Shown here piece after piece: positions 1-64,000 of a stretch of 64,000 nt of DNA. The position numbers and the translations under genes are program-made. Location: contig CP009479.1 of NCBI GenBank assembly GCA_000965745.1, forward strand, positions 1,440,001 through 1,504,000. The letters run 5' to 3'. Every line of letters begins with the position of its first letter. The first letter of the stretch is position 1. A model generated the notes under the pieces. That model was not told the DNA's origin. It made no database searches and saw only the letters and a list, made by a program, of their open reading frames with translations. The stretch is from an uncultured archaeon (GTDB lineage Archaea > Thermoplasmatota > Thermoplasmata > Thermoplasmatales > Thermoplasmataceae).

Positions 1-1
1 C

Positions 2-214
2 TACAGCAGTTCTGCGATCATCTCATTAGTATGGGCGCTTTCTTTCCTGATCAGGATGGGCATAATCACCTACCTGCCGCTCATACAGGTAAGCGTTGCA
101 ATCTTCTCCTCTGTTGTGCTGGATATCGCCACAGGACTTATCCTCGGAGAGTCGCTTAAAATATACAGGACGTACAGGAGGAACTTTTCAGGTGCGGATG
201 CCTCTCCGGCATGA
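2..214 (+). CDS. 3' end of a hydrophobic membrane protein (5'-truncated by the window edge)
   Basis: My translation of frame 2: YSSSAIISLVWALSFLIRMGIITYLPLIQVSVAIFSSVVLDIATGLILGESLKIYRTYRRNF...*, two hydrophobic helices, stop TGA at 212-214. Confidence 0.6.
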   Translation, partial: YSSSAIISLVWALSFLIRMGIITYLPLIQVSVAIFSSVVLDIATGLILGESLKIYRTYRRNFSGADASPA

Positions 215-219
215 TGAAC

Positions 220-260
220 CATGCGAAATTATTCGAAAAAACAAATTTCGCATGCGAAAT
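220..260. repeat. Three copies of CATGCGAAAT (two direct, one inverted), including the perfect 16-bp palindrome ATTTCGCATGCGAAAT at 245-260
   Basis: Read directly: CATGCGAAATT 220-230 pairs with AATTTCGCATG 244-254. Confidence 0.75.
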
Positions 261-417
261 GGTGTCAGACAACTGTATATAGTTATGCAACTGGCTGTAC
301 AGGCATACATGTATGGGCTTAATATCTCGAGACTTCCTATATCCCGTTCTTTTCGGACGAAAGATTTATTATTATAGCGCAGTTGTGATTTACCACGCAT
401 TGGCTGTGTGATTTACG

Positions 418-897
418 ATGAAAGAAGTAATACAGAGACAAGATAAGGCAGTATCACCAATAATTGCAACTATATTGCTGATCGCCATTACAGTGGTCCT
501 GGCTGCAACTTTATACACTATTCTTGGCGGCTACACAACATTCCTTGGGGCATCCACTCCCACGGCGTCAGTTCAGGTAACAAATTCGTCGACATCTACT
601 CTCCCGTTCTATTTTGTCTACGTGGAGCAATTCGGCGGCAACGTATCGCTTAACTCAGTTCAGCTTAGGATAACGGAGGCCAACAACTCGATCTACGTTG
701 TACCGTTGGCTCAAGGCACTACTAGCATTGCAGGTGGCCTGTGGAATCTAACAGTAAGGGGCTCTTCATATCTGAGTGCTTCTACGGCCATGACACTACA
801 GGGAAACAAAGGGTTATCACCACTTCCTTTCATAGTGCAGATACAGCTGATTGACCTGAAAACAAACGGAGTAATTTCCACGAATACTGTCCAGTAG
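418..897 (+). CDS. Archaeal type IV pilin / archaellin-like N-terminal domain protein
   Basis: Class III signal peptide KA|VSPIIATILLIAITVVLAA followed by a Ser/Thr-rich beta domain. Confidence 0.88.
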   Translation: MKEVIQRQDKAVSPIIATILLIAITVVLAATLYTILGGYTTFLGASTPTASVQVTNSSTSTLPFYFVYVEQFGGNVSLNSVQLRITEANNSIYVVPLAQGTTSIAGGLWNLTVRGSSYLSASTAMTLQGNKGLSPLPFIVQIQLIDLKTNGVISTNTVQ

Positions 898-980
898 TAT
901 TCATTTATATTATTTTATAAGAAAAAAATAGAACGGTTATAGTAAGATTTCAAGGAAAGATCTAACCAGCCTCTCCCGCT

Positions 981-3065
981 TCATTGTTTCCTTGAAAGCA
1001 GCTTGATTAAGTCTTCCGGCTTATATACCGGCGGGTAACAGGTATTGTCTGAACACACATAGACCGTGGTTTTTCCGCCTTCCATTTCCGTGTTCCTTAC
1101 CCTTTCCGAAAGTTCCCGTATCTTTTGATCTTCGCCGTCATAAAGAACTGTTACTTTGTTTGGGAGGAACCTCTGCCTGAGCTCATCTACAATCTGAACA
1201 GTCGCCGGCAGATCTTTGTTCCCGGCAACAGTGATCTCGAATGACGGTCCAACTGCAAAGTCTATTGCAGTCGCCAGGAACGTGTGATACATGGGCCCCA
1301 TCCTCATGTCCTCTGCCACCGAACTTGCCACCTTGAACGCCTTTTCCCTCAGTTCTTCATCACCCTTTATCAGCGATATCCTGAGCATGTTCAGCATCTG
1401 GACGGAATTTCCCGATGGCACTGCCCCGTCGTGCCCCTCTTTTGGCCTTATAAGAACCGTTTCGGAAGAATCGGGAGTGTAATAGAAACCACCGCTCTTC
1501 CCATCCCAGAAATGCTCCAGCGAGTAATCCATAAGTTTCATGGCGCATGCAAGGTACTTCGCCTCGAAAGTTGCCTCATACAGCTCAAGGAGCCCCCATG
1601 TGAGGAACGCGTAGTCATCGATGAATCCGTCAACAGCAGCTTCCCCGTCCCTGTATCTGTGCAGGAGCTTTCCGTCTGAATACATCCTGTCGAGAATGAA
1701 ATCTGCTGCTTTCTGTGCAATATCCAAGTATTCCTGGTCGGAAAATTTCTGGAACGACCTTGACAACGCCGCTATCATCAGGCCATTCATATCGGCAAGC
1801 ACCTTGTCATCCATATGGGGGTAAACTCTCTTGCTCCTGCGTTCCAGAAGTTTTTCTCTCAATGAGTTTATCTTCGAAATGAATTCTTCATCTCCTTCGT
1901 CCCGACTGCCTGCAATCTTCCTCAGCAACTGCTCCAGGAAAAGGATATTCTTTCCGGTGCTTCTGCCTGTTGCCTCTTCAACATAATTACCTTCTGGGTC
2001 TATGTTGAAGACCTCCGCAAACAGCTCACCATCATCGTTGCCCAGGGCTGACATGATCTCTTCCCATTTCCAGGTGTAGTATTTTCCCTCCTCATTTTCA
2101 CTGTCAGCATCTATCGCAGTGTACACTCCGCCTTCAGGGCTGAGCATTTCGCGCTTTACAAACTCGAGGATCTCGTCGGATACGTGCTTGTAGAAATCAT
2201 TTCCGGTCAGGACAAAAGCATCAGTGTAGGCGAGCATTAGAAGTGCCTGGTCATAAATCATCTTCTCGAAATGCGGGAGGAACCATCCTGAGTCCGTGGA
2301 ATACCTGTGAAATCCGAAGCCGATCTGATCATACACGCCCCCCATCCTCATCCTGAGCAGTGTCTTTTCCACCATTTCAAGACTCTCGGACTCTCCGTGC
2401 CTTTTGAAGTGCCGCATTAGAAACAGGAGGTTGTGCGGCGACGGAAACTTGGGTGCGACCCCAAATCCACCGTTGTCCCTGTCAAAATTCGCCTTAAGGC
2501 TGTCATACACTCTATTCAGGGTCTCTTCATTTACTATGTCACCACTCTGCTCCCTGACAACCTTTTTCATGTTCCCGATCACTTCGTCAGCCTTTGTTTC
2601 AAGATCATTCCTGCTCTCTTTCCAGAGGTCATTTATCCCCTTGGCGAGCTCAACTAACCCCATCTGGCCATGCCTGCTCTCCTTTGGGATGTACGTGAGT
2701 GCGAAAATGGGCTTCTTCTCAGGGGTCATAATTATGTTTAAGGGCCATCCTCCTGATCCAGTCATCATCTGGCTAACAATCATGTAAGTGCTGTCAAGGT
2801 CCGGCCTCTCCTCTCTGTCAACCTTGATGCATACAAATACTTCATTGAGAACCTTGGCAACGCCCTCATCCTCAAAGGACTCCCTTTCCATTACGTGGCA
2901 CCAGTGGCAGGTTGAGTATCCTATACTAAGAAACACAGGTTTATCCTCTTTCCTTGCCTTCTCAAAAGCTTCTTCAGACCATGGGTGCCAGTCCACCGGA
3001 TTATGTGCATGCTGCAGCAGATAAGGGCTTTTTTCATTGATCAGTCTGTTAGTGTGTTCATCCAT
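981..3065 (-). CDS. Thioredoxin-domain / (alpha/alpha)6 barrel protein, YyaL/SSP411 family
   Basis: [37 protein letters not shown] and [10 protein letters not shown] signatures. Confidence 0.93.
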
Positions 3066-3237
3066 CTTGAAGTCCCCGCATCATGATTTATTTCTCTTAT
3101 TAACAATTGATGTATAGGCAGGGGGAATATTGATTGCTCCAGGCGATGAGTTCAGGCTTGTCTGCATTGATTGAAGTTTCAGCAGAATATGCCGGTAGCC
3201 GATTTTATTTTTAAGCCAGAAGTCACTTCCATGCCTG

Positions 3238-3810
3238 ATGGACTCCATTATACTTGTTAGGCATGGTCAGAGTACCTTGAACGTACAGAGAGTGATATCA
3301 TGCGATCATGGAGGTTACCCTCTCACTCACGTGGGGGGAGGGGAGGTAGAATACCTGTCCTCCCAGCTTACTGGAATTCGCCTGTCAGGGATTCTCTCTT
3401 CCCCGGTGCTAAGGGCACGGCAGACAAGCGAGATAATCTCCAGAGCGTTGCAGCGTGACTACGAAGTGGATAATCGCATCAGGGAATCAGGGCTTGGCAA
3501 GTACAACAATTTCAAAATAACAGGCATGCCGCCTCTGTCCCATGAGGAACTCGGCATGGAATCGTGGGAATCCCACATCGAGAGATTTCTCTCCCTGATT
3601 GATTCCAGAAGTGGAAGGCACATACTGGTCTCACACGCTTATCCAATAAGGGCGATTCTCTCCCACTACCTTGGTTTGGGGGAACATGAAAGCCTTGGAA
3701 TTGAGGTAAGAAATGCAACAGCATCGGTCATCGACGTTGAAAACAGGATAGTCCTAAGCATTGGATCTTCAATTATAAGCGGCAGGGTTCTGGAATTCCT
3801 AAGGTCATGA
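3238..3810 (+). CDS. Histidine phosphatase (dPGM-like) family protein
   Basis: RHG catalytic motif (LVRHGQS), SSPVLRARQT, LVSH. Confidence 0.88.
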   Translation: MDSIILVRHGQSTLNVQRVISCDHGGYPLTHVGGGEVEYLSSQLTGIRLSGILSSPVLRARQTSEIISRALQRDYEVDNRIRESGLGKYNNFKITGMPPLSHEELGMESWESHIERFLSLIDSRSGRHILVSHAYPIRAILSHYLGLGEHESLGIEVRNATASVIDVENRIVLSIGSSIISGRVLEFLRS

Positions 3811-3828
3811 GGAATGATGCTGCCTTTG

Positions 3829-4293
3829 CTACTCTTTGCTGTAAATCTCTCGGACTCTTCCACTTATCAGCTCTCCAACGTCAGCTAGAAATACTTCATC
3901 TTCTTTGTTGAATGCTGATGCAGTGTTGGAATCAAGATCGAGCTCTCCAATAGGCAACTGCCCATCCCTGATTGGCACAACAAGTTCGGACCTGGTTGAA
4001 CGGAAGCAGGCAAGATAATCGGAATTTGATGTCACATCAGGCTCATTGACTATGGCGTTTGTCACAATTGCCTTGCTGCAAAGGCCGTCCCCTATGGATA
4101 TGACATTATGTTCTGTCTTCTCCCCTGCAAACGTGTCGAGAACCAGCTTCTCACCTTTTACAACGTAAATGCCGACCCAATTGTAATTCCCGTTAACATT
4201 CATCAGCTCTTTGCAGACAAACTCAAAAAGCTCCTTTCTGTCTCCGCTCAATCTGGACTTCAGCAACTTAAGAAACTGTTCCCCGCTCTCCAT
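3829..4293 (-). CDS. msrC: GAF-domain free methionine-R-sulfoxide reductase (start re-assigned to MESGEQ at 4293)
   Basis: NWVGIY, GDGLCS, YLAC, RSELVVPI and GELDLDS motifs; the ORF-track extension overlaps cysS. Confidence 0.8.
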   Translation of the reverse strand: MESGEQFLKLLKSRLSGDRKELFEFVCKELMNVNGNYNWVGIYVVKGEKLVLDTFAGEKTEHNVISIGDGLCSKAIVTNAIVNEPDVTSNSDYLACFRSTRSELVVPIRDGQLPIGELDLDSNTASAFNKEDEVFLADVGELISGRVREIYSKE

Positions 4294-4418
4294 TGCAATC
4301 ATTATCCTTTCTGCATTTATACCCGTTTCCTGTCGTGGAAAACTACAGTAGCTGTACAGTGCAACGGGCAAAATCAGGTAAATTATTAAGTGAACTTCGC
4401 ATTTATTGATAATCACAG

Positions 4419-5789
4419 ATGTTCTTCCACAACACCTTAACAAGGAGCCCGCAGGAGTTCAAACCTATGCACAGGGGGAGGATTAACCTCTTTGTCTGCG
4501 GACCGACGGTGCAGGATCACTTCCACATCGGCCACGCGCGCACATACATCTTCTTTGATGCAGTTGCAAAGTTTCTGAGGAAAACCGGGTACTCCGTATT
4601 CTACCTTCAGAACATCACCGATATAGATGACAAGATAATTAACCGCGCAAAGGAAGAGAAGTCTGATCCTCTTGAACTAGCCGAATCATATCTCGAGGAA
4701 TACTACCGGGAGATGAAGGAACTGAAGGTTGACAGCATTAACTTCTATGCCAGGGCAACTCTTCACATCGATGAGATCGTTTCCCAGATTGAGAGGCTGG
4801 TTTCCGCCGGACTTGCCTACGAAACAGAAGATGGCGTCTACTTCGAGGTGAGGAAGTTCAAAGATTATGGGGAACTCTCCGGGCAGAATCTCGACCAGAT
4901 CAAGCATGGTGTTAGAACTGACATAAGCGAAAGCAAGAGAAACCCGGAAGACTTCGTTGTATGGAAGAAAATGAAACCGGGAGAGCCATTCTGGGACTCT
5001 CCATGGGGCAAGGGAAGGCCTGGGTGGCACGTTGAGGATACCGCAATAACCGAGTCTTATTTCGGCGAGGAGTATGACATACACGGTGCAGGATCTGACC
5101 TTATATTCCCGCACCACGAAGCTGAAAATGCCATTGCCCGCTCGCTTTCTGGAAAGAAGCACCTTGCAAGATACTGGATCCATACCGGAATGCTGAATGT
5201 GAACAGTGAGAAAATGTCAAAATCCCTGAAGAACTTCAGAACAATTTCGGAAATACTTGAAAACTACTCCCCTGAAGTCCTGAGGTACGCGATGCTAAAT
5301 GCGAATTACAGGACAATGCTGGACTTTTCAGAAGAAATGATGGAAAGCTCCAGAGAAAATGTGGGTTATATAACTAAAGTCTACAAAAGGCTGAAAAAGG
5401 TCAAGGGAAAGGAGGGGAAGTTTAAGATCGATCTAAAGTCAGAACTTTCGACACTCACGAAGGCGATGGAGGCCGACTTTGACACACGCGGAGTGATAAT
5501 GAGGCTTCTAGAAATATGCTCGGACATAAACAGGAATATAGAAAGCATATCATCAGAGTCTGCGGACTCAATCATTGAACTCCTGGACTGGGCTAACAGC
5601 TTTCTGGGAATAGTTGAAAGCGGTGAGCAGCCATTGGGCTACGGCCTTATTTCATCCATTCTTGAAATAAGGAAAGACCTCAGGAAGAAGAAGGAGTTCG
5701 ATCTTTCCGACAGAATAAGGGCCGAGTTGAAGGCATACGGGATCTACATTGAAGATGTGAATGGCGGGACGGAATGGTGGTTCGAATAA
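4419..5789 (+). CDS. cysS: Cysteine--tRNA ligase
   Basis: CGPTV, HIGH, GRPGWH, DLIFPHHE, KMSKS. Confidence 0.97.
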   Translation: MFFHNTLTRSPQEFKPMHRGRINLFVCGPTVQDHFHIGHARTYIFFDAVAKFLRKTGYSVFYLQNITDIDDKIINRAKEEKSDPLELAESYLEEYYREMKELKVDSINFYARATLHIDEIVSQIERLVSAGLAYETEDGVYFEVRKFKDYGELSGQNLDQIKHGVRTDISESKRNPEDFVVWKKMKPGEPFWDSPWGKGRPGWHVEDTAITESYFGEEYDIHGAGSDLIFPHHEAENAIARSLSGKKHLARYWIHTGMLNVNSEKMSKSLKNFRTISEILENYSPEVLRYAMLNANYRTMLDFSEEMMESSRENVGYITKVYKRLKKVKGKEGKFKIDLKSELSTLTKAMEADFDTRGVIMRLLEICSDINRNIESISSESADSIIELLDWANSFLGIVESGEQPLGYGLISSILEIRKDLRKKKEFDLSDRIRAELKAYGIYIEDVNGGTEWWFE

Positions 5790-5805
5790 ACCATGAAGGA
5801 AGCAG

Positions 5806-6360
5806 GTGATATTCACGGCAGATGATGGGAATGCAGCCCTTGTGGTAGTTGACATCGTAAATGATTTTGTTACAGGGGTGTTCGGATCCGACAAGGCAAA
5901 AAAGACTGCAAATCTAGTTGCCTCTGTCCTCAAAGACGTCCAGGGTAGAATTCCGGTCATATTCACGAAGGACTCGCACCTCAAGGATGACCCTGAGTTC
6001 AAGGTATGGGGTGAACACTGCATTGACGGAACAGGCGGATCAGAATTGTATCCGGCGCTTTCGGGATTTACAGGTTTTCATATCAAGAAGAGGCACTTCG
6101 ACTCGTTCTTCGACTCTGATCTTGACGGCCTTCTTCGTGCAAAGGGGATAAAAAGGATTTACCTATGCGGCATAAGCACCGATATCTGCGTTCTTCACAC
6201 TGCGTCCGGGGCCTTTTACAGGTACTACGACATAACAGTGGTCGATGACATGTGTACATCGATCGACCCTTCAAAACACTCTGAAGCGCTGAAAAACATG
6301 AAGACTAACTACGGGGCAAGAATAATAAGCTCAAAGGAATTTATAGAGGAGGTTGTATAA
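5806..6360 (+). CDS. pncA: Nicotinamidase / isochorismatase-family cysteine hydrolase
   Basis: [22 protein letters not shown]; directly upstream of pncB. Confidence 0.85.
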
Positions 6361-7579
6361 TACGAAAAACATGGTTCTTTTGGAGACAGAACGAATGTTC
6401 AACATTGCTACCGATGAGGATATACTTGGAGGGGATGCATCTGACGTATATTTCCAGAGGAGCATTTCAGGCATTAAGAAGAAAGGCTTTGACTATGATG
6501 TATCAGCAGAATTCACTGTTTCAGGGCCCCTCAACACATGGCTCAATTTTTCAGGCCTGGACGAAGTTGTAAATGCCCTGGAAGGAAGGAACGTCGATCT
6601 ATATGCGATTCCGGAAGGGACAGTAATGAACCCGAGGGATTCTGACGGAATTCCTGTGCCGTTTCTCAGAATAGAGGGAAAATACAGTGAATTCGGGGAA
6701 ATGGAGACTGCAATTCTCGGTTTTATCTGCCAGTCGACAGGCATTTCAACAGAAGCATCAAAGGTCAGGATTGCAGCTGGAGACCTGCCGTTCTTCTCCT
6801 TCGGCATCAGAAGAATGCACCCCGCCATATCTCCAATGATAGACAGGGCAGCTTTCATCGGTGGAGCGGACGGCGTTTCGGGAATACTGGGGGCAAAGAT
6901 AGTGGGCCTTGAACCTCTCGGGACAATGCCTCATGCACTTTCTCTGCTTGCAGGTGACGATGAAGCCTGGGCAATCTCACAGATGAACATCCCAAAAGGC
7001 CACAAGAAAGTGCTCCTTATCGATACCTACATGGACGAGAAGTTTGCCGCAATGAAGGCGGCAGACATGTTCCCCAATGTTGATTATCTGCGTTTAGACA
7101 CTCCGGGTTCGAGGAGAGGGAATTTCCCGGCACTTCTAAGGGAAGTGAGGTGGGAACTCGACCTTCGCGGCCACTCAAAAGTGAAGCTGATGGTGACAGG
7201 CGGGCTGAATGCAGAGTCAGTGAGTCAGTTGAAAGAAGCAGGTGCTGACGCTTTCGGAGTTGGAACATCAATATCATCTGCAAGGCCCTTCGATTTCGCC
7301 ATGGATATTGTTTCAGTCAGGGGAGCTCCATTGACCAAGAGGGGAAAGTTTTCAGGCACAAAGAATGTCTTCAGGTGCCCTTCCTGTGGAAGGATCGAAG
7401 TCAAACCTTCAAAAACAACTAGGAAAACCTGTTCCTGTGGAAAGAGGATGGAGCCTATGCTGAAGAAATTCATCGAGGCTGGAAAAGAAGCTGGAAACTA
7501 CGAGCATCCAAAAGAGATAAGGGAGCGTTCAGTGAAGGAAATCTCGAAGTTCGGGACAATGTTCAACCGGGATCAGTGA
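6353..7579 (+). CDS. pncB: Nicotinate phosphoribosyltransferase (true start perhaps 6371 or 6395)
   Basis: [28 protein letters not shown]-terminal CxxC..CxC ribbon. Confidence 0.92.
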
Positions 7580-7947
7580 GATCTGCAATCTTTCTCGAAC
7601 TCTTCAAAGTTCAACAGGATATCCCGCAGAACAACTGCATTGTTGTGACTTTCATCCTTTGCAGCATATAGCAGTGTTATCAGGCCTGAATCAGCCAATC
7701 GGCGCAAGTCCTTCAGCAGCTCATTTTCGCACAACTCTCTTGCATAGTCTTCCCGGAATTGGTTCCAGTTCTCCGGTCTGTGCGCAAATTTTTTCCTGGT
7801 CTCGATGGAAGGTGCAATTTCTTTCATCCACGTCCAAACCGAGGCATCCTCTTTTCTGATGCCCCTCGGCCACAGGCGGTCGACAAGGATCCTCTTTCCG
7901 TCCAACTTTTCTGCCGGTTCATAAGCACGCTTGATCTTCACGGTCAT
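7573..7947 (-). CDS. DUF488 (YeaO) family protein
   Basis: [28 protein letters not shown]. Confidence 0.9.
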
Positions 7948-8050
7948 GGATTGAATATCATATCTTAGGATTTGTATATAAGCTGATGCCTCTCCCGGAT
8001 AGATCCCGGTCCAGAGTCACATTAAACTATGGGCTGCCCATGTTGTTATC

Positions 8051-8788
8051 ATGAACCATTCCGGCGGCATGGGTGCTGGAAAATGGAACCTGGAAGCTGT
8101 CCTGAGCCAGCTGAGGAAACTATCCAAAAGAGAATACAGGGATGGGATGGCAGGCTTCGGCATCAAAATGGACAGGACACTTGGGGTCCCCGTGCCTGAT
8201 ATCAGGAAGCTGGCCAAAATAATTGGAACGGATCATGTGCTTTCATTGGAGCTTTGGGATTCAGGAATACACGAGGCAAGAATCCTCTCGAGCATGACGG
8301 CGGATCCTGCGAAGATCACGGAAGAAGAAATGGAAAGGATGGCAGGGGAAATAGATTCATGGGACATATGCGACAACATCTGCGGAGAACTCTTTCTGAA
8401 AACACCATTCGCAGAAAGAAAGATAACTGAATGGTCGAGAAGAGAGGAAGAGTTTGTAAAGAGGGCCGCCTTTGTCCTGATTGCCTATTTCGCAGTTCAT
8501 AGGAAAAACATGGACGATGAACAATTCATTCAATATCTCGACCTTATAAAGGAAGGGGCCAATGATGACAGGAACTATGTCAAGAAAGGGGTGGACTGGG
8601 CGCTCAGGCAGATAGGCAAAAGAAGCCTGAAACTCAACAGGCTTGCCGTTGAAGTTGCTAAGGCCCTGAAGGACTCTGGTTCAGGGCCTGAAAAGTGGAT
8701 CGGCTCACGCTCATACCGGGAACTTGCAAGTCAAAGAGTGCAGGAAAGGCTAAAGGCGAAACAGGAAAAAAAATTGAAACATATTTAA
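8051..8788 (+). CDS. DNA alkylation repair protein, AlkD-like HEAT-repeat glycosylase
   Basis: GVPVPDIR, SWDICD, YVKKGVDWALRQIGKR. Confidence 0.88.
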   Translation: MNHSGGMGAGKWNLEAVLSQLRKLSKREYRDGMAGFGIKMDRTLGVPVPDIRKLAKIIGTDHVLSLELWDSGIHEARILSSMTADPAKITEEEMERMAGEIDSWDICDNICGELFLKTPFAERKITEWSRREEEFVKRAAFVLIAYFAVHRKNMDDEQFIQYLDLIKEGANDDRNYVKKGVDWALRQIGKRSLKLNRLAVEVAKALKDSGSGPEKWIGSRSYRELASQRVQERLKAKQEKKLKHI

Positions 8789-8815
8789 CTGCCTGTCGAT
8801 AGAGAGTATAAAAAA

Positions 8816-10495
8816 TTAGGAAGATATATTCGAGGACGTGCTGGAAGGTTGTTCCACCTTGTCGGAAGAATCCATCCAGTTCGGAATGTACCCGAACCTC
8901 TTCTTGAACTGGTTCCTGAGGAACCTCAATATGTATCCGCTTATTGCGTATGTTCCAAGGATTGTTCCCACTCTTGTCAGCATGTTGAAGCTCTGCGTTG
9001 CCAGCCATATGCTGTCGGTGAACTCTCTCGCATTGTGTTTCCATGCTGTGTAGTATAGCTTCCAGTGATTCTCGCTCATCATGTCGTAATCCATAGTCCT
9101 TTCCGGCTTGTGGTAGTCAACATACAGAAGCGGAGCAACTATGCCCTTCATCTTGTCCTTGACAGAAAGCCTGTTGATGAAATCGGTAGTCATGTCAACC
9201 TCGTCAGGCTCCTCATCGGGATGTCCCACAACCAGGGTTATTGCCGGGTAATAGTAATTACTGTTCATTATCTTTACAGCTTCCCTTATAGTTTCAGGAT
9301 ACTCCTCCGGGCTGTAGGGCTTCATCTTGTAAGGCATGTATTTCTTGACAAGCCTCGGTGAAATCCATTCCAGGCCAGGCTGGACACCCATCCATTCATC
9401 AGGGCTCAGCTCGTTGATATGAGAGATTTTGCTAATCATGTCAGGCGCGGCCCTTACTCCCGCAAATGTCCAGTGTGTCGAACCTATCCTTCTTGCACCT
9501 GCATTCCTGAGGGACTGAAACAGATCCACAATAGCGTCTTCATTGGGCACCTTATCCTTGTTGTCGCACCCATAGAGAGTGAGCTCTTCGGTAAGAAGCC
9601 AGACCGAGTCATAACCCTTCTTTATGTTTACACTTGCTTCACGAACCAGCCTGTCGATGGGGAAATCCCTCTTGGTTCTCAGGTTTGGGGCACAGAAATC
9701 ACAACCTCTGCCGCATCCCCTCATTATTTCCACTGTACCGGTCAGGGTACCTCTCTTGATTTCAGGGATCTCGTCCAGGTCCCCTATGCTGTTCGTCATT
9801 GACCTTATGACCTCAGGGGCCTCTTCGCTCTCTATCCTTTCGAAAATGTCAGGAGCGGTTACGTCCGCCTCACCCTCAATTACGTAATCCACTCCGAGTT
9901 CTTCTTTAACCCATGGGTCTATTCCTGTTCTCTTCCTGTTAACTGTATCTGTGTCGCCACTGTATTTCGAAGCGTCTCTGCCAAGAGGTGTAAGCTGCCT
10001 TCTCATGTAATCTGTGAACGGATTCAGCAGTTGCCACGATCCGGGACCTCCGACTGCGACCTTGAAGCCGTACTTCTCCTTGAGCTTCTTCAGTTTTTTC
10101 GTGACCCGTGTAAACCACATCCTGTTCCACGGATCATTGTTCCAGCTGATTGCTGTATCTACTGTCCCTATCCCAAGCGGGCTCATCTCGGTAAGTCCGA
10201 CAATCCTGGTATCCTTGTCTATTGCTTTTTCAAGCTCAAAAGGGTGCTGTGCAGTAACAGCTTCCTGCCCGTATCTGTTTTCAAGAGACTGTTGAACTCT
10301 CCTCAAACCAAGGGGTGCCAGTTCCATTTCCCCAGTCTTCCTGTTATATGTGTCATTCGTCGGGCAAATCATCGAATAAATTGGGCCCGGGGATACCTTG
10401 GCGGGCCCGCAAGAAAGAAACCCGAAGAGGAAATTACCTCTAAAATTGGATACCTGCGACCGATCTGCGGTCATAACATACTTCTTTCCAGACAT
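8816..10495 (-). CDS. B12-binding radical SAM enzyme of the GDGT-modifying (Grs/Gms/Gmm) family, most likely a GDGT ring synthase
   Basis: N-terminal TADRS..SNFRG.FL.GF..C, APLGLRRV, VGGPGSWQ, IEGEAD and CxxxCxxC (RGCGRGCDFC). Confidence 0.7.
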   Translation of the reverse strand: MSGKKYVMTADRSQVSNFRGNFLFGFLSCGPAKVSPGPIYSMICPTNDTYNRKTGEMELAPLGLRRVQQSLENRYGQEAVTAQHPFELEKAIDKDTRIVGLTEMSPLGIGTVDTAISWNNDPWNRMWFTRVTKKLKKLKEKYGFKVAVGGPGSWQLLNPFTDYMRRQLTPLGRDASKYSGDTDTVNRKRTGIDPWVKEELGVDYVIEGEADVTAPDIFERIESEEAPEVIRSMTNSIGDLDEIPEIKRGTLTGTVEIMRGCGRGCDFCAPNLRTKRDFPIDRLVREASVNIKKGYDSVWLLTEELTLYGCDNKDKVPNEDAIVDLFQSLRNAGARRIGSTHWTFAGVRAAPDMISKISHINELSPDEWMGVQPGLEWISPRLVKKYMPYKMKPYSPEEYPETIREAVKIMNSNYYYPAITLVVGHPDEEPDEVDMTTDFINRLSVKDKMKGIVAPLLYVDYHKPERTMDYDMMSENHWKLYYTAWKHNAREFTDSIWLATQSFNMLTRVGTILGTYAISGYILRFLRNQFKKRFGYIPNWMDSSDKVEQPSSTSSNISS

Positions 10496-10689
10496 TCATT
10501 CACCTCCAATAATATAGGACGTTATGATACTAAAAAGATTTCGTTTGGTTAATTTGTCTCTCGAATCAATTATTTATAGTTTTTCCAAGCTATAATCATA
10601 CTGGTGTTTATCACATCTAAAGGGCCCCGTTATCGTCTCGGGAATATTTCAAGCCCCGAGCCCGAATAAACCGGGAATTTCTACTGGCC

Positions 10690-12066
10690 CTAGAGCTTCT
10701 TTACCCCCTGTATGAGTTTAGTGATGGAATCGGTGGCATCGCCATAGAGCATTTTTGTCTTGTCATTCCGGAAAAGCTCGTTTATAACTCCTGCAAAACC
10801 CTTTCCTGTTCCTCTCTTCAGAACTATTATGTTCCGGGCCTTGTCAACATCGAGGATTGGCATTCCGTAGAGAGGGCTTCCCGGTTTCTTTGCAGCAGGA
10901 TTCACCACGTCATTTGCACCGACTACAAGCGCCACATCGGAGCTTGGGAAATCCCTGTTCGCATCCTCCAGATCAAGCATCAGTTCATAAGGCACTCCCG
11001 CCTCAGCCAGAAGCACATTCATGTGGCCGGGCATTCTTCCGGCCACAGGATGAATTGCAAAACCGACCTTTATTCCTCTGGAAAGAAGGATGTCAAGGAG
11101 TTCCTTTATCTTGAACTGCGCCTGGGCAGCTGCCATCCCGTAACCAGGAACTATCATGACCCTCTCTGAATAGGCGAGCATTATTGCCGCATCATTTGCC
11201 TCTATCGGCTTGAGGGTCCCTTTTACGGTATCCGGCCCTTCCACTTCCTTTCCGAATGAGCCGAAAAGAACACTTGCGAGAGACCTGTTCATCGCCCTTG
11301 CCATGGCCACGGTCAGCAATGTTCCAGCTGCACCGACAAAAATCCCCGCGACCATCATGGCATAATTTCCAAGGGAAAATCCGTCGAAAGCAACAGCTAT
11401 GCCGGTCATGGCATTAAAAAGGGCGATCACCACCGGCATGTCACCACCCCCTATGGGAAAGGCCATGAGGAAGCCATATGATATTGATAGAACAAAGAAT
11501 GGGACAACCAGGCTGATCCCAAAGAGCGATATGGAACCATTAAGGAGGTATGCAACTCCAAAAAGAAGCGATACTGCCAGTATTGCAACATTGAAACCCT
11601 GCTGCCCCACAAATGTAATGGGCCTCTGCCTCATCCATCCCTGCAGTTTCAGGAATGCAATAATGCTCCCGGATATCGACACACTGCCTATTGCTGCCCC
11701 TGCAAGGGCCAATGCGAGGTCAAAGAAGGACCCTGAAAGTCGAAGGAGCTCAATTGAAGCCACTCCGGCTGCGGCCCCCGCACCCATTCCGTTGTATATG
11801 GCAACCATCTGCGGCATGTCTGCAATTGTAACTCTGACAGCGGCGAACCACCCTATTGCACCGCCTACCGCAATCGCAATCAGTATAAGGGGTAAGTTGG
11901 AGAGCCCGGGAATGGTGAATGTTATTATCACTGCAGCAGCCATGGCAAAGCCGGACCACATTATTCCGGATTTGGCGGTTTTAGGATGCCCCATCCTGTG
12001 GAGCCCAAGTATGAAAACTCCTATGGCAACTATGTAGATCGGGTTGTACAGGTCCACCATTTTCAA
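10690..12066 (-). CDS. pntB: NAD(P) transhydrogenase beta subunit
   Basis: MPQMVAIYNG, IGGGDMPVV, VPGYGMA, HPVAGRMPGHMNVLLAEA, GANDVVNP. Confidence 0.97.
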   Translation of the reverse strand: MKMVDLYNPIYIVAIGVFILGLHRMGHPKTAKSGIMWSGFAMAAAVIITFTIPGLSNLPLILIAIAVGGAIGWFAAVRVTIADMPQMVAIYNGMGAGAAAGVASIELLRLSGSFFDLALALAGAAIGSVSISGSIIAFLKLQGWMRQRPITFVGQQGFNVAILAVSLLFGVAYLLNGSISLFGISLVVPFFVLSISYGFLMAFPIGGGDMPVVIALFNAMTGIAVAFDGFSLGNYAMMVAGIFVGAAGTLLTVAMARAMNRSLASVLFGSFGKEVEGPDTVKGTLKPIEANDAAIMLAYSERVMIVPGYGMAAAQAQFKIKELLDILLSRGIKVGFAIHPVAGRMPGHMNVLLAEAGVPYELMLDLEDANRDFPSSDVALVVGANDVVNPAAKKPGSPLYGMPILDVDKARNIIVLKRGTGKGFAGVINELFRNDKTKMLYGDATDSITKLIQGVKKL

Positions 12067-12353
12067 TCACCCTTCTTTCTGACGAACATGCTGAGCATTC
12101 TGTCTGTCACGACATAGCCTCCTGTAACGTTCAGTGTCCCCATCACCACTGCAACGAAGCCTATGGCCCTCTCAAGGTCATTCTGCGCCATGCCTAGTGC
12201 GATGATAGACCCTACAAGCACTATTCCATGGATGAAATTGGAACCTGACATTAGTGGGGTGTGAAGAGTTACGGGAACCCTGCTGATCACTTCATACCCG
12301 ATAAATGCAGCAAGCATTACAATGTACAGGATTATCCAGAAATCCACGCTCAT
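12063..12353 (-). CDS. pntA: NAD(P) transhydrogenase alpha-2 (membrane) subunit
   Basis: VPVTLHTPLMSGSNFIHG, NVTGGYVVTDRML. Confidence 0.95.
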   Translation of the reverse strand: MSVDFWIILYIVMLAAFIGYEVISRVPVTLHTPLMSGSNFIHGIVLVGSIIALGMAQNDLERAIGFVAVVMGTLNVTGGYVVTDRMLSMFVRKKGD

Positions 12354-13489
12354 TTTGCATCACCGCCCTCTGCTCCTTTCGCTTTGTAAAAGGTCCGGCC
12401 ATCATGTGTAACCATGCAGGCTTTCAGTATCTCGTCTGAACCAGCCTCTCTGATATTTCCCTGCTCATCGACCAATAAATCCAGGAAGGAGAGAATGTTC
12501 CTCGCGTACATTTCACTCGAGCTGAATGGCACTTCGGATGGCAGATTTGAAGGCCCAACAATCCTCACGCCGCTTTCAACAATTGTTTTTCCGATCTGGG
12601 TGAGCTCGCAGTTCCCGCCTGATTCTGCTGAGAGGTCCACCAAAACTGATCCAGTCTTCATGCTCTTGATCATTCCGGCCGAAACAATCTTGGGGGCAGT
12701 TTTACCAGGCACGCTGGCTGCAGTTATTACGATATCCGCTTCTGCCACTGCATCACTTAACAGCTTCTGCTGCTCGGCCTGCTCATCTGCTGTCAGGTCT
12801 CTGGCATATCCTCCCTCGCCTACTGCGTCAAACGTGGTTTCAAGGAATTTAGCTCCAAGGCTTCTCACATCTTCGCCCGCCGATTTCCTGACATCGAATG
12901 CTGAAACACTCGCCCCAAGCCTCTTTGAGGTGGCTATTGCCATAAGGCCGGCCACTCCTGCACCTATGATAAAAACCTTTGAAGGGCGGACTGTGCCGGC
13001 AGCAGTTGTAAGCATAGGCATTAACCGCGGTGAATTCACTGCAGCTAGTATTGCTGCCCTGTATCCTGCCACTGAAGATTGTGACGAAAGCACGTCCATG
13101 GTCTGGGCCCTTGTTATTCTGGGCATCAGCTCCAGAGAGAATGATGTAATTTTGTATTCTGCAAGCTTCTTGACAATATCGGGAAATCTCCCGGGAAAGA
13201 TTGTCCCTATCACAATTGAGCCCGGTTTCATATGTTCCACATCCACTGGTTCCGGCCTCTGAAGTGTGAGGATTATGTCTGAAGCACCCAATAGCTCATT
13301 CCTGTCTTCCCTTATTTCGGCACCGCTTCCGACATACTGTTCGTCATCAAAGAAAGCAAGCTTTCCAGCCTCTTTCTCAACAATAACCTTCAATCCCTTC
13401 TCTATAGCTTTCCTGACAACATACGGGACCATAGAGACCCTCTGCTCTGTCTCTGAGACTTCCCTCACAACGCCTACTGTCAATACCAT
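12350..13489 (-). CDS. pntA: NAD(P) transhydrogenase alpha-1 (NAD-binding) subunit
   Basis: PRITRAQTMDVLSS, AGYRA, IGAGVAGL, GGYA, GGNCE. Confidence 0.96.
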   Translation of the reverse strand: MVLTVGVVREVSETEQRVSMVPYVVRKAIEKGLKVIVEKEAGKLAFFDDEQYVGSGAEIREDRNELLGASDIILTLQRPEPVDVEHMKPGSIVIGTIFPGRFPDIVKKLAEYKITSFSLELMPRITRAQTMDVLSSQSSVAGYRAAILAAVNSPRLMPMLTTAAGTVRPSKVFIIGAGVAGLMAIATSKRLGASVSAFDVRKSAGEDVRSLGAKFLETTFDAVGEGGYARDLTADEQAEQQKLLSDAVAEADIVITAASVPGKTAPKIVSAGMIKSMKTGSVLVDLSAESGGNCELTQIGKTIVESGVRIVGPSNLPSEVPFSSSEMYARNILSFLDLLVDEQGNIREAGSDEILKACMVTHDGRTFYKAKGAEGGDAK

Positions 13490-13529
13490 AATCGAACTCC
13501 GGGCAATATTAATGTACTCAGCATTTTAA

Positions 13530-13614
13530 AAAGTATTGACCGTATTACTAATACTTTCAAGATTGGTTTTCCAAAATATTGATATGCCGGGAATTTGAAA
13601 CCTCATTATATAAT
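13530..13614. promoter_or_regulatory. Divergent promoter region with inverted repeats: AAAGTATT-N12-AATACTTT (13530-13557), nested GTATTA-C-TAATAC, and palindrome ATTATATAAT (13605-13614)
   Basis: Read directly in the pntA/dsrE intergenic region. Confidence 0.5.
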
Positions 13615-13661
13615 AGGCTTCCAGTTTATTTTCGAGGGGTCAATAATCGATAGGCGATAAT

Positions 13662-14072
13662 ATGCCCGACAAAATGTCTCTTGTATTGTTTTCCGGAACT
13701 GACGACAAACTGATGGCTGCTTCGATAATTGCATCTGGAGGGGTAGCTAACGACATGGATGTGGATATTTTCATCACATTCTGGGGTCTGACAAAGATAG
13801 AAAAAGACGGCCAGAAAAATCCCGACGTGAGTTTTGAAGGACAGCCGATGAAAGACCAGGTTTTTGCGTTGATGAAAAAGAATAACGTCCCAGACTGGGT
13901 GACTATGCTCAAGAACGCGAAGGAGGTTGGAAACATAAAGGTCTACGGATGCGCTATGTTCGCAGATCTGCTTCAACTGAAAAAGGAGGATCTTGACCCG
14001 ATCGTTGACGACATTATTGGAGTTAATGAATTTGTATCGATGTCAAAGGATTCCATGACTATGTTTATATGA
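13662..14072 (+). CDS. DsrE/DsrF/DrsH-like (DsrE2-type) sulfur carrier
   Basis: [15 protein letters not shown] with the conserved Cys; next to tusA and sqr. Confidence 0.88.
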
Positions 14073-14073
14073 G

Positions 14074-14325
14074 GTGAAAAAGATGGAAAGTGAAGTTAAG
14101 CCTTCGAAGGTTGTAGACGCCAGAAACACATTCTGCCCAGGCCCGCTGATGGAACTCATAAAAGCCTACAAGGCGGCAAAGACTGACGATATCATATCGT
14201 TATACTCAACAGACAGCGGAACCAAGAGAGACGCGCCCGCGTGGATTAAGAAATCAGGAAATGAACTCGTTGGCGTTTATGACAGGGAAGGATATTTCGA
14301 AATAGTCATGAAGAAAACCAAGTGA
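14074..14325 (+). CDS. tusA: Sulfurtransferase TusA family protein
   Basis: [11 protein letters not shown] (CPxP) and STDSG..D.PAW motifs. Confidence 0.92.
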
Positions 14326-15470
14326 GTATGACTATGCCGACTAAAATACTTGTACTAGGGGATGGTGCGGCGGGCACCATCATTTCCAATAAACTACGGT
14401 ATCTCATCAGGAAAGAGAACGCTGAGATAACTGTTATAGGCAACTCAAAATACCATTATTTCAAACCTGACGGAATTCACATACCACTGGGGATGAAGGA
14501 CTACCAGACAAGTGTGAAGAAACCCGATTATCTCTTCAACTACGGAATCGATTACATCAAAGATACTGTGACGAAGATTGATGTTGAAAACAGGAAGGTG
14601 GATGTAAGTTCAGGCAGGGAATACACATATGATTACCTTATAATCGCAACAGGGGACAGATTAGTGACTGACGAGTTCCAGAACTTCGACTCTGAAGCGC
14701 ACCACTTCTACTCACTTGAAGCTTCTCTGGAATTGGGGAAGGAACTTTCAAAATTCAACGGTGGAAAAATAGTGGTGGGGCCTTCGAGCATACCATATCA
14801 GTGCCCACCTGCCCCATATGAATTTACATTCCAGCTAGACAGGTATCTCAGAAGGCGCGGAATCAGAGACAAGACAGAACTGCACTACACCTTCCCGCTG
14901 AACAGGGTATTCACCATGGAAAATGTCTCTGAAAGAGTCCAGGACCTGTTTGACGAGAAGGACATCGAGTACCACACCATGTTCAATCTGGAGTCGATCG
15001 ATGCCGACTCCAAGAAACTGGTATCCCTTGAGGGTGATGAGCTGGATTATGACCTCCTTATCCTGGTGCCCCCCCATAAGGGACAGCAGGTAATCACCGA
15101 CTCCGGTCTTGCTGATGAGCAGGGGTATATAGACGTCGACAGGCACAAACTCTCATACGGGAACTACGACAATGTATTCGTCATAGGTGATGCCACAAAC
15201 CTCCCGATTTCAAAAGCTGGTGCTACAGCGCATTTCGAGTCAGAATACCTTGCAGGGAAAATTGCATCTGAGGTTTCCGGGTTTGTGTCAGAAGAGTTTT
15301 ATGATGGTTCTGTGGCATGCACAACAGTCACTGGAGATGAGAGGGCCTTCACCCTGTACTTCTCATACGAAAGGCCTCCGAGAGCCATGTACCAGAGCAA
15401 GCTGGACTTCCTGCTTAAATGGACTTCAGCAGACACTTATTTCAGCGCAATGCTAAGAGGGGTGATGTGA
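14322..15470 (+). CDS. sqr: Sulfide:quinone oxidoreductase-like flavoprotein (short type III-like)
   Basis: GDGAAG FAD loop, [25 protein letters not shown], second Cys in YDGSVAC. Confidence 0.85.
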
Positions 15471-15941
15471 ATGGAAAGACCTGAAATGTTAAATGACGAG
15501 ATGGAGGAACTTCTCGTCAAGGTATTGGAAAATGCAGACGTCATAAATTCGATGGTGGGCGTTGTTGAGAAGCTTAAGGCGGCAGGTATCATAGACCTGA
15601 TGACGAGCATTGTCAACGACTATCTCCCCACGGATGTAGATTTCCTTGGGAAATTCTTTTCTTCAAAAGAATTCACAATGTCTCTCATGAAGACCTTCAA
15701 CGTTCTGATATCGGTAATGGGGGCAATGGGATCGGAGAAGAATTCTGACATCGTAAAGGGGCTCATGTTCAATTCGGAGAATGTAACTGACGGCATGATG
15801 GACGCTGTCCACAACCCAAAGAAATACTCTCCGTTCAAAATTGGAAAGCTCCTCTCTGACGAGGATATCATGGTAACCATGTCCGCTCTGGTTGCACTGA
15901 TGAAAAGTATGGGGCAGATATTAAGGAAAATCACCCCATAG
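15471..15941 (+). CDS. DUF1641-like helical protein (common SQR partner)
   Basis: All-helical, C-terminal KLLSDEDI..MSALVALMKSMG pattern; starts immediately after sqr. Confidence 0.7.
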   Translation: MERPEMLNDEMEELLVKVLENADVINSMVGVVEKLKAAGIIDLMTSIVNDYLPTDVDFLGKFFSSKEFTMSLMKTFNVLISVMGAMGSEKNSDIVKGLMFNSENVTDGMMDAVHNPKKYSPFKIGKLLSDEDIMVTMSALVALMKSMGQILRKITP

Positions 15942-16008
15942 CCTGTTTTATAATCTCCTGCTACTCCAAGCCGAACTAGTAAAAAAAGGCGTCTCCAATC
16001 AGATGGAA

Positions 16009-16081
16009 TGCGGGTGCCGGGATTTGGACCCGAGGCACGAGCTTGGCAAGCTCGCGTGTTACCAGGCTACACCACACCCGC
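16009..16081 (-). tRNA. tRNA-Gly(GCC), intronless, CCA not encoded, atypical T-loop TCCAAAT
   Basis: GCGGGTG/CACCCGC acceptor stem, CGAGC-TTGCCAA-GCTCG anticodon arm, TCGGG/CCCGG T-stem. Confidence 0.95.
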
Positions 16082-16390
16082 CTGCAGCCCTAATTGATTC
16101 TGAAGTATTTATTTTTTAGTTTCTGTGGTATCTCCTTGCACCGAAAAACAAACAGCCAAAAAATTTAAGTATTGGAAAAAGCGAAAAAGAAAAATGATAT
16201 AAACCATAGACGAATTGCTTTACTGTTAATGCCCTTAAATAGCAGTTTTCCAATGATTTCATTGCTTAATATTTAAGTATTCTACTTGTAGGATTGCTAA
16301 CTAATAAGCAAAATAGGGAATTAGCTACAACACCGACAAAACTGTTTTAATATATCTGTTTCTACTCGATTACAATAGGTGATACCAGAA

Positions 16391-18226
16391 ATGATTGTGT
16401 CTGAGGAAAGAGACAGGTATCCGGAGATCAGATTCGCCAACGACTTCGAGCTGAGCAAGAATGCTCCGTTCAAGGCGGTTGACGAGTTCGTCAACGAGAT
16501 GGGGCATCTGATAAATCCCGAAATGATGATTCTTAGAGTAACTCTGAGTCTTTGTCCGATCTGTGTTGACGACGAGAAGTTTGATCAGATGAGGATACCC
16601 GCGATAGTGTACGAAAATGCTGGTGAAGTGAAACTCGTTAAGGAATGCGAGGAGCACGGAGTGACTGAAGAAAAATACTGGGAAGACTATGAAATGTACC
16701 AGGAGGCCAAGAAATGGCTCGACCCTGGTGTAAAGATTCTCAACCCACATGTTGCATACCTTGAATCAAAGATCAAGTGCCCAACACACTGTGGACTTTG
16801 TGTTAAGCACAAATCACACACAGGACTTGGAAACGTTGTTGTAACGAACAGATGTGACCTTTCCTGCTGGTACTGTTTCTTCTACGCGAAGGAAGATGAG
16901 CCAATATATGAGCCATCACAGGACCAGGTCAGGATGATGCTCAGAAGAATGAGAAACGAGAAGCCAGTCGGGGCAAACGCCGTCCAGATTACTGGTGGAG
17001 AGCCAGCAATAAGGGACGACATCATTGACATAATCAAGATAGCAAGAGAAGAGGGCTATGAGCATATACAGCTCAACACAAACAGTGTAAGAGCAGCCTT
17101 TGACCCGGACTTCCCCAAGAAGATCAGAGGTGCAGGCTCAAATGTCATATACACAAGCTTTGACGGCCCAACACCGAGATCCAACCCAAAGAACTTTTGG
17201 GAAATCCCCGCAGCTCTTGAAAATTACAAGAATGCACCTCTTGGTGTTGTCCTCGTTCCGACAGTCATTGGCGGAATAAACGACATGTATCTGGGAGACA
17301 TGATCAAGTTCGGTCTGTCCAACATAGATGTCGTAAGGGCAGTAAACTTCCAGCCGGTAAGCCTGGTAGGAAGAATGCCGGAGAGGATGAGAGCCAAGCA
17401 GAGAGTCACGATACCCGGAGCTATCAAGAAGATAGAACAGCAGACAGATGGTATGATAGGAAGGGAAGACTTCTTTACAGTGCCTTCAACTGCAAAGGTT
17501 TCAAACTTCGTAGAACAGCTCAAGGGTAAAGAAATGTACAAGCTCTCCATACACTTTGCCTGTGGAATGGGAACATACATCTTCAAGGACGATGACAGAA
17601 TCATACCGATTACGAGGTTCATCGATGTCAGAGGAATGTTCGAGTACATCGGGGAACTCGCAGACGAGATGAAGAACGCTTCGTTCAAGAAGATAAGGAA
17701 GGTTACCTCCACATCCAAGCTGCTTATGAGCCTGAGGAAGTTTGTCGACTACGAGAAAGCACCAAAGGACTTCAAGCTCAAGGACATGGTATACAATGCA
17801 TTCACAGACGGAGATTACCACGGCCTGAAGGCATTCCACTACAAGTCAATGTTCATTGGGTTCATGCACTTCATGGATCCATACACGTATGATGTTGACA
17901 GAGTGGAGAGGTGTGATATACACTACGCGATGCCTGATGGAAGAGTTGTTCCGTTCTGTGCTTTCAATGTCATACCAGAAATGTACAGAGACGCAACACA
18001 GAGGAAATACTCAGTACCAGCAAGGACATATGAGGAGAGGACCGGAAAGATCCTCAAGAAAGACAAATATTTCAGAGACTACAGCATGGAAGACAAGAAG
18101 AGAATCATTGACTTCTACAACAAGAGCATAGGCAGGGAACTCTCCGAAAGTGAGATAGGCCTTAATCTTAACAAGGCTATACCTGTGATACAGTCTCAAA
18201 GACCGGATGAGCAGCTCGAAGAGTAG
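16391..18226 (+). CDS. tes: Tetraether lipid synthase (Tes / GDGT-MAS, MJ0619 family radical SAM); start placed at ATG 16391 after a GGTGA RBS
   Basis: CPIC..CEEHG, CPTHCGLC..HKSHT, TNRCDLSCWYC, NFQPVS, RCDIHY..PDG..PFCAFN. Confidence 0.93.
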   Translation: MIVSEERDRYPEIRFANDFELSKNAPFKAVDEFVNEMGHLINPEMMILRVTLSLCPICVDDEKFDQMRIPAIVYENAGEVKLVKECEEHGVTEEKYWEDYEMYQEAKKWLDPGVKILNPHVAYLESKIKCPTHCGLCVKHKSHTGLGNVVVTNRCDLSCWYCFFYAKEDEPIYEPSQDQVRMMLRRMRNEKPVGANAVQITGGEPAIRDDIIDIIKIAREEGYEHIQLNTNSVRAAFDPDFPKKIRGAGSNVIYTSFDGPTPRSNPKNFWEIPAALENYKNAPLGVVLVPTVIGGINDMYLGDMIKFGLSNIDVVRAVNFQPVSLVGRMPERMRAKQRVTIPGAIKKIEQQTDGMIGREDFFTVPSTAKVSNFVEQLKGKEMYKLSIHFACGMGTYIFKDDDRIIPITRFIDVRGMFEYIGELADEMKNASFKKIRKVTSTSKLLMSLRKFVDYEKAPKDFKLKDMVYNAFTDGDYHGLKAFHYKSMFIGFMHFMDPYTYDVDRVERCDIHYAMPDGRVVPFCAFNVIPEMYRDATQRKYSVPARTYEERTGKILKKDKYFRDYSMEDKKRIIDFYNKSIGRELSESEIGLNLNKAIPVIQSQRPDEQLEE

Positions 18227-18237
18227 CCATCCAAACA

Positions 18238-18256
18238 ATTTTTATTTTTATTTATC
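18238..18256 (+). terminator. T-rich putative archaeal terminator after tes
   Basis: ATTTTTATTTTTATTTAT directly after the stop. Confidence 0.35.
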
Positions 18257-18267
18257 ATATTGACTTA

Positions 18268-18675
18268 TTGAAGTACGAGATTTTTGAACATACCGCCGAT
18301 ATTGGCATCAGGATTTTTGGGAGTAGTTACGAAGAGATTTTCAACAACTCTGTTGAATCATTTTCCGATCTTATTGTTGATACCGGATCACTTGAAGGCA
18401 GTAATGTGCAAGAAATCTCTATACGGTCAGATTCCCCTGACCTTCTGCTGGTGGACCTTCTTTCACTGATACTCTACGATTTTGAAGGCGAGGGCATATT
18501 GTATTTCAAGGCAGACCTGGAATACAGCGATGAGAATGTTTCGTTAACTGGAAGAATGTACGGGTCAGAAATACCTGAAAATGTAGATTACAGGAATGTG
18601 ATAAAGGCGGTGACTTACCACAGCTTGGAAGTGTCGCCAGAGAAAGGGTATGCAAAGGTTGTTTTTGACATTTGA
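18268..18675 (+). CDS. Archease
   Basis: EHTADIGI, IKAVTYH and terminal VFDI. Confidence 0.93.
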   Translation: MKYEIFEHTADIGIRIFGSSYEEIFNNSVESFSDLIVDTGSLEGSNVQEISIRSDSPDLLLVDLLSLILYDFEGEGILYFKADLEYSDENVSLTGRMYGSEIPENVDYRNVIKAVTYHSLEVSPEKGYAKVVFDI

Positions 18676-18726
18676 AATGGGGCCTGGACACAAAATGTAT
18701 TAAATAAACTGAGTAATTAGCTGCCT

Positions 18727-19272
18727 ATGTCTCCATTAGTACCTAGGAAAGTATTCTTCACGAGAGGCGTGGGAAGAGGCGATAGTCTGTTGCAGTCATT
18801 CGAAGAAGCACTGAGAGATGGGGGCATTGCAGAATTCAACCTTTCAAGCATAAGCTCTATATTCCCGCCATTTGCAGAAATTGTGGACAGGGACGAAGGC
18901 CTTGAGCTTCTGTCCCCTGGCCAGATACTTTTCACGGTACTTGCGCGTAATTCTTCAAATGAACTCAACAGGATGGTATCATCCGCCATAGGATATGCTA
19001 TACCCACGGACAGGAGCAAGTGGGGTTATCTAAGCGAGCACCACAGTTTTGGTGAAACTGAAAAAGTCTCCGGCTTCTTTGCCGAAAAACTTGCTGCTGA
19101 AATGCTTGCTAGTACAATGGGTGAAGCGGATAACCTGACCTGGGACAAGGATAAGGAAGAATATGTTCTGGTGGACAAGATACTTGCAACAAAGAACATA
19201 TGTTCCACTGCAGTTGTTCTCAAGGCAGGTGAATGGACTACCACAATAGCCGCGGCTGTTCTTATTGTTTAG
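18727..19272 (+). CDS. pdaD: Pyruvoyl-dependent arginine decarboxylase
   Basis: [22 protein letters not shown] (Ser-Ser autocleavage site), GYLSEHH. Confidence 0.9.
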
Positions 19273-19281
19273 TGATACATC

Positions 19282-22110
19282 ATGGAGAAAGAAACAGAAG
19301 AAAAATGGCAGGAGAAATGGGCTGAATCGAAGATATTTGAACCTTCCACAGATCCGGATAAAGAGAAATTCTTCATAACTGTGCCTTGGCCATATGTAAA
19401 CGGTTCCCTCCACGTTGGCCATGGGAGGACATACACCCTTGCAGACATAATTGCAAGATACAAGAGATCAGAAGGGTACAACGTTCTTTTTCCAATGGCC
19501 TTTCACCAGTCGGGAACACCTATTCTTGCTTTCTCACAGAGGCTGAGAATGGGGGACCCTTCAACTATAAAACTCTACAGAGACTATATACTCCAGTACG
19601 AAAGTGAAGAAAAGGTAGAGGAAAGGCTGAAGAGTTTTGAGGAACCAAAAAACATAGCTGACTATTTCTCAAAGGCTGTCATAAGCGATTTCAGGTCCCT
19701 TGGGTACTCAATCGACTGGACCAGAATCTTCACATCGGCTGACCAGGAATACCAGGAGTTTGTCAGATGGCAATTTGAAAAGCTGAACTCTCTCGGTCTT
19801 ATCAAGAAAGGGAGCTACCCTGTCCTGTACAGCAAGGTGGACGACAATGCCGTAGGCGAAGACGACATCAAGGATGGCGACACGGACAAAGTCTCCATAG
19901 AGGAATTCACCGGTGTAATATTCAAGGGAAACGCGTTCTCGCTTATAGCAGCGTCACTGAGGCCGGAGACAATTTTCGGGATAACCAATATCTGGATAGG
20001 AAAGGAACTCGACTATGTTGTGTGCAGGTTTTCAGGAAACAGCTATGTTGTGACAAAAGAATCATTCCAGAAACTCAAGCTTCAGATTCACGATGCCGAA
20101 TTAATAAGGGAGGTTCCAAACAGTGAGATTCTCGCACAGGAATATGAAGTTCCGGAAACTGGAAAGAAGGTCAGGGCACTCGAAACCACTTTTGTTGATC
20201 CAGACAACGGAACTGGCGTGGTCTACTCCGTCCCCGGGCATTCAATCTGGGATTACGTGGCACTTGATCCGGAGGAGAGGGAAAACATCCCGCGCATAAT
20301 AGAAATGCCCAAAAACCAGAACATGAATGTCGAAGGCCTTGTTAAAAAACTTCAAATTCAGTCTGTAAACGACAGGGAAAAACTACTGGAAGCTACTCAG
20401 ATCCTTTACAAAGATGAGTTTTACAACGGATTTATGAACAACGAATGCGGCCAGTTCGCGGGCATGTCTGTAAACGAGGCGAGGGAAAAAATAAAAGAGA
20501 CACTCCTTTCGGAAGGTAAGGCAATCAAATTTCTGGAGACTTCAAGGAAGGCTGAAACCAGGTCAGGATCCAAGGTTGTTGTCGCCGTTCTCCAGGATCA
20601 ATGGTTCATAGATTATTCCCCCGACTGGCTTAAAAAGAAAGCCCATGACCTTGTCAACTCAATGTACTATTATCCTGAATACTACAGAGCAGCCATGAAC
20701 GACGCAGTCGACTGGCTGAGGGAGAGGCCCTGTGCCAGAAGAAGGGGTCTGGGGACGAGGCTCCCTTTCGATGACAGGTGGATCATAGAATCCCTGTCTG
20801 ACTCTACAATTTATCCGGCAGTATACACATGCATACAGGAGCTGAAGAATATATATGCAGAGCTTGGAAAAATTCCGGACGACGTAACTGAATACATATT
20901 CTCGAGTGGTGATGAGAAGTTATTAGCCTCATACTCTGAAGCAGTGGCGGAAAATTGCAATAACGCAAGAAAACACTTTACTTACTGGTATGGCGTTGAT
21001 ATACGCCTGACAGCTTACCCTCACCTTTCAAACCACCTTTCATTCTATGTAATGAATCATGCCGCACTTTTCAAAGAACCATTTCTGCCCAAGGGGCTGA
21101 TAATATCGGGACTTGTTGTATCAAACGGTGCGAAGATTTCCAAAAGCAAGGGCAATGTAATCTCCCTAATGACCATTTCAAACCACTATTCCGCCGATAT
21201 CTACAGGCTCTATGTTGCCATTCAGGCCGACATACAATCCACTCTTGACTGGAATGAGAATGACCTCAGGACGATAATCAAGAAATATGACTCACTGAGA
21301 GAGCTGTTCGCCAGGATAGACCTAAACAAGAACGTCAACCCTTCATACATTGACCTTTGGTTCCTCGCTAGATTCAACAGAAGAATGGAGGATTTCAGGA
21401 AAAACATGGGCGGATTCAATATCAGGGCAGCATATGTGAGCATATTCTACGAAGTCCTGAACGATATCAGAAGGCTCGAGGCCAGGGGAGGGGACATGAA
21501 CACTTCAATGAAATATATAATCAGGGAGTGGCTTGTTGCACTTTCGGCTGCTATCCCGCATGTTTGCGAGGAACTGTGGCATGAGCATGTTGAAGACTCT
21601 TTTGTGAGTTCTGCCACCCTTACTTCAACAGCCAGGAATGCCCTGAATGAACTCTTCTCGTCAATGAAAGGGGAACTTGAAAAGATATTCCCCGCAGAAC
21701 TTATTTCATCAATAGAGGGCAACCATGAGAAGATTACTGACCTGCTGCTGTCGTCTGAGGAATACATTTCAGGAATTGAAAACGATATAAGGGAGATCAT
21801 CAGGGCCACTGGAATTTCGCCCAAGGGGATCGATGTGGCCGTTCCGGATGATAGCATTATCCAAGCCTCAAGACACCTGATCAATAACGAGAGGGACTCG
21901 CTCATGCCTGAACAGAAGCGCATGATCCCTGAGTTCATGAAAGTCAGGAAAAATATCTCTTTCCACGAATTTGATGAGTACTCCCTGCTGTCCAATAACT
22001 CTGAATACCTCGGGAAGGTGTTCTCTGCAACCGTCAAAGTGAAGAAGACGGGCCCGGTAATGAAGGGAAAGAACCCATGGCCGGGACGCCCGCTGATAAG
22101 GCTAGAGTAG
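19282..22110 (+). CDS. leuS: Leucine--tRNA ligase (archaeal type)
   Basis: PYVNGSLHVGH, LRPET/GTGVV editing domain, ESLSDSTIY, KISKSKGN. Confidence 0.96.
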   Translation: MEKETEEKWQEKWAESKIFEPSTDPDKEKFFITVPWPYVNGSLHVGHGRTYTLADIIARYKRSEGYNVLFPMAFHQSGTPILAFSQRLRMGDPSTIKLYRDYILQYESEEKVEERLKSFEEPKNIADYFSKAVISDFRSLGYSIDWTRIFTSADQEYQEFVRWQFEKLNSLGLIKKGSYPVLYSKVDDNAVGEDDIKDGDTDKVSIEEFTGVIFKGNAFSLIAASLRPETIFGITNIWIGKELDYVVCRFSGNSYVVTKESFQKLKLQIHDAELIREVPNSEILAQEYEVPETGKKVRALETTFVDPDNGTGVVYSVPGHSIWDYVALDPEERENIPRIIEMPKNQNMNVEGLVKKLQIQSVNDREKLLEATQILYKDEFYNGFMNNECGQFAGMSVNEAREKIKETLLSEGKAIKFLETSRKAETRSGSKVVVAVLQDQWFIDYSPDWLKKKAHDLVNSMYYYPEYYRAAMNDAVDWLRERPCARRRGLGTRLPFDDRWIIESLSDSTIYPAVYTCIQELKNIYAELGKIPDDVTEYIFSSGDEKLLASYSEAVAENCNNARKHFTYWYGVDIRLTAYPHLSNHLSFYVMNHAALFKEPFLPKGLIISGLVVSNGAKISKSKGNVISLMTISNHYSADIYRLYVAIQADIQSTLDWNENDLRTIIKKYDSLRELFARIDLNKNVNPSYIDLWFLARFNRRMEDFRKNMGGFNIRAAYVSIFYEVLNDIRRLEARGGDMNTSMKYIIREWLVALSAAIPHVCEELWHEHVEDSFVSSATLTSTARNALNELFSSMKGELEKIFPAELISSIEGNHEKITDLLLSSEEYISGIENDIREIIRATGISPKGIDVAVPDDSIIQASRHLINNERDSLMPEQKRMIPEFMKVRKNISFHEFDEYSLLSNNSEYLGKVFSATVKVKKTGPVMKGKNPWPGRPLIRLE

Positions 22111-22158
22111 GCGCGGGCAAGTGGCATAATTAATTATAATCAGGTATTATCAAAGAAT

Positions 22159-24132
22159 ATGAAATCCAAGTGGTCAGACAGAAACTTTCAGGACGATCTG
22201 GATGAACGCGTTTATTCTTCAAGGCTTCTGGGCCAGGATGAAACACTGGTCCTTCATGGCGGGGGCAACACCTCAGTGAAAACGGAAGAAACAGACCATA
22301 CTGGCAGGAAAGCCAGGGTGCTCAGGGTGAAGGGAAGCGGATCGAATCTTGCTACTATGGAGAGGAAAGGCTTTACCGGTGTCAGAATGGAAGATCTTCT
22401 GGCCGCTGAAAACATAGAAAAAATGACTGATCAGCAGATGGTGGATTATCTGAAGAAAAGCATGGTAGACCCATCAGAACCATCACCATCAGTTGAAACA
22501 TTCCTTCACGCATTCTTGCCATTCAAGTTCATAGATCACTCGCATTCGGACGCGATTCTGTCAATTACCAATACGGGGATGACTGCCGATGAGATAAGGA
22601 AGATTCTGCCAAGCGTGCTTGTTGTCCCGTACATTCCACCGGGCTTCAAGCTTGCAAAGGCAATGCTGAGCCATGTGGCATCAATAGACAAGAGTGTGGA
22701 AGGCATAGTGCTATCGAAACATGGTCTATTTACTTTCGGAGACACTGCCAGGGAGAGTTACGAAAGGCACATAAGAGTCGTTGACAAAGCTGAGAAATAC
22801 GTCGAAGAAAAGCTGAAGGGTGAAAGATTCAGGAAGGTTTACGACAAGGCGGACGAGAACGCAGTGGAGGAAGCACTCCCAATGATAAGGGGGAAGCTTT
22901 CAAAGGTCAGGAAGAAGATCCTCAGAGTGGACAGGGAAGGGGAAGCCCTGAAAATTTCCCTCTCGGAGGAGGGTAAAAAATTCAGCCAGTTCGGCCCCGC
23001 CACGCCGGACATGCTAATCAGGACAAAATACGACTATCTCTACATCGACAATGTGGAAAATGCAGCGGAACTAATTGAGAAGTTCGCTGAGAATTACAGG
23101 TCAGAGTATGGAAAATATGTGGAGGGATTCCCCATGCACGATCCGTACCCAGCAGTAATCGTGGTAAGGGGGTACGGCATCATAACCGCCGGAATTTCAG
23201 CAAAGGAAGCAGAAGTCATTCATGACCAGGTACTCCATACATTTCAAGTGAACTTCAACGCTTCCTCCCTTGGAAAGCATGAGTTCATCTCAAAGAAGAA
23301 AGCATACGACATGGAGTACTGGCCCCTTGAAGAGGCAAAACTAAAAAAATTCAAGCCGAAGCAGCTTCAGGGGACAGTCTCATTCGTTTCTGGTGCAGCC
23401 AGCGGAATAGGGCTTGAAGCGTTCAGGAAACTATCGGAAAACGGTTCAGTAGTCATAGCGTGCGATATTGATCCAGCAATGAAGGAGATAGCAGAAGAAG
23501 TGGAAAGGGAGACCGGAACACCTTCATTGCCATTCGTATTGGATCTATCAGACGAGGATGGTATAACCGGGATGTTCAGGATTGCTGTGAAAACCCTTGG
23601 GGGTGTTGACATTGTGTTCAACAATGCCGGGGTTCTTAAGAGCGCCCCATTTGACGAAGTGAATGTATCCGACCTAGACCTGCATTACAGGGTAAACTCA
23701 AGGGCGAGTTTCATTGTGTCAAGGGAAGCATTCAGGATAATGAAGAGGCAGGGAACCGGCGGAAATTTTGTCTTCAACATCACAAAGAATCTCCTCCATC
23801 CAGGCCCGGGAATGACCTCATACGGATCATCCAAGGCCTTTGCAGCACAAGTATGCCATTACATTGCCAAGGAAGGCGGAAAATATGGAATAAGGGCCAA
23901 TATCATCAACCCTGACAAGGTCTTCAAGGGGTCGAAGATATGGGAAAACGGAGTCCTGGAGGCAAGAGCAAAGGCAAAGGGCCAGACAGTTGAGGAATAC
24001 AAGACGCAGAACCTTCTGAGAAGGGAAGTCCTCCCGGAACACGTCGCCAATATGCTTCTTGCAATAGTCAATGAGGACATATTCGGGGCCACAACTGACG
24101 CGATGATTCCCATAGACGGAGGAGTAGTATAG
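22159..24132 (+). CDS. Bifunctional class II aldolase / short-chain dehydrogenase (RhaD-ADH-like)
   Basis: GGGNTSVK, VKGSG, PSVETFLH, HSH, HGLFTFG; C-terminal GAASGIG, NNAG, YGSSK. Confidence 0.9.
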   Translation: MKSKWSDRNFQDDLDERVYSSRLLGQDETLVLHGGGNTSVKTEETDHTGRKARVLRVKGSGSNLATMERKGFTGVRMEDLLAAENIEKMTDQQMVDYLKKSMVDPSEPSPSVETFLHAFLPFKFIDHSHSDAILSITNTGMTADEIRKILPSVLVVPYIPPGFKLAKAMLSHVASIDKSVEGIVLSKHGLFTFGDTARESYERHIRVVDKAEKYVEEKLKGERFRKVYDKADENAVEEALPMIRGKLSKVRKKILRVDREGEALKISLSEEGKKFSQFGPATPDMLIRTKYDYLYIDNVENAAELIEKFAENYRSEYGKYVEGFPMHDPYPAVIVVRGYGIITAGISAKEAEVIHDQVLHTFQVNFNASSLGKHEFISKKKAYDMEYWPLEEAKLKKFKPKQLQGTVSFVSGAASGIGLEAFRKLSENGSVVIACDIDPAMKEIAEEVERETGTPSLPFVLDLSDEDGITGMFRIAVKTLGGVDIVFNNAGVLKSAPFDEVNVSDLDLHYRVNSRASFIVSREAFRIMKRQGTGGNFVFNITKNLLHPGPGMTSYGSSKAFAAQVCHYIAKEGGKYGIRANIINPDKVFKGSKIWENGVLEARAKAKGQTVEEYKTQNLLRREVLPEHVANMLLAIVNEDIFGATTDAMIPIDGGVV

Positions 24133-25095
24133 TCAAAGGAAATGCCGGATAACCTTTGACATCTTGAAATCTATGCCAAACATCTCAAGGTCTTTCTTTG
24201 CCAGCCTTGCTGAACTCAAATCGGAAAGGCCCAGTTTTGTCCCGGACTGAATCTTGTATACAAGTGCCCTCAATTTTTCATAGTATCCAAACTCCCTGAA
24301 GAGTTTCGCCTTATAGTCTTCCGCGATCCTTTCAGGCTCACTATGCTTCTTCAAAGCCTGAAAGAGAAATTCTGCAGACTTTATCGAGGGGACTATTCCT
24401 TCGCCGCTGATCGGGGATACGGTCCCAACCGCCTCCCCCACTCCAATTATGTTGCCTCTGGAAACATTGTCAAACAGTGGGGCAAGCCTGATCATCCTGC
24501 CTGTTACAACTTCCCTGGCATAGCCGGATAATTTCTCGTTGATTATTTCAAGGCTGTCTGATCCTGCCCCGACATGGTACTTGCCGCCAAGTGGAAACTC
24601 CCAGAAATACCCATGGCCTCCCTCAAAGAAATAGAAGTAGAAATCGTCGTGGGCCGATCCCGGAGAAAGGTATTCCCTGGCATACATCCTGTAATCTTCA
24701 GGATGAGGCCCAAGCAGAGCCCTGCTTATTCCAGTGGCGTCCACCATTACGTCAGCATTTTCCATTTTTGCAGACGCCCCTCTGTGGAGTCCCCGAACCA
24801 TGTCCTCTTCAAGCCTTTTTTTCTCTATGGTGCACATCCCGCGGGCATTGAATGAGATCTCACCGAAATTATGGCCCGAAAATATTACATTCTGCGCCCG
24901 GCTCAAGACGTATTCCCCAATCCCCATCCCAATATTATTGAGGTAGGTGTCCAGGAGAAATTCGTTCGTGGCATAACCGCATGGGAGGTAGTAGCCCTCT
25001 CTCTTGGGGTCGTATGCAGAAACGTCAAACCCATCGTCATTGAGTCTTCTGAAGAGGTATGAACCCGCAACTCCTAATCCGGAAATATGGATCAT
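24133..25095 (-). CDS. Geranylgeranyl reductase-like FAD-dependent oxidoreductase
   Basis: GLGVAG, PCG, DATG, GYFWEFP, VGEAVGTVSPISGEGI. Confidence 0.75.
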   Translation of the reverse strand: MIHISGLGVAGSYLFRRLNDDGFDVSAYDPKREGYYLPCGYATNEFLLDTYLNNIGMGIGEYVLSRAQNVIFSGHNFGEISFNARGMCTIEKKRLEEDMVRGLHRGASAKMENADVMVDATGISRALLGPHPEDYRMYAREYLSPGSAHDDFYFYFFEGGHGYFWEFPLGGKYHVGAGSDSLEIINEKLSGYAREVVTGRMIRLAPLFDNVSRGNIIGVGEAVGTVSPISGEGIVPSIKSAEFLFQALKKHSEPERIAEDYKAKLFREFGYYEKLRALVYKIQSGTKLGLSDLSSARLAKKDLEMFGIDFKMSKVIRHFL

Positions 25096-25147
25096 GTTCC
25101 GTTACGCATATGATATATTCATTAAATTTCTTGGCATTTTGTTCAGG

Positions 25148-25915
25148 ATGTACTATCTTCTCAAATTCGGGTATGACGGCAGGTGCTTCACAGGGTATCA
25201 GCGCGGCAACGGGCATAGGAGCGTGGAAGACTCCATACTGGAGGCAATGGGGAAATATGGGATATCCGATAGCTTTTCAAGCGCAGCGAGAACGGACAGG
25301 GGAGTATCTGCAGCAGGCAATGTCATAGTCTTCAAGTCAGGCATGGAGATAGGCAAAATAACCGGGATATTGAATTCCCAGGTCAGGGGAATGATCTTTC
25401 ATTCATACGCCGAAGTTGACAGGAGCTTCAGGGTCAGGTTCTCAAGCATGAAGCACTACCGGTACTTTCTCAACAGCAGAGGTATTGATGCGGCCAGGTT
25501 CAGGAGGACCATGGGCATGTTCTCAGGAACTCACGATTTCTCCCTGTTTTCAAGAAAAGACTCAAGATCCCCGGTCAGAACCGTTGAAAGCGTATCGGTA
25601 ATCGAAAGGGATGGCTTTCTGGAGGTGAATATTTTCGGCCCTAATTTTGTCTGGAACCAGATTCGGTACATGGTAGGGTTTGCGAGATTCTACTCGGCCG
25701 GGAGTGAGGAGGTGCCATATCCGTTCGACCTTCAGCACCGGAAGTGGCCTCTTGCTGCATCGGATCCGCTCATTCTCATGAATATAGATTACAAGGATCT
25801 GGACTTCAAGAGATCTATCAACAAGAAGAAAGTTGGCTTATGGGGGCGTCAACTGATGGATCTGCGATTACACGCCGCAGTCCTGGACAGCATAATTAAC
25901 ATTGCGTATGAATGA
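25148..25915 (+). CDS. truA: tRNA pseudouridine(38-40) synthase (start re-assigned to ATG 25148)
   Basis: YDGRCFTGYQ, ARTDRGVSA (catalytic Asp), GTHDFS, FVWNQIR. Confidence 0.9.
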   Translation: MYYLLKFGYDGRCFTGYQRGNGHRSVEDSILEAMGKYGISDSFSSAARTDRGVSAAGNVIVFKSGMEIGKITGILNSQVRGMIFHSYAEVDRSFRVRFSSMKHYRYFLNSRGIDAARFRRTMGMFSGTHDFSLFSRKDSRSPVRTVESVSVIERDGFLEVNIFGPNFVWNQIRYMVGFARFYSAGSEEVPYPFDLQHRKWPLAASDPLILMNIDYKDLDFKRSINKKKVGLWGRQLMDLRLHAAVLDSIINIAYE

Positions 25916-25970
25916 TTCGCCAGGCCAGTCACCAACTTAAATATATTAGGTTGTAAAAACTAAAGGTAGA

Positions 25971-27176
25971 ATGAATTACCGGGTTCAGGCAGTTTCAATC
26001 AACGCCGCAAGGGCGGTGTATGCACTGAACTGGTTTGACATTGCACCCGGATTGAAATACATAGCACAGTCGCTGGATTTGCAGATAGTTCAGCTTGGCA
26101 TTGTCACTACAGGCTTCTATGTTGGCCTTGCATCCTTTCAGCTTTTCGGCGGATATTTCGCTTCCAGGATAGGCAACAGGAGGACTGAAACAATAGGGCT
26201 GCTGATACTCGGCTTTTCAGTAATGGGATCAGGCATTGCACCTAACCTGGGCATCCTGTTCCTGACGCGCCTTCTTGCTGGATTCGGCTCCGCGTTCTTC
26301 TTCTCCCCTGCACTTGGCATGCTCGCTGAAATAGTTCCAGATGAAAAGTACAGTTTCTACGTTGGGGCCTTCAACGGGTCTTTCAACATTGGCGCGGCAG
26401 TTGGTGTGCTTGGCTGGGTCTATATTGACGAAACTCTTGGCTGGAGGATAGGACTGATCATAGGCGGGGCAATGACAGTGGCCATGGCCATAGAGAACTA
26501 CCTTGTCCTAAGGGGTGTTGTAGTCCACACAAGCCGTGGGCGTGATCTTTTCACCAAGGTGAAGACGACACTCAGGGAACGGGCGATGTGGATACTCCCC
26601 ATCGCCGGTATCGGCAGCATGGTGTCTGAAACTGTCATGGGCCAGTTTTTCGTTTATTACGCCGAGCAGTCACTGAATTTCTCTCCATCGCTTTCAGGCT
26701 CCCTCGGCTTCATGTTTCTCATAGTGGGTTTCCTCGGAGGCATCATTGGAGGGTACCAGTATGGCAGGACAAAGCACAAGAACGCTACTTTTGTTTCAGT
26801 GCTCGTTCTTACGGGAGTCCTTACGATGGCGATTCCTTTCCTGTCCTCTCCCCTGTCGATTGCCATGCTGGCAGTACTGCTTGGTCTTGTCGTGGTAGAC
26901 GGGTTCTCTATACTGTACACAATAGCCGCTAAACTTGCACCTGATAAGTCTATGGTCTCATTCTCACTCTCTTTTGTCAACTTCATGCAGCAGGCAATCG
27001 GAGCAACTTTTCCATTCATTTTCACAAGTATAGTGTATTTCTCCGGCTACACTACCTCATGGGTGGTCATGGGTGCAATTTCGTTCCTGTCGGTCATTCT
27101 GTTTCCACTGGCAGCAGGGAAACACCAGAGACCTGTAAGCGGGGTGGCTAAAGTGGATTTTAATATTTACAAATAA
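25971..27176 (+). CDS. MFS transporter
   Basis: About 12 hydrophobic helices; GYFASRIGNRR MFS loop motif. Confidence 0.9.
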   Translation: MNYRVQAVSINAARAVYALNWFDIAPGLKYIAQSLDLQIVQLGIVTTGFYVGLASFQLFGGYFASRIGNRRTETIGLLILGFSVMGSGIAPNLGILFLTRLLAGFGSAFFFSPALGMLAEIVPDEKYSFYVGAFNGSFNIGAAVGVLGWVYIDETLGWRIGLIIGGAMTVAMAIENYLVLRGVVVHTSRGRDLFTKVKTTLRERAMWILPIAGIGSMVSETVMGQFFVYYAEQSLNFSPSLSGSLGFMFLIVGFLGGIIGGYQYGRTKHKNATFVSVLVLTGVLTMAIPFLSSPLSIAMLAVLLGLVVVDGFSILYTIAAKLAPDKSMVSFSLSFVNFMQQAIGATFPFIFTSIVYFSGYTTSWVVMGAISFLSVILFPLAAGKHQRPVSGVAKVDFNIYK

Positions 27177-27185
27177 TATCTAGCT

Positions 27186-28943
27186 GTGCAATTCAATTTT
27201 GTCAGCCAGAAGTTCAACGAACTGGACAAAACCACCAAAAGGCTCGAAATGACAGCCATACTCAAGGAACTGTTCCTTGAGGCCGATGAAGATCTCAAGA
27301 TGCTGGTTTACTTGATTCTGGGGAAAGTCGCACCTGATTTTGAAGGCATCGAATTCGGCATGGGCAACAAGTTGATAATCAACGCCCTCAGCAGCGTTTC
27401 AGGAAAGAGCGAAAAGGAAATATCAGGCATGTTTGCAAGAACAGGTGATGTGGGGTCCGTTGCACGCGACATAACCGCCGTGAAGAAGCAGAAATCCCTT
27501 GCCAGCGAGGAGCTCACGGTCAAATACGTTTTCAACTCTCTTAGGAAACTTGCTGATACAAGCGGCGCAGGAAGCGTGAAGGAGAAGGAGAGCATTTACT
27601 CTGACCTGATATTAAACGGAACTCCTGATGATGCCATGTACATCACCCGCGTGATTGCGGGAAAGCTAAGGCTCGGGGTATCGGACGCAACCGTTCTCGA
27701 TGCGCTTGTTGAGGCATTCTATGAAAAAACGGACAAATCCAGCGTGGAAACGGCCTACAATTTTCACCCGGACCTCGGGTACATTGCTGAATTACTAAGA
27801 GACAGGAAAATAGACCAGATCAAGAAAATTGGGCCGGAACCACTCATTCCATTCAAGGTCATGCTGGCAGAACGGCTTCCTGATATCGACCAGATCCTCG
27901 GAAAAATGTCTGGCGAAAAAGCTGCGTTCGAATTCAAGTACGATGGCCTCAGAGCCGGAATACACAAACTGGGTGACAGGGTGAGGATATTCTCAAGAGG
28001 AAATGAGGATACGACTTCACAATTCCCTGACATTGTTGAAAACCTGAAAAAGACATTCAGGGCAGAATCCGTTATTCTCGACGGAGAGGCAGTGCCATAC
28101 AACCCTGAAACCGGTGAGCTTTACCCGTTCCAGATGGTGTCACAGCGGAGGGGGAGGAAATACGATCTGGACGAGATGAAAGAGACTGTGCCAGTTGTCG
28201 TATTCCTTTTTGATATTCTGTATCTAAACGGTGAATCTCTGGTCTCAAAACCATACCTGGAGAGAAGGAGGACTCTTGAATCATTGTTCGAGGAGAACGA
28301 CTCATTCAAAATGGCCAGGTCTGTCGTTTCAGATGATCCGGGGGAAATTGAGAAGTTCTTTGAGGACTCAATAGAGCACGGGTGTGAGGGTGTAGTTGCA
28401 AAGAATGTCGGGCCAGAATCGGTGTACCGTGCAGGGTCTAGAGGCTGGTTGTGGATCAAGTTCAAGAGGGACTATCAGGCAGAACTTTGGGACGCACTGG
28501 ATCTTGTCGTTGTGGGCGCTTTCCATGGGCATGGCAGAAGAAAGGGAACCTACGGGGCACTACTCATGGCTTCATACAATAAAGAGAAAGACGTTTTCGA
28601 AACGGTGTGTAAACTGGGGACCGGGTTTACGGATGAAGTTCTTTTCAGCCTCCCGGATAAGTTTTCAGGCCTTGCACAGGACAGGAAGCCGCCAAACCTG
28701 GAATGTGAACTTGAGCCTGACGTCTGGATCTATCCGGAGAAGGTCATGGAAATCGTTGGTGCCGAGATTACTCTCAGTCCTGTGCATACGTGCGCTTTCA
28801 GCATGGTAAAAGAGGGTTCGGGACTCGCACTGAGGTTTCCAAGGTTCAATGGCAGATGGCGTGACGATAAAAGTCCCACTGATGCTACAACAACCAATGA
28901 AGTGCTGGAAATGTATAAAAACCAGAGTAGTAAAAATAAATGA
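27186..28943 (+). CDS. lig: ATP-dependent DNA ligase
   Basis: EFKYDG (motif I Lys), ILDGE, EGVVAK, WIKFKRDY, LRFPRF. Confidence 0.97.
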   Translation: MQFNFVSQKFNELDKTTKRLEMTAILKELFLEADEDLKMLVYLILGKVAPDFEGIEFGMGNKLIINALSSVSGKSEKEISGMFARTGDVGSVARDITAVKKQKSLASEELTVKYVFNSLRKLADTSGAGSVKEKESIYSDLILNGTPDDAMYITRVIAGKLRLGVSDATVLDALVEAFYEKTDKSSVETAYNFHPDLGYIAELLRDRKIDQIKKIGPEPLIPFKVMLAERLPDIDQILGKMSGEKAAFEFKYDGLRAGIHKLGDRVRIFSRGNEDTTSQFPDIVENLKKTFRAESVILDGEAVPYNPETGELYPFQMVSQRRGRKYDLDEMKETVPVVVFLFDILYLNGESLVSKPYLERRRTLESLFEENDSFKMARSVVSDDPGEIEKFFEDSIEHGCEGVVAKNVGPESVYRAGSRGWLWIKFKRDYQAELWDALDLVVVGAFHGHGRRKGTYGALLMASYNKEKDVFETVCKLGTGFTDEVLFSLPDKFSGLAQDRKPPNLECELEPDVWIYPEKVMEIVGAEITLSPVHTCAFSMVKEGSGLALRFPRFNGRWRDDKSPTDATTTNEVLEMYKNQSSKNK

Positions 28944-28990
28944 ACCCGGCCAACACAGGCCAGGTTTGTAGATTTATAATGGCAATATGC

Positions 28991-29455
28991 TTAATCGTAT
29001 GATTCTGAAGAATCTGAATACCTGTCTCTGCCGCCGCCGCCGTTGAAGTTTCTTCTTCCTCTTCCTCCACCGCCGCCGCCACCGCGGTACCTGAACTGGT
29101 TCTCGTATTCCTTCTCGCTCATGTCCAGTTCTTCGTTGACTTCGGATACTTCTTCAGTTGAATCGCTGAGTGAACCATATTTTCCGACGTTAAGTCTCAT
29201 ATGGCCTCTCACCAGTGATATGTAACCATTGTCAATGTATATGGTCCTTCCGTCAGAAGCCTGATCTGCCTGACTACCCCAGAGTGACAGAATAACCTTT
29301 CCGGTCTCGTCCCCTATGATAACCTCAGTTACAGATTTCTGTTCGCCAAATCTGGTCTGGATCTCTTTTGGCTCGCCTACTGATACAACCTTTCCAAGAA
29401 CATTTACTCTTCTGGAAGAAGGTGTAAGGTCTTTTATTTTGGTATTGCCTTCCAT
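28991..29455 (-). CDS. ssb: Single-stranded DNA-binding protein (single OB fold, crenarchaeal type)
   Basis: KIKDL, GDETG..LSLW, LNVGKYG; Gly/Arg-rich tail with an acidic tip. Confidence 0.88.
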   Translation of the reverse strand: MEGNTKIKDLTPSSRRVNVLGKVVSVGEPKEIQTRFGEQKSVTEVIIGDETGKVILSLWGSQADQASDGRTIYIDNGYISLVRGHMRLNVGKYGSLSDSTEEVSEVNEELDMSEKEYENQFRYRGGGGGGGRGRRNFNGGGGRDRYSDSSESYD

Positions 29456-29546
29456 TTTGTATTACTTCCTTTTGTCTAAAAAAGACTATCCTCCATTTTT
29501 GATAGATATATATACCTTTCTTTAAAATTGACATTAGGCTCCCAAT

Positions 29547-30371
29547 TTATTCAGCGTTTATGTCCGATATTCTGTCCCTGATCCATGGCAAAACCTCTCT
29601 GATGAAGGTAGGGCCATGATGTGCAAGGAAATCCAACGGCCCTGGAGTTACAAAGAATGCATTATTCTTCACTGAACTGAGGGAACCCCAGCCCCTCTTT
29701 TCTATCAATTCTTCCCTGTTCCTGTCAGTAAATCTGGAGTACATCTTGGGCTCATATAGAATAACTTCCGGGTCTGAGCTCACAACAAAATCAAGGTCCG
29801 GCTCAATCCACTCCCTATCTTCTCCCCCGTATATGTTCATTATTCCGAGCAGGGATAGTGCATCAGTGATATAGCTCCTGTAACCAAAGGTAACAGGTCC
29901 TCCGAGATCAATTTCAACATATGCTCTGATCTCATTGTTGGCTCTGAATCCGGAGATTTTGCTTATTAGTTCTCTTTCTATATCGGAAGCTTCGAATGGC
30001 CTTTCAGATACGATTCCCACCTTGTTTACCAGATCTATTATGCCTGCAACAGATGACGGGAGCTCGAAGACATAAACTGGAAACTTTTCCGAGAGCCTCC
30101 TGGAAAAATCCTCAGGGTATCCTGACACCGTGTATATTACATCAGGATTCAACTCTTCTATCACTTCTATTCTTGCCGACCCATAGCTCCCCACCTTCCT
30201 TATTCCGGATGTTCCAGGGGGACGGGAACAGAATGCTGAAACCCCTACTATCCTGTCCCGCAGTCCCAATTCAAAGAGAATTTCTGTTACAGCGGGGCTG
30301 AGGCTTATTATTCGCTTTACATCCTCCCGAACCTGGATTTTATCTCCAAGAGCTGTTATCAGAGTTCTCAA
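29547..30371 (-). CDS. Helical-backbone metal/cobalamin-binding protein (BtuF-like), no signal peptide
   Basis: RIISLSPAVTEILFELG..DRIVGVS.FC..P, LNPDVI, DPEVI. Confidence 0.82.
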   Translation of the reverse strand: MRTLITALGDKIQVREDVKRIISLSPAVTEILFELGLRDRIVGVSAFCSRPPGTSGIRKVGSYGSARIEVIEELNPDVIYTVSGYPEDFSRRLSEKFPVYVFELPSSVAGIIDLVNKVGIVSERPFEASDIERELISKISGFRANNEIRAYVEIDLGGPVTFGYRSYITDALSLLGIMNIYGGEDREWIEPDLDFVVSSDPEVILYEPKMYSRFTDRNREELIEKRGWGSLSSVKNNAFFVTPGPLDFLAHHGPTFIREVLPWIRDRISDINAE

Positions 30372-30396
30372 CCGAAACCCTCCCGCAAAGGGGACA

Positions 30397-31659
30397 CTAA
30401 TCTGCTGAAGTCTGGCCCAGCTTCCTTTCCACGTTTTTCTTTGAAGGAAGAAATGGAATGAGCACAGTTGATATTACCGAGAAGATAAGCATTACCCACA
30501 TTCCTTCAGTCAGTGGCACTTTAAGAAGCATCAGGCTGAGAAACGCGATTCCAACGCCTCCGCCCACAGTCTGTCCAACACCCCACACCATGGCGTTTGC
30601 TGTTGTGGAAAGGGTCTTTGGCACAATCTGGCCAACGTAGCCAAGAAGAATTGGGAAACCACTGAAAGTGAGGAACGCATAAAGCCCGTACAGTATCCCT
30701 ATGAATGTGATTCCGTAGACGAGACCCGTGGATGCAACATCACCTGCAAACAGGAGAAGGATGAAGAATACAAGTGCGGACAGTGCTGTGGAAACTCCAA
30801 CAGTGAACTTTCCTCCCCTTTTTGTCGTTAGCTTGCCAAACCATACCTGGCCGAAGATCGGAGGTATAAACGCAAGTGTAAGAACAGTGCCCATAATTGT
30901 TGAAGAACCAACGAGATCATCGATATATGTTGGTATGAAGGTAACTATTGCTATGTTGAACATAGACCTGAGGAATATCACGATTGTAATGGTCACTATC
31001 ATTCCCCAGTATATCTGCATCCCTTTCTTCTTGCCGACTACTATCTTGTCCTGCTCCTCGTCAACTGAGGTCCGGTAGTCTTTCCTTTTAAAGAACTTGA
31101 GACCTGCGAATATGATGCTGGCGGAGATTATGGTGTAGAAAGCTATTATGCTCAACCCTGTAAATCCGCCTATCAGTTCTATGAGGGTCACTATAACGAT
31201 TGGCATCGCAGCTCTCCCAACACTTCCAAAGCCACCGTTTATTCCCATTGCCGGTGGTGCCTTGTGGCTTCCATATGTGTGGTATATCACGCTTGCACCG
31301 AGTGGATGGTAGAAAGCCTGGCCTACACCAAGAAGCACTGCGGCGGATATGAGAAGCCAGTAGATGTATGACGGATAAAGGAAAGGCAGCGCGAAAAGCA
31401 TCATTGCCAGGGCCTGAATGCCGATCCCAAATGACAGAAGAAAAGAGTCCTTGTCGTACTTGTCAGCGATAACCCCAATTGGCGCACTGAGCGCTCCGGA
31501 CAGGACGTAATAGATCACTGCCATTATTCCGAGTGCTACTAGGTGCACGTTGGGAAGAAGGCTGTAGAACGTAATCAGGATTGGATAAAGCAGAAAATTT
31601 CCATCATTTACAAGATGGGCCATTGATGTGAAAACAAGCGATCTTATCTCCGCTTTCAT
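30397..31659 (-). CDS. MFS transporter (Fsr-like)
   Basis: HLVND, GVIADKY, AFYHPLG; about 12 TM helices. Confidence 0.88.
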   Translation of the reverse strand: MKAEIRSLVFTSMAHLVNDGNFLLYPILITFYSLLPNVHLVALGIMAVIYYVLSGALSAPIGVIADKYDKDSFLLSFGIGIQALAMMLFALPFLYPSYIYWLLISAAVLLGVGQAFYHPLGASVIYHTYGSHKAPPAMGINGGFGSVGRAAMPIVIVTLIELIGGFTGLSIIAFYTIISASIIFAGLKFFKRKDYRTSVDEEQDKIVVGKKKGMQIYWGMIVTITIVIFLRSMFNIAIVTFIPTYIDDLVGSSTIMGTVLTLAFIPPIFGQVWFGKLTTKRGGKFTVGVSTALSALVFFILLLFAGDVASTGLVYGITFIGILYGLYAFLTFSGFPILLGYVGQIVPKTLSTTANAMVWGVGQTVGGGVGIAFLSLMLLKVPLTEGMWVMLIFSVISTVLIPFLPSKKNVERKLGQTSAD

Positions 31660-31758
31660 TGACGGTATAGTTAAAAATTGTATTTAACAACTGCGTGGAA
31701 ATATTACGTCAGCAAGGGCTTTCAATGGTATGTGGACGGTAGAATGTTACGGGATTTA

Positions 31759-32073
31759 TTATTTGTACTTTATAGTCTCCATCCTGAAGGACTGTGCCAC
31801 ATACTCGCCGTTATTCGTCAAGAGAACCTTGTTCTTCTCCTTCTTTGCATAGTCGTAGCTTATGAGCTTCTCTATGCATGCATCCACGTCATTGACTTCA
31901 ACCTCACTCTTGACTCTGGCTTCCGGAACTATTCCACCATGGTTTCTTACAAACATGAGAACCTCTTTTTCATCGCTTCCGAGACCGAAAGAATCATGTT
32001 TGCTTCCCACGACTTCGACTATGTTGGTCGGAGCAACAAAAATTGTATTTTTTGAGCCTTTTTGCCTTGCCAT
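31759..32073 (-). CDS. Small hypothetical protein with a probable C-terminal winged helix (start likely MARQK at 32073)
   Basis: EKLISYDYA...VLLTNNG wHTH-like pattern. Confidence 0.55.
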   Translation of the reverse strand: MARQKGSKNTIFVAPTNIVEVVGSKHDSFGLGSDEKEVLMFVRNHGGIVPEARVKSEVEVNDVDACIEKLISYDYAKKEKNKVLLTNNGEYVAQSFRMETIKYK

Positions 32074-32272
32074 ACAGATCATCAGGTTAATTGCGGTGAT
32101 TGGGAATTGGTTACTCACATATAAATTCCAGTCATACTAGGTTTATTACGCTCAATGTGCCCTTGCATCAGGTAATCTCTCGGGGCAGTGCATTTATACC
32201 ATTTCTCCTGCAAACATGCATATATCTCTTTTCACTATATGGTTACAGAACCGAATGTTGCCCACGTTCCAT

Positions 32273-32346
32273 GCCCGAGTGGGGTAGTCTGGATATCCTC
32301 GAGGCCCGCGGAGCCTCAGAGCCGGGTTCAAATCCCGGCTCGGGCA
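32273..32346 (+). tRNA. tRNA-Arg(GCG), intronless, atypical C33
   Basis: GCCCGAG/CTCGGGC acceptor stem, GAGGC-CCGCGGA-GCCTC anticodon arm, CCGGG-TTCAAAT-CCCGG T-arm. Confidence 0.93.
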
Positions 32347-32483
32347 TCATAATAAAAGCTTGTTTCCAGCATAAATTCTTAAGTATTTACTGTCAGGGCA
32401 TTTGCAAACGGTTCATTACTGCCTCAGTTAACAATTAGGATTCCTGCTTATATATGCCTTTCAGAATAAGTAATTGCATAGAT

Positions 32484-32762
32484 ATGTCAGAGCGTGAAGA
32501 GGAAAGAACCAGGATCACAGGAGAGCAGAAAAGCAAGGGTCCGGGAATAACCAGCAGGTCTCAAATGAGGCTTGTGATAGCATCAATTCTGTCGGTCATT
32601 GCATGGGCTGTTTTCATACTTGTTTTCGCACTAGCATGGTCCGGAAGATTCAGCATTTTCCAGAACATAATTGTGACTATTGTCAGTCTGTTCATAACCG
32701 GGCTTGTGATAGGGCTTGTATGGGTAATCTGGGGTTCCAAAGAAAGCTGGAATGTACGGTAG
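32484..32762 (+). CDS. Small two-TM membrane protein
   Basis: Two hydrophobic helices after a charged N-terminus. Confidence 0.7.
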   Translation: MSEREEERTRITGEQKSKGPGITSRSQMRLVIASILSVIAWAVFILVFALAWSGRFSIFQNIIVTIVSLFITGLVIGLVWVIWGSKESWNVR

Positions 32763-32835
32763 GCAGAACCGGTTCGACCTCCCGTGGATATTGTCCTAGC
32801 AAGTCAATTATATTCCACACTCATTTAAGTTACAT

Positions 32836-34416
32836 ATGCAGACACGTTCAACCGTTATGGCAAGCAACGCTGTTGTTACAAGCTCACACCAACTTGCTTC
32901 ATTTCACGGAGCCGATGTTATCAGGAACGGCGGGAATGTTTTTGATGCGTTGATTACAACAAGCTCAGTGCTCACTGTTGTACAGAATAACCTGTGTGGC
33001 ATCGGAGGTGACCTGTTCGCACTCCTTCGTGGAAAAGATGGGGTTATAAGGGAGATAAACGGCAGCGGAAGAGCTTCCAGAAACGCAACAATTGATTTTT
33101 ACAGGAGGAGTGGCATGGATGAAATTCCCGACAGGGGCCCATTGGCAGGAATAACTGTTCCAGGAATAGTGGACGCATGGGGGGAAATCAACAGCAAATA
33201 CGGATCTATGGAAATATCCGACCTCCTGAAACCCGCGATCGAGATTGCAGAGTACGGATACCCTCTCACAAGAAAGTATGTTCAGTCAATAAAAGGGACC
33301 GCCAGGTTTCTATCGGACCAGAAAGGCTGGTCTTCCCTCTTCATGCCCAACGGGAGAATTCCCGGCGAGGGTGAAGTATTCAAGCAGAGGCATCTCGCAG
33401 AATCCTTAAAAATGATAGCTGAGGAGGGGCATGAAACATTCTACAGGGGCAGGCTTATGGAGAAAATTGTCAAGGGTACAAAAGAGAATGGTGGCATATT
33501 TGACGAGGAAGATTTCAGAAAGCATTATTCCACCTGGGACACGCCCTTGATGACAAGTTATCACGGTGTGGATGTCTACGAGACATACCCAAATACGCAG
33601 GGCGCTGCGATAATACTCTGGCTTAACCTTCTCGAACTCTATGGCGGGGACATCATGAACCAGCCAGAGAGCAAGACCCTGCCAATACTGCTGAAAACCG
33701 GTCTGAGGGCATATATGGCCAGATCGCTGTATATAACTGACCCTGCTTTTCATGACCTTCCCCGGGGATTTGAATCCAAGGATTTTGCTGAGATGATAAT
33801 GAACGAGCCTGTGGAAGAATGGAAGGCTCCGCCTGGGATTAAGGACAAAGGGGATACCACATATTTCTGCCTTACCGACAGGGAGGGAAATAGCGCATCT
33901 GTTATTCAGAGCAACTACATGGGCTTTGGATCAGGGCTATCACCCACAAAAACTGGTTTCATAATCCATAACAGGGGATCTTATTTTTCCCTCGACCCGG
34001 ATCACCACAATTCACTGCAGCCCGGAAAAAGGACTTTCCATACTTTGTGCGCAGCCATGGGCATAAAGGACGGCGAGATGTCATTCATAGCAGGGACAAT
34101 GGGTGGAGATATTCAGCCCCAGGTCAACGTGCAGCTGATTAACCGCATTGTAGACAGGGGGATGGACGTGCAGGATGCTCTAGATCATCCAAGGTGGGCT
34201 TTCTTTGGGACAATATATGAAAAGCCGTCAGTTCTTAGTGTTGAAGAGTCCCTCGCAGGCAGCATCAAGGGTGTTGATACTCAGGGGTTGAAGCTTGAAA
34301 AAATACCAGACATGTCATCAAGCACTGGGCACGCCCAGGCAATCGTTTTCGGAAAAAAGGGGGGGCTGTATGCAGGATCGGACCCAAGGGGAGACGGAAT
34401 CGCATCAGGATTCTGA
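32836..34416 (+). CDS. ggt: Gamma-glutamyltransferase family protein
   Basis: GGNVFDA, GIGGDLF, TVPG, GDTTY (nucleophile Thr), PGKRTFHTL, MGGDIQPQ, SDPRGDG. Confidence 0.94.
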   Translation: MQTRSTVMASNAVVTSSHQLASFHGADVIRNGGNVFDALITTSSVLTVVQNNLCGIGGDLFALLRGKDGVIREINGSGRASRNATIDFYRRSGMDEIPDRGPLAGITVPGIVDAWGEINSKYGSMEISDLLKPAIEIAEYGYPLTRKYVQSIKGTARFLSDQKGWSSLFMPNGRIPGEGEVFKQRHLAESLKMIAEEGHETFYRGRLMEKIVKGTKENGGIFDEEDFRKHYSTWDTPLMTSYHGVDVYETYPNTQGAAIILWLNLLELYGGDIMNQPESKTLPILLKTGLRAYMARSLYITDPAFHDLPRGFESKDFAEMIMNEPVEEWKAPPGIKDKGDTTYFCLTDREGNSASVIQSNYMGFGSGLSPTKTGFIIHNRGSYFSLDPDHHNSLQPGKRTFHTLCAAMGIKDGEMSFIAGTMGGDIQPQVNVQLINRIVDRGMDVQDALDHPRWAFFGTIYEKPSVLSVEESLAGSIKGVDTQGLKLEKIPDMSSSTGHAQAIVFGKKGGLYAGSDPRGDGIASGF

Positions 34417-34934
34417 ATATTCTACATACCCGATTAAACGAAAATAACCAGCTCGACTGTCCACGGAAAAAAAGGTGCGTTACGTCAAAAACTATACAAA
34501 CTGTGAAGAGGATTGCGGCATGGTATGCTCCCAGAACGTAATAGAACTAACGGGCGAGATACTTCCCGATCAGCATCCACGGCAAAACCCAAATGCCTGA
34601 GCGAGTATGAAAAACCATTGCCTGAAATGAAAATCCATTACCGAAGGCCATAGCAGAAACATGCTTGCTGAAAATAAAAGTGCCAGGACTGAAGCAGAAA
34701 CGATCCTTATTTCGTTGACGAATCTCTTCTAGTGTGGCCGGTCACGTCATCGCCGGCACATTTGGATGGTATCACTCCACAAGAAGGCGATCTTCAGGTC
34801 AGAATGCGGCCGATTTTTCCTTGAGGCAACTGTTTTAGCCTCTTTATTGAGGTACTTTGACAAATAGTGCTAAAAGTAAGGCTCTTAATTTAAATACTGA
34901 CAATCTGTATTTATTTACATGCCTGGTGACTCAT

Positions 34935-35069
34935 ATGTGCAACAAGTGTTTGATAGAGGAGGAATGTGTCTGCTTGAAAGAGGCCATGGCAAATCTGAAG
35001 TCAAAAGACGGGGCAGACTTCATACGAGACTTTTTGAGTAGGAAACGGGAAGGCCGAAAGAGCCTTTAG
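34935..35069 (+). CDS. Small Cys-rich protein, 44 aa (CxxC..CxC)
   Basis: ATG preceded by a GGTGA RBS; MCNKCLIEEECVCLKEAM... Confidence 0.55.
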   Translation: MCNKCLIEEECVCLKEAMANLKSKDGADFIRDFLSRKREGRKSL

Positions 35070-35144
35070 CTTCCCAATCACATATACTGGACTTACTCTT
35101 TCCGACGAGAGGTTTAACAACAACCAGCTATTATTAATAATCAC

Positions 35145-35933
35145 ATGTCAAAGGATCTGGAATCGGGCACAGGAAACAACCGTTCAGAAAATGTACTCCC
35201 TCCGTATGATCTTGAGATTGAGTCCTCACTGACCGGTAGAGTCAACCTCCTGCGCAATGCGCTCAAATTCAAGACAGTTTCAGGAAGCCCCTGCATTGTG
35301 TACGGTCATGATCATCCGATTCTTTACATTCCTGCTGATACTGTAAGGGAGGACCTTCCCGGCTATATAGGCACTGTATCAAAATCCCTCTATTTTCTGG
35401 CAATAAATGGTGGAAAAATCTCATGCCCCAAATGCCTGACAATTCTGTCCTCTCAATTCAGCTCTGCCCAATCGGGCAGCAGGACGGTGAAGGATTACGT
35501 CGGAGATCCTGAACTGCTGCAGCGCACCAGGCATCGTTACTCCTCCTCACACAACAGGTGGAGAAGGAACGTTCTGAAATCTTCCGGAAATAGTTGTAGT
35601 GTGTGCTCTGACAGTGAAAACCTTGAGCTTGCGCACATCACATCCGTGGAGGACTTCTTTTACAGGTACAAGAAAGGCAGATGGCTCAGATATCCGAACG
35701 CAAAATATCTCGGCGTGGAATACTCCTACAGGGAGGACAATCTCTCAATTCTCTGCAGGAGATGCCATGATGCCCAGACAGCTTCCTGGGACTTATTATG
35801 CGCTTTGGATGAACCTGACAAATTCCTTGAGGTTATCCACAGAAAGCACAAGGTAACGGATCTGTTTGAAAACATTATGGAAAGAAGAGGCTGGAGATCT
35901 GCCGAGGACCTCTTCCAGAGTAGGCTGTTCTAA
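35145..35933 (+). CDS. HNH endonuclease domain protein (zinc-binding)
   Basis: WRRNVL..CSVC...LELAHI...DNLSILCRRCHD; additional N-terminal CPKC. Confidence 0.8.
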   Translation: MSKDLESGTGNNRSENVLPPYDLEIESSLTGRVNLLRNALKFKTVSGSPCIVYGHDHPILYIPADTVREDLPGYIGTVSKSLYFLAINGGKISCPKCLTILSSQFSSAQSGSRTVKDYVGDPELLQRTRHRYSSSHNRWRRNVLKSSGNSCSVCSDSENLELAHITSVEDFFYRYKKGRWLRYPNAKYLGVEYSYREDNLSILCRRCHDAQTASWDLLCALDEPDKFLEVIHRKHKVTDLFENIMERRGWRSAEDLFQSRLF

Positions 35934-35952
35934 AAAACTCCAATGTACGGCA

Positions 35953-36705
35953 TTATCCGTACATGGTTTCAACGGGTCCCTTTTCCCCTTTCTTCATGAA
36001 TTTCTTGTACTGGTCCATGAGCTCATTCAACTGATCGTGAAATTCCTTCACATTTTCTTCCAGTATTCCCGTATCAATCCTGAACTTGAACACTGAATTT
36101 ACTGTCTGAATGAGTGAGAGCACTGCACCGGGATCTGGAATATTTATTGACGCCGGTGTGATAAGAGAAGTCCCCGCAACCTTTCTTGCAAGGCATTCAT
36201 TGAGCATGGCCCCTCCCATTCCTGTAATCAGGGCTGAATGGGCTGCCTCGATTCCATTCTTTGTAAACTGCTCGATTCTTCTTTCATTTGCTATGCAGTA
36301 GACCTTGTGTTCCTTGACGATCTCACCAGTTGGTGCACCCTCAAGCACTACAATTTCCTGCGGATTCTTGTCTTCCATCCAGTCCATCATTGCCTGTGAT
36401 ACTTCGTAAAGTCCATCGTCATCTATGGGGACCTCACATATCATCACAACGAGTGTACCACCTTTGTTTGTATATATCCTGAAAGGGGTCCTCAGTTTCT
36501 TGCCAATGAAGACTGCCATCGGCGGGATATGTGGCGATCTTACATGTCCAATCTGATGGAGCCCCATCCGCTCAATTATGTAACTTGCAGCAATGAATCC
36601 AGTAAGCGTGGGCCCAACAAACCCGCCGAGTACGACCGGGCTGTTGAAATCAGCCTTTTCAAGCTCCACAACAGTAGTGTCAAAAATATCTCTATGCCTC
36701 ACCAT
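35953..36705 (-). CDS. PAC2 family proteasome assembly chaperone
   Basis: GGFVG..TG.IA, PFRIY, ITGMGG, PDPGA. Confidence 0.88.
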   Translation of the reverse strand: MVRHRDIFDTTVVELEKADFNSPVVLGGFVGPTLTGFIAASYIIERMGLHQIGHVRSPHIPPMAVFIGKKLRTPFRIYTNKGGTLVVMICEVPIDDDGLYEVSQAMMDWMEDKNPQEIVVLEGAPTGEIVKEHKVYCIANERRIEQFTKNGIEAAHSALITGMGGAMLNECLARKVAGTSLITPASINIPDPGAVLSLIQTVNSVFKFRIDTGILEENVKEFHDQLNELMDQYKKFMKKGEKGPVETMYG

Positions 36706-36960
36706 GGTTACTCAACATAATCAATTTGAAGATGGTTAAAAAGTATTCTCCCTAATTGATACATGCATTATTCCTCTCATCCTCTACCTGCCCGTGCTAA
36801 AATGCCACTACAGTTTGCTCTATGGTCTCCAAGGGGCGAAATGTGCTTTGCCCACATGATGTTAATAATATACATTATGTTCAAATTCTTGTGCAGGTAC
36901 GATAGTATGTCTTTATGCAAGATATAAAGCTTTTAAATAACATCTAGATACAGAAGTAAT

Positions 36961-39900
36961 ATGGAGGCCCGATTCAAATCAATACTTATGGCAGCAATAT
37001 TCCTTGCTGCTGTGCCTGCCGGGTCCTCTCTTCTTTTCTCGAATCATACGGTAACTGCAGGCGTATCGGGCCAGGGTACCGGAACAGATGGCAACATCTC
37101 TGTCGCAGATTTTCTGAACCTTCTTGGCCACAGGTCAAATGGCACAGGAAGCCTGAATTATTCTATTACCAGCTATTATCAGGCCTTATCAGAAAAATAC
37201 CCTTCTCTCTCTAATTTCTCTGGGGCACCTGCATCAAATAATGTGGAATTCCAGGAAAGCGGCCTCCCAACGAATTCAACATGGTATGTATCACTGAACG
37301 GGATGAATTACTCCACAAATGAAACGTCCCAAACCTTATCACTACCTTCCGGAACCTATAGCTATCAAGCCGGGTCCTCCAGCTCGTATATGGCAAGGAA
37401 TCCCGCCGGGAGCTTAAATGTAACAGGAACTGAACTTCAGATTAACATCAGTTTCGAATCATCCCTTTCTGTAAAATACACCCTCTCATTGAAGAACGGA
37501 ACCTTGGTGAAGGGCAACTCAGCACCTTTGAACAGTACAAATTCACCAATCGGAATTCTTAGTGACCCGGTAAACAACTACACTTACGTTACTGATTCAT
37601 CAACGAATTTAGTGTATGTTATTGATCAGTCAGGAAGCATTATTGACCGGATCACTGTCGGCCAGAACCCAAGCCAGTTAGTGTTTGACAACAATAATGG
37701 ATACATCTACGTAACCAACTCAGGCTCCAACAACGTTTCTGTCATAAATGGGTCCAACAATGTTGTTGCATCCATAAGTGTCGGCGAGTTTCCTTTTGGA
37801 ATTGCGTACGACTCCTCAAACAACTACCTCTATGTTGCAAATGTTTTTTCCAGCAGCGTTAGCATTATCGGGTCATATTCAAATAACGCCGGAGAAGTGG
37901 TTGCAAATGTTCGGCTTCCGTCGGATTTTCTTCCGTTTTCATCAGTGTATGACAAGTCTGCAGGGATGGTATACTTCTCCAACGTCAATGGTAACCAGAT
38001 TGCAGAGGTTCAGGGAACCGAGCTTGCAGGATACATTACCGTAAAAGGGTCCCCAGCCATGATGGCATACGACGGGGTGAATGGAAACGTCTACGTCACT
38101 GATGCACAGACATCTGCAAGCACAGGTTATGGCTATCTTTCTGTCATTGGGAGCAGCGGCACAGTAAAAGCGAACATAACTATCCCCGGATCTGTTAACC
38201 CATTCGGCATCACCTACGACCAGAACAGAAACCTGATCTATATTTCTGACGCAAACTCCAACCAGATGATTGTTTTCAACCCTGACAACAGCCAGTTCAT
38301 CAACAGGATAAATGTTGGTTCTGAACCATATGGGGTATCTGTGAGCCAAACAGGGAACTCTGTGGAAATATCCAATTTCAATTCCGGGACAGTCTCATTT
38401 CTGGGATATGCCGGAGCCGTCCGTGCTGTTACATTCCTGGAATCCGGCCTCCCCTCCGGGACTCCCTGGGCGGTTTCAGTCAGGAACACCAGCCTGAGCT
38501 CCTCCACCGGCAGTATAATGTTCAATGAAACTCCTGGGCATTACACCTTCAGCCCCTCACATATAGATGGCTACAAACTCGGCATAAATACAAATTCCTT
38601 CAATCTTTCAGGTAAGAATCTTGTAATCCTGGTTACATACCAGAAACTGTTTCAAGTGAACATATCTGAATCTGGCCTGTCATCAGGTTCCCCCTGGGGA
38701 TTCACCCTTGATGGGAGTACCTACAGCACCTATGCCACCTACCTCAACCTGCCTCTTGTGAATGGCACTTATTCCCTTGTGCCTTATGCCCCATCTGCAA
38801 ACTTCACAGCTGGATCTACTGATTTCACTGTAAATGGTGCGAATATTTCTGTTAACATCCAATATGTCAGGGCATACTCCCTGAACTTTACAGAGTCCGG
38901 CCTGAAAGGAGGCACCCTGTGGTCAGTTGTGGTAAATGGAACCAAGCATACCAGCCAAACCGGGACAATTCACATGATGCTTACGAAGGGGGTATACAAT
39001 TTCACGGTGCTGAATGTAAAAGGCTACTCACTATCAAACAAGACAGGTCGGGTACAGGTAACTGGAAGCTCAAATGATGTGTTCATCAAATTCAGGGCCC
39101 TGTTCAGCGTGGAGTTCATCGAGAATGGCCTTTACCCCCACACTCAATGGAATGCAACCCTGAACGGGACAAGCAGGAATGCATCAGCCGACACCATAAG
39201 TTTTCTCGCAGTTAACGGAACATACCAATTCACGCTTGGAGTGCCGGAAGGCTATCTTATTGACAGGAACAGCGGCACCGTGGAGGTTTCAGGAGCCAAT
39301 GTAACAGTCACGGTGCATTACACAAGGCTCTACAACACAACTATAACAGAAAAAGGGCTGGCAAGGGGAACAGGCTGGTGGGCAGAAATTGGCGGCTTGA
39401 ACCTCACTGGTAACGGCACTCAAATTCATTCCAGTCTGACTAATGGGACATACACGTACAAGGTCTCCAAAGTTCCGGGCTACAAGCTTGTTAACGGTTC
39501 AGGCTCCTTCACCATATCCGGGAACAAAGCATATGTCGCTGTGTCGTATGAGAAGATCTACGCAATCAGATTTGTTGAGTCAGGCCTTCCCTCTATCTAC
39601 TCATGGTCTGTCCTGTTCAATGGATCAGAATATAACATCAGGGGAAACTCCACGTTTATCCAGGCAATAAATGGGTCATACAATTACAGTATAGGATCAG
39701 TCTCACAATATGTTCCAACAAATCCTGGTGGAATAGTAAACGTATCAGGATCGAATGTTACGGTCTCCCTCACCTTCATAAAGATGATGGGCACTCTCAA
39801 CTTCACAGAGAGGAATGCGCCTGCGGGGGCGGAATGGTACATTCTCTTGAATGGAACATACTATCACTCCTCACAGAACGGCTCATTATACATTAAGGAG

Positions 39901-40512
39901 CATCAGGGCAACTACACTTATGTTGCCAACTACACTATTTACGGCCTTAACATAACAGTTCAGGGAAATGTCAGTGTAGGCTCCGGAAAAATGCAGGTAG
40001 TCATCGACTTCCCGGAACTCTACAAAGTCAAGTTCAAGGAAAACGGGCTCAGGGACAAATCCTGGTGGGCCATAAACATGAGTGGATACAGTATTTCATC
40101 CTATGGCGACAGTATCATCTTCACACTTCCAAACGGCACTTACAATTTCTCAGTTTATGATTCGTCGCATCAGAGTTTCAACGTTGTAATCCAGTACTGG
40201 GGGCAGGGGGAAGGAGACTACACGGCGTCCGCAATGGTGTCATCCAGCCATAGCGCAAGCCACATTTCTCAACCGCTTATGGTAAACGGGAAAAACATCA
40301 CTGTAAAAGTGCTGTTCAACGAATCGCACGACCACCACCACACCCGCCATCATGGATGGAGGGAGACGTTGAATTCAATCGAACAGGCAGTGATTCAGTA
40401 TGTTGTATATCTTGAAGAGGTCGTCCAGATGGCTATTTCAACCATCACTGTCTCGCTGAAAGTGTATTTCTCCATTGCAATCCCGGGCTTATCAAGCATT
40501 CCACTGTCATGA
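36961..40512 (+). CDS. Large secreted surface glycoprotein: YncE/YVTN beta-propeller plus multiple FxESGL(P)xxxxW beta-sandwich repeats
   Basis: Signal peptide; YVTN/YVAN repeats with P.GIAYD spacers; repeated ESGLP..T.W..NGTY units; many NxS/T sequons. Confidence 0.85.
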   Translation: MEARFKSILMAAIFLAAVPAGSSLLFSNHTVTAGVSGQGTGTDGNISVADFLNLLGHRSNGTGSLNYSITSYYQALSEKYPSLSNFSGAPASNNVEFQESGLPTNSTWYVSLNGMNYSTNETSQTLSLPSGTYSYQAGSSSSYMARNPAGSLNVTGTELQINISFESSLSVKYTLSLKNGTLVKGNSAPLNSTNSPIGILSDPVNNYTYVTDSSTNLVYVIDQSGSIIDRITVGQNPSQLVFDNNNGYIYVTNSGSNNVSVINGSNNVVASISVGEFPFGIAYDSSNNYLYVANVFSSSVSIIGSYSNNAGEVVANVRLPSDFLPFSSVYDKSAGMVYFSNVNGNQIAEVQGTELAGYITVKGSPAMMAYDGVNGNVYVTDAQTSASTGYGYLSVIGSSGTVKANITIPGSVNPFGITYDQNRNLIYISDANSNQMIVFNPDNSQFINRINVGSEPYGVSVSQTGNSVEISNFNSGTVSFLGYAGAVRAVTFLESGLPSGTPWAVSVRNTSLSSSTGSIMFNETPGHYTFSPSHIDGYKLGINTNSFNLSGKNLVILVTYQKLFQVNISESGLSSGSPWGFTLDGSTYSTYATYLNLPLVNGTYSLVPYAPSANFTAGSTDFTVNGANISVNIQYVRAYSLNFTESGLKGGTLWSVVVNGTKHTSQTGTIHMMLTKGVYNFTVLNVKGYSLSNKTGRVQVTGSSNDVFIKFRALFSVEFIENGLYPHTQWNATLNGTSRNASADTISFLAVNGTYQFTLGVPEGYLIDRNSGTVEVSGANVTVTVHYTRLYNTTITEKGLARGTGWWAEIGGLNLTGNGTQIHSSLTNGTYTYKVSKVPGYKLVNGSGSFTISGNKAYVAVSYEKIYAIRFVESGLPSIYSWSVLFNGSEYNIRGNSTFIQAINGSYNYSIGSVSQYVPTNPGGIVNVSGSNVTVSLTFIKMMGTLNFTERNAPAGAEWYILLNGTYYHSSQNGSLYIKEHQGNYTYVANYTIYGLNITVQGNVSVGSGKMQVVIDFPELYKVKFKENGLRDKSWWAINMSGYSISSYGDSIIFTLPNGTYNFSVYDSSHQSFNVVIQYWGQGEGDYTASAMVSSSHSASHISQPLMVNGKNITVKVLFNESHDHHHTRHHGWRETLNSIEQAVIQYVVYLEEVVQMAISTITVSLKVYFSIAIPGLSSIPLS

Positions 40513-40532
40513 TTCATTCTTCAAAAACAGGC

Positions 40533-41414
40533 TCAAAGTCCGCCCAGGATTGTAAGAAGTATGTTGTACGCTGTAACGGCTATGAAAAAGGCGTAGGAAA
40601 CAACGGATGAATAAAAGGCTAGTTTGAAGAGGATGCCCTTGTCCTTGAACAGGGATATGAGGAATGTGATGCTCAGGATAAGTATTCCAAGGACAGAGTA
40701 TATCATTACTTCCCCGCTGTAGGTGTACACATGGAACCAGTTGAATGACGGCGTCAGAAGTGACAGTGAAAAAACGCCCATAACAGTAAGCATCACCAGG
40801 GAAACTCTCTTTCTTGAGGTTCCTATAAAAAGGAACAGTGACGCAATTGTCCCCTCGAAAATCGTGATGGAAAGGACAATTATGATGGTCAGGTTAACAG
40901 TGAGGGAGGCAAAGTGGGGTATGAATATGAATATCTTCTGGTACGGCGTCAACAAGAGCAGTACTCCAGCCCATACCGCTATTGCGAAGAGGGCCGAATA
41001 TGCATCATATATGCCCCGCCTGTAGAACAGTTCAGGGAATTTTACCCTGCTGCTTGGCGCCTTGAACGCGAACCTGTTCTTTCTGACATACTCGGCGGAA
41101 GAATACAAGCTTGAGCTTTTGATGAATCCGCTTCTTAGGTCTGAACCCGGAAGGTCTGAACTTAAAGAGCCCGCAGAATGGATTATGTTCATTGTAGTTA
41201 TCCTGGCAATAACCTTCTCCAGGGAAGAAAAAAAGCTCATTCCAATGAGTTCAAAATGTGAATGGAGGGGGTTGCGAAATTGTATCAGGCTGAATTCCGG
41301 CTTGCTGTAAAACCTTCTTCTCCTCAAGTTTGAAAATACATATAATGCAACCAGTGTTGCGATTATGTATTGAGGTATAAACGATACAAGATTGTTCAGA
41401 TCCGGAGTCGGCAT
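40533..41414 (-). CDS. Polytopic membrane protein of unknown function (third gene of the secreted-subunit operon)
   Basis: N-terminal TM, basic cytoplasmic region, about 5 C-terminal TMs. Confidence 0.7.
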   Translation of the reverse strand: MPTPDLNNLVSFIPQYIIATLVALYVFSNLRRRRFYSKPEFSLIQFRNPLHSHFELIGMSFFSSLEKVIARITTMNIIHSAGSLSSDLPGSDLRSGFIKSSSLYSSAEYVRKNRFAFKAPSSRVKFPELFYRRGIYDAYSALFAIAVWAGVLLLLTPYQKIFIFIPHFASLTVNLTIIIVLSITIFEGTIASLFLFIGTSRKRVSLVMLTVMGVFSLSLLTPSFNWFHVYTYSGEVMIYSVLGILILSITFLISLFKDKGILFKLAFYSSVVSYAFFIAVTAYNILLTILGGL

Positions 41415-41464
41415 CTTACATCTTCTCCCTTATTCATCTCTTTCCCACCAACCACTCTGCCATG

Positions 41465-42097
41465 TCAGAAGATCTGTTCCGTTATTGCTATGTTGACGGT
41501 CTCATCTGTATGGACCGAGCCACCGGTGGAGTTTGCAAAGCTGACAACATTGAGACTTAGGTATACGTAGTAGTACTGGATTATTTTGCTTGAAGTGGTG
41601 TAGGGGCTGAATGATATTGAAAAATTCAATGGTGTTGAAACTCCGATCTTGACAGGAATCCCGTAGTTGGAGAGGGATCCGTTGCTGAAATTCAGTTCTA
41701 GCTGGCCGGGTGATCCTGACTGGTTGAGGTATAATTTAAGCTTTGACAGGTGAGAATTGCCACTCATCTGTGTCACTTCCACGTATGAGTAAGCATCGAC
41801 ATTGCTGTAAAGTTCCTGGGAGATGAATCCGTAGATATTCTTGGGACTGCTGGTATTCGAAAGTTTCCATGTCCCGCTCATGGATACATTTGCAACATTG
41901 CCGTAACTGTTTATCTCCACATTGGAGGAAGGAAGAGATGAGGTATTGTTGGAAAGCTGGATGAAAGGCTTCACGCTGTGAGTCTGCAGTGAGAGTTGGT
42001 TGTTAACAATAACACTGCCGTATGCCGGTATTATCATTACCAGCATTCCCGTAACGGCCAATGCAGATGCTAATGTTTTCCAGCCTGCCATCTTCAC
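41465..42097 (-). CDS. Secreted beta-rich protein, putative donor-strand filament subunit
   Basis: Sec signal ending PAYG, mature N-terminus SVIVNNQLSL..SVKP, no C-terminal anchor. Confidence 0.6.
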   Translation of the reverse strand: MKMAGWKTLASALAVTGMLVMIIPAYGSVIVNNQLSLQTHSVKPFIQLSNNTSSLPSSNVEINSYGNVANVSMSGTWKLSNTSSPKNIYGFISQELYSNVDAYSYVEVTQMSGNSHLSKLKLYLNQSGSPGQLELNFSNGSLSNYGIPVKIGVSTPLNFSISFSPYTTSSKIIQYYYVYLSLNVVSFANSTGGSVHTDETVNIAITEQIF

Positions 42098-42109
42098 CCT
42101 TACCCTAGA

Positions 42110-42646
42110 TTACAGATACTCCGACTGCAATGTCATTCTGTCATTCGTTACCTTGGCAATTGAGCCCTGTAGCACAATGCTAAGGTACAGTTTTGATGAC
42201 GAAACATGTATCGGGGCACCGGTCTGAAGCTCAGTGCCTCCCACAACATTCCCGTTCTGGTAACTCATCGGTGAACTGCTGTAGAATATCTCCACCCCGC
42301 CCGGCAGAGTGCCGTTCAGGTATATGACAACTGAACCGGTGAAGCCAGGTGATGTGGCGTTAACGATCTCAAGGGAATTAATGAGTGTAGTGTTTCCAGT
42401 GCCGGGGGTGGTGTTCAGGTACAGTGTCTGAACGCCTGTGCTCTTGGCGCCGTTCCCGGTAAGAGATAAGTAACCAAGTTGATTGGCCAGTGAGTATCCC
42501 GGGCCGTCTGCAAGGTAAACCGGGTTGCTCTGGTTTGTATTGGTATTGACGCTAACGGGGTTGTTCACTATAACAGCGGCAGTTGCTAGGGACGGGAGCA
42601 GTGCTACACTGAATATAATAAGCCCCAGGAAAGTCTTCCTTTTCAT
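42110..42646 (-). CDS. Secreted beta-rich protein, putative donor-strand filament subunit
   Basis: Sec signal ending LATA, mature N-terminus AVIVNNPVSV...NPVYL, no C-terminal anchor. Confidence 0.6.
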   Translation of the reverse strand: MKRKTFLGLIIFSVALLPSLATAAVIVNNPVSVNTNTNQSNPVYLADGPGYSLANQLGYLSLTGNGAKSTGVQTLYLNTTPGTGNTTLINSLEIVNATSPGFTGSVVIYLNGTLPGGVEIFYSSSPMSYQNGNVVGGTELQTGAPIHVSSSKLYLSIVLQGSIAKVTNDRMTLQSEYL

Positions 42647-42801
42647 ATGTATCGAGATAATTAGGCATGAGTACTATATATTATTTTGCAGTTATATTAT
42701 TCTCAAAACGCTTAACTACTACCTCTAGAAGTATGATAACGCCCCATAATTTTGTATGTCGGTGATCCATTTAATAGGGACCTTTCCATAATTAATACGA
42801 T

Positions 42802-42978
42802 ATGACTGTACTCGGTCTCTGCCATATATGCAGCGCTCCAACCAACCTTCATTGCGGACTTTGCGGCAAGCCTACCTGCAATAAGCACTTGTCGTCCATC
42901 AGGGGGATGTCGGTCTGCCCTTCGTGCAGATTGAAGTTCGAGCCGGGAGAAGGAGAAAAACGGAAGCTTATGGAATGA
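42802..42978 (+). CDS. 58-aa zinc-finger protein missed by the ORF track (CxxC-x7-CxxC-x4-CxxH-x9-CxxC)
   Basis: My translation: MTVLGLCHICSAPTNLHCGLCGKPTCNKHLSSIRGMSVCPSCRLKFEPGEGEKRKLME*. Confidence 0.8.
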   Translation: MTVLGLCHICSAPTNLHCGLCGKPTCNKHLSSIRGMSVCPSCRLKFEPGEGEKRKLME

Positions 42979-44440
42979 GCCTGAAATTTTTCAGCCAGTC
43001 TAGGTCACTGTTGTATATCTCCCTTATATCTGAAAGATTGTAGTATATCATCGCCAGCCTCTCAAGGCCAAGTCCCCAGGCAATCACGGGCTCCTTCAAC
43101 CCTAGAGGCTTGGTCACTTCAGGCCTGAAAACACCTGAACCTCCAAGCTCAACTTCTTTCCCATTGATCTTCACAACCACATCAATGCTTGGCTCAGTGT
43201 ACGGGTAATAGGAAGGCAGGAACTTTATGTCCTTGAACCCGAGGCTCTCATAAAAAATGCGCATCAGCCACTTGAGGGTGGATATGTTTGCCTCCTTGCT
43301 ATGTACGGCACCCTCTATCTGGTGCAATTCTGCGAGATGTTTCCAGTCCACGCTCTCATGCCTGAAAACCTTCTCCACAGAGAACAGTGCGAGAGGAGCC
43401 TCCTTGTTCTCATAGAGGTATCTGATTGTACTGACAGTCGTATGGGTCCTGAGCAACAGTTCCCTTGCGCGTTTCTCACTCCAGTCATACTGCCATCCAG
43501 GGTACTCTTCAACACCCTTTTCATGGACCTTTTTCAGGACTTCTAAAATTTCCGGATGTTCGAACTCAACTTCCTTTCCGCTTTTGAGGTAGAATGTATC
43601 CTGCATATCTCTGGCAGGGTGATCCTGGGGTATAAACAGGGCATCCATGTTCCATCCGGAATACTCAACATAGTGCCCCTTCATCTCCCTGAACCCCATT
43701 GAGAGGAAAATCTCCCTCACTCTTTCAATAAGGTATGTCATCGGGTGCTTTGAGGCGGAGTCAATCTTCTCAACCGGGGTATTGAGGTCGTATGATCTGA
43801 ATCTCTTGCCCTTCCAGCTGCGTGACACAATCATATCAGGTGTAAGAAAATCAATTCTCTCCTCTTCTGCGTGAGTACTTAAATATTCTTCCCCATCCTT
43901 GCTTATCTTCACAAGCCTTGTTGTTACTGCACGCACTGAAATTACATTCTCCCTCTTCCTGAAATGGTCGACCAGGTCCTCAGGAAGATCCTTCTCCCCT
44001 TCCCTGAGGGAAACGAGAAACTTCTTTCTCCTGCCTATCTCCTTCTTGATCGCGTCTGGATCGGAAATGGAAATCTCACCTGCCTTGGGGCGGATCCCGA
44101 ATCTAGAAAGCTGTGCCAGTGCTATCTTCCCCTCAGAAGGGCCGAGAATATCCATGCATTTCCTGACAGGCAACTTGCCTTCTTCCTGCAGAACAAGAAA
44201 GAGTCTCTCCTCCGGAAGCCCCTTTTCCAGGAATTCCTCTCCTTCATTGGAAAGCTGTATCCTGCTCCCTGTTTCCTTCTGAAGCTCGATCAGGCCCTTG
44301 GAATCAAGCCAGGAAACAGCGCTTGATATCTCCCTGTCTGAAAGAGATTCAATCTCCAGGGACTGTTCCCTTACAAAGCCTTTATCCTTCGTGGAAAGCA
44401 GGTGACGCAGTACACGCTCCTCATTGCGGCTTATTTCCAT
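42968..44440 (-). CDS. pheS: Phenylalanine--tRNA ligase alpha subunit (archaeal type)
   Basis: QDHPARDMQDTFY, LRTHTT, FRHE, HQIEG, YYPYTEPS, WGLGLERL. Confidence 0.97.
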   Translation of the reverse strand: MEISRNEERVLRHLLSTKDKGFVREQSLEIESLSDREISSAVSWLDSKGLIELQKETGSRIQLSNEGEEFLEKGLPEERLFLVLQEEGKLPVRKCMDILGPSEGKIALAQLSRFGIRPKAGEISISDPDAIKKEIGRRKKFLVSLREGEKDLPEDLVDHFRKRENVISVRAVTTRLVKISKDGEEYLSTHAEEERIDFLTPDMIVSRSWKGKRFRSYDLNTPVEKIDSASKHPMTYLIERVREIFLSMGFREMKGHYVEYSGWNMDALFIPQDHPARDMQDTFYLKSGKEVEFEHPEILEVLKKVHEKGVEEYPGWQYDWSEKRARELLLRTHTTVSTIRYLYENKEAPLALFSVEKVFRHESVDWKHLAELHQIEGAVHSKEANISTLKWLMRIFYESLGFKDIKFLPSYYPYTEPSIDVVVKINGKEVELGGSGVFRPEVTKPLGLKEPVIAWGLGLERLAMIYYNLSDIREIYNSDLDWLKNFRLIP

Positions 44441-44563
44441 TATGACGTCATAATTAAGCTCAGTTAATAAAATGATTGCTTCTGTGCTTCAGCCTTAATG
44501 CATAGGAAATCATAACCCGGCATGATTTGAAAATAGGCAAATTAAATCAATAAACATACCATA

Positions 44564-45781
44564 TTGAATCAGGAAATGAAGTCGGGCAGCAGTGATGGCA
44601 CGGAAGACTCGGTTGTGGACGAATCCTCAACGAAGTACGGTCAACTCCCTGTTACTGTGGCCAATCTCTGGACGTCGGCCCAGAGAAAATCAAATTCCAT
44701 TCATGAAATCTCTTACCGTGCCTGCTTCAAAGCAGAACTTCCGGAATTCTTCATAACCAGGTACTCGAATGATGGGGACGTTGTGTATGACCCCTTCATG
44801 GGCCGTGGCACCACACCCGTTGAAGCAGCGCTGAACCGCAGAATCCCATTTGGTGTGGACATAAACCCGTTGTCGGTTATTTTTGCACTTCCAAGGCTTG
44901 CCCCTCCTTCCGTTGATGAAGTTAGAAAACGGCTCATTGAAATCCCCATGGAAAGCGCCCTTCATCCAGATATAGACCTTACAATGTTTTTCCATGAAAG
45001 AACGGAGTCGGAAATCATGAGCGTGCGCAAGTACCTTTCAGACAGAAGAAAGGATGAGGCGGAGGACAAAGTGGACAGGTTCATTAGGATGGTTGCAACA
45101 AACAGGCTTACCGGGCACTCATCCGGTTTCTTTTCCGTCTATACGCTTCCACCCAACCAGGCAGCGACTCAGGAGTCTCAGGTAAGGATTAACAGAAGAC
45201 TAGGGCAGGTGCCAGTTTACAAGGATGTAAAATCCATCATCTTAAGGAAAACCAAGTCGCTTCTAAGAGACATCGACAATCAGAGTTTAAATACGCTTCG
45301 TGATTACGGCAAGAAAGCTCTCCTCGGAGTCCTTGACGCAAGGGACACGTCCTCATTGATAAAGGACGGTACGGTATCGCTGACAGTGACTTCACCCCCA
45401 TTTCTCAACATAGTCCAGTACAAGCTTGACAACTGGTTGAGGCTCTGGTTCAACGGCATAGACTTAAGCGACCGGAAAAGAGAGCCCTTTGTGACATCAA
45501 ACATGTCCCAGTGGAGTAAATTTACGGGGGAAGTATTCACTGATCTCTATCGAATTACGAAGGCAGGAGGAAGGGTAGCTTTCGAGGTTGGTGAGATCAG
45601 GAACGGCTCATTGAAACTTGAAGAGTATGTTCTGGATGCGGGGAAGAAAGCTGGTTTTGACGTTGAACGCCTGTTTATCAATTCCCAGAAATTCACAAAG
45701 ACATCAAACATATGGGGCGTAAAAAACAACAGGGACGGGACAAACACTAACAGGATAGTCCTGTTCAGAAAGGGAGGATAA
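44564..45781 (+). CDS. Amino (N4-C/N6-A) DNA methyltransferase, apparently orphan
   Basis: VYDPFMGRGTT (motif I) and VTSPPF (motif IV). Confidence 0.85.
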   Translation: MNQEMKSGSSDGTEDSVVDESSTKYGQLPVTVANLWTSAQRKSNSIHEISYRACFKAELPEFFITRYSNDGDVVYDPFMGRGTTPVEAALNRRIPFGVDINPLSVIFALPRLAPPSVDEVRKRLIEIPMESALHPDIDLTMFFHERTESEIMSVRKYLSDRRKDEAEDKVDRFIRMVATNRLTGHSSGFFSVYTLPPNQAATQESQVRINRRLGQVPVYKDVKSIILRKTKSLLRDIDNQSLNTLRDYGKKALLGVLDARDTSSLIKDGTVSLTVTSPPFLNIVQYKLDNWLRLWFNGIDLSDRKREPFVTSNMSQWSKFTGEVFTDLYRITKAGGRVAFEVGEIRNGSLKLEEYVLDAGKKAGFDVERLFINSQKFTKTSNIWGVKNNRDGTNTNRIVLFRKGG

Positions 45782-46208
45782 ACTGGAAAACAGCCATTTA
45801 AGGCATTCTGCCTCGATTTTTGAACTGATATTTATCTTTATAACCTAACTGATAGCAAGTAACGGTAATTAGGACCTTTGGGGATACTTAATTAGGGTAT
45901 CGTGGAAATCTAGTAGAGGTATGGAATACCAGTTACAACACTAACACTGAAAACGGAAAATTCAAAGGTACCGGATATTATGTCTGGCAACCCGAAGAAT
46001 ATACCGTTGTTAATGTTGCAACAGACGGATGATCGTCGGTAAACCATCCCGCAGTTCCATGGTACCCTATCTTATGTATTGAAATTTATTCCGAGGTTGA
46101 TTTATAATTGGCACCTGATAATTTCTTGCAGTCCACTCTATTCCCGTTCTGTATTAAAGGTTATACATAATGGTTATAGGTATACCCGGGATAAATTTTT
46201 GACGAATT

Positions 46209-49200
46209 ATGAAACCTGCGTATTTTATTCGAACCATAGTGCTCACTATCAGTATTCTAGTTGCCATAAGTTCAGTTTATGTTATCTTTACGACAGCCGA
46301 GAACCCGGAGAAGCCGTCTGAGGGGCCAAGAGACGGCAACCCCTCTTATGCGCAGGCTTCTGTAGTGACAAACAGCAATGGCTTGTCAATACTCGACAAG
46401 GTAAATGGCTCTGGAATACCGGACCAGTACGTTTATCTGCCAAACTTCAACGCGCCGGGCCTGTCCGACAGTGGCGTAACACAGCTGTACAAGAGATCTC
46501 CTGCTCCAATGGGCATAGCAGACTACGGAATGATGGAACCGTCAGGGTTCGTTATTCCCTATGAATACAACACTTCTGGCTTCCTTGGCACAGTGAAGTT
46601 TGAGAGCATAAAACCATTTTACCCAATGAACAATAACCCCGGGTCCATTTCCACCCAGTTGAGTGCCGTTCTCTCTGGTGTCACCATCAATGGAAACAGT
46701 GGCAATGACTTATGGATCAAGAGCGTTATGCTCTACACTCCCGCTACATCAGAGGTACAGTTTATATCAAACATATGGGACCTATCCACTCCAGGTATGG
46801 TTTTCCCTGTAAATGCCATCTCATCGGGTAACGGCCAGACTGTGCCAGGACTGTTCTACCATTACGCATCACCGAAATTAACGATGTCAGGCGAATTTAC
46901 GGCAAGCCTGTACATGGACGCTGCAAACATCAACGGGAACAATGCGGTGATACTCAAGTATCAGTTTTCCAACACTGAACAGAATTTTACCAGTGATCTT
47001 GTGGCTTACGATACTGTTGTATTCAATTCGGTTTCATCAGACATCCAGACAGCCGCGAATGCTGCATTCGAGGTAAACGGTTTCAAGAAGACCGCCTCCG
47101 GGCTTTTGTATGATGCAGAACTCGTGGTTACCGGTCCGGGCTCAGGAAGCACGACAACCATATACGAGGCAAATGGCCAGCTGACCCTGAAATTCAGGGC
47201 TGCTGACGGGACCCCTACGAAACTTCCTGCCTCATACAACTTTGGCTCGAACACCGGTGAGACTATACAAGGTCTTTCTGTCTGGTGGACATCGCTCATG
47301 AAGCCTATGGCCCACCTCAGCCTCGGGCCTTCTCTGCTCGTCTCTCTGTGGGGATCACAGGTGAGCCATTCTGGAGCGGTGAATATTCAGGGAAAAATAA
47401 ACCCGCCCAACTCATTCGTTTTCATCAGCATGGGGCAGACATTTGACAATTCGACTGCTTCCTGGGCTCCTGTCAACCCCAATGGAACCTACAAATTCTC
47501 CATGCCGGGAAGGATAGACTATTCTGGAATGGTTATCCTCAGCAATTATGAGCCATTCTACTTCAAGACCGCTTCCGCAGAGACGCACAATGAGACTGGT
47601 GAAGGAGGGGAAGGGCAGCCTCACGGAGGGCAGGGAGGATCTGGTGAGGAAGAGACTGCAGCCTGGCAGAATGCTACACTCAGCCTTAGCCTGACCAGAG
47701 GAGTTTACACCCCTCTGTATGCCAACGGTAATGATCAGGTGAAATACCTGACTGTCGGCTCATCATCAAATGGGACTTATGCCGGCAACGGCACTAAAGA
47801 TTCCCCCTACAAACTGGAAAATAACCAGTACGCCAGTCTGAATCAGCTGTTTTCACACAGCAACTACTTCCTGTACCCGGAATTCTCAGGAATGCAGATC
47901 ATGAACACTGGCGCAAGCATCGATGTAATATCTCCGCCAACCCTGCATATCCATTATACCACAGATATGTACTGGGTTCTGGACAAATACAAGCTCCCAC
48001 TCGTAAACAGCCTCAATATGGTATTCTATAACACAAGCGGTGTCAAGGTCTTAGACGCCGACTCCATTTCCGGATGGTTCCCAACCACTATGCTTCATGC
48101 TCCAGCAGCAAGCATGATGTTCTATGGATCAACAGACTTCCTCATTGCTTCAGATACTTTCAGTGGCATGGGGGCATCACTTCTCGTCTACAACAATGCG
48201 ACTGCTGACACAAACGGAACAATCTGGGGAAACCACTTCCTGGCGGATCATGTGATTCACAGCCAGTATTCCCTGAACATCAGGGGCGCAGACAACCCGT
48301 CGGGAGTTTCAGCATACAGTTCTGGAAACCTGATCTACAACAATTATTTCACATCAGGAATATCTGCCTTCAGTACCGGGGTTGACCCATACACAGGCAA
48401 CGCATCTGTGGTGTACCACAATGACTGGAATCTCTCAGGAAAGATGCCAGTTTCATACGTCAAGCACGTGAACGGGTACAACCTGACTGGAAGCATAGTT
48501 GACAGCGGCTACCAGGGGGGAAATTTCTGGGACAGGGAAATCACGACCATACCGTATAACTCCTCGGGGGGAATATCACACGGAGGGGATTACCTACCAC
48601 TCATTGAAATAACATACGGGGTAGCGTTCAACAGCCTTGGGCTGCCATCTGGCATCCCATGGTCTGTCACCCTGGATAATTCAGCCAGGGCCGGGACAAT
48701 TGGGACATCGATCGACATACAGGTTCCAAACGGCACGCATGTCTACAGGATCGGAAGCCCTGCAAACTATTCAGCAACTCCGGTGAACGGAACCATAATC
48801 ATGCAGGGGAATGCACAGGAATTGAACATTACATTCACCCACATGACATACCCGGTTAATTTCATCAGAAGCGGACATCCGGATGGCTTATCCTGGGGAG
48901 TATCAATGGGTGGCAAACACTCAACCTCGACATCAGACGTAATTACTTTCCTTTGTGAAAATGGCTCTTACAGTTACACAGTGGACGCGCTAAAAAACTA
49001 TAGCGCTGACAATTCATCAGGAAAGTTACTCGTCTATGGAGGCGAGGTCAATGAAAGCGTCCAATTCATGTATGCCCTTCACAGGATAACAGTACATGTA
49101 ACAGGGCTGGCAGAGGGAAATGAATGGAGTTTCACGATATCAGGTGAGAGGCACATGTCATCATCATCCAACATGTCCGTCTCCAGAGGAACTGGAATCT

Positions 49201-49637
49201 ACAGTTACAGCATTACCCCTCCGGATGAATATGCCGCATCTCCCTCTACAGGAACCCTGATGGTTCTTGATGAGGACGTTGTTGTGTCTGTAACCATGCA
49301 GGTCAAAACCTACGAAGTCCATTTCGTCCATGAAGGAATGCCGAGTGGAGTTCCGTGGCAGGTTGAATTTGCAAACCATTCGTTTACTTCAACCTCATCG
49401 GTCATAAGCTTCACAGTAACATCTGGGAACTACAGTTACACTGTTTCACCCCCAGACGGGTATTCTGCTGGGCTGAAATCCGGCTCCCTCGAGGTTGTCG
49501 CCAACGACCAGACCGTGAATGTTCAATTCTCAAAGAACCCTGACTATCTGGGAAATGCAGCATTGATCTCAATAGGTACTGCAGTGGGAATCGTTACAGG
49601 ACTCGGGGTCAGCCTGATGGTCTTCAGGAGGAAATAA
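46209..49637 (+). CDS. Thermopsin-family surface protein with beta-sandwich repeats and a C-terminal TM anchor
   Basis: PAPMGIADYG, YDAELV.TGPG.G, GxYTPLYA, GGNFW; repeated GLP..W units; TM followed by FRRK. Confidence 0.87.
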   Translation: MKPAYFIRTIVLTISILVAISSVYVIFTTAENPEKPSEGPRDGNPSYAQASVVTNSNGLSILDKVNGSGIPDQYVYLPNFNAPGLSDSGVTQLYKRSPAPMGIADYGMMEPSGFVIPYEYNTSGFLGTVKFESIKPFYPMNNNPGSISTQLSAVLSGVTINGNSGNDLWIKSVMLYTPATSEVQFISNIWDLSTPGMVFPVNAISSGNGQTVPGLFYHYASPKLTMSGEFTASLYMDAANINGNNAVILKYQFSNTEQNFTSDLVAYDTVVFNSVSSDIQTAANAAFEVNGFKKTASGLLYDAELVVTGPGSGSTTTIYEANGQLTLKFRAADGTPTKLPASYNFGSNTGETIQGLSVWWTSLMKPMAHLSLGPSLLVSLWGSQVSHSGAVNIQGKINPPNSFVFISMGQTFDNSTASWAPVNPNGTYKFSMPGRIDYSGMVILSNYEPFYFKTASAETHNETGEGGEGQPHGGQGGSGEEETAAWQNATLSLSLTRGVYTPLYANGNDQVKYLTVGSSSNGTYAGNGTKDSPYKLENNQYASLNQLFSHSNYFLYPEFSGMQIMNTGASIDVISPPTLHIHYTTDMYWVLDKYKLPLVNSLNMVFYNTSGVKVLDADSISGWFPTTMLHAPAASMMFYGSTDFLIASDTFSGMGASLLVYNNATADTNGTIWGNHFLADHVIHSQYSLNIRGADNPSGVSAYSSGNLIYNNYFTSGISAFSTGVDPYTGNASVVYHNDWNLSGKMPVSYVKHVNGYNLTGSIVDSGYQGGNFWDREITTIPYNSSGGISHGGDYLPLIEITYGVAFNSLGLPSGIPWSVTLDNSARAGTIGTSIDIQVPNGTHVYRIGSPANYSATPVNGTIIMQGNAQELNITFTHMTYPVNFIRSGHPDGLSWGVSMGGKHSTSTSDVITFLCENGSYSYTVDALKNYSADNSSGKLLVYGGEVNESVQFMYALHRITVHVTGLAEGNEWSFTISGERHMSSSSNMSVSRGTGIYSYSITPPDEYAASPSTGTLMVLDEDVVVSVTMQVKTYEVHFVHEGMPSGVPWQVEFANHSFTSTSSVISFTVTSGNYSYTVSPPDGYSAGLKSGSLEVVANDQTVNVQFSKNPDYLGNAALISIGTAVGIVTGLGVSLMVFRRK

Positions 49638-49681
49638 GATAAAGAGATAATTTTTTCACCAAAAAGGAAGGTGTGTCTTTT

Positions 49682-50704
49682 TCAGAAGCCTTCCAGAACA
49701 ATTTTTCCAATTGTAGTGCCACTTTCAATCTGTTTATGTGCTTTTCGCATGTTTGAGGCATTTATTGGTGACATTGTTGAGTTCAGGGTAGTTTTTATCC
49801 TGCCATTATCGATCAAATCTGCCAGATCGTTGAGTATTTCATGCTGAAAAATCAGGTCAGGTGTGTTGTAATTCGGCCTCGTCGACATGAATTCCCATGA
49901 AAAGACAACGCTTTTGTCCCATAGTGCTCCCATGTCTATGGGCCCCTTCGGGCCTATTATTGCGCATATGCGGCCCAGAGGAGCAATCACTTTGGCAATG
50001 CTGTCCCAGTGTTCGTCCAGCGAATTGAGGCAGAAGATATAGTCTACGTATTTCAGCCCTATATCGTTTATCTGATTCTTGAAATCTTTCGTCCTGTCTA
50101 TTGTGTAAGTAGCACCATGTGCTAAAGCCCACTCGGTGGATTCTGGCCGGGATGTGGTGGCGATCACTCTTAAACCAGCTTCATGTGCAAGTTGTGTTGC
50201 AATGGACCCAACTCCTCCGGCTCCGCCAATGATCAGTATCGTTTTCCCGATATTGAGGTCAGGGTCTCTTATGATCTTCATTCTGTCAAACATGCCCTCC
50301 CAGGCGGTAATGGAAGTGAGAGGCATTGCCGCAGCTTCAGCATGGGACAACGAGGCTGGCTTCTTCCCGGCTATCCTCTCGTCAACTACGTGAAATTCAG
50401 AATCCGCACCTTGGACACTCACGCTCCCTGCATAGTAAACCTCGTCTCCAGCTTTGAAGAGGTGGCAATCAGGTCCCGTCTCTTCAACTATTCCAGAAAC
50501 GTCCCATCCGGGTATGGCAAGTTTTCCGTCATCGGCTTTCCTTGCCCGGGTTTTGACATCGACAGGGTTAACTGAAACAGCCTTGACCCTGACGAGAAGA
50601 TTTCTCTCCCTGGGAGCTGGTTTGTCGATTTCAACATCTACAATGCTATTCGGGTCATCCACTGGGAGGTTCCTGTAAAATCCAACCGCCTTCATGATCT
50701 TCAA
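49682..50704 (-). CDS. Zinc-independent MDR / NADPH:quinone oxidoreductase-like protein
   Basis: VSVNPVDVK, PGWDVSG, PLTSITAWE, GGAGGVG, GKIVL. Confidence 0.9.
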   Translation of the reverse strand: MKIMKAVGFYRNLPVDDPNSIVDVEIDKPAPRERNLLVRVKAVSVNPVDVKTRARKADDGKLAIPGWDVSGIVEETGPDCHLFKAGDEVYYAGSVSVQGADSEFHVVDERIAGKKPASLSHAEAAAMPLTSITAWEGMFDRMKIIRDPDLNIGKTILIIGGAGGVGSIATQLAHEAGLRVIATTSRPESTEWALAHGATYTIDRTKDFKNQINDIGLKYVDYIFCLNSLDEHWDSIAKVIAPLGRICAIIGPKGPIDMGALWDKSVVFSWEFMSTRPNYNTPDLIFQHEILNDLADLIDNGRIKTTLNSTMSPINASNMRKAHKQIESGTTIGKIVLEGF

Positions 50705-50990
50705 TTAGGCGCATGTTGGTCATATTATTTTCTGAACAGGGGAAGCTACTGCTTTCCAAATGGAACTTCACTCCATATCTGGCCCATTGGTGGCATGTCT
50801 GAAGGAAACTTCCCGGAAGCTTCACCAAAGGCCCGTGGCGTAGATTAAATTTTTCCATTTGCCTTTCCAGGAGTCCATGCATTCACACGCAACAGTATCA
50901 GTACATAATACCTTTATCCGGCGTGGACCGCCCCTGGAACCTGCAACCCATGGTTAAGGTATAATAGAAGCTGCAAATTGGGAAATTCGT

Positions 50991-51677
50991 ATGTTGCCAG
51001 CCGAAAACCATGGCATGCCGAAGGCCGCATTATCCTGGAGCTCCGGCAAGGATTCTGCCTTTGCACTTTACCGGGTACTCCAGAGCGGGAAATACGACAT
51101 AGTCACACTGCTGACCACTGTCACGACGTCCTACGACAGAGTTTCCATTCATGGCGTCAGAGAAGAATTGCTTGCTATGCAGGCTGAAAATACAGGCCTG
51201 CCTGTGATGAAGGTCGAGATACCTCCGAAGAGCAGTAATGCCGATTATGAAAGAGCAATGGCAGAAGCGGTGCAAAAGCTGAATCATATGGGTGTTGAAT
51301 ACATTATATTCGGCGATATTTTTCTTGAAGATGTCAAGAGGTACCGCGAGGACAGAATGGCTGGGACCGGGATAACGCCAGTATTTCCTAACTGGGGTGA
51401 AGACACCGGGAAGATGGCAAGAGACATAGTCAATGCGGGAATTGGAGCCCGCATAGTTTGCCTTGACCCAAAGAAGCTTGACAGAAGATTTGGAGGGGCT
51501 GAATTCGATCTGGAATTTCTCGGGTCTCTCCCACCCGACGTTGATCCATGTGGGGAGAGGGGCGAATTCCATACATTTGTATACAGGGCGCCCTTCTTTG
51601 CAAAATCACTGGGTGTGAAGACAGGCGAGATTGTGGAACGCGATGGATTTTTATTCACAGACCTGTATATTCCATAA
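50991..51677 (+). CDS. PP-loop ATP-binding protein (diphthine-ammonia ligase-like, DUF71)
   Basis: SWSSGKDS, FGDIFL, DPCGERGEFHTFV. Confidence 0.87.
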   Translation: MLPAENHGMPKAALSWSSGKDSAFALYRVLQSGKYDIVTLLTTVTTSYDRVSIHGVREELLAMQAENTGLPVMKVEIPPKSSNADYERAMAEAVQKLNHMGVEYIIFGDIFLEDVKRYREDRMAGTGITPVFPNWGEDTGKMARDIVNAGIGARIVCLDPKKLDRRFGGAEFDLEFLGSLPPDVDPCGERGEFHTFVYRAPFFAKSLGVKTGEIVERDGFLFTDLYIP

Positions 51678-51892
51678 GCTCTTCATTGAGGCCTTTAAGA
51701 AATAGGTTCCATGCCATTGTCTCCAACCTAAGGAGGTTTCATCATGCCCAATTTACATAGGACCGGGAACAAGTGAACGTTCATGATCGTTTAAGAGCGC
51801 CACAATAAGCGATACTGAAAGGAAACCAGAAACTTTGCGATGAGATCTTGGGCGCTTTCTCCAGATACAAGGCATTTGCTTATAATTGTCAA

Positions 51893-51965
51893 TGGGTCTG
51901 CCCGGATTTGGACCGGAGTCTCCAACTCCCGAAGCTGGAAGGATACCAGGCTACCCCACAGACCC
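51893..51965 (-). tRNA. tRNA-Pro(CGG), intronless, atypical T-loop TCCAAAT
   Basis: GGGTCTG/CAGACCC acceptor stem, CCAGC-TTCGGGA-GTTGG anticodon arm, TCCGG/CCGGG T-stem. Confidence 0.94.
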
Positions 51966-52032
51966 AATTGACCGGATAATGTTCTCTATGCTTTTAAAGT
52001 TAACATTGACGACTCACAGGGCAACGGCTCAC

Positions 52033-52551
52033 TCAAAACGAGGTATATATACTGGCATTAGGGGTGAATGTGTGCGCACTCATGTTCAAATCGCTCGAGG
52101 AGTTGAACTCAAACAACATTATAGTTGATTGATGCGCAAGTATTCTCAGCGTATGGCTTGTCTGGACAAATCTGGAATCAAGGTTGTAGGTTGTATTTTT
52201 GCCGTTGGCTGATACCGTCACTGCACCCATGTAGAGTTTTACTGCATTGTAATCCCCCGCTTTCATTGTAAATGCCCCCAGGTCCTGGGAGTGAGTGGCG
52301 TTCACATCAATATTCACTGTCTGATTGTTCAGGGAATGAGTTTCCCAGCTGGATTGATTATCCTTTATGGCGACCTTGGTGAATGTTATGTATATTCCGG
52401 AGATGTTTGCGTTTGATGAATCTGCAACTGTAACGTTTAAATCCCCTTTCTGCACCTTATTTCCGAGCGCTGATGTATAGTATGTTATTCCAATCCCTGC
52501 AAGAATTATTACCGCGACAGTTATGCCTCCAATGATCTTCTTGCCTTTCAC
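52033..52551 (-). CDS. DUF4382-like membrane-anchored exported protein
   Basis: N-terminal TM, GDLNVTVAD, IYITFTKV, AGDYNAVKL. Confidence 0.7.
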   Translation of the reverse strand: MKGKKIIGGITVAVIILAGIGITYYTSALGNKVQKGDLNVTVADSSNANISGIYITFTKVAIKDNQSSWETHSLNNQTVNIDVNATHSQDLGAFTMKAGDYNAVKLYMGAVTVSANGKNTTYNLDSRFVQTSHTLRILAHQSTIMLFEFNSSSDLNMSAHTFTPNASIYTSF

Positions 52552-52625
52552 ATTCAGTAATTACCATATTTTTTAAACGTTTTCGGGCGGGAAATCTTAT
52601 AGTATAAAAATGGGCTGAAAAAACA

Positions 52626-53477
52626 TTATTCTATTTCCTTTCCATCCACTGTCATTCCGTCTAACCGTTCAGTATAGAAGCAGAAATATCCCTTTATCTT
52701 CCGGGATTCACCAAACGGTTCAAGGTAGCTCCAGGCCATGTTCTTGAAGGTCTCACCTTCAATTCTGATATCCCAGTATGAGGCCTTTCCCTTGTATGGG
52801 CATCTTGTCTCATGGCGGGAAGGAACGAGAAACTCCATTTCAACATCCTTTGGCGGGACATAATACCGGGCAGGAAGGCCTGTCTCAAAAAGCATCATAG
52901 GCCGGCTTGATTCTGCAATCTTTACACCCTTCATCCGGATCTCTACTTTTCTGCTGCTTTCAAGAACATCAATTCTAGTATACGGGTCTCTGGGGTGTAC
53001 CATCACGTTTTCTTCCTCTTCCATCCACCTGTCTACAGACGTCCAGTCAAGAATAACTCTGTCGTGCAAACCCTGCATCCCTTCGGGAGTTTCACGGTAT
53101 AGTTTCGCGAGTCCAGCTATAACTCTGCCATTCTCTTTCATGCTGTAGCTCGCATACTTTCCAAGTTCATCACTGCCTTCGCCATCCTTTTCCATGGCAG
53201 AAAGTCTGACATCCATGGAAGGAAAGGAGTAGATTACGGGTTTCCCCGGGATTCTGAGTATTAGAACATTGACTGAATCTGCCAATACACCTTCTTTCAT
53301 GAACGCCCTGACTCTTTTTTCCGTAGGCACTGCAAGTACAGTATTGCCATCAACCCTGAAAGTGAAATCATTTCCCGGGAACTTTGGAGTATGCATACAC
53401 ATGGATAACACTATTCCATTAAACAAATTGTTTGGTACGCCCATTTCCTTGTTGCCCAAAGTTATGCAGCAATTCAA
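52626..53477 (-). CDS. DUF427 domain protein (tandem; start uncertain, perhaps 53402)
   Basis: HPRDPYTRID, LFETGLPARYY, CPYKGKASYW, AWSY. Confidence 0.88.
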   Translation of the reverse strand: MNCCITLGNKEMGVPNNLFNGIVLSMCMHTPKFPGNDFTFRVDGNTVLAVPTEKRVRAFMKEGVLADSVNVLILRIPGKPVIYSFPSMDVRLSAMEKDGEGSDELGKYASYSMKENGRVIAGLAKLYRETPEGMQGLHDRVILDWTSVDRWMEEEENVMVHPRDPYTRIDVLESSRKVEIRMKGVKIAESSRPMMLFETGLPARYYVPPKDVEMEFLVPSRHETRCPYKGKASYWDIRIEGETFKNMAWSYLEPFGESRKIKGYFCFYTERLDGMTVDGKEIE

Positions 53478-53573
53478 TCAGAATCTAATGGCTGCCTGAT
53501 TTGCAAGGTAAAATGGGTGAGGAGTAAACGTTAGGCAACATATTTTTATATGGATGAAATATAAAAAGAAATA

Positions 53574-54347
53574 ATGGTAAACAGATGCCCTGAATGTGGC
53601 TATCAAAATGAAAGTTATATCAAGAAATGTGCCAAATGCGGCACATCCATGGAACATGTTCTCCAGGATCAGAAGAGGAGCATGATGGACATACGTGTTT
53701 TTTCAATCATCTACCTGATCACTGCTGCAATCGGCACTGGCGACTTCATTTACAGATACACCGTCGGAGGCCAGTTTACCTTCGGTTATTTCTCAAATAT
53801 ACCCAACGTTAACCCCGGGCAGGTTCAATCCGCTTTTGCCCCTTACCTCTACATATTTGAGATACTGGGCGCTATTTCTGCTATTGTTACTCTAGTATCG
53901 ATCTTTTTCCTCAGGAGCGGGTTTAAAACTCTCTTTAAGCATGACAAGGAATTCGGGACACCAGTTACTGGAACTACACTCATATTTGCAGGCCTTATAA
54001 TAGTGGTAGTAGGCGTCTTTGTACTGGTAGCACTTCTCCTCACAATGCTCCCCGGCCTTCTGCAGAACCCGCCTGTTTTCTCCTTAAGCAACATAGCTGC
54101 TATCGGCGGCGTGGGAATAATTGTGGCCATTGGTGCGATACTTCTCCTCGTCGGTCTGATCATGGGCATCCTGATAGGCCTGCACAGGCTTGCGGTCAAG
54201 TTCGAAGACGGCATGTTTGAAGCAGCATGGATACTGTACATAATCGCCTTCTTCTTCTCCCCAATAGGCCTTATAGCAGCATATCTTTCGCTCGAGGGAA
54301 CAAATCACACAATGAAGAGGCTTGATGAAGCGATTTCCCAGGTTTGA
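53574..54347 (+). CDS. Zinc-ribbon plus DUF973-like membrane protein
   Basis: CPECG..CAKCG followed by TMs with LRSGFKTL. Confidence 0.75.
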   Translation: MVNRCPECGYQNESYIKKCAKCGTSMEHVLQDQKRSMMDIRVFSIIYLITAAIGTGDFIYRYTVGGQFTFGYFSNIPNVNPGQVQSAFAPYLYIFEILGAISAIVTLVSIFFLRSGFKTLFKHDKEFGTPVTGTTLIFAGLIIVVVGVFVLVALLLTMLPGLLQNPPVFSLSNIAAIGGVGIIVAIGAILLLVGLIMGILIGLHRLAVKFEDGMFEAAWILYIIAFFFSPIGLIAAYLSLEGTNHTMKRLDEAISQV

Positions 54348-54353
54348 TGGTAT

Positions 54354-54866
54354 ATGCAGTTTGATGAACTCTTGGATCGTAGAAGGTCAACACGGGCCTT
54401 CAGCAGGGACAGCATAAGCGAAGACCAGGTCAGGTCTATTCTTGAAGCTGCAAATAAGGCCCCCTCTGCAGGCAACCTCCAGGCCTACGGGATATTTGCG
54501 GTATCTGACCACGATAAACTCACAGACCTTGTGGCAGCAGCTAAGGGCCAGGAGTTCATTGCTGAGGCACCAATATGCTTCGTGTTCTGTGCTGATCCTG
54601 AAAGGTCCGAATCAGAATACGGGAAAAGGGGACGGGACCTCTATTCCATCCAGGACGCAACAATAGCCGCTACTTTTGCAATCCTCAAGGCGGTTGACCT
54701 GGGCTTGGCCTCGGTCTGGGTAGGCTCCTTTGACGAAGAAAGAGTGTCGAACATAATCGGGGCCTACAAATTACGACCTGTGGCAATCATTCCGGTAGGG
54801 CATGGAGCTGAGAATCCGGAGGCAAAACCAAGAAGAAAGCTAAGCAGTCTCGTGCATGAAATGTGA
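54354..54866 (+). CDS. Nitroreductase family protein
   Basis: RRSTRAF, APSAGNLQ, LGLASVWVG. Confidence 0.93.
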   Translation: MQFDELLDRRRSTRAFSRDSISEDQVRSILEAANKAPSAGNLQAYGIFAVSDHDKLTDLVAAAKGQEFIAEAPICFVFCADPERSESEYGKRGRDLYSIQDATIAATFAILKAVDLGLASVWVGSFDEERVSNIIGAYKLRPVAIIPVGHGAENPEAKPRRKLSSLVHEM

Positions 54867-55312
54867 AGCAAATGCTGCGATACGAATATCAAGGGAAAAG
54901 ATCCTGAATCTCGGGAAGAATGAGTGAAAAAAAACTAGGTATCAGCCCCTATATTAATTTTCCACTTTTATCCATTACATATTAGGTGGATTATTTTTAA
55001 TTTTCAACCAGCTAAATATTTGGTGAGAGAAAATGAATATATTCATGTCAAGAAGAATGATGCTGATGTTCTTGATGGCGATCACTGCTTCTTTCCTGCT
55101 ATACACGCTGTCAGAGGGCCTCTAAACAGAATGAAACCTTGCTGCCGGATGAAACATGTTATTGAGGGATGAGAAGGGTTACTTGCAGGTATGCCGGGCG
55201 TTTTTTGCATGAAGGCCGTCCAGGATTCAACTCTTTTTTTGTTTTGACGGAGAATAATGATTGCGTGCAAAGCTCTCCCGATCAGTAACGTTTGCGATAT
55301 GGTTCCCGCTTC

Positions 55313-55918
55313 TTAACCAAACTCTCTCAGCCCAAAAATCCTTGTTATTGCGTATGAGAGCAGAACAGTCCCGGCTATTGTCATTGCCAGGCCGCCTCCG
55401 CCTATGTATCTTGAAGTGTGTTGAACCAGGGTTATGTTGTATGCCGCAACAATGTTGACATCAAACTTCCCGTTGTTGGAAGTCATGTTAAGTGAATAGA
55501 CCTGCCCCTGGAGATTTGGTGTCGGTTCGATGTGTACCACCGTATTGTTGCTTGCATTGCCCTCTCTCATGAAAGTGTACTGTGTGATCAGCTTTCCGCT
55601 GCTGTCTATATGGTAATACTTGTACAGTTCGTAATGCACTGATGAATTTGAAGGCATTATGAAGGTTACATTCTCCGAAACGTTGTAGGGCTGATTGAAC
55701 AATAATGATGAAACGCTCTGGTTATCAACAGTCTTGTCTATTGTAGTCACGTTTGGAGTTCTGATGACATCCGTATAACTATAGGACACCTCAATCATGA
55801 TGAGGCCCACTGCCATGAGTGTCAACGCTACCAGTACAAATTTATTTGTCAGCACTCTCTTCGTTAGCTGTACTCTGGTCTCTTTTCTCTCACGCCTTAC
55901 TATCCTTGGTCTGGGCAA
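55313..55918 (-). CDS. Membrane protein with N- and C-terminal TMs flanking an exported beta domain
   Basis: Hydrophobicity pattern and NxS/T sequons. Confidence 0.7.
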   Translation of the reverse strand: MPRPRIVRRERKETRVQLTKRVLTNKFVLVALTLMAVGLIMIEVSYSYTDVIRTPNVTTIDKTVDNQSVSSLLFNQPYNVSENVTFIMPSNSSVHYELYKYYHIDSSGKLITQYTFMREGNASNNTVVHIEPTPNLQGQVYSLNMTSNNGKFDVNIVAAYNITLVQHTSRYIGGGGLAMTIAGTVLLSYAITRIFGLREFG

Positions 55919-56142
55919 CTATTCCAGATATGCCTGAAGATAATAACACTTGCTTGAGACACATGTTCACAGAAACCTTGTGGCGCCTGTACAAATCAAC
56001 CAGGACCGCCGGAATATCCGCAATAGAAGAAAAAGAGCATCAGGCCCTGAAGAGGCTTTTGTTTCTGTATTTTCGGACAAAAATGTATGAAAAATATTTT
56101 GAGTAATTCATGTCTGCTCCTGAATTACTTTGATTTGTGGAT

Positions 56143-56733
56143 TTAAGCCGGCAATGTCGGATTCTTTGCAGTCTCTTTTTCCCTTATGGAGAAGAACGCT
56201 ACTGCAAACAGAATTTCAGCTACCAGTATCAGGATGAATCCTATGGCAATGACAGCCGTGATCGCCCCAATAAGGTATATCAAGGCTGCTGTGCCAAACA
56301 GCCCAACGTCGAGTTTTGTGGCAATGCTGCTGTAACTCTTCCTCAGGAATACCGCTGAAATGATCAGCATGATCCACACTGCTATCAGGCCAGGTATTAT
56401 TGCTAGTGCAAATGCAACCCAGTTTCCCTGCTGCAGATTCGGGGGTACGCCAGCACTCATTCCGCCAAATCCGCCAACCCCAATGACAGCAAGAAAAGCT
56501 CCTATTATTGCAAGGCCGGCAACTACAACTGCAACAATCGCCAGTATTATTGCAATCACCATGTTATTGAAGATGTCTCTGTCCTCGACGATCACGGAAA
56601 TGGACCTTATCGCTATAAGCGTGAGTATAAACCCTACTATTCCAAGTAGCCACCCAACACTGGGCACAGGGGTCAATAAAACCAGGACAGAACCAATCCC
56701 GCCCATGGCTTTAGCTTCTGATAATGACGCCAT
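56143..56733 (-). CDS. DUF996 family membrane protein
   Basis: AKAMGGIGSVL, IVGFIL, FLRKSY, LF.TAA.IY.IGA, AFFSI. Confidence 0.85.
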   Translation of the reverse strand: MASLSEAKAMGGIGSVLVLLTPVPSVGWLLGIVGFILTLIAIRSISVIVEDRDIFNNMVIAIILAIVAVVVAGLAIIGAFLAVIGVGGFGGMSAGVPPNLQQGNWVAFALAIIPGLIAVWIMLIISAVFLRKSYSSIATKLDVGLFGTAALIYLIGAITAVIAIGFILILVAEILFAVAFFSIREKETAKNPTLPA

Positions 56734-57010
56734 TATTGATCAACTCCTGTATTATTTACAGCCACTCCTAAAATAAGGACTTGCCCTTACGTATAAGGGA
56801 CATCTGATAATGGCATGACTCAGTTCTTTTTAGATTTCAGATGCACTTGTTCATGGGTTAAATCATACATGAACGACAACCATTCTCTGTTGACACTTTA
56901 GAAATTAGCTTTGGGAAACACTCTTCGATTAGGTGTTACTGGTGAGGTATACTGTTGAATACACTTAGATTTGATTATTATAATGGGGCATTCAAAGGTG
57001 GCGATACCTC

Positions 57011-57262
57011 ATGAAATATGAAATAATATATGAGGAAAATTCTCCTGACATTCCCGATGAAGAGAGGATAGCGTACGAGATAAAAGGTCATCCGGGAAGC
57101 TTCAATTATCTGCAGTTTGAACATGATCAGATATACACAAAGGAAGAGCAGGAGAATAAGGCAGAAGAAATGAAGAAACTCGCACATGGCGCAGTGGCCG
57201 GATCAATTATATGTGCTTTCCTTACGATTGCCGCTGCGTTGTACGGGTTAGGCACGATATGA
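57011..57262 (+). CDS. Small acidic protein with a C-terminal TM
   Basis: AGGTGG RBS upstream; C-terminal hydrophobic helix. Confidence 0.55.
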   Translation: MKYEIIYEENSPDIPDEERIAYEIKGHPGSFNYLQFEHDQIYTKEEQENKAEEMKKLAHGAVAGSIICAFLTIAAALYGLGTI

Positions 57263-57473
57263 ATGAAACAGCGTTAATCCCAAGAAATTCAAAAGAGAGT
57301 GCCAGCCATTCTCTACAAATTAATCTAAAAATTACCTTTACACGTAGAGCGTTGACTGATATCAGATTCATTATTACGTTGTGATTGTTCCATTCTGCAT
57401 GCCAGAATGGCAGCATGGCACTATGACGAACCCAAAAACGTTTAAGTTGCCGCGGCAATAAGATTGGGTTCAC

Positions 57474-57869
57474 ATGGACGATAAGCTCATAATCAAAATG
57501 TACACGGAAATATTCCTCACCTCAATCCGCTCTAGCGCTGTCAGTTGGGATAATTCCCTGATCCTCATGGGTGACATGACGAGGTCATGGGAGAGGTTAA
57601 ACCCGGGGATTGCTGCAGGAAGGGAGGAAGTGGCTGTAATTGAGGAGATGTGCGGTAATGCCAGAGAAATCTGCAAGAAAGTTTTCGACAGATCCGTGGA
57701 ATACATGCAGTACTATACAACACCTAGGGAGCCTTCATCCTATCTCCCAATGATAGAGGAGATGAGGGATTTGAACGAGGAAATGATCGAAGCAGGCAGC
57801 AAGGTCCGGGATCGGTACCAAAAACTTTCCGTTGCCTTTTTTAACACCGATTTCAGGCCCGAGGTGTAG
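57474..57869 (+). CDS. Hypothetical alpha-helical protein
   Basis: 131-aa ORF with protein-like composition. Confidence 0.6.
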   Translation: MDDKLIIKMYTEIFLTSIRSSAVSWDNSLILMGDMTRSWERLNPGIAAGREEVAVIEEMCGNAREICKKVFDRSVEYMQYYTTPREPSSYLPMIEEMRDLNEEMIEAGSKVRDRYQKLSVAFFNTDFRPEV

Positions 57870-58307
57870 CCAGATCTGCACCAAAGAAATTCAAAGCATC
57901 TTTTCCACCGCATGTATTTATTACTGAACACTTGAAGCATAACCCGAATCGAAAAAAAAAACATCGGCGTCTTTCTACCATTATGGTACCTTCAATCGGA
58001 TAATCTATCAAACAAAAGACGCTTGGTTCGCAATGATTGCATTATTAAAACGCGTAATGGGTGGTTGATCTTGGTTGTAGATAAAAGTGGACCGGATGGG
58101 ATTTGCTTTGGCGCCGCTCTCAACGGCAACAAGCAGAAGGTCATAAGCCTTAATGAAGCAGAATCTTTCATTGAAAATGGCCGGGAATATGTAGGAACGC
58201 TTCCTGGTGAGAAGGCCATAATCAAGCCGCCAGGATGAATGCACACAAGACTGACTTATTGCCACATACCTAAAGGTTCATACTAAAGAAGTGATTGATC
58301 TTAGGCA

Positions 58308-59276
58308 ATGAGCTTGAAAGTCATCGAGATCGAGAACCTGACAAAGATTTTTGGGGGGAAGCTCATTGCGGTGAACAATGCGAAATTCACAGTCGGGAAC
58401 GGCACCATCTTCGGCTTTCTGGGCCCGAACGGTGCAGGTAAGACCACCAATATCAGGCTGCTACTGGGACTGATACGGCCAACGGCGGGGGAAGTCAGGG
58501 TCTTCGGGGAGCGAATGACCCCCGGCTCCTCCAAACTCCGCAGGAGGATGGGCTACCTTCCCACGAACCCCAGGTTTCCTTCAAAAATGACCCCCATCAA
58601 GTACCTTGATTTCGTAGGGAAGCTCTTCAATCTCGGGAAAGAGGAGAGGATGAACCGACTCTCCAGCCTCCTCCGGTCGGTCGGGCTGCTTGGCGATTCC
58701 TCTAGAGAAATCGGCGGGTTCTCCACGGGGATGACGACGCGTCTGGGACTCGCTGCGGCTCTGATGAACGACCCTGAACTGCTGATCCTCGACGAGCCCA
58801 CGTCAGGCCTGGACCCGGCCGGAAGGAGGTCCACCCTGGAGATGATAGCAGAGCTTGGCAAGGAGAAGACGATTTTCGTGTCGTCTCACATCCTGAGCGA
58901 CATCGACAGGATATGCTCGGACGTTGTCGTGATTAGCGGTGGAAGGAGCATCTTCTCCGGCTCGATGAAGGACATGAAGAAGCGCACTCGCAGCAACATA
59001 ATCCGTCTGGAACTGGAAGGGGATCTGATCAAGCTTTGCGAAGCGTTGAATGACGCGAAATGGGTCGTCAGCTTTGAAACGAGGGGCGGCTACGGCGTGG
59101 ACATCATGTTCGCCCCCGAGATGCCTATGGCCGACGCGGTCAGAGAGGTGACGAACCTCGTTTCGCGGCAGGGCTTGGACTTAATTTCCGTGACCTCCTC
59201 GATGTCCAGTATCGAGGACGCCTTTATGGAGCTGCTCCGAGGTGAAGAATCCCGTGGGTTCCTCAGAGCTGCATAG
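58308..59276 (+). CDS. ABC transporter ATP-binding protein (ABC-2/DrrA-like)
   Basis: GPNGAGKT, FSTGM, LILDEPTSGLDP, SSH. Confidence 0.95.
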   Translation: MSLKVIEIENLTKIFGGKLIAVNNAKFTVGNGTIFGFLGPNGAGKTTNIRLLLGLIRPTAGEVRVFGERMTPGSSKLRRRMGYLPTNPRFPSKMTPIKYLDFVGKLFNLGKEERMNRLSSLLRSVGLLGDSSREIGGFSTGMTTRLGLAAALMNDPELLILDEPTSGLDPAGRRSTLEMIAELGKEKTIFVSSHILSDIDRICSDVVVISGGRSIFSGSMKDMKKRTRSNIIRLELEGDLIKLCEALNDAKWVVSFETRGGYGVDIMFAPEMPMADAVREVTNLVSRQGLDLISVTSSMSSIEDAFMELLRGEESRGFLRAA

Positions 59277-59997
59277 CTTTGGGGGCACCCTCGCCCCCTT
59301 CCTTGCAATCGTGGAGGCGGACCTGAGAAGCCTCTTCAGCAGCAAGATAACTTACGGATGGCTGCTCGCTGCGGTCTTCATCCAGGTGGTGATTACTCTC
59401 GGTTCACGCTCGGCCGGGACGACTTCAAACGTGGTTTCCTCCGGGCTCTCGGACTTTGTCTACCTCTGGAGTCTGGTGATTATCGGGCTGGCCGCGAGTT
59501 CGGTCTCATTGGAGGCGGGAGAGCTTGCAGATTCCATAATGAGCAAGTCGGTCACGCGCCTCGACTACGTCTGCGCCAAGTTTGCCTCGCGGATTGCGTA
59601 CACTCTGATCGGCTTTTCTGTGGTCACTGCGGTGCTGGTGGGCCTCGCGCTGAGGCTGGATGTCAGCGACTACAGCACGGCCGGGCTGGCGTCGTCGATA
59701 GTCCTTGTAGCGCTGGCCCTGGTGATGCTGACGGCGCTCGGGGTCGGACTCAGCGTCGCAATGCCGTCCACCGTCACGGCCATGGTCACCCTTCTGGTCC
59801 TATGGTACTCTATGACATTTTTCTTCCCTGTCGTCGGTCTCGGCGTCCTTTCCCCAGGTACGCTGGTGGGCAACCTGCCGGGGATTATCAAGGGCGAGTG
59901 GAGCTGGGAGAACTGGGAGACCTTTGCGGGTTTCGTCGCAATCTCAGGAGTCTCAGCGGCGCTGTCTTCGGCGTACTTCTACCTCAAGGACATTTGA
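59242..59997 (+). CDS. ABC-2 type permease
   Basis: About 6 TMs; E.GE..S.MSKSVTR.DY..AKF motif; overlaps the ATPase gene. Confidence 0.85.
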   Translation: MKNPVGSSELHSFGGTLAPFLAIVEADLRSLFSSKITYGWLLAAVFIQVVITLGSRSAGTTSNVVSSGLSDFVYLWSLVIIGLAASSVSLEAGELADSIMSKSVTRLDYVCAKFASRIAYTLIGFSVVTAVLVGLALRLDVSDYSTAGLASSIVLVALALVMLTALGVGLSVAMPSTVTAMVTLLVLWYSMTFFFPVVGLGVLSPGTLVGNLPGIIKGEWSWENWETFAGFVAISGVSAALSSAYFYLKDI

Positions 59998-60648
59998 GCC
60001 TTCGGTTCGTTCCCAGCGGTTGCCCAGCCGGTGCTATACAGTAATCAACTCCCGGTTCCAAACTTTCTCCGGGTGGGACGGCTCAACGTCCGACACCAGC
60101 GCCCGGCAGGTCGCTTTGACGGCTCTAGGAGACATGACGGGCACGTCGTTGCCCTCAATCCAGCGGAGGTCTGCTTGTAACAGAAGACGACTTCAAGGCG
60201 CCCATGGATTGAGTTCTTGGTACATGAGATGTCAATTAAAAAGTTCGTTTGTCCACGCTTTCATGATGATGATAGCGTGAAAGTATCCTATCCGAGTACC
60301 GAATGTAGGAAGGGAGATGAATGCTTCCTTACGAGGATGCTAACCTCAAGATCATCATCGCACACCCTTGGCCAGATATGGGATCATATCTGGTTTAAAA
60401 GAATATACAAGATCATACAGGCAGTCCCAGCGAAGTTCAAGGACCTCATCCTGGCGAGTGTGCTGAACCAGATTGTCGAATCTCCGGATACAATGTAGAA
60501 GCTGCAGAATGAACTTGCAGCAAGAAGGCAGAAAGGTGTTGGATGATTACTTCATCAACAAGATGGAGGTTTAGCGAGACCTTGAGAAGCTGGAGCGATT
60601 GGTTAAGGGGGACTTCAGATTAGATTGTATGAAAACGATGGACATTTC

Positions 60649-61905
60649 GATCGTGTGCATAAAGTGATGTAATTTTAAAGAGGTCCCGCAAAATTTGGAA
60701 TTAGGAGGACCAAAAGATGCAGGACCAGTTGAACATGGTAGAGGAATTAATAAGCACTTTCCTGAATGACAATCAGGAAGGGAAGAAACAGCTGATCGAG
60801 TGGTTTCTGAACGAAGTCATGGACAGGGAAGCGATGGATCAGATCAAGGCGAAATGGTACGAGAGATCTGAGCAGAGGAAAGCGCACAGGAATGGCAAGA
60901 GGAAGAGATCACTGAAGACATCGGACGGCGATCTGATGCTGGAGAAGCCCCAGATACCTGAGTTTCCATTCGAAACACAGGTATTTGACCGGTACAGCAG
61001 AGTCGAGAGAGCAGTTGAATCAGCAATCCTGGAATCGTACATACAGGGTGTCTCAACAAGGAGAGTGAAGAGCATTGTTGAGACCCTTGGGATACGAAAA
61101 GTATCCCCGTCCTATGTCTCATCGCTTTCATCCGATCTGGATCAAAAGGTGAAGGAATTCCTTGAGCGTCCCATAGAAAAGGAGATCAGGTACATGTATG
61201 TGGATGCCACATACATCAAGGTACGCCAGGATTCAAGGTACAAAAGCATGGCGCTGTACATTGCAGCTGGCGTCAGGGAGGATGGGTACAGGGAAATCCT
61301 GGGGGCAAGGCTTTATGACTCTGAGACAGAAATCGACTACGAATCATTCTTCGATGATCTTAAGGATCGCGGCCTGAGAGGCTTAGAGCTGGTGATATCA
61401 GATGGCCATAAGGGAATCAGGGAAGCGGTACTCCGATCATTTCCAGGCGCATCATGGCAGTTCTGCCATGTGCATTTCATCAGGAACCTGATGAAGAAGA
61501 TTCCAAAGAAAAGATGGGGGTCAGTATCACTCATAGTGAAGGAATCACTTGAGAATCCTTCACTCATGCCTCTTGCACAGCAGGCATTGATGGATCATGG
61601 AATGGACAGGGCTGCTGAGATGTATGAGCGATGGTCGGATTCACTGTACAACTATCAGTCTTCCCCTAGAGGGCACTGGAGAAGGATCAGGACAACAAAC
61701 ATGATGGAGCGTCTCAATTACGAGATCAAGCGTCGTACAAAGAAAGTGGGTGCGTTTCCATCTGAGAAAGCGTTGATCAGGTTGGCAGGAGCGGTGTTGA
61801 TGGACGTGAATGAGGAGTGGATCACTGGGCGAAAGTATTTGAGAATGGAGGAGTTGCACGGTGGGGGAGTCCCTCTTTAATTTACAGCACTTGGTGCACA
61901 TGACC
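60649..61905 (+). mobile_element. IS256-family insertion sequence, 1257 bp, with imperfect 27-bp TIRs and 8-bp TSD GACATTTC
   Basis: Left end GATCGTGTGCATAAAGTGATGTAATTT vs reverse complement of right end GGTCATGTGCACCAAGTGCTGTAAATT (21/27); GACATTTC at 60641-60648 and 61906-61913. Confidence 0.93.
60717..61880 (+). CDS. IS256 family transposase
   Basis: RNG, GVSTRRV, YVDATY (D), ISDGHKG (D), QFCHVHF, TTNMMERLN (E). Confidence 0.96.
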   Translation: MQDQLNMVEELISTFLNDNQEGKKQLIEWFLNEVMDREAMDQIKAKWYERSEQRKAHRNGKRKRSLKTSDGDLMLEKPQIPEFPFETQVFDRYSRVERAVESAILESYIQGVSTRRVKSIVETLGIRKVSPSYVSSLSSDLDQKVKEFLERPIEKEIRYMYVDATYIKVRQDSRYKSMALYIAAGVREDGYREILGARLYDSETEIDYESFFDDLKDRGLRGLELVISDGHKGIREAVLRSFPGASWQFCHVHFIRNLMKKIPKKRWGSVSLIVKESLENPSLMPLAQQALMDHGMDRAAEMYERWSDSLYNYQSSPRGHWRRIRTTNMMERLNYEIKRRTKKVGAFPSEKALIRLAGAVLMDVNEEWITGRKYLRMEELHGGGVPL

Positions 61906-62112
61906 GACATTTCATTGAAAGAATGAAAGATATATCTTATTCAGGACCAGACTCCAAGAAGAACAAATGCGAACAAGATTTTGTAGCAGAATATGCGGGT
62001 TGGATAATAAAATGCATGGTCAGGTGCTGTAACATAGTGTTGGGAACACTTTCCACTCAAAGAAATAGGGACTCTCTGATGCTCTTATTGAAGAGTACAA
62101 CAACTTGTTAGA

Positions 62113-62376
62113 AAACAGGGATCGAATTTTCATGGCACAAATGTCGCCACACATATGCGAAGAACCTGATCAGAAACGACGTGGATCTCGAAACCATACG
62201 TCAGTATGCTCCTGGGCCATGAGGACCTGAGCTCGACTCAGATCTACCTGCACCCCTCACAGCTCAAGGCAATCGAGCACGCAAGGAAAATTAGCCTTTT
62301 TGGTGAAGACGGGGTACAGGACCCTTCGGATTTGAACCGTATGGACCGGCGGGATTGTAAACCTATTTGGGTTTAA
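62113..62376 (+). pseudogene. C-terminal remnant of a tyrosine recombinase (frameshift near 62205)
   Basis: FSWHKCRHTYAKNLIRNDVDLETIRQ, then +1 frame MLLGHEDLSSTQIYLH: HxxR, LGH and catalytic Tyr. Confidence 0.8.
62319..62356 (-). other. Two tandem tRNA 3'-end-like fragments (putative att scars)
   Basis: Minus strand CGGTTCAAATCCGAAGGGTCC (62319-62339) and AATCCCGCCGGTCCA (62342-62356), just upstream of an integrase. Confidence 0.5.
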
Positions 62377-62413
62377 ACCGTATATTTATTTACATTAAAA
62401 ACATCAGATATGT

Positions 62414-63712
62414 ATGAGGATTGGGAAAAAATACAACATGCTTCTTGAGGACCCGGATATTAGGCGATGGTACGACAATCTGAAAAGGGGATCACAGTCA
62501 ACGGCGGACGTTAGACTTAGAGGGTTAGGACGATTCTGTACACATTATGATACCACGCCTAAAGACTTCTTAAACAAGAGTGAAAAGGAGATGTCCGATC
62601 TAATGATGGATTATGTATCTGACTTAGAAAAGGACGGTAAGGCACCCGCATACATTGACTCATGTCTAAAGCTGGTACGTTCTTGGCTCAAGTATAACTC
62701 AATAGTCCTTACCCGTTCAATTAAGATCAAGAATGCCAAGATACCCACTACACTTAACGGTCAGAGGACACCATCACAGGATCAGTTAAAGAAGATACTC
62801 CAAGCCGGTACAATGACTTCAAGGGTTTGTATATCTCTAGTTTCCCAATCCGGCATAAGGCTTGAAGTGTTAGGCGATTATTCGGGAAAGGACGGCCTAA
62901 GACTCAAGGATTTTCCTGAGCTTGTTATTGAAAAGGACTCGGTAGATTTTGAGACCATACCGGCCCGGATTGTGATCCGTAATGCATTGAGCAAGGCGGG
63001 CCATGAGTATTTCACTTTCATAGGTCCAGAGGGAGCGGAATACATCAAGGACTATCTCAATGAAAGAATGAGGAAAGGGGAAAAACTGACACCTGAGACA
63101 CCGTTAGTAATTCCAAGGAATCACGGAATACACTTCATTAGCACCATAAATATAGGCGATCAGATAAGGACGGCAATAAGAAAAGCCGGGTTCCCCTGGA
63201 GACCTTACGATCTCAGACACTATTTCGCTACTCAGACAATGGAAGCCGAATCAAAGGGAGCCATTATCAGAGATTGGAGAGTGTTCTTTATGGGCCATAA
63301 GGGAGACATAGAACATCAGTACACGCTTAACAACAGGACACTTTCAAAGGATAGGATAGAATCCATGAGGGAGTCATACAGCAATGCCCTTAAATTCCTT
63401 GAGACCGAAAAGAAGGGAATATCTGAAGAGGACCATGCAAACATACTGAGGGAGCATTCAATCAGGACATACGCAATGATTACCGGATCTGAGTTATCAG
63501 ATGATGAAAGGGAAAGGCTCATGTCTCTGGAAGATTCCGATTTCTGGAAAGAGATTTCAGAGAAATACAAGCAGAATAAGAAGGACACGCTCAATAACGG
63601 ACACTCTCAAAAAGTGGTCAGCGTTAAAGTAGTGAGAGAATACATCAACCAGGGATGGGAGTATGTGAATACACTTCCTGGAAACAAAGAGGTAATAGTG
63701 AAACTTCCATGA
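62414..63712 (+). CDS. Site-specific tyrosine integrase
   Basis: SGIR (R), SKAG (K), YDLRHYF, FMGH, HQY catalytic Tyr; N-terminal SAM-like domain. Confidence 0.9.
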   Translation: MRIGKKYNMLLEDPDIRRWYDNLKRGSQSTADVRLRGLGRFCTHYDTTPKDFLNKSEKEMSDLMMDYVSDLEKDGKAPAYIDSCLKLVRSWLKYNSIVLTRSIKIKNAKIPTTLNGQRTPSQDQLKKILQAGTMTSRVCISLVSQSGIRLEVLGDYSGKDGLRLKDFPELVIEKDSVDFETIPARIVIRNALSKAGHEYFTFIGPEGAEYIKDYLNERMRKGEKLTPETPLVIPRNHGIHFISTINIGDQIRTAIRKAGFPWRPYDLRHYFATQTMEAESKGAIIRDWRVFFMGHKGDIEHQYTLNNRTLSKDRIESMRESYSNALKFLETEKKGISEEDHANILREHSIRTYAMITGSELSDDERERLMSLEDSDFWKEISEKYKQNKKDTLNNGHSQKVVSVKVVREYINQGWEYVNTLPGNKEVIVKLP

Positions 63713-63721
63713 GGATTATGC

Positions 63722-64000
63722 TTGAAATACATTTACATTGACGAGAGTGGGGACTTGGGTCTCTCAAAGAGTGGATCTACTGTTCTCGTTATTTCCGCTT
63801 TAGTGGTAAACAACTCGAAGGACCTTGACAGGATTGTCAAAAATGCTAGGAGGAATAAATTCAGAAAAGAACTTACTGGTGCATCTGAAATTAAAGCAAA
63901 CAAATCAAGTTCCACACTCAGGCGTTACATGCTCTCAAGATTGAATGGACTTAGCTCTGCTTACGCAGTGCATTGCATCCTATACAAGGACATGATTAGA
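63722..64000 (+). CDS. DUF3800-like (RNase H-fold) protein, 3'-truncated by the window edge
   Basis: TTG start; MKYIYIDESGDLG...ELTGASEIKAN; frame open to the window end. Confidence 0.78.
   Translation, partial: MKYIYIDESGDLGLSKSGSTVLVISALVVNNSKDLDRIVKNARRNKFRKELTGASEIKANKSSSTLRRYMLSRLNGLSSAYAVHCILYKDMIR

Follow-up and report, generated by a model that had tools for sequence, protein, structure and literature searches.

A conserved three-gene operon of Thermoplasmatales encoding candidate donor-strand fibre subunits and a polytopic membrane protein

In this study, we analyzed a locus of an acidophilic archaeon lacking a cell wall, with three co-directional genes, here named A, B, and M, on the minus strand of the window, i.e. 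the whole stretch of 64,000 nucleotides that was investigated. The three genes had been proposed before as a possible filament system and were confirmed as minus-strand open reading frames (ORFs). Gene A (42110..42646, minus strand) encodes a predicted secreted β-sandwich protein of 178 aa and is the proposed major subunit. Gene B (41465..42097, minus strand) encodes a fast-evolving, predicted secreted β protein of 210 aa if translation starts at GTG and is the proposed minor subunit, while gene M (40533..41414, minus strand) encodes a polytopic membrane protein of 293 aa, recognized by its ORF and its hydropathy, which is the proposed anchor or assembly platform. The intergenic gaps are 12 nt between A and B (18 nt if B starts at ATG) and 50 nt between B and M. 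Because the database protein that is 100% identical to B has 208 aa, the start of B is probably the ATG at 42091. Upstream of the start of A, at a distance of ~34 nt and within the ~155-bp spacer to a divergent 58-aa ORF, a TATA-like box can be read from the sequence (AAAATAATATATAG on the coding strand; 42674..42687, minus strand), which, by archaeal promoter architecture, is presumed to be the promoter of the A-B-M operon. At the other end, a spacer of 20 bp (40513..40532, no strand assigned) was read between the stop codon of M and the stop codon of a convergent 1183-aa gene; a run of five T on the minus strand of this spacer behind M is a possible terminator.

Conservation of the operon had been named as a check of the proposal, and A, B, and M were found adjacent to each other in 20 genomes from 6 genera. 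The subunit family is present in 33 of the 37 genomes having M; three genera, Thermoplasma among them, have M apart from the subunit genes. In many genera, the convergent neighbor of the operon is a sequon-rich large repeat protein of 1069–1635 aa.

Proteins A and B had been characterized as Sec-type, anchor-less, sequon-rich β proteins, and all of these features were found again. Each begins with an n-region and an h-region, followed by an A-x-A-type site, with predicted cleavage between ATA and AVIVNN in A and between AYG and SVIVNN in B, both are predicted to be all-β after the signal helix, and neither has a C-terminal hydrophobic anchor. The n-regions (MKRK and MKMAGWK) contain no RR-x-F-L-K-type motif, so that a Tat signal is absent and the layout is that of standard Sec/SPI substrates. 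Also, a class III signal peptide site was found in none of the 16 A and 21 B orthologs, and a genome scan located true archaellin-type N-termini elsewhere in the genome. A contains five and B nine N-x-S/T sequons, and two of those in A (residues 96 and 111) recur in 15 of its 16 orthologs; both proteins are probably N-glycosylated. Mean column identity is 53% for A over 16 orthologs and 39% for B over 21 orthologs. A search of 1.84 billion proteins with the A profile returned 107 cluster representatives. In other genera, the slot of B is occupied by proteins of 500–855 aa, and those of 666 aa and 855 aa bear the same N-terminal strand, which fits the expectation for tip or anchor subunits.

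Known families did not account for A or B. No family in Pfam or NCBIfam fits either protein (no Pfam match at E up to 1), the Peptidase_M73/TasA signature is absent in all 80 A-family members at E up to 0.01, and DUF1102 and DUF5305 match none of A, B, M, or their relatives. Using phmmer (A, B) and hmmsearch (profiles A1, A2, and A3) against all PDB chains, with the thread structure 7PNB included in the library, no thread, bundling pilus, tafi, or TasA was obtained at E up to 10; matches of profile A3 to nanobody frameworks (E 0.006 or weaker) were dismissed as spurious. The original prediction had lined up B residue by residue with the Sulfolobus thread subunit Saci_0406. Given that no thread chain was matched in the PDB at E up to 10, this line-up has no statistical support at the sequence level, and recognizable sequence homology of A or B to the thread subunit family (Saci_0406, arCOG10215) was not found in these searches.

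A and B share their mature N-terminus. The genome (2.23 Mb) contains 7,756 ORFs of 60 aa or longer in six frames, and VIVNN is present in only two of them, namely A (residues 25–29) and B (residues 29–33), in both cases just after the predicted cleavage site, and the proposed common x-VIVNN mature N-terminus was thereby substantiated. That the two proteins are otherwise divergent was likewise borne out, as their profile-profile alignment covers only the signal peptide and ~30 mature residues (57 columns, E 3e-9). By hhalign no full-length homology between A and B was detected, only the N-terminal ~55 columns matching, while some B orthologs gave weak full-length matches with the A-family HMM (E 2e-7 to 3.5e-4). 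After removal of the signal peptides, the profile alignment still begins at mature residue 1 of both proteins (P 0.0017 and 0.00047). Judged from the motif count and these alignments, the N-terminal likeness of A and B is beyond chance. When conservation was compared in blocks of 10 residues, the block around the cleavage site came first in A and was among the top ones in B, and most of the 80 members of the A-family alignment show x-V-[VI]-[IV] immediately behind this site. The mature N-terminal extensions, both proposed donor strands, comprise residues 24–42 of A (42521..42577, minus strand; AVIVNN, then alternating I/V) and residues 28–45 of B (41963..42016, minus strand; SVIVNN). A highly conserved mature N-terminal tail has also been described for the thread homologues (PMC9715654). 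The N-terminus of the giant convergent neighbor (SLLFSNH) was considered as a further carrier of the donor-strand motif and rejected, being vaguely alike within the genus and not conserved beyond it.

In the AF2 models of A (pLDDT 86.9) and B (pLDDT 75.9), the first ~19 mature residues lie outside the fold in both proteins. The extension of A is modelled as coil with a block pLDDT of ~65, that of B is unstructured with a pLDDT below 50. Since AF2 leaves the extensions outside the folds, the models do not depict self-complemented monomers that are unlike donor-strand pilins. Multimer prediction with three copies of mature A (residues 24–178, 80-row alignment) gave a median of 0.36, with the mark at 0.42 and the controls at 0.00, and neither supports nor opposes binding.

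For structural comparison, the AF2 models of A and B were each compared with 48,161 PDB chains (representatives). The same two matches led for both models, the Sulfolobus thread (7pnb) and the Pyrobaculum bundling pilus (7ueg), so that the structural part of the proposed relationship was upheld. For A, 7pnb_A ranked first (Z 8.2, rmsd 3.7 Å over 133 residues) and 7ueg_A second (Z 8.1, rmsd 3.5 Å over 134 residues), and they alone among the 48,161 chains reached Z ≥ 8, although a Z of ~8 is middling for a β-sandwich and sandwiches of this type are common. With Foldseek, a comparison that had been suggested beforehand, E < 1e-3 was reached for A only by these two chains, 7pnb_A and 7ueg_A. The Natrinema tafi pilin 9p0a_C was placed third for A (Z 6.3) and at rank 24 for B (Z 7.2), which possibly reflects a common arrangement only, and most of the next dozen matches of A were chaperone-usher pilins (Z 5–6). 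For B, 7ueg_A ranked first (Z 11.5, rmsd 8.2 Å, 155 residues aligned) and 7pnb_A second (Z 11.3, rmsd 7.7 Å, 156 residues aligned, tail included), followed by FmlH/FimH lectin domains (Z ~10, rmsd 3.1 Å). Because the core of B fits these self-sufficient lectin domains almost equally, an acceptor groove in B is only putative. The structure-based identity to the thread subunit is 14% for A and for B. TasA itself was absent from the top 50 structural matches, but may be distantly related.

The models also draw an N-terminal helix followed by a β domain, and Thermoplasmatales make type IV pili (PMC12448462); A and B could accordingly be imagined as type IV pilin-like proteins whose retained N-terminal helix forms the filament core. 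This reading was rejected as extremely improbable. In all 16 A orthologs, the basic residues are not followed by Gly/Ala at the position where a prepilin peptidase would be expected to cut (RKTF, KRSV, RKNF, and similar), and the h-region ends with a canonical A-x-A site and a helix-breaking Pro. Conservation is strongest after the A-x-A site and not in the helix, no type IV pilin is found among the structural matches of A or B, and the A-B-M operon contains neither an assembly ATPase nor a platform gene.

Hydropathy confirmed that the third gene encodes a polytopic membrane protein. In M, a first transmembrane segment (residues 9–27) is followed by a loop of ~105 aa opening with RRRR, and residues 135–293 contain five or six further hydrophobic segments. 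An alignment of 21 members has six invariant positions (F12, W148, P157, P166, P222, W226) and a near-invariant one, E187; this Glu lies within a membrane helix, while the invariant Pro/Trp residues lie in loops predicted to face outward. M had no match in Pfam, NCBIfam, or PDB, and a word-indexed profile search returned 14 proteins, from Thermoplasmatales-type sources, none of which was a fused form. By these sequence comparisons, M is an undescribed membrane protein family. In one genome, M is fused in frame behind a B-like domain (single metagenome-assembled genome; start codon unclear). Membrane proteins of 195–200 aa beside distant A homologs (L046, L047) were inspected as candidates and are not relatives of M.

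The original prediction had remarked that no SipW-like peptidase is adjacent. For the operon and its orthologs this is correct, as no signal peptidase was found within 1.5 kb on either side of A-B-M in 19 orthologous loci, but the remark overlooks a peptidase-bearing sister cluster. This locus lies at a distance of 320 kb and combines an extra signal peptidase I paralog with a full-length M paralog and three subunit paralogs; only the paralogs of the sister cluster begin with Asp (DVMITG). Searches with TIGR02228 and Pfam S24/S26 suggested this peptidase as the only signal peptidase I of the genome, which was overturned by a second, 51% identical paralog found by protein search (G000:C1:1137879-1138649). 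When flanks were read, extra signal peptidase I paralogs with M and subunit paralogs, together or pairwise, were found in at least five genera, and the genera with such clusters include genomes matching Thermoplasma acidophilum and T. volcanium in size, two species that have an A/B pair as well. In at least three genera, an M paralog is the immediate neighbor of the extra signal peptidase, with tens of nucleotides between the two genes. These peptidase-linked clusters parallel tapA-sipW-tasA of the TasA/SipW system and tafD of the tafi system.

The proximity of M paralogs to a peptidase also suits a different role of the conserved mature N-terminus, which could be a processing or sorting signal and not a donor strand, read by M as an unrecognized membrane enzyme or sorting factor. 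Conceivable activities are modification of the N-terminus, covalent attachment, or help for the peptidase as proposed for TafG/TafD. In line with this, the conservation maximum lies exactly at the cleavage site, M paralogs stand beside the extra signal peptidase in the at least three genera mentioned, M has its near-invariant Glu in a membrane helix and invariant Pro/Trp in outward loops, and the tafi membrane protein TafG has been proposed to assist the peptidase (PMC11821415). We nevertheless consider such a role of M quite improbable. M has no family match and no conserved Cys/His/Ser/Asp set like that of known sortases, archaeosortases, CPBP, or rhomboid proteases, and the operon in the window as well as its orthologs have M but no peptidase. 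An enzymatic M would leave the pilin-like folds unexplained and does not compete with fibre assembly, with which it could coexist.

A further explanation takes up the cell surface of these organisms. A and B could be non-polymerizing parts of an unordered, ~20-nm exterior protein layer, which in Thermoplasmatales takes the place of an S-layer; M and/or the neighboring giant glycoprotein would hold them there, and the N-terminal strand would act as docking peptide for this partner. In two Thermoplasmatales studied by cryo-tomography, the cells are covered by a dense, irregular coat of protein, type IV pili and archaella were the only filaments seen, and no thread-like filament has been reported from this cryo-EM work (PMC12448462). 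The heavy sequon decoration of A and B, the resemblance of the B core to complete lectin-type domains, and the sequon-rich 1069–1635-aa repeat protein adjoining the operon convergently in many genera agree with such a layer. The best structural matches of A and B, however, are filament subunits and not coat proteins, and a free, highly conserved N-terminal strand across several tandem-array paralogs is the signature of strand-donating polymers. In addition, the lack of conservation of the giant neighbor's N-terminus beyond the genus and the dedicated peptidase in the sister clusters, as in fibre systems, argue against a coat function, which we regard as unlikely.

Overall, we lean slightly towards A-B-M encoding a thin surface fibre built by donor-strand complementation, in which A would be the major and B a variable minor or anchoring subunit, while M would serve as anchor or platform in the membrane. 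A and B would be exported via Sec and cut by signal peptidase I after ATA (A) and AYG (B), whereby x-VIVNN would be exposed, and they would be N-glycosylated. Each mature protein would consist of a β-sandwich head behind a free ~19-residue N-terminal extension, and the extension of one subunit would be taken up as a strand by the sheet of the following subunit, joining the conserved A subunits head to tail. Because B shares the strand but has a different, fast-evolving head, it would terminate the polymer on one side, be it as cap, as adaptor, or as anchor close to the membrane. M, with its N-terminus probably outside and its conserved Pro/aromatic loops predicted to face outward, may hold or nucleate the fibre directly at the membrane, which is bare in these cells lacking an S-layer, and B and M together may correspond to the tafi anchor TafF divided over two proteins. 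Of the proposed non-type-IV filament with two subunits and a membrane protein, the operon, the free N-termini, the pilin-like folds, and the co-occurrence of M thus stand, whereas polymerization is what we infer. The system cannot be called a new category of filament, since archaeal donor-strand filaments are already known (PMC9715654, PMC9245690, PMC11821415, PMC12337348).

Among the known systems, the thread of Sulfolobus acidocaldarius (Saci_0406 as major subunit, Saci_0405 as putative cap; 7PNB; PMC9715654) resembles A and B in the Sec/SPI signal, the highly conserved mature N-terminal tail, the head formed by a β-sandwich of ~11 strands, and the heavy N-glycosylation, which is presumed for A and B. 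The thread subunit, too, is co-transcribed with another protein bearing a similar tail, and an ATPase, chaperone, or usher is missing there as well. The hallmark of the thread, an N-terminal Asp with YYY and an isopeptide bond to Asn of subunit n-2, sets it apart, as Asp-YYY is absent from A and B. Also unlike the thread, a Sec signal is present on the cap candidate of the A-B-M operon, the partner belongs to a new family of 6–7-TM membrane proteins, and the host belongs to a wall-less, euryarchaeal-type lineage without S-layer.

AbpA/AbpB of Pyrobaculum calidifontis (7UEG; PMC9245690, PMC9674648) and bacterial TasA/TapA/SipW share with A and B a jelly-roll-like subunit, the strand being donated in 7UEG and proposed to be so here, and the combination of a small major subunit with a variable, sometimes large, second secreted protein. 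The AbpA/AbpB-type operon, containing several uncharacterized multi-TM proteins, is a further likeness to the A-B-M operon. Differences are that A and B carry no Peptidase_M73/TasA sequence signal as in TasA/AbpA, that no TapA-type fold is established for B, and that the dedicated peptidase is found in the sister cluster and not in the A-B-M operon, unlike in bacterial TasA systems.

The tafi (Tat-fimbriae) system of haloarchaea (TafA/C/E pilins; 9P0A; PMC11821415, PMC12337348) also has several pilin paralogs with donor strands (proposed here) and, with TafD, a dedicated signal peptidase I paralog adjoining a membrane protein, which corresponds to the sister cluster. In its anchor TafF, TM helices follow a pilin-like domain, an arrangement reminiscent of the B-M pair as well as of the B-M fusion in the single genome. 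In contrast to tafi, A and B have Sec instead of Tat signals, although Sec-dependent tafi relatives exist (PMC12337348). Furthermore, there is no match to DUF1102 (pilin) or DUF5305 (TafG) and no peptidase in the A-B-M operon, M is polytopic without a large ectodomain, and the fold score to tafi is weaker than to threads or bundling pili. Bacterial chaperone-usher pilins (FimA/FimG/PapE/CfaB/CsuA/B) are alike in combining an incomplete Ig-like/sandwich subunit with an N-terminal extension; in contrast to these systems, a periplasmic chaperone and an outer-membrane usher are lacking here, and the cell has a single membrane.

Archaeal donor-strand fibres, i.e. threads, bundling pili, tafi, and cannulae, have been recognized only since 2022. 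To these, A-B-M would add a sequence-unrelated family in a lineage without cell wall or S-layer, in which the membrane alone must hold the proposed fibre. For the thread, the assembly pathway was described as unknown, and a chaperone or usher was not found (PMC9715654). M is a conserved candidate for anchoring, supported by its paralog beside a dedicated signal peptidase and by one natural fusion to a subunit-like domain. A more far-reaching version, which we put forward tentatively and with a lesser chance of being right, would make M the first identified dedicated membrane anchor or platform of an archaeal donor-strand fibre and B a detachable, pilin-like adaptor (split TafF), with Thermoplasmatales including Thermoplasma acidophilum making two related fibres, of which the A-B-M operon would supply one and the peptidase-linked sister cluster the other. 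The predicted fibre is directly testable, because genomes matching cultivated Thermoplasma species, classic subjects of cryo-tomography, contain homologs.

The operon under study consists of two genes for secreted beta proteins (A and B) and one for a membrane protein (M), and the original prediction of three co-directional genes was borne out by three close-packed ORFs on the minus strand: A (42646..42110; 178 aa), B (42097..41465; 210 aa counted from a GTG start), and M (41414..40533; 293 aa). Since a database protein 100% identical to B has 208 aa, the ATG at 42091, and not the GTG, is probably the start codon of B. A and B are 12 nt apart, or 18 nt if B starts at the ATG, and B and M are 50 nt apart. 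A TATA-like AT-rich box is located about 34 nt upstream of A, and a T5 run is present downstream of M, within the 20 bp that separate M from the stop of a convergent gene. The 1183-aa surface protein encoded by the latter (36961-40512, plus strand) has a signal peptide, YVTN beta-propeller repeats (TIGR02276), 55 sequons, about eight copies of an F-x-E-x-G-L-P-x-G-x-x-W module and a hydrophobic C-terminal tail, and is a candidate for the Thermoplasmatales 'exterior protein layer'; similar proteins of 1069-1635 aa occupy the same slot in many genera. Upstream of the operon are the PheRS alpha gene and, between this and A, a small Cys-rich ORF divergent from A (58 aa; 42802-42978, plus strand) with three C-x-x-C pairs, probably a zinc ribbon; this ORF shares 11 nt at its end with the end of the PheRS gene. 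Also, a 405-aa ORF (44564-45781, plus strand) with a TSPPF motif and a Rossmann-like D-P-F-M-G-R-G-T-T stretch looks from its sequence like a DNA methyltransferase gene.

A and B had been described as Sec-secreted, anchor-less and sequon-rich. Accordingly, both carry a standard Sec-type signal (basic n-region, h-region, and A-x-A-type site), neither has a Tat motif or a C-terminal anchor, and there are 5 sequons in A, two of them retained in 15 of 16 orthologs, and 9 in B. That proteins with these signals are type IV pilins appears very improbable. The mature N-terminus said to be shared by A and B was recovered. Of 7,756 six-frame ORFs in the 2.23-Mb genome, just two contain VIVNN, the neighbours A and B, at residues 25-29 and 29-33 immediately past the predicted cleavage sites. 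When the pattern was relaxed to a signal peptide followed by x-V-h-[VI], 15 of 4,060 ORFs matched. Clearly secreted among these are A, B and, from a second locus, three paralogs; the remainder comprises the two archaellins, a protein of 490 aa bearing a single N-terminal hydrophobic segment, and membrane proteins or frames that probably do not code. The profile-profile alignment of 16 A with 21 B orthologs was limited to the signal peptide and about 30 mature residues (E 3e-9), and with signal peptides removed it still started at mature residue 1 in both proteins (P 0.0017 and 0.00047). The N-terminus common to A and B is more than chance. Outside this part hhalign could not align the two, so they were correctly called otherwise divergent. 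The cleavage-site block is the most conserved 10-residue block in A and among the top blocks in B. That the N-terminus serves as a sorting or processing signal read by M is an unlikely explanation.

AlphaFold2, run with family alignments, provided confident models (pLDDT 86.9 for A and 75.9 for B), in which a signal helix is followed by a coil of about 19 residues (block pLDDT about 65 in A, below 50 in B) and an all-beta domain of about 11 strands. In the Foldseek search proposed earlier, just two PDB chains matched A at E < 1e-3, the Sulfolobus thread subunit Saci_0406 (7pnb_A) and the Pyrobaculum bundling pilin AbpA (7ueg_A). A Foldseek-independent comparison with 48,161 chains yielded Z values of at least 8, which is middling for a sandwich, solely for 7pnb_A (Z 8.2, 3.7 Å over 133 residues) and 7ueg_A (Z 8.1, 3.5 Å over 134 residues), followed by the Natrinema tafi pilin (Z 6.3) and then mostly chaperone-usher pilins. 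For B, 7ueg_A and 7pnb_A were on top, too (Z 11.5 and 11.3), with a high rmsd because the tails were included; next came FmlH/FimH lectin domains (Z about 10, rmsd 3.1 Å). Thus, rather than self-complete monomers without likeness to donor-strand pilins, the models place the N-terminal coil outside the fold of a domain resembling such pilins. The core of B, as modelled, may be a complete domain, and it is conceivable, albeit rather doubtful, that A and B are non-polymerising parts of the irregular exterior protein layer of these cells, which lack an S-layer. We lean slightly towards a Sec-dependent donor-strand fibre, in which A would form the major subunit, B would be a variable cap, adaptor or anchor subunit with the same donor strand, and M would be the membrane anchor or platform.

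On the sequence level, neither A, B nor their profiles matched the thread, AbpA, TasA or tafi chains, the Asp-YYY N-terminus of the thread is absent in both proteins, and DUF1102, DUF5305 and Peptidase_M73 gave no match. Therefore, the line-up with Saci_0406 in the original prediction is unsupported as homology, and the likeness of A and B to these systems is structural and architectural.

M is polytopic as proposed: its N-terminal TM helix leads into a loop of some 105 residues, opening with RRRR, after which five or six more hydrophobic segments follow. The alternation of its basic loops (RRRR, SRKR and KDK) would agree with both termini lying outside (N-out, C-out). Among 21 members, the first helix (N-L-x-x-F-x-P-Q-Y) and the motifs W-A-G, T-P-[YF], F-[IL]-P-H-F, I-F-E and P-S-[MF]-x-W are conserved, the intervening loop is variable, and a conserved set of Cys, His, Ser or Asp is absent. 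M matched no family and no PDB entry, and the chief interest lies in M as a candidate for the assembly or anchoring machinery. In the metagenome-assembled genome G104 (contig C11, L015:931-2337, plus strand), a B-like secreted domain runs in frame into M (junction ...YAMYLE|MALHISNF...). Over 282 residues, the M part of the fused ORF shares 36.5% identity (E 4e-55) with M of a sister genome, where M is a separate protein. In two other genomes of this genus, B and M are separate with a 21-nt gap, and the fusion is possibly an assembly error, as no clear start codon can be assigned to the B part. It is a hint only; if real, it would place the N-terminus of M outside the cell and tie B physically to M, in like manner to TafF of the tafi system.

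In a sister cluster about 320 kb away in this genome (G000:C1:1802107-1805808; L005 5108-8809, minus strand), genes of one orientation encode a signal peptidase I-like protein (264 aa), a paralog of M (264 aa) that aligns with M over the full length (E 5e-8), and, in tandem, three A-family paralogs (191, 205, and 194 aa) with the mature end DVMITG. This arrangement is like tapA-sipW-tasA (PMC9245690) and tafD in tafi loci (PMC11821415). The peptidase has SESMEHS and IIIHR boxes and scored 20.8 bits with TIGR02228, under the curated cut-off. It is not the only SPase I of the genome, as a protein search revealed a solitary paralog with 51% identity (G000:C1:1137879-1138649, plus strand). TIGR02228, Peptidase_S24 and Peptidase_S26 searches of the genome did not find this paralog, indicating that archaeal peptidases of this sort are poorly covered by curated models. 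In five genera (g1, g14, g15, g11, and g4 with its Thermoplasma-size genomes), an extra peptidase copy adjoins, within the flanks read, subunit paralogs and/or an M paralog. In the peptidase tree, the cluster-linked copies fall into two clades, a supported one (100/96) with those of g1 and g15 and another with those of the Thermoplasma-size genomes; the solitary copy in the genomes concerned is separate from both. The sister cluster is followed by a 102-aa membrane protein gene, and upstream are genes for a 207-aa TM/coiled protein and an actin/ParM-like protein. About 17 kb away, a 256-aa ORF (G000:C1:1820658-1821110, plus strand; L048 2970-3740) matches the A family weakly (E 1.9e-7).

Conservation of the operon, a further check suggested earlier, was evident: A, B and M are adjacent in 20 genomes, which represent 6 genera, and in most cases a gene for a large repeat protein rich in sequons converges on them. 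Of 151 genomes of the same order, 52 contain the A family and 37 contain M; in 33 of the latter both are present. With a mean column identity of 53%, A is well conserved, while B (39%) is fast-evolving. In other genera the slot after A encodes secreted proteins of 500-855 aa, of which the 666- and 855-aa proteins bear the same N-terminal strand (e.g. SSA|TVLVHNPV and ES|DVIISNTS). Genomes equal in size to those of Thermoplasma acidophilum and T. volcanium have an A-like/B-like pair away from M, and M adjoins PheRS. What matters besides M is the new subunit family and its host lineage. None of 80 A-family members matched any Pfam family. Among 1.84 billion representatives, searched exhaustively by HMM, 107 members were recovered at E up to 1e-3, those looked up being 'hypothetical' or without name and from Thermoplasmata. 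In the phylum's other families, weaker members of the A family were found in 21 of 301 genomes.
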